Positions 1 to 33,521 of a stretch of 33,521 bases of DNA are shown here, in pieces. The stretch is from a virus (taxonomy: Duplodnaviria > Caudoviricetes), in the IMG/VR virus record IMGVR_UViG_3300020042_009936, positions 1 to 33,521 of that record; one strand, written 5' to 3'. The notes beneath the pieces were generated by a model. The model searched no databases and was not told where the DNA came from. It saw nothing but the letters and a program-made list of their open reading frames with translations. The position numbers were made by a program, and so were the translations under genes. Position 1 is the first letter of the stretch. Every line of letters begins with the position of its first letter.

Positions 1-57
1 CGTAGGCTTGCGCCGGGAGATTTACAGTCTCCTGTAATTGCTGCTATACGATACTCC
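1..57 (-). tRNA. tRNA-Tyr(GTA), 3' end truncated by window edge
   Basis: Minus strand GGAGTAT...GGAGA-CTGTAAA-TCTCC anticodon arm followed by a long variable arm; T arm and acceptor 3' strand lie outside the window. Confidence 0.88.
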
Positions 58-67
58 AGTTAAAAAA

Positions 68-142
68 TGGCTCCAGAGGAAGGATTCGAACCTCCAACAC
101 GCGCATTAACAGTGCGCTACTCTACCGTTGAGCTACTCTGGA
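68..142 (-). tRNA. tRNA-Asn(GTT)
   Basis: Full cloverleaf, GCGCA-CTGTTAA-TGCGC anticodon arm, GGTTCGAATCC T arm, encoded CCA. Confidence 0.96.
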
Positions 143-149
143 ACTAAAA

Positions 150-227
150 TGGTGTTCCTGATTGGGATCGAACCAATGACCGAAAGCTTAGAAGGCTTTT
201 GCTCTAATCCAACTGAGCTACAGGAAC
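150..227 (-). tRNA. tRNA-Arg(TCT)
   Basis: Cloverleaf, AAAGC-CTTCTAA-GCTTT anticodon arm, encoded CCA. Confidence 0.96.
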
Positions 228-243
228 ACTAAAATCTACAACT

Positions 244-271
244 ATGTTATACTCTATTATAGTATTGTCAA
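244..271 (-). promoter_or_regulatory. sigma70-type promoter for Arg/Asn/Tyr tRNAs
   Basis: TTGACA-N16-TAACAT ending 16 nt upstream of tRNA-Arg. Confidence 0.7.
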
Positions 272-287
272 TAGTTTTAAAAATATT

Positions 288-440
288 GCCCATTTTTTTC
301 ACAGTGTAAAGTGACTCAAAACAAGATCACTTGGGCGCACTGTATGTTTTTTCGCAGATCAGGTCGCTCAGTTGTCTAATATACCGGATTATTTCCAGTA
401 CCCCAAACTACGTCTTAGTGACGACTGCCCTCATTGCTGC
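288..440 (-). ncRNA. Candidate structured ncRNA (irregular hairpin plus H-type pseudoknot), family unrecognised
   Basis: GC-richer non-tRNA insert inside the tRNA operon; stems TACTGGA/TCCGGTA, GCAG/CTGC, ACAGTG/CACTGT, GCCCA/TGGGC, AGTGA/TCACT. Confidence 0.5.
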
Positions 441-462
441 AAAATTATTAAAAGAACAAAAA

Positions 463-538
463 TGGTGAGGGTAGATGGATTCGAACCATCGCTTGACAGA
501 TTTTAAGTCTGTTGACTCTTCCGCTGGTCTATACCCCC
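463..538 (-). tRNA. tRNA-Leu(TAA) with short variable loop
   Basis: ACAGA-CTTAAAA-TCTGT anticodon arm, 5-nt variable loop CAAGC, A73, encoded CCA. Confidence 0.9.
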
Positions 539-555
539 ATAAAAAGAACACGCAC

Positions 556-584
556 AATCTACTAGAAACTGTGGCCCCTGTCAA
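556..584 (-). promoter_or_regulatory. sigma70-type promoter upstream of tRNA-Leu
   Basis: TTGACA-N17-TAGATT followed by TGTTCTTT boxA-like motif. Confidence 0.75.
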
Positions 585-595
585 GGGGAAAAATT

Positions 596-670
596 TGGTA
601 GTCCATAAGAGAATCGAACTCTTGTTAATAGGTTGAAAACCTACTGTCCTAACCACTAGACGAATGGACC
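596..670 (-). tRNA. tRNA-Glu(TTC)
   Basis: GGTCCAT acceptor, GTAGG-TTTTCAA-CCTAT anticodon arm, encoded CCA. Confidence 0.95.
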
Positions 671-676
671 GTATCA

Positions 677-750
677 TAGTCCAAGCGGGGTTCGAACCCG
701 CAACTTCACGCTTATAAAGCATGTACTCTTACCAATTGAGTTATTGGACT
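677..750 (-). tRNA. tRNA-Ile(TAT), no encoded CCA
   Basis: CATGC-TTTATAA-GCGTG anticodon arm, GGTTCGAACCC T arm, A73 followed by TGA rather than CCA. Confidence 0.88.
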
Positions 751-774
751 ATAATAAATATGCAATAGTCTCTG

Positions 775-847
775 TGGGTCTTACCGGACTTGAACCGATA
801 ACCGAAAAATTATGAGTTTTTTGCTCTAACCATTGAGCTAAAGACCC
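775..847 (-). tRNA. tRNA-Ile2-like/Met (CAT), no encoded CCA
   Basis: GGGTCTTTAGCTCAATGGTTAGAGC 5' half resembles bacterial tRNA-Ile2; AAAAA-CTCATAA-TTTTT anticodon arm; A73; Ile2 versus Met identity is inferred. Confidence 0.82.
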
Positions 848-889
848 ACAGAAACTACTACATATTAAATTTTAAAAGAACAAAAAAAA

Positions 890-964
890 TGGTGCATCCG
901 GTGGAATTCGAATCCACAACACCCGGCTTAAAAGGCCGATGCTCTACCGTTGAGCTACGGATGC
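890..964 (-). tRNA. tRNA-Lys(TTT)
   Basis: TCGGC-CTTTTAA-GCCGG anticodon arm, encoded CCA. Confidence 0.95.
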
Positions 965-1447
965 ATTATTGAAAGAACAAGGACAATCTATCACACTTTC
1001 TTCGATTGTCAAGGGGTTCTTCATGTTTTTGGGAATTTCTATGACTCCCGCATGAATTTCGTTGTGACAATTTGCACAAACTAAAATGCATTTTTTTAAT
1101 TCTTCTTGTAATTCTTTTTCTGGAATATTTAATCTAAAAAACGCATCAGAAATTTCAAAACATTTTGTACTTGGATTTATGTGATGAAAATTTAATGCGT
1201 TTTGACATTTATCATAAAAACAAATTTGGCATTTGCCACCAAACAAATCAATAGTCTTTTTCTTTTTTATTTGCCGACTCTTTTTTTTGCAGGCTTTGCT
1301 TCTTTCATTACATAAAAATTTGTATGTTGCGTCTGTATGATATCTAACTTTATGTTTTTTACATTTAAGAGTTACCATTATTCTTTCAATGGTTTCTCCT
1401 TGTGAATGTAAAGTTACAATTTGATTCACTAATTCAGGCTCTTGCAT
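944..1447 (-). CDS. HNH homing-type endonuclease
   Basis: CxxC (CQIC), FHHINP and CILVCANCHNEIH motifs, N-terminal HTH-like segment; inserted in the tRNA array; ORF tail runs into tRNA-Lys. Confidence 0.85.
   Translation of the reverse strand: MQEPELVNQIVTLHSQGETIERIMVTLKCKKHKVRYHTDATYKFLCNERSKACKKKSRQIKKKKTIDLFGGKCQICFYDKCQNALNFHHINPSTKCFEISDAFFRLNIPEKELQEELKKCILVCANCHNEIHAGVIEIPKNMKNPLTIEESVIDCPCSFNNASVAQR
985..1012 (-). promoter_or_regulatory. sigma70-type promoter upstream of tRNA-Lys (inside HNH 3' end)
   Basis: CCCCTTGACA-N16-TAGATT then TGTTCTTT; same layout as the promoter at 556-584. Confidence 0.75.
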
Positions 1448-1488
1448 TAAATATCATAAAAGATATTTAATGTAATTAAAGAAAAAAA

Positions 1489-1563
1489 TGGAGCCAAAGA
1501 CAGGACTTGAACCTGCAACCTTTACTTTACAAAAGTATTGCTCTACCATTGAGCTACTCTGGC
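1489..1563 (-). tRNA. tRNA-Thr(TGT)
   Basis: GCCAGAG acceptor, TACT-TTTGTAA-AGTA anticodon arm, encoded CCA. Confidence 0.93.
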
Positions 1564-1592
1564 ATGAAAACTTATATTTTAATATACACTAA

Positions 1593-1886
1593 CTATTGCC
1601 AAATTCGATGTTTTTCTCGGATAACTTCTTTTCCGTTTACAGCATCAACTCGCCATTCAACATCATCTGGTATTTCCACAATCTTTAATGTAGTATACAA
1701 GCCGTTGGCTTTAGCACCAAGTTTTTGCACAGCTTCTACAAGTAAAGGATGGCTTCTATCATTATCAAAAGTATAAGCATTTATTTGCGACTTGGCTTTT
1801 GGGTTTTTTATCTTTTTTTGAATAAGTGATATAGCATCAGGACTTATAGCAAAATTACTATAAGAAGTATTAATTACGACTTGCAT
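1593..1886 (-). CDS. Conserved phage hypothetical protein
   Basis: 97 aa; VVIN...LVEAVQKLG..ANG...LKIVEIPDDVEW...HRIW pattern typical of a common phage family. Confidence 0.75.
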   Translation of the reverse strand: MQVVINTSYSNFAISPDAISLIQKKIKNPKAKSQINAYTFDNDRSHPLLVEAVQKLGAKANGLYTTLKIVEIPDDVEWRVDAVNGKEVIREKHRIWQ

Positions 1887-2040
1887 ACATTGAAATTAGT
1901 TTTTCGAGTTCGTCGCAGACGGTTTTAATATCTGCGGTTAATTGGCTAGGTTGGATTCCGACTTCATCCATCGTGCGGTCATCTTCTCCGGTGCGCCATT
2001 TATTGTATGCGCGAAGACGTTCTATAGATTGTTCAATCAT
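1870..2040 (-). CDS. Small hypothetical protein (56 aa, missing from ORF track)
   Basis: MIEQSIERLRAYNKWRTGEDD...SRN*, overlaps start of next gene, same strand as neighbours. Confidence 0.65.
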   Translation of the reverse strand: MIEQSIERLRAYNKWRTGEDDRTMDEVGIQPSQLTADIKTVCDELEKLISMYASRN

Positions 2041-2122
2041 AATTTGTTTACGGATTGGTTGATGATTTATAATGTTTTTTATATAAGACGTTACACGGTA
2101 TAACGTTTTATAAATAAAACGA

Positions 2123-2317
2123 TTACATTCTCGCTTCTATGTCGTCTATTGATCCGCACTCGTTATAAATATAATCAAATAGCCAATCTTCAGCGTAAAT
2201 AGTTATATTTAATTCTTTTGTTAGATTGTCATATAATGCGTGTTGTTTGGCATTGAGATGTCTAATTTCATCACGGGTTTTACAAATGAGTTCGTATTGT
2301 TGAGGTGTGAATTTCAT
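2123..2317 (-). CDS. Hypothetical protein
   Basis: ATG at 2317 overlaps stop of upstream gene (ATGA); 64 aa. Confidence 0.65.
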   Translation of the reverse strand: MKFTPQQYELICKTRDEIRHLNAKQHALYDNLTKELNITIYAEDWLFDYIYNECGSIDDIEARM

Positions 2318-2652
2318 TTCCAAAATATTTGAAGGATAACTATACTAGCGCACAGGCACAATAATGTCAAGGTCTTTAAGTTTAATTTTTCACCAAAATG
2401 ATAAGAAGTTAAAATTGTAAATAATACTATGCCGATACTGAATGTAAGTATTCTATTCGGCCAAATTAATCCATTAAAATATTCATTGATTAACTTGATT
2501 GCGCGAATAGATATTAAAGTTGATGGTACGCTTATCCATATTAAATAATATTCGTACTTCTTAAACCATTCAGATAAAAATTGTCCATGTATTTGATACC
2601 ATCCAATTACATAAACTAAACTAAGTAATAATATTGCTAATAATAGTTTCAT
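2314..2652 (-). CDS. Small multi-pass membrane protein (DMT/SMR-like size and topology)
   Basis: 112 aa with about four hydrophobic segments and a GE-K-L loop before the last helix. Confidence 0.6.
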   Translation of the reverse strand: MKLLLAILLLSLVYVIGWYQIHGQFLSEWFKKYEYYLIWISVPSTLISIRAIKLINEYFNGLIWPNRILTFSIGIVLFTILTSYHFGEKLNLKTLTLLCLCASIVILQIFWK

Positions 2653-3321
2653 TTATATCCACAGCATATCCATGTGGTCTACGAAAAATTGTAAGCCTTG
2701 TTTTTTACGAGTTTCGAGTTGATCGCATGTTTTTGTATATTCGTCCCAAGCTTGTTTTGCTTCAAGATTTTTTTCTCTATTGAAATAATTTTTATCTTTA
2801 ATATCCCAACTACACGATTTAGGAAAAGTTACATACTTATCAGGATCGATAATATAATCAAAAGCAAAAATCATTTCATCCAAGATGCGATTGATTTCTT
2901 TTTCACCGATCTTTTCCGCTTTTTCTCTGTCTTCGTCTTGTAGATTGTCATAATTACTAGGCAAAAATTTCATTGGGATACCCATCTTACCTTTTTTCTT
3001 AAAATATTGCAAACGAGGAACCATATATTTAGCAATATTAGTTTCTAAAGAGTAAACTTCATCATCGGAAACTCCATAACGGAATTTCTGATATTGGCAT
3101 TTAATCCACCAACGCAATTCATTATAATTGCCCCTGAGTCCCCATCCAAGTCGATAAGGAAGAAAATCAATAAACTGATCTACATATTTATTATATATAT
3201 AATAATCATTAGCTTTTCCTTCAAACATCTTGTCTAGTTTTACTTGTTGATCGTGCCAGCCTTTAAGACGTTTTTCTTTTTGTTCTGGTGTTTCGAAATC
3301 GAATAGAAGTTGATAGCTCAT
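2653..3321 (-). CDS. Hypothetical phage protein
   Basis: 222 aa ORF tightly packed between neighbours. Confidence 0.7.
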   Translation of the reverse strand: MSYQLLFDFETPEQKEKRLKGWHDQQVKLDKMFEGKANDYYIYNKYVDQFIDFLPYRLGWGLRGNYNELRWWIKCQYQKFRYGVSDDEVYSLETNIAKYMVPRLQYFKKKGKMGIPMKFLPSNYDNLQDEDREKAEKIGEKEINRILDEMIFAFDYIIDPDKYVTFPKSCSWDIKDKNYFNREKNLEAKQAWDEYTKTCDQLETRKKQGLQFFVDHMDMLWI

Positions 3322-3689
3322 AGTGTTTTATTATAAGAATTAATATAAGATTCTATATTGGATTTTCCTACGGGGTTCATAGAATGTACAACATACGGTG
3401 GATGTTTAATTCCACGTTCCATGCAGTAATTTACTAACCATTTAGCACAATCATATCCGGTTTTTTCATCGTAAGAATTATAAGGAATTTCATCAATCAT
3501 ATAAATCGCCATCGCTAGATCATGATCGTAACAAACATACTTTGGAACTTCTCTTCTCAACGTGATCAAATCTACAAATTCCTTGTAGCTTCGTACAACA
3601 GAATAATGTTGATCAACTGGTATATCAACCCAAGTGACATCGGTTGGAACACGAATATCATCAAGAAAAATATTATATTTAGTTATCAT
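3318..3689 (-). CDS. Cyclic-phosphate-processing receiver-like domain protein
   Basis: IFLDDIR-P, VRSY-EF, DHDL, TGYDCAKWL and VHSMNPVG motifs of this stand-alone REC-like family. Confidence 0.75.
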   Translation of the reverse strand: MITKYNIFLDDIRVPTDVTWVDIPVDQHYSVVRSYKEFVDLITLRREVPKYVCYDHDLAMAIYMIDEIPYNSYDEKTGYDCAKWLVNYCMERGIKHPPYVVHSMNPVGKSNIESYINSYNKTL

Positions 3690-4360
3690 AACTCAAATGC
3701 GGCGATTGTATGTTGGAAGGGGTTGCCTTCAATATTCTTTACTAGATTTAACATCTCAGCAGCAATCTCTCGGATTTCTTTCTGAGCATCAGGCTTGTTG
3801 CGAAGCTCAAGGAAGTGATAAAAACTGCGCCAATTAAACATAACATCAGCTTGAATTTGAGAATTATAAGCCTTGAAGAATCGAGCAGATTCCTTGGCTC
3901 GCTTGCGACCTAGAGTTGGCTCAAGGTCTTTAACGCATTGATGATAAAGAGTATTACCAAGATGAGTATAATCTTCAAGTATTGTAGTCCATTTACTATT
4001 TTGGACTCCTTCTTTATCAAAGGTAGATTCAATATCTCCCCAATCACTAGGAATCAAATACTTATCTTCTTTTATCTCTTTATACCTAGCAGATTCACCA
4101 TTAACAGAAGTGCCAACCCTATGTTTTATCAGATGAATGTGGGAAGCTATATCAGTATCAATTAAAAAATGAATGCTAGACTTTTCGAAAGGAGTATGAT
4201 GTCCCGCATCAGCAAGCATCTTAAGAAGTTTAGGAATTCGCCCAATCTTGTCTTCGTTTAAATCTCGGCTTGTAGAAGTCCAAGCTGAACAAGCATGAAC
4301 TTGATCATTGCCATAATAGCCAAGCAACTGAACTTTATTGTCATTTTTATCATTAATCAT
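3686..4360 (-). CDS. thyX: FAD-dependent thymidylate synthase
   Basis: GHHTPFE, KHRVGTSVNGESARY (RHRx7SxR variant), N-RSFYHFLELR...AQ-EIR. Confidence 0.92.
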   Translation of the reverse strand: MINDKNDNKVQLLGYYGNDQVHACSAWTSTSRDLNEDKIGRIPKLLKMLADAGHHTPFEKSSIHFLIDTDIASHIHLIKHRVGTSVNGESARYKEIKEDKYLIPSDWGDIESTFDKEGVQNSKWTTILEDYTHLGNTLYHQCVKDLEPTLGRKRAKESARFFKAYNSQIQADVMFNWRSFYHFLELRNKPDAQKEIREIAAEMLNLVKNIEGNPFQHTIAAFEL

Positions 4361-5127
4361 ATATCTGAAAATTTCTTGATTTCTAACTTACCATTGTTGA
4401 ATACTATATACTCATTTAATCCATTGTCAATGCAAAGATTGTCGCAATCTGCTGGATTCACATTGCCATCCAAATGGTGAGGATTAACTCTACCATTTTT
4501 ATGATAAGTATGACCAACGATTTGTTTTAATCCTTCAATAGGTTGAAACTCTTGTTTAAAATCTAGCCAAACAATTCCTCCACCTTTCTTGGGACCACCT
4601 CGACTTCGGCCAGCATAATAAAACCAATGATTTTGATCTGTCCGTAAAGCAATGTTTGCGCGTTCTATTTCTTTCACAAAAAATAGATTCAAGTCATCAT
4701 TGTTTTTAACAGATGGATCTATGTAATCAGAAAACAGTCCAGCATGAGTACAAAGATAATCATCAATCCAAAAACGCCATTTGAATTTGTTGGTAATATT
4801 TTGACGCTCAGATCCTAGTATTTCATCGATAGCAAAAAATTTTCTATCTTCATACCCACTGCACATAGTATAGTGATTATTAAATAGATAATGTAGATCA
4901 TGATTACCAAAAAGAGTATGGTTATTTGGCGCGGACAGATATCGCATCAAATAATCAGCAGTCTTTTTATAATCATCGTTCTCGTCCAAATTAAAACTAT
5001 CAAACCAATCGCCAAGACAAATATTTATGTCTGCCGATTCGTGCTGAATAATCTTATTGAACTTCTCAATGTTATTGTGAAGATCAGAAAGTAATACTAT
5101 TTTCTTATTGTGACTATCGAATGTCAT
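4357..5127 (-). CDS. Calcineurin-like metallophosphoesterase
   Basis: SDLH, LGD, GNHD, THAG, VGHT motifs in order; start placed at ATG 5127. Confidence 0.9.
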   Translation of the reverse strand: MTFDSHNKKIVLLSDLHNNIEKFNKIIQHESADINICLGDWFDSFNLDENDDYKKTADYLMRYLSAPNNHTLFGNHDLHYLFNNHYTMCSGYEDRKFFAIDEILGSERQNITNKFKWRFWIDDYLCTHAGLFSDYIDPSVKNNDDLNLFFVKEIERANIALRTDQNHWFYYAGRSRGGPKKGGGIVWLDFKQEFQPIEGLKQIVGHTYHKNGRVNPHHLDGNVNPADCDNLCIDNGLNEYIVFNNGKLEIKKFSDI

Positions 5128-5479
5128 TTCTAAATTGTGTTTTAAAAGGATCAATCGTTGGTTTGCTGATCATGATTCTTGTATCAGTTTCGTTTTCTTT
5201 GACTTCTAACCATTTGACTTCAAAGTCGCCTTTTTCATTTCCACTCATTTCTAGCGTTCGATCATTAACATGAAAAATAATACCGTGGACATGGAGCTTA
5301 GTAATGGGCATACTAGTTCCTAATCCAACGTTATCTGATCCTCCAATACCAAGATTGCCATTATTAAGTGAAAAATCTTTTGACGGTTGAATATTCTCTT
5401 CCGCTTTGACTAGAGATGGTGCGGTAGAGGCAGCGACAAAGCCCCCGAATATAGTTTTAAAAAATCCTTTACGATCCAT
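5114..5479 (-). CDS. Hypothetical exported protein with Tat-like signal
   Basis: MDRKGFFK + hydrophobic stretch + AxA-like site; internal GNLGIG / NVGLGTSMP..KLHV motif. Confidence 0.6.
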   Translation of the reverse strand: MDRKGFFKTIFGGFVAASTAPSLVKAEENIQPSKDFSLNNGNLGIGGSDNVGLGTSMPITKLHVHGIIFHVNDRTLEMSGNEKGDFEVKWLEVKENETDTRIMISKPTIDPFKTQFRNDIR

Positions 5480-5495
5480 ACTTTATATTACGTTT

Positions 5496-5912
5496 TTACT
5501 TGTCATAATCTATTTTTCCAATGACGTTTATGCGAAAAGTATTAGTTACTTTTCCATCATTAGAACTGGTTATAATGTAGCTCTCTTCAATCGTACCGTC
5601 AAGAAAAAAAACAATTTTTGTCGCAGATGATTCTATAATTTTTAAATCGTTAGTTATTGCGGCGAGTTCATCTGGATTCTCAAGAGAGTTTATAGTGTAT
5701 TCTTCATTGAAAGATAATTCAATATCTTTTTGATGGTATGCTGCTTGATGACGTTTGTTTATTAAAAATGTTTTTAAATTCTCTCGCGCTTCTTGATACC
5801 TGTTTCCGTTGAAAGAATCAAAATTAATAACAATCGCGGCAATTATTGATAATAAAATCGTAGTTGCCAATACTATCTCTATAAGAGTAAACCCTTTGGA
5901 TTTACCAATCAT
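5496..5912 (-). CDS. Prepilin-type N-terminal cleavage/methylation protein (pseudopilin GspH/FimT-like)
   Basis: KSKG^FTLIEIV followed by a hydrophobic helix; C-terminal IVFFLDG motif. Confidence 0.82.
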   Translation of the reverse strand: MIGKSKGFTLIEIVLATTILLSIIAAIVINFDSFNGNRYQEARENLKTFLINKRHQAAYHQKDIELSFNEEYTINSLENPDELAAITNDLKIIESSATKIVFFLDGTIEESYIITSSNDGKVTNTFRINVIGKIDYDK

Positions 5913-6186
5913 TATATTTTGGTAGTTTTTCTAACTCTTTTTGTCTTTCAATAGCTCGTTTTAAAATGGTTTTTAACTCCATTAGTGCTGTCTCGTAAGA
6001 AACACAAGTTATTTCTATATTATCGGTGACATATCCATGATGTAACACTCTATATTTTGGCTGCTCGCCATAAGACCAGCGTGTTTCTATATACCAATGA
6101 CAGTCTTTATCTTTATGGTGATCGCCGCTAATAAGATCGTGCCATTGTTCAGATAACTTTACTATATCTTTTTGTATGTCAGTCAT
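5902..6186 (-). CDS. Hypothetical protein
   Basis: 94 aa ORF overlapping both neighbours by a few bases. Confidence 0.7.
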   Translation of the reverse strand: MTDIQKDIVKLSEQWHDLISGDHHKDKDCHWYIETRWSYGEQPKYRVLHHGYVTDNIEITCVSYETALMELKTILKRAIERQKELEKLPKYNDW

Positions 6187-6400
6187 GAATATTTATACGT
6201 CGAGCGTTAAGTTCATCATACAAAATTGTATGAATGGTGTTAAGAGCTTCACTCACATTTTCGAAATCGTTACCGTGCTTGCGGTAGCTTCTTAATCTTT
6301 CAGCAAGATGACAAATCACTGCATACATATCAGCAGATTGATTTGCTATTTCAAATTCTTTTTGATCTTCAGGTAGATTGAATTCTAAGATTGCTTTCAT
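6179..6400 (-). CDS. Conserved phage hypothetical protein
   Basis: MKAILEFNLPED start, 73 aa. Confidence 0.7.
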   Translation of the reverse strand: MKAILEFNLPEDQKEFEIANQSADMYAVICHLAERLRSYRKHGNDFENVSEALNTIHTILYDELNARRINIHD

Positions 6401-7058
6401 ATTTTAAAATTTGTTCGCCAATGTATTTAGTATATGCAGGAGGAATAGCTTCCGTCAATTCCCAACCTCGCTTAGGCCAATGCATATCCATAACCTTGCG
6501 CCAAACATCGATTGAGCCTTTGCGACGACTCTTGCCGGTAACACTCATATCGCGATAATCAATGCCATTATCTTCGGCGTATTTTTTAGAATATCCACGT
6601 TTAGTAATGCTTTTTAATTCTGCGACTGGAAAATTACATTCAAAATATCTTGCTCGTTCGATTGGCATACCAAACATATAACCAGTTAATCTAAACGGTT
6701 CTATGAGATATTCTTTTGCACCAGCAACGTTTTCAATAATATAATATTTACCAGTATTAATTAACGCATTACGAACTGGCTCAATTAGTTTTGGCGTGTC
6801 TTTGCCTTGAGAGTAATGAACATAGACTGAATCAGGCTTTGTAGCGTTACTATATCCCTGACAAGGAGGTGATGCGTGAATAACGTCAAATGAGCCAAGA
6901 AACTCTTTATCTTTCAGGATTTCCATTACATCTCCTTTAATGAATTTAAAAGGATAACTAGGTTGATCTTTAATATCAACTCCGGTCACTTCGAATCCTG
7001 CTTGGCTGTAACCCATGCTGGCTCCACCAGCGCAACAAAATAAATCAAGTAATTTCAT
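6369..7058 (-). CDS. C5 cytosine DNA methyltransferase (compact)
   Basis: LDLFCCAGG (motif I), SPPCQ (motif IV), IENV (motif VI), R-R-F (motif VIII), C-terminal AIPP. Confidence 0.88.
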   Translation of the reverse strand: MKLLDLFCCAGGASMGYSQAGFEVTGVDIKDQPSYPFKFIKGDVMEILKDKEFLGSFDVIHASPPCQGYSNATKPDSVYVHYSQGKDTPKLIEPVRNALINTGKYYIIENVAGAKEYLIEPFRLTGYMFGMPIERARYFECNFPVAELKSITKRGYSKKYAEDNGIDYRDMSVTGKSRRKGSIDVWRKVMDMHWPKRGWELTEAIPPAYTKYIGEQILKYESNLRIQST

Positions 7059-7123
7059 AAATTTGTAAAGGAAATGTAAAAGTTGTATCTTTTTGATTGT
7101 TTAACGTGTCAATTATTGTAGAT

Positions 7124-15689: not shown

Positions 15690-17580
15690 ATACTTTCAAT
15701 TGAATCTTATCTTTATTATTTTTTGTAAAATTTAAATGCCTACGAGTCTCTAAATAAGGAACGTAAGCGAACTCAAAATGTTTCTTTTCATCGCCGCGAC
15801 CTTCAAAAAATAATGGATCATCCATTTTATCGCAGTAACTTAATACTTTGTGAATATATTTATTTGAAGATACCAGATCAAAATATTGAGGCTTAGTAAA
15901 ATAATAGATATTATGATCAGGATATTCTTCTTTAATCGAAGGCAAAAGAGATGATGTTATAATTACATCTTCTTCGTTTTCTGGCATTACGAATGCAATT
16001 CTTTTGCCGTTATCTTCTTCTGATAGACTTGAAATCATTTTTTCCTTTGTGATTGAATTGTTTTCTACGGTAGCAACTTTCATAAAATAAGCCAACACAT
16101 CTGAACGCTTAAGGTCTGTATTTAATCTTTGAATCCAATGATCAACTCCAGCAGAATCTTTTTTTCCTAAAATATTTATATATAAACTCTCGATCCATTC
16201 TCTATTTGATAAAGAATCATCTGGAATAAAATTAATATTCTTTTCTTTTTCAGTGGAATCTATTTGAGAAAAATCAACGTATGGAAAAGAGTCGAATAAT
16301 TCTTCGAAGAATTTTCCAATAATTTCTATGCTGTAGTTTTCTAGTACAAAATTTCTAGCTTTCTTTCCTAGTAGCAACTTATCTTGTAACGACATTTCGT
16401 ATACTTTTTGCAATTGTTCTGCAATGCTTTTTGGCAATGTAGAAGCTTTGATAAATTGTGTTCCCGGTTCACGATATTCAGCCCACTCAAGAGGAAGACC
16501 TCCGCTTTCTTCAGAACAACAATCTTCGCCACAACTATAATTAGTAACAAGAGTAATTAATTCTGTAAGCTTTGCTTCTTGAATTGGAATTTCTTGTCCA
16601 CCAGATGTAAATGGATGACAATAAACATCCATTAAATTGTAAATTTGATTTAGTTGTTGTTCGTTTACGCCGTTTTTAATATTTGTCGTTTCGCAACTTT
16701 TAGCAGTTTTACAAAATGGACAATCGACATTAACTCCAACGAAATTATTGACATGATAATTATTACAATTTTTGCAAAAATAAGTTGTTAGAATATTTTT
16801 GCTATCAATATTTTTTTCTTTTATGAGGCGGGAAATATCCCACCCTTCTACCCAATGGGTATGTAGAAATAGTTTAGCTTTTGCTGATGGATTTTTATCA
16901 CAAAATAATTTAAATCCATCCAATAGATTAGGAACGCTTTTTCTTAATTGATTTCTAAATACGAAACCAATTATAAAATTATCTTCAATATTAAATAGTT
17001 TTCGCAGCTTCTTCGTTTGATCTAAAGGCAGTTTGTGAAAATCATCGACATCTAAACTTCCTCTTACTGTTTTGACATGTTTATGGCCTAGATCATGCAA
17101 AGCTTTTTCTGCAAAAGAGGCCCATACAAAATAATGTTTAATTTTAGACGCAGCGTCCACAGCGTCTGGTAAAATAGGAACACTATCAAGAGTTGTGTGG
17201 ATAATACAGTTGACCTTATTCCACCAAGGTTTATCATAATATCCATTGAATCCCCAGATATCTTCTATGCCTAGATAAATATCTGGTTTGAATTCATTGA
17301 TAGCTTTATCAATGGTTTCTGATCCATAAGCAAGCATTTGAGAACGCTTTGGATCTTTCTGTATTTCTCTAATAAGTTCTTGGTCGTCAGGAAGAGAACC
17401 AACACACTTCCAAGGAGTGAGTTTAGTAGAATCACTACTCCAAGTAAGAGAATTACTTAATTCAAACAATTCGTATTTTCCAGTCTTATATAAATAAGAC
17501 AACAAATTCTTTTTATGCTTACCGAAGCCGGTAAACATTTTGCAATGATTGCTATGGATCAGAACCTTTTTCTTTTGCAT
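15676..17580 (-). CDS. Glycosyltransferase (GT4-like) with Zn-ribbon insertion and GT9-like N-domain at C-terminus
   Basis: TGFG, RNQLRK, IYNLMDVYCHP..SGGQEIPIQEA; CxxC...CxxC insert; ED VIITSSLLPSIKEEYP. Confidence 0.8.
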   Translation of the reverse strand: MQKKKVLIHSNHCKMFTGFGKHKKNLLSYLYKTGKYELFELSNSLTWSSDSTKLTPWKCVGSLPDDQELIREIQKDPKRSQMLAYGSETIDKAINEFKPDIYLGIEDIWGFNGYYDKPWWNKVNCIIHTTLDSVPILPDAVDAASKIKHYFVWASFAEKALHDLGHKHVKTVRGSLDVDDFHKLPLDQTKKLRKLFNIEDNFIIGFVFRNQLRKSVPNLLDGFKLFCDKNPSAKAKLFLHTHWVEGWDISRLIKEKNIDSKNILTTYFCKNCNNYHVNNFVGVNVDCPFCKTAKSCETTNIKNGVNEQQLNQIYNLMDVYCHPFTSGGQEIPIQEAKLTELITLVTNYSCGEDCCSEESGGLPLEWAEYREPGTQFIKASTLPKSIAEQLQKVYEMSLQDKLLLGKKARNFVLENYSIEIIGKFFEELFDSFPYVDFSQIDSTEKEKNINFIPDDSLSNREWIESLYINILGKKDSAGVDHWIQRLNTDLKRSDVLAYFMKVATVENNSITKEKMISSLSEEDNGKRIAFVMPENEEDVIITSSLLPSIKEEYPDHNIYYFTKPQYFDLVSSNKYIHKVLSYCDKMDDPLFFEGRGDEKKHFEFAYVPYLETRRHLNFTKNNKDKIQLKVYEHS

Positions 17581-18164
17581 TAGAACTCCACTTCGTCTGT
17601 GGCGACTTCAACTTCTTGAGCCTTTGCCTTTTGTGCTACCGGAGCGGGGGTAGCATTCTGCCTTGTGGTCTTTGGAGCGGAATCCTTAATGAGCTTACGA
17701 CAGTCGTCCAGAATAGAATAATACTTGTTAATAAAAGAAATCAATCGAATACATTCTCCCGGTTCCAAAGGAATCTTAAAATTATCTGATCCATTCCTAG
17801 TGATAGACAAACCGAAAGCGGTATACTTTACAGCATTGTCTCCTTGACCCTTAACCTTTTCAAACGGAGAAAACTTGATTGAAGTCTTATTTGACTCACT
17901 ATTATGAAAAGTAAAATAAGCGGTCTTTTGCTGGATAGCATTAATAATTTCGCCTAGTTCAAATTCATTGAACTTCAGGGAAGCGTTCTTGGAAGGGTCG
18001 TTGCGACTTTCAGAAAAAGAGCCAGTCTTCTTTTGATCGTTCCAAGAGTGTTGAGCGATCATGTTTACATAAAACTGAGTCTCTTGACCTTCCTTTTGTG
18101 AAATTTGGAAGCTAATTGCACAGCCCGCATTCTTAGAGTTGGGCTTGTAAATCTGTAGATTCAT
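17580..18164 (-). CDS. Single-stranded DNA-binding protein, Whirly/PC4-like
   Basis: Two beta4-alpha repeats (IYK...LKFNEFELGEI; FTFH...IKFSP...FGLSI...IPLEPGE), low-complexity linker, acidic tail DEVEF. Confidence 0.62.
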   Translation of the reverse strand: MNLQIYKPNSKNAGCAISFQISQKEGQETQFYVNMIAQHSWNDQKKTGSFSESRNDPSKNASLKFNEFELGEIINAIQQKTAYFTFHNSESNKTSIKFSPFEKVKGQGDNAVKYTAFGLSITRNGSDNFKIPLEPGECIRLISFINKYYSILDDCRKLIKDSAPKTTRQNATPAPVAQKAKAQEVEVATDEVEF

Positions 18165-18202
18165 ATATCGCAAGATACTAACAATATCTTGCGATATTTC
18201 TA
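18165..18202 (-). promoter_or_regulatory. Promoter overlapped by perfect 13-bp inverted repeat abutting SSB start codon
   Basis: TAGAAA-N16-TAGTAT; ATATCGCAAGATA-N7-TATCTTGCGATAT at 18165-18197. Confidence 0.6.
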
Positions 18203-18207
18203 GTAAA

Positions 18208-18423
18208 TTAAGCTATATAATAGAAGATAGTTTTAGTTGTTGCAGATGTTATATCTGTGCTAATCATGAATGGAACAGGAAAGCTAATTGGAGCGGAAAT
18301 TGTAATGGCTTGACTCATAGCTGTGAACCCTGCTGTAGCAGCGACAACGTAGATATTTTTATCTACTGGGCAAGTAATTGATGTAGCTGTATTAACGGTG
18401 CAGAAAGCTGGTATTTGATTCAT
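18208..18423 (-). CDS. Small Thr/Ala/Ile-rich beta protein
   Basis: 71 aa ORF fills the gap; preceded by GTGTAAT motif. Confidence 0.6.
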   Translation of the reverse strand: MNQIPAFCTVNTATSITCPVDKNIYVVAATAGFTAMSQAITISAPISFPVPFMISTDITSATTKTIFYYIA

Positions 18424-18427
18424 ATAA

Positions 18428-20824
18428 TTATATTACACAAATATTGTTGTTTTGAATAGAAATTTCTATTTGTGAGACTTTTGAATCGCCGATTATTTTT
18501 TCAGCTATCAACGTATGAAGTTCTCGCTGAAGAGTTTTGTCTACTTGTCTGGCTCCAAAAGTATTTAGCTCAATTCTACTGTAAAGAAAATCAATGACAG
18601 CGTCGGTATATGATAGTTTTATTTTTCTATTAATTAATTCGCTCGTTAATTTATCTAATTGTTTTTTAATAATGTTTTTTAAATGATTGTCATTTAAATT
18701 ATTAAATAATATTATTTCATCTATCCTGTTTAATAAATCGGCTGGAAAATAGTTTTTTAACGCAGAAACAACATCGTGCTTGATATTGTTGCTTTTAGAA
18801 TTAAAACCGATTGTATGATTATTAATTGCTTGCGCTCCAATATTAGTCGTCATTATAATAATGCAATTAGAGAAATCCACTACACTTCCAAAAGTATCAG
18901 TGATTTTCCCTTCTTCTAAAATTTGAAGCAAAGAGAATAAAACGTCTGGATCAGCTTTTTGAATTTCGTCAAACAAGATTAAACTATGGGTGTTCTTTTT
19001 CACTTTCTCTGTTAAAATGCCACCCTTATCATATCCTACATAGCCGGGACTAGATCCAATTAATTTATTAATAGATGTCTTATCCGTATATTCCGACATG
19101 TCTATATATATAAAGCTATTCTTATTTGAGTAAAGATTTTCAGCCACCAATTTACTGCAAAAAGTTTTTCCTACTCCTGTTGGGCCAGCAAACAACATCG
19201 AAGCTAAAGGTTTCTTTTGATCACGGAATCCAGCTTTAGAACGAATTAAGCATTTATATATTTGATCTATCTGCGAAGATTGACCAATTAATTCATTTTC
19301 TAAAATTAATTTAGTTTTCTTTAGCTTTTCGAAGTCTTCTTTAGTTAAATCTTCTACGGGTATATTAGTTTTATTAGAAATAACAGATAGAATATCTTTT
19401 TCAGAGACTTCGTATCTCTTGTTTTTCCATTTTTCAACCATTCTTACTGTAGCTTTTTCAAATTTAGATAACAAATCAGTAAGAAGTTTCTGCTTTCGAG
19501 TGTCAGAAATACTTAAATTACTATTTATTTTTTTCATTTGAGATTCAATTTTTTGCATATCAGGAGTTTTCTTAAACATTCCTAATTTAATTTTAGAACC
19601 TGTTTGATCAAGGAGGTCCAGCACTTTATCTGGAAAACGTCCAGATAAATACTTGTCCGCCATATCAATAGAATATTTTACAATTTCATCAGAAAAAGAA
19701 ACAAGGTGAAAGTTTTCATAAGAATGTTTTGTAGATTTGATAAGGTCGAAGGTTTCTTCTTTATTTGGCTCTTCTATCTTAATCATTTGAAATCTGCGTG
19801 ACAATGCAGGATCATCGGCAATAGTTTTTCTATACTCGTCGAAAGTCGTTGCACCAATGCAACTAATGTCTCCTCTGGCTAAATATGGCTTCAGGATGTT
19901 GGCGACATCCATTCCGTTCTCTGGATTACCGGCTCCTATGATAGTATGAATTTCATCGATAAAAAGAATAATATTATTGTCGTTACAAACTTCTTTTAAA
20001 ATATTTTTGATTTTTTCTTCAAACTCTCCTCTGTATTTACAGCCGCCAATAATCATTGGCATATCTAAAGAATAAATTCTTTTCATTAAAAGGAAGTCAG
20101 AACATTCTCCTTTAACGATAACCTGAGCTAAAGATTCGATTAAAGCGGTTTTTCCTACACCAGCTTCACCGACAACAAGAGGGTTGTTCTTGTTTTTACG
20201 GCATAAAATCTCTGATATTTTTTGGATTAAATTGCTGTTTACATGCAGATTATTAATTTTTCCATTAATCACCATTTCATTTAAGCAAATAGAATATTGT
20301 TGAAGATTCTTATAGACTGAAATCCTTGGATTAGGCATTTCAGATATATTTGGAGCGTCTTCTATTTTCATAAGATCGTCTTCCAATAAAGACTCTTCAA
20401 TATCAGCGCATATTTTATTAAATGGAATGTCGATAGAGTCTATGAACTTTTTAAAAAGTTCATCTTGACTTTCAAACAGACAAATAAATATATGTTCTAT
20501 ACCTACAAATTTATGATCGAACTTGTTAGATAGAGATTTCGCGCCATTTAAAAGATTTTTAGCTTCTTCGTTTAATAATGGTTTTCCAATCTTTTTCGTT
20601 GTTATCTTGTAATTAGCTTCGATGAAAGAATTAATTTGTTTTTGAAAAGACTCTTTATCAACTCGATATTTTAAAAAGTTTTGCTCTATTTGGTCTTGAT
20701 TGATTTTAGTAAAAGCAAGTAAGAAATGTAGACAATTAATAAAACCGCTATTTCTAGCTTCAGCTAAACCACAAGCTACTTTAATTAGTTTTTGCGCTCT
20801 TGGTGTAAAGTTAAAGTTTTTCAT
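18428..20824 (-). CDS. clpC: ClpA/ClpC-like AAA+ ATPase
   Basis: Clp-N repeats, GEAGVGKT and GPTGVGKT Walker A motifs, IDEIH, RFPDK, PGYVGY, IGF loop; ATG at 20824 overlaps DnaE stop. Confidence 0.92.
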   Translation of the reverse strand: MKNFNFTPRAQKLIKVACGLAEARNSGFINCLHFLLAFTKINQDQIEQNFLKYRVDKESFQKQINSFIEANYKITTKKIGKPLLNEEAKNLLNGAKSLSNKFDHKFVGIEHIFICLFESQDELFKKFIDSIDIPFNKICADIEESLLEDDLMKIEDAPNISEMPNPRISVYKNLQQYSICLNEMVINGKINNLHVNSNLIQKISEILCRKNKNNPLVVGEAGVGKTALIESLAQVIVKGECSDFLLMKRIYSLDMPMIIGGCKYRGEFEEKIKNILKEVCNDNNIILFIDEIHTIIGAGNPENGMDVANILKPYLARGDISCIGATTFDEYRKTIADDPALSRRFQMIKIEEPNKEETFDLIKSTKHSYENFHLVSFSDEIVKYSIDMADKYLSGRFPDKVLDLLDQTGSKIKLGMFKKTPDMQKIESQMKKINSNLSISDTRKQKLLTDLLSKFEKATVRMVEKWKNKRYEVSEKDILSVISNKTNIPVEDLTKEDFEKLKKTKLILENELIGQSSQIDQIYKCLIRSKAGFRDQKKPLASMLFAGPTGVGKTFCSKLVAENLYSNKNSFIYIDMSEYTDKTSINKLIGSSPGYVGYDKGGILTEKVKKNTHSLILFDEIQKADPDVLFSLLQILEEGKITDTFGSVVDFSNCIIIMTTNIGAQAINNHTIGFNSKSNNIKHDVVSALKNYFPADLLNRIDEIILFNNLNDNHLKNIIKKQLDKLTSELINRKIKLSYTDAVIDFLYSRIELNTFGARQVDKTLQRELHTLIAEKIIGDSKVSQIEISIQNNNICVI

Positions 20825-23379
20825 TCGATGTCTGATAGCTTCATACAAATATGATTATCCATAATGCCAATCTTGTCAACCCATAAAACATCGTCGCCCT
20901 TCTTTCCTACGAATATAACAATATTCTCTTTATCTGGAATCTTTAATCCAGATTCAAGGTATTCGCTCAATCTTGCGTTCTTGCCACCATCTAAGAACAT
21001 ACAACTAATGCTGCCGACTTCATCTTTTAATTGAAAACGATAAAAGGTAGCATTGGTTTTCTTAGTCTTGCCTTTATAAACATCATCGATAACGCCAACA
21101 ACCTTTACTGTTTCACCTTTAAATACAGAATAAAATTCCAAAGTATCTGTAAATCCGCTTTCGTTTTGATCTAAAATATCCTTTAATCTTGTAGAAGGAG
21201 TGTATCCTAATAGTTTATATTCAAAGACCCAGTTAGCGAATTTTTCATGGTTCTTATTCTGATCGTAAATCTTTTTATATTCTTGATACTTCTTTTTAAA
21301 AGTTTCTTTTCTCTTGTCGCCCATGAAAGGCTTTCCTTTTTCATCAAGCATGTTTGTTTTTATAGCGCACTCGCTCATGATGGTGAGAACATCGTAATCG
21401 TATTTGGGAGCTATATTATATACAAATCTTTTTTCTTTGTCAGTGAGAAGATTGAAAGCCTGAGCTTCAAGAACTAAGCGTGATCTCTTGTTAGTATATG
21501 AACTTAAAGTTCCAGCTTGTATAAGCGAAGAGAGCAATCCGATATTGATGCTCGCTTGTTTGGCGGCAATAAATATGTCAAACTTGTTTGGAGTAGTGCT
21601 TTCTCTAAAGCTCTTTAAAGCTTCTAGCGATTTTTCAGAAACACCCTTGATAGAATTTAAACCAAAGCGAATATCTTTGCCTTCAATTGAGAAGTCGAAA
21701 TCTGACTTCGCTAGATCTGGCGACAGAAGCTCGATATCAAATTGAATGAGTTCTTTTGAGATCTTATTTATTTCTAAATGAGAATCTGGTTCGTATTTAG
21801 ATAGCTTAAGCAAAGCCAAGAAAAACTCTTGAGGATGGTTGAATTTTAAATAAGCTGTCCAAGCTGCAAGAATAGAATAAGATATAGAATGCGATTTGTT
21901 AAATGAATAGTTTGCGGAATCTTCTGCTACTTTCCATAAAACGTCGCCAATTGCAGGATCAAGATTTTGTTCTGTAACTTTCTGACGGATCTTTCCTTGC
22001 CAAGCTGGCATTTCACTAACTTTCTTTTTGCCAACGATGCGGCGCAACTGTTCTGATTCGTCCAAAGTGAATCCTAAACGAACAGCCATTTTCATCAACT
22101 GCTCCTGATACAAAGGAATTCCTCCTGTATAAGATAACTCTTCTTTAAAAAAGTCATGAATGACTTTGAAGTCGCCAGTATACGCATAAGAAGCATAATC
22201 ATCAGCGAAATCCAAAGCTCCCGGTCTTGCAATCGCGATTACAGCACTTAGCTGTTCAAGGTTCTTGGGTTTAACTTTCCTGCATACTTTAAAGTTGGTT
22301 TCAGCCTCAATCTGGAATAGTCCTTGAGGAGTGCGAAGATCAGCAAAATTTAAGTATAAATTAGGATCATCAAGATCAATCTTAGTGATATCTAAATTAA
22401 TGCGCTTGCACACTTCGCTAACTACAGTAAGAGTGCGTAAACCAAGAACGTCGAACTTAACCATCAGTTCGGCGACATAATTCATGTCATATCCACTAAC
22501 AAGATTGCCTTCTGAAGTTTTTTGTACCGGACATACTTCTTCAATATCATAATAAGAAATAGCAATACCAGATGGATGAACTCCAGTGTTTTTATTAATA
22601 CCTTGTAGTTTACAAGCTATTTCATATACGTGTTTATTAATATCAACCCATGCCCTAAAACGATCTTCAGCTTTATAAGCCTCTTCTAAATCAAAGACTC
22701 GACCAAACTGTTTAGGAATAAAATCGCTAACTTCATTCACTTCTGTTTCAGAAAACGAACCTACGATTTTACCGCACTCTTTAATACAAAGTTTACTAGA
22801 AAGAGTATTCAAAGTTAAAATCTTTGAAGTCTTGCCAACGTGTTTGTTTTCAATATACTTAATTACTTCTGCGCGTCTATCGTAACTAATGTCGTTATCA
22901 ACGTCTGGTAAAAGAGATCCATCAAGATAAGTGATGCCATCTTTAATAATCTTTTTTGCGCGTGATCGACTGACGAATCGCTCAAAGAATAGTCCGTACT
23001 TGATAGGGTCTACTTTCGTAACGCCCACAACAAATAGCACCAAAGAACCAGCAGCACTACCTCTACCGGGGCCAGTTGGAATAGAATTTTCATGACAAAA
23101 ATTAAGAATATCCCAATTGAGAAGCACATAATCTACGAAATCTAGTTCTTTAAAAATATCTAATTCCATCTCCAATCGATTCGTATAATCGGAAGATTTA
23201 TTAATCAAGCTGGCATAGCATAATGATTTAAGGAAAGTAAAATTATCTGATTCAACAGGAATCCCTAACTTTTTATAATACTTTTCTTCAATATTAATTT
23301 GCGGCAATCGCACGCCGGGAAGCATTGCGTCGGTATAACTTATAAAATCGTTATAAAAGTTTAAATCTCCACTTGCCAT
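20821..23379 (-). CDS. dnaE: DNA polymerase III alpha subunit core lacking PHP domain
   Basis: GPGRGSAAGSLV, LFFERF, PDVDND, KFDVLGL, YSFNKSH, C-terminal OB fold. Confidence 0.95.
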   Translation of the reverse strand: MASGDLNFYNDFISYTDAMLPGVRLPQINIEEKYYKKLGIPVESDNFTFLKSLCYASLINKSSDYTNRLEMELDIFKELDFVDYVLLNWDILNFCHENSIPTGPGRGSAAGSLVLFVVGVTKVDPIKYGLFFERFVSRSRAKKIIKDGITYLDGSLLPDVDNDISYDRRAEVIKYIENKHVGKTSKILTLNTLSSKLCIKECGKIVGSFSETEVNEVSDFIPKQFGRVFDLEEAYKAEDRFRAWVDINKHVYEIACKLQGINKNTGVHPSGIAISYYDIEEVCPVQKTSEGNLVSGYDMNYVAELMVKFDVLGLRTLTVVSEVCKRINLDITKIDLDDPNLYLNFADLRTPQGLFQIEAETNFKVCRKVKPKNLEQLSAVIAIARPGALDFADDYASYAYTGDFKVIHDFFKEELSYTGGIPLYQEQLMKMAVRLGFTLDESEQLRRIVGKKKVSEMPAWQGKIRQKVTEQNLDPAIGDVLWKVAEDSANYSFNKSHSISYSILAAWTAYLKFNHPQEFFLALLKLSKYEPDSHLEINKISKELIQFDIELLSPDLAKSDFDFSIEGKDIRFGLNSIKGVSEKSLEALKSFRESTTPNKFDIFIAAKQASINIGLLSSLIQAGTLSSYTNKRSRLVLEAQAFNLLTDKEKRFVYNIAPKYDYDVLTIMSECAIKTNMLDEKGKPFMGDKRKETFKKKYQEYKKIYDQNKNHEKFANWVFEYKLLGYTPSTRLKDILDQNESGFTDTLEFYSVFKGETVKVVGVIDDVYKGKTKKTNATFYRFQLKDEVGSISCMFLDGGKNARLSEYLESGLKIPDKENIVIFVGKKGDDVLWVDKIGIMDNHICMKLSDIE

Positions 23380-23990
23380 AGCTGTTTGATAAAAATTTTG
23401 AAATTCATCTGAACGTCGTACATTGAATTATGTAACATATTCTCATCGAAGTCAATCTTGTAATCCTTTAATTGAGCTTTGATGCTGGTTTTTAATCCTT
23501 TTTCGCGAAAATCGTTTAACTTATATTGCCAATAAATCAGATCTTCTTTGTTTTGTATTTTGAAATTCTTTTTAATTGCCTTAGCTATACAGTTGGTATC
23601 TAAGATTCTATCTGTAAAAGAAAAATCGCTTTTGCGTCCAAGAAGTTTTCTGTATATGTTGTGAATGTATACATCAAATCCAAGCAAATTCTGACCAACT
23701 ATTAAATAGCTAGGATCATACAAATATTTTTCAAATTCATCAAGAATAGGTTCTGGATCTTTTGCTAAATAATTATATCTATCATAACTAAAATGAGTTA
23801 TAGTAATGGCATCCTGAGACATGTTGAGTGGATTCCATTTTATATGATTATCTGATTGGTGGACAATGTTAGTGCCTTCAGATATGAGGTAACTAAGTTG
23901 CCAAGGTTTATTTTCTAAATCTAAAAGATTTAGATGGCAAGTTTCAAAATCGAAACAAATATATTTCTGTTCTTTATTAAAGCGTAGCAT
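23361..23990 (-). CDS. DEDDh 3'-5' exonuclease (Pol III epsilon-like)
   Basis: DFET, GQN..GFD, H-SMYD motifs; start at ATG 23990. Confidence 0.88.
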   Translation of the reverse strand: MLRFNKEQKYICFDFETCHLNLLDLENKPWQLSYLISEGTNIVHQSDNHIKWNPLNMSQDAITITHFSYDRYNYLAKDPEPILDEFEKYLYDPSYLIVGQNLLGFDVYIHNIYRKLLGRKSDFSFTDRILDTNCIAKAIKKNFKIQNKEDLIYWQYKLNDFREKGLKTSIKAQLKDYKIDFDENMLHNSMYDVQMNFKIFIKQLWQVEI

Positions 23991-24738
23991 TTTGATTTTC
24001 TTTCCATGATTCAAAACAGAATTCATCACTACAAAAATGACTTAATTCTGGCTTTTGCATATTGCGTTCCTTGCCTATAGATCGATTGCAGATGATTTTA
24101 TAAGTTTGAAAAGCTTTTGCATCTTTTCTTTGATTGTAATAAATAGTTTTTGTTAGTACAGTGGTTAATTGATTATTTGATGCAAACTCTTTCACTTTTG
24201 ATTCCAATAAGTAATCAAATGCAAGATTATTCCTTTCGATAAACATGGTTGGTTTAGTGAAAGAAAAATCTGGAACGCAATTAGCAAATAAGAAATTATT
24301 TACATGAACGAAAGAATCATAAAATGGAACGCAAAGCTTTAAGTCGTTCTCTTGCCAAAGATCTTTTAAAGATTGAGAATCTAGAAATCCTGTGAAATCG
24401 CAAAAAGCTTTTGAATAAATACGGTTTAACAGTTTGCATCCATTAGCATTTTTAGCAAAAATAACTACCTTGTGTTGAGAGTTCGCATCATCTTCCAAAG
24501 ATGAATTTCTTAATGATAGGCGTAATCCAAAAATCAAATCAACGCCAACCTCTTTCGATCTTTTATAAGCTTCGAAGAAACCGATTAACGAATCTTCTAT
24601 CAACACCATTCGCTCCAAAGAATTATCTTTGAGTATTTTAAAAATACTATCAGAGCCGTTTTCTGTGACTTTTTTAGGATCATCTAATGTGAGTATAGAT
24701 TTTCCTATACTATAGTGCGATTTAAATAACGGCAACAT
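23977..24738 (-). CDS. Stand-alone PHP domain of Pol III alpha (degenerate metal ligands)
   Basis: FKSHYS, IED-L-GF, IFGLR, FAKN-NG-K-L-RIYS match DnaE PHP layout; start at ATG 24738. Confidence 0.82.
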   Translation of the reverse strand: MLPLFKSHYSIGKSILTLDDPKKVTENGSDSIFKILKDNSLERMVLIEDSLIGFFEAYKRSKEVGVDLIFGLRLSLRNSSLEDDANSQHKVVIFAKNANGCKLLNRIYSKAFCDFTGFLDSQSLKDLWQENDLKLCVPFYDSFVHVNNFLFANCVPDFSFTKPTMFIERNNLAFDYLLESKVKEFASNNQLTTVLTKTIYYNQRKDAKAFQTYKIICNRSIGKERNMQKPELSHFCSDEFCFESWKENQNATL

Positions 24739-24746
24739 ATACCATG

Positions 24747-24775
24747 AAGGTACAGCAGTTTTCAAAAACTGTCAA
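24747..24775 (-). promoter_or_regulatory. sigma70-type promoter, near-leaderless
   Basis: TTGACA-N17-TACCTT-N8-ATG. Confidence 0.7.

Positions 24776-33521: not shown

Follow-up and report, generated by a model that had tools for sequence, protein, structure and literature searches.

The window analyzed here, which is the entire 33.5-kb stretch of a virus record with an estimated completeness of approximately 23%, encodes DnaE, DnaB, a UvsX-like protein, ThyX and HNH proteins together with 10 tRNA genes. The phage collection contained no named close relative of this virus, the top DnaE identity being below 30%; named phages yielded generic tRNA matches only, and two of them with an apparent similarity in the flanks of the tRNA described below, BRkr and Ursula, have a CCA and no stalk. 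A host search returned a single 62% match in a bin labelled Flavobacterium, which may be a misbinned phage contig, and the protein encoded at positions 8247–8951 resembles, by language-model features, outer-membrane porins of the TorF/Gcw_chp type. In four of 22 listed RNA runs, all consisting of assembled contigs, one contig spans positions 764–877 with one difference, a match that speaks to presence in an RNA library only and not to ends, strand or level.

Four tRNA genes on the minus strand, Lys(UUU) (890..964), Ile2(CAU) (775..847), Ile(UAU) (672..756, with the gene itself at 750–677) and Glu(UUC) (596..670), are predicted to be transcribed in this order from a sigma70-like promoter (TTGACA-16-TAGATT, 985..1012, minus strand), and the following sigma70-like promoter is predicted at 584–556 on the same strand. 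The Lys gene upstream of Ile2 and the Glu gene downstream encode the CCA and have no stalk; the Ile(UAU) gene lies immediately downstream, lacks the CCA and carries a 6-bp extension adjoining the stalk of Ile2, which measures only 3 bp in one relative (L120) and is thus not conserved. The 3′-end of an HNH endonuclease ORF (944–1447, minus strand) overlaps tRNA-Lys, and in relatives comparable inserts occupy several slots of the operon and the tRNA bodies are highly polymorphic, a pattern for which gene conversion driven by endonucleases may be responsible. In some relatives (L017, 16400–16700; L002, 8540–8760; L015; L027), small folded cassettes that are not tRNAs and have closing stems separate Lys from Ile2; the window has none at this place, and the non-coding stretch behind tRNA-Leu in the window (240–460) had no Rfam match.

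A boxA-like element, GTTCTTTTAAA (871..881, minus strand), was identified just upstream of the stalk of Ile2, with one mismatch to GYTCTTTAANA, a gamma-proteobacterial consensus (PMC5725501). Further copies on the minus strand lie at 978, 549 and 457; the four copies stand where transcripts are predicted to begin or behind the 3′ U-tracts of tRNAs, and GTTCTTT occurs four times within 457–978 versus twice on the remaining minus strand. Among the homologues described below, 25 of 32 stalks follow a boxA-like element, which matches GYTCTTTAANA perfectly in five cases and is also found before stalk-less tRNAs. These repeats suggest host Nus-factor antitermination on the phage tRNA operon.

The Ile2 gene (G1 at 847, discriminator A73 at 775) was matched by the Rfam tRNA model at 847–775 on the minus strand with 70.8 bits, and ARAGORN assigned the anticodon CAT. 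As the preliminary description had noted, no CCA is encoded, the trailer reading ACAG and not ACCA. Bacterial tRNA-Ile2 is distinguished from tRNA-Met by G3 or A3 with C70 or U70, rather than C3-G70 (PMC1635315), and G3-C70 is present in the window gene and in 17 of 17 stalked bodies; this pair indicates that the tRNA(CAU) is Ile2 and not Met. Initiator features are likewise missing from the window gene, which has no A11-U24 and a paired 1-72, and relatives encode a separate initiator tRNA. The gene shares with bacterial tRNA-Ile2, whose CAU anticodon receives lysidine from TilS, the cloverleaf, the anticodon, G3-C70, C5-G68 and A73, and differs from it by U4-A69 in the window allele and by a leader and trailer that are fully paired over 19 bp. 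Most homologous bodies have C4-G69 and C5-G68, both of which are frequent, but not universal, determinants for E. coli TilS (PMC1635315).

The stalked bodies keep the tRNA arms and identity elements, and the anticodon loop is invariant among them. The entirely A-U anticodon stem, to which the preliminary description had drawn attention, is indeed present in the window but occurs in only four of 16 stalked bodies and is therefore allele-specific. Several alleles of the Ile2 body, among them those of L002 and L012, have a T loop with A54 and U58 replacing the usual U54 and A58. AUA accounts for 186 of the 732 Ile codons in 30 window ORFs and is presumably read by both Ile2 and the adjoining tRNA-Ile(UAU).

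The leader of the Ile2 gene, positions −1 to −19 (5′ arm, 848..866, minus strand), is complementary to the sequence from A73 to U91 (3′ arm, 757..775, minus strand; C74 at 774): 866–848 pairs with 775–757, from U-1:A73 through A-19:U91, by 16 Watson-Crick pairs and three wobbles (U-6.G78, G-11.U83 and U-13.G85). This stalk and the 7-bp acceptor stem form a gap-free, continuous helix of 26 bp, in agreement with the preliminary description. RNAfold gave −48.7 kcal/mol (z = −11.2; none of 200 shuffles was equally stable) and, in a comparison of the two strands, −48.2 for the minus strand versus a weaker fold of −36.2 for the plus strand; in the whole predicted transcript (979–585) pairs −1 to −18 had probabilities of at least 0.95 and pair −19 of 0.72. 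With a per-position pairing probability of 0.38 in the window, a run of 19 pairs is expected by chance at approximately 1e-8, and 2,000,000 random flank pairs yielded runs of up to 15. The other nine tRNAs of the window, Ile(UAU) with its 6 bp included, have no comparable stalk in this calculation, in which flank pairing was computed for tRNAs only, and Rfam contains no family for the stalk. All three departures from a perfect inverted repeat are G-U on the tRNA strand, as had been pointed out earlier; this count is weak evidence by itself, as it would arise by chance in one of eight cases were every change a transition, and the argument for selection at the RNA level is carried by the homologues.

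Homologous loci were gathered via neighbouring proteins, the tRNA body and the 5′ arm. A portion of the 5′ arm served as anchor for the pooled set, and positions 73–80 for the metagenome scan; the 5′ arm was free in the body-based and metagenome searches, the 3′ arm in the 5′-arm search, and both arms in the protein-anchored loci. Within 67 viral loci containing a tRNA(CAU) and an ACAG trailer, the stalk was found only in the lineage of the window, of which 11 contexts pair at 18–20 of 20 positions, and the others at no more than 12 except for one truncated lineage locus. In the metagenome, 47 of 72 loci pair at 15 or more of 19 positions and share the 5′ arm, one more is truncated and 24 are unrelated; an exact search of viral contigs with the tRNA body gave no match. 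The pooled set comprises 31 distinct contexts with 14 arm pairs and 17 tRNA bodies, and the mean identity is 0.977 for the nearly invariant 5′ arm, 0.901 for the 3′ arm and 0.738 for the body (minimum 0.513). In the other tRNAs of these operons, conservation is usually lower in the upstream flank than in the body: the 19-nt upstream flanks are 0.29–0.67 identical in nine of 10 other tRNA classes, the exception being Lys (0.90).

Where the arms vary, pairing is mostly retained. Pairs −7, −13, −14 and −15 often differ between homologues, always pairing on the tRNA strand by means of G-U, and pair −13, which is U-A in 19 contexts, U-G in 11 and C-G in one, is the sole case of true compensation within the Ile2 stalk. 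Isolated breaks occur at −16, −17 and −19, and the only common break is at −2:74, which is G-C in eight contexts and A.C in 23; position 74 is C in all 31, even where it is unpaired. In an alignment of six sequences, 97.4% of cells pair, a value reached by four of 500 shuffles and compared with 31–54% in slid controls, and two-sided changes in this alignment are confined to the acceptor part. The retained flank complementarity of the stalk-bearing homologues supports the view, already put forward in the preliminary description, that pairing in the stalk is kept by selection at the RNA level.

Stalks were also found on other tRNAs. In the Leu(UAA) slot of relatives (L010, L135 and L129/L134), an intron-bearing, CCA-less tRNA carries a stalk of 17–18 bp; the gene, labelled Lys by ARAGORN, which was taken as a mislabel, is assigned to Leu by its exon junction, and its intron resembles group I introns weakly (E 4e-5, under the gathering score). 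The L010 gene lies at approximately 15830–16390, and the stalked Leu genes have a boxA-like element of their own. The Leu and Ile2 stalks have pairs −1 to −6, −9, −11 and −16 in common, including the wobble G-11.U83, and differ by 7–9 two-sided changes, compared with two within the Leu family; they may be homologous rather than independent. In another relative (L001, 17605–18110), a stalked Ile2 gene is split after U33 by a 436-nt insert, which has sequence blocks common to the Leu and Lys introns and no Rfam match at E ≤ 0.01.

An unrelated phage, L427 (G030/G031), which was reached solely through an unrelated tRNA, has exact 12-bp stalks on its CCA-less tRNAs for Pro and Asn (approximately 4300–4680), corresponding to two of the four CCA-less tRNAs in the stretch read. 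The junction of the G030 Pro stalk is the same as that of the window over five pairs, and G-2:C74 (in the paired allele), U-3:A75 and U-5:A77 are common to all four stalk families. A scan with the junction only, for stalks on other tRNAs, found no tRNA among the best 80 of 121 stretches.

Several relatives of the window virus (L129/L134, L132, L136 and L133) have a stalk-less Ile2 gene with an encoded CCA at its end. This allele occupies the same slot, before Ile(UAU), in L129/L134 and L132, and when the stalked gene is compared with it, each arm resembles an insertion of 16 nt, the two facing each other (−3/−2 and 74/75). The two types of allele interleave on a ThyX tree of 24 rows, of which four are unlabelled, with three changes, at least two of them forced by well-supported branches, and have therefore been exchanged or repeatedly lost. 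After exclusion of genes with a poor acceptor score or short flanks, which reduced 564 tRNA calls to 320 contexts and 1036 to 562, a stalk was present in 39 of 258 CCA-less contexts and in none of 304 CCA-bearing contexts (562 distinct), in a set that is enriched by the searches and represents approximately four origins. The 219 CCA-less contexts without a stalk include the initiator tRNA of the lineage and most of its Tyr tRNAs. Among related phages, whose 14 stalked contexts represent at most two origins, 84 of 98 CCA-less contexts have no stalk, some of them being initiator tRNAs with a misassigned register. A missing CCA, therefore, does not require a stalk, and since most CCA-less tRNAs are stalk-less and close relatives carry stalk-less CCA alleles, the stalk is dispensable for Ile2 in this lineage and represents one among several solutions for this tRNA. 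One related phage, L203 (G023), has tRNAs with neither CCA nor stalks, in which C74 is kept in 23 of 26.

The appearance of the arms as facing insertions, the presence of identical arms around very different bodies and the HNH endonuclease genes in the operon would also be expected if the arms were a DNA-level inverted repeat, either a relic of template switching or a recombination cassette for swapping bodies, with no role as RNA. This explanation is highly improbable, because the frequent substitutions, except that at −2, keep pairing on the transcribed strand only, two of the G-U wobbles show no variation in either lineage family and two-sided changes are present; moreover, the 22 exact matches to the 5′ arm consist of 20 with a forward tRNA and two that are unrelated, with no inverted or empty arrangement. 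An origin by a DNA-repeat event is compatible with a later function of the RNA, and, as judged from these pairing patterns, the stalk is a real feature under selection as RNA.

A function of such an RNA could be to keep the pre-tRNA from being processed and charged, whether as a reserve that a helicase or a phage factor opens later or as a lasting decoy for TilS or for an anticodon nuclease. In favour of this, a paired leader blocks RNase P in the system described in PMC7897497, the discriminator is buried by the stalk, 19 bp exceeds the need of one RNase III half-site, the anticodon loop is invariant and a second reader of AUA adjoins. Such a role is unlikely, however, since stalk-less CCA alleles interleaved with the stalked ones occupy the same slot in close relatives, C74 is retained even when unpaired, and no opening factor was identified. 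The preliminary description had drawn on the A-U anticodon stem in proposing a decoy or tRNA mimic, and this argument is lost with the restriction of that stem to a minority of bodies and with the CCA alleles in the same slot.

Quite unlikely, too, is a stalk that serves merely as an aid to folding or stability, or as an insulator in a recombining operon, and is removed by single-strand nucleases after fraying. Leader-trailer helices aid 16S biogenesis independently of RNase III, as reported in PMC10250234, the body of the window tRNA folds weakly alone (−20.0 kcal/mol, with a probability of 0.05 for the anticodon stem), and boxA-like elements precede most stalks. Yet the stalked and CCA-bearing Ile2 bodies (16 versus eight) have folding energies of −24.5 and −26.5 kcal/mol that do not differ significantly (p = 0.17), acceptor pairing is 0.91 in both, and a mere clamp needs neither the invariant positions −3 to −12 nor the same junction pairs in unrelated phages.

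What the sequences show is the helix itself, conserved on the RNA strand, confined to CCA-less genes and swapped with CCA alleles. Going beyond this, we regard the stalk as, on balance, probably a signal for cleavage by a double-strand RNase of the host, of the RNase III family, which would cut either at the tRNA ends or no more than 3 bp away from them; of the three options raised in the preliminary description, namely an RNase III-type stalk, a locked precursor and a decoy, the first appears to fit best. For RNase III, each half-site has to span approximately 11 bp, the cut ends carry 2-nt 3′ overhangs, and a single half-site can direct the cut (PMC3867540, PMC1540722), and RNase P was blocked by a paired leader in a synthetic system (PMC7897497). 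The 26-bp helix exceeds the requirement of approximately 22 bp, the minimum half-site being 11 bp (PMC3867540). In the proposed pathway, the paired leader would block the ordinary entry of RNase P, the stalk would supply the outer half-site, and the acceptor stem with the stacked T stem would supply the inner half. The tentatively favoured double cut (773..848, minus strand) would fall before G1, between 848 and 847, and therefore, with a 2-nt 3′ overhang, after C74, between 774 and 773; it would produce a 5′-phosphate at G1 and a 3′ A73-C74 end to be completed by the host CCA-adding enzyme. In a more doubtful alternative, the cut would lie outside this position by 3 bp, leaving the ends to be finished by RNase P and exonucleases in the manner of rRNA. 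Host TilS would then allow the tRNA to read AUA. RNase III, CCA-adding enzyme and TilS each gave no match over the cut-off in 23 phage records, in which three weak PF01171 matches lie below it and the stalk-bearing genomes are fragments, 14–43% complete; hence these enzymes are attributed to the host.

All registers of cutting were scored with pair counts for in vivo targets of E. coli RNase III (PMC6212723, Table S4), as a proxy for the host enzyme. The best register in the window is that before G1 (+1), with a score of −19.9 on this E. coli matrix, comparable to the top E. coli targets listed in that table (−19.45 to −26). With the T stem stacked, +1 was best in six of 14 stalks (the G-2 contexts), −3 in seven (A-2) and +2 in one; without this assumption, −3 was best in 12 of 14 and +1 in one, and in shuffled stalks +1 was best in 7–27%. 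When the outer half-site was scored alone (−3 to −13, without the T-stem assumption, over 17 registers), +1 was best in five of five lineage stalks, with shuffle p values of 0.15, 0.01–0.14, 0.04 and 0.21 (combined 0.004–0.04), and the outer half-sites of Pro and Asn peaked at +3 and +6, with +1 only 0.1–0.3 lower.

In the +1 register, the shared pairs fall on preferred positions, with a U-A beside the cut and a U-A at the Q157 contact, and the invariant G-11.U83 puts a G at the H27 contact. The tolerated mismatch at −2:74 sits between the two cuts, where pairing is dispensable in vitro, and the retention of C74 against this mismatch is as expected if it serves as the first C of CCA. Against +1, C-4:G76 is not a preferred pair and G3-C70 gives the inner half a G-C where this pair is inhibitory (PMC1540722); the −3 register likewise has one good half-site. 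Support for the +1 register from these scores is thus moderate, and the register 3 bp further out competes with it.

Bacterial tRNA 5′ ends are taken to be products of RNase P acting on a single-stranded leader, and a tRNA with its leader and trailer zipped over 19 bp needs another route. In the tRNA cluster of phage T4, host RNase III cuts within the leader, formation of the 5′ end still being left to RNase P, and in the precursor stalk of B. subtilis scRNA, RNase III acts on a small stable RNA with paired flanks. The literature consulted, which did not extend to most subscription papers or to the old work on T4 processing, yielded no account of stalks of this kind on the tRNAs of phages. [quoted passage not shown] The phage stalk differs in enclosing a single 73-nt tRNA that is exchangeable with a stalk-less CCA allele and in a predicted cut at or beside the mature ends, and its boxA-like element lies a few bases upstream of the arm, compared with a boxA-boxC spacing of 18–19 nt in rRNA (PMC10250234, PMC3867540).

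In its boldest form, the proposed maturation resembles that of 23S rRNA by Mini-III (PMC4838370, PMC3386247, PMC11780869). Mini-III on B. subtilis 23S rRNA and RNase M5 on 5S rRNA cut both strands of an extended terminal helix, which yields mature ends directly, but act on ribosomal particles, Mini-III being stimulated by protein L3 (PMC4838370, PMC3386247, PMC3867540); the WSSW centre reported for Mini-III (PMC6212723) is not matched at +1 in the phage stalk (U G U G). No tRNA matured by a direct double-strand cut of the Mini-III or M5 type was found in the literature consulted.

The lineage of the window represents a natural experiment, in which the same tRNA slot holds either CCA or a stalk and the prediction is nucleotide-exact; the locus contributes the exchange with a CCA allele, the junction pairs that stalk families have in common and a prediction that specifies the register. 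It is possible, though it must be put tentatively, that phages trade the encoded CCA for a grafted RNase III half-site, a maturation route independent of RNase P that would have arisen repeatedly in viruses. If only the first cut were made by the double-strand RNase, rRNA-type stalks would still be extended to a single tRNA gene. If the cut does fall at G1 and C74, it would constitute an RNase P-independent pathway of tRNA maturation, which would bear on the supply of phage tRNAs under disturbed host processing and on the production of tRNAs from arrays.
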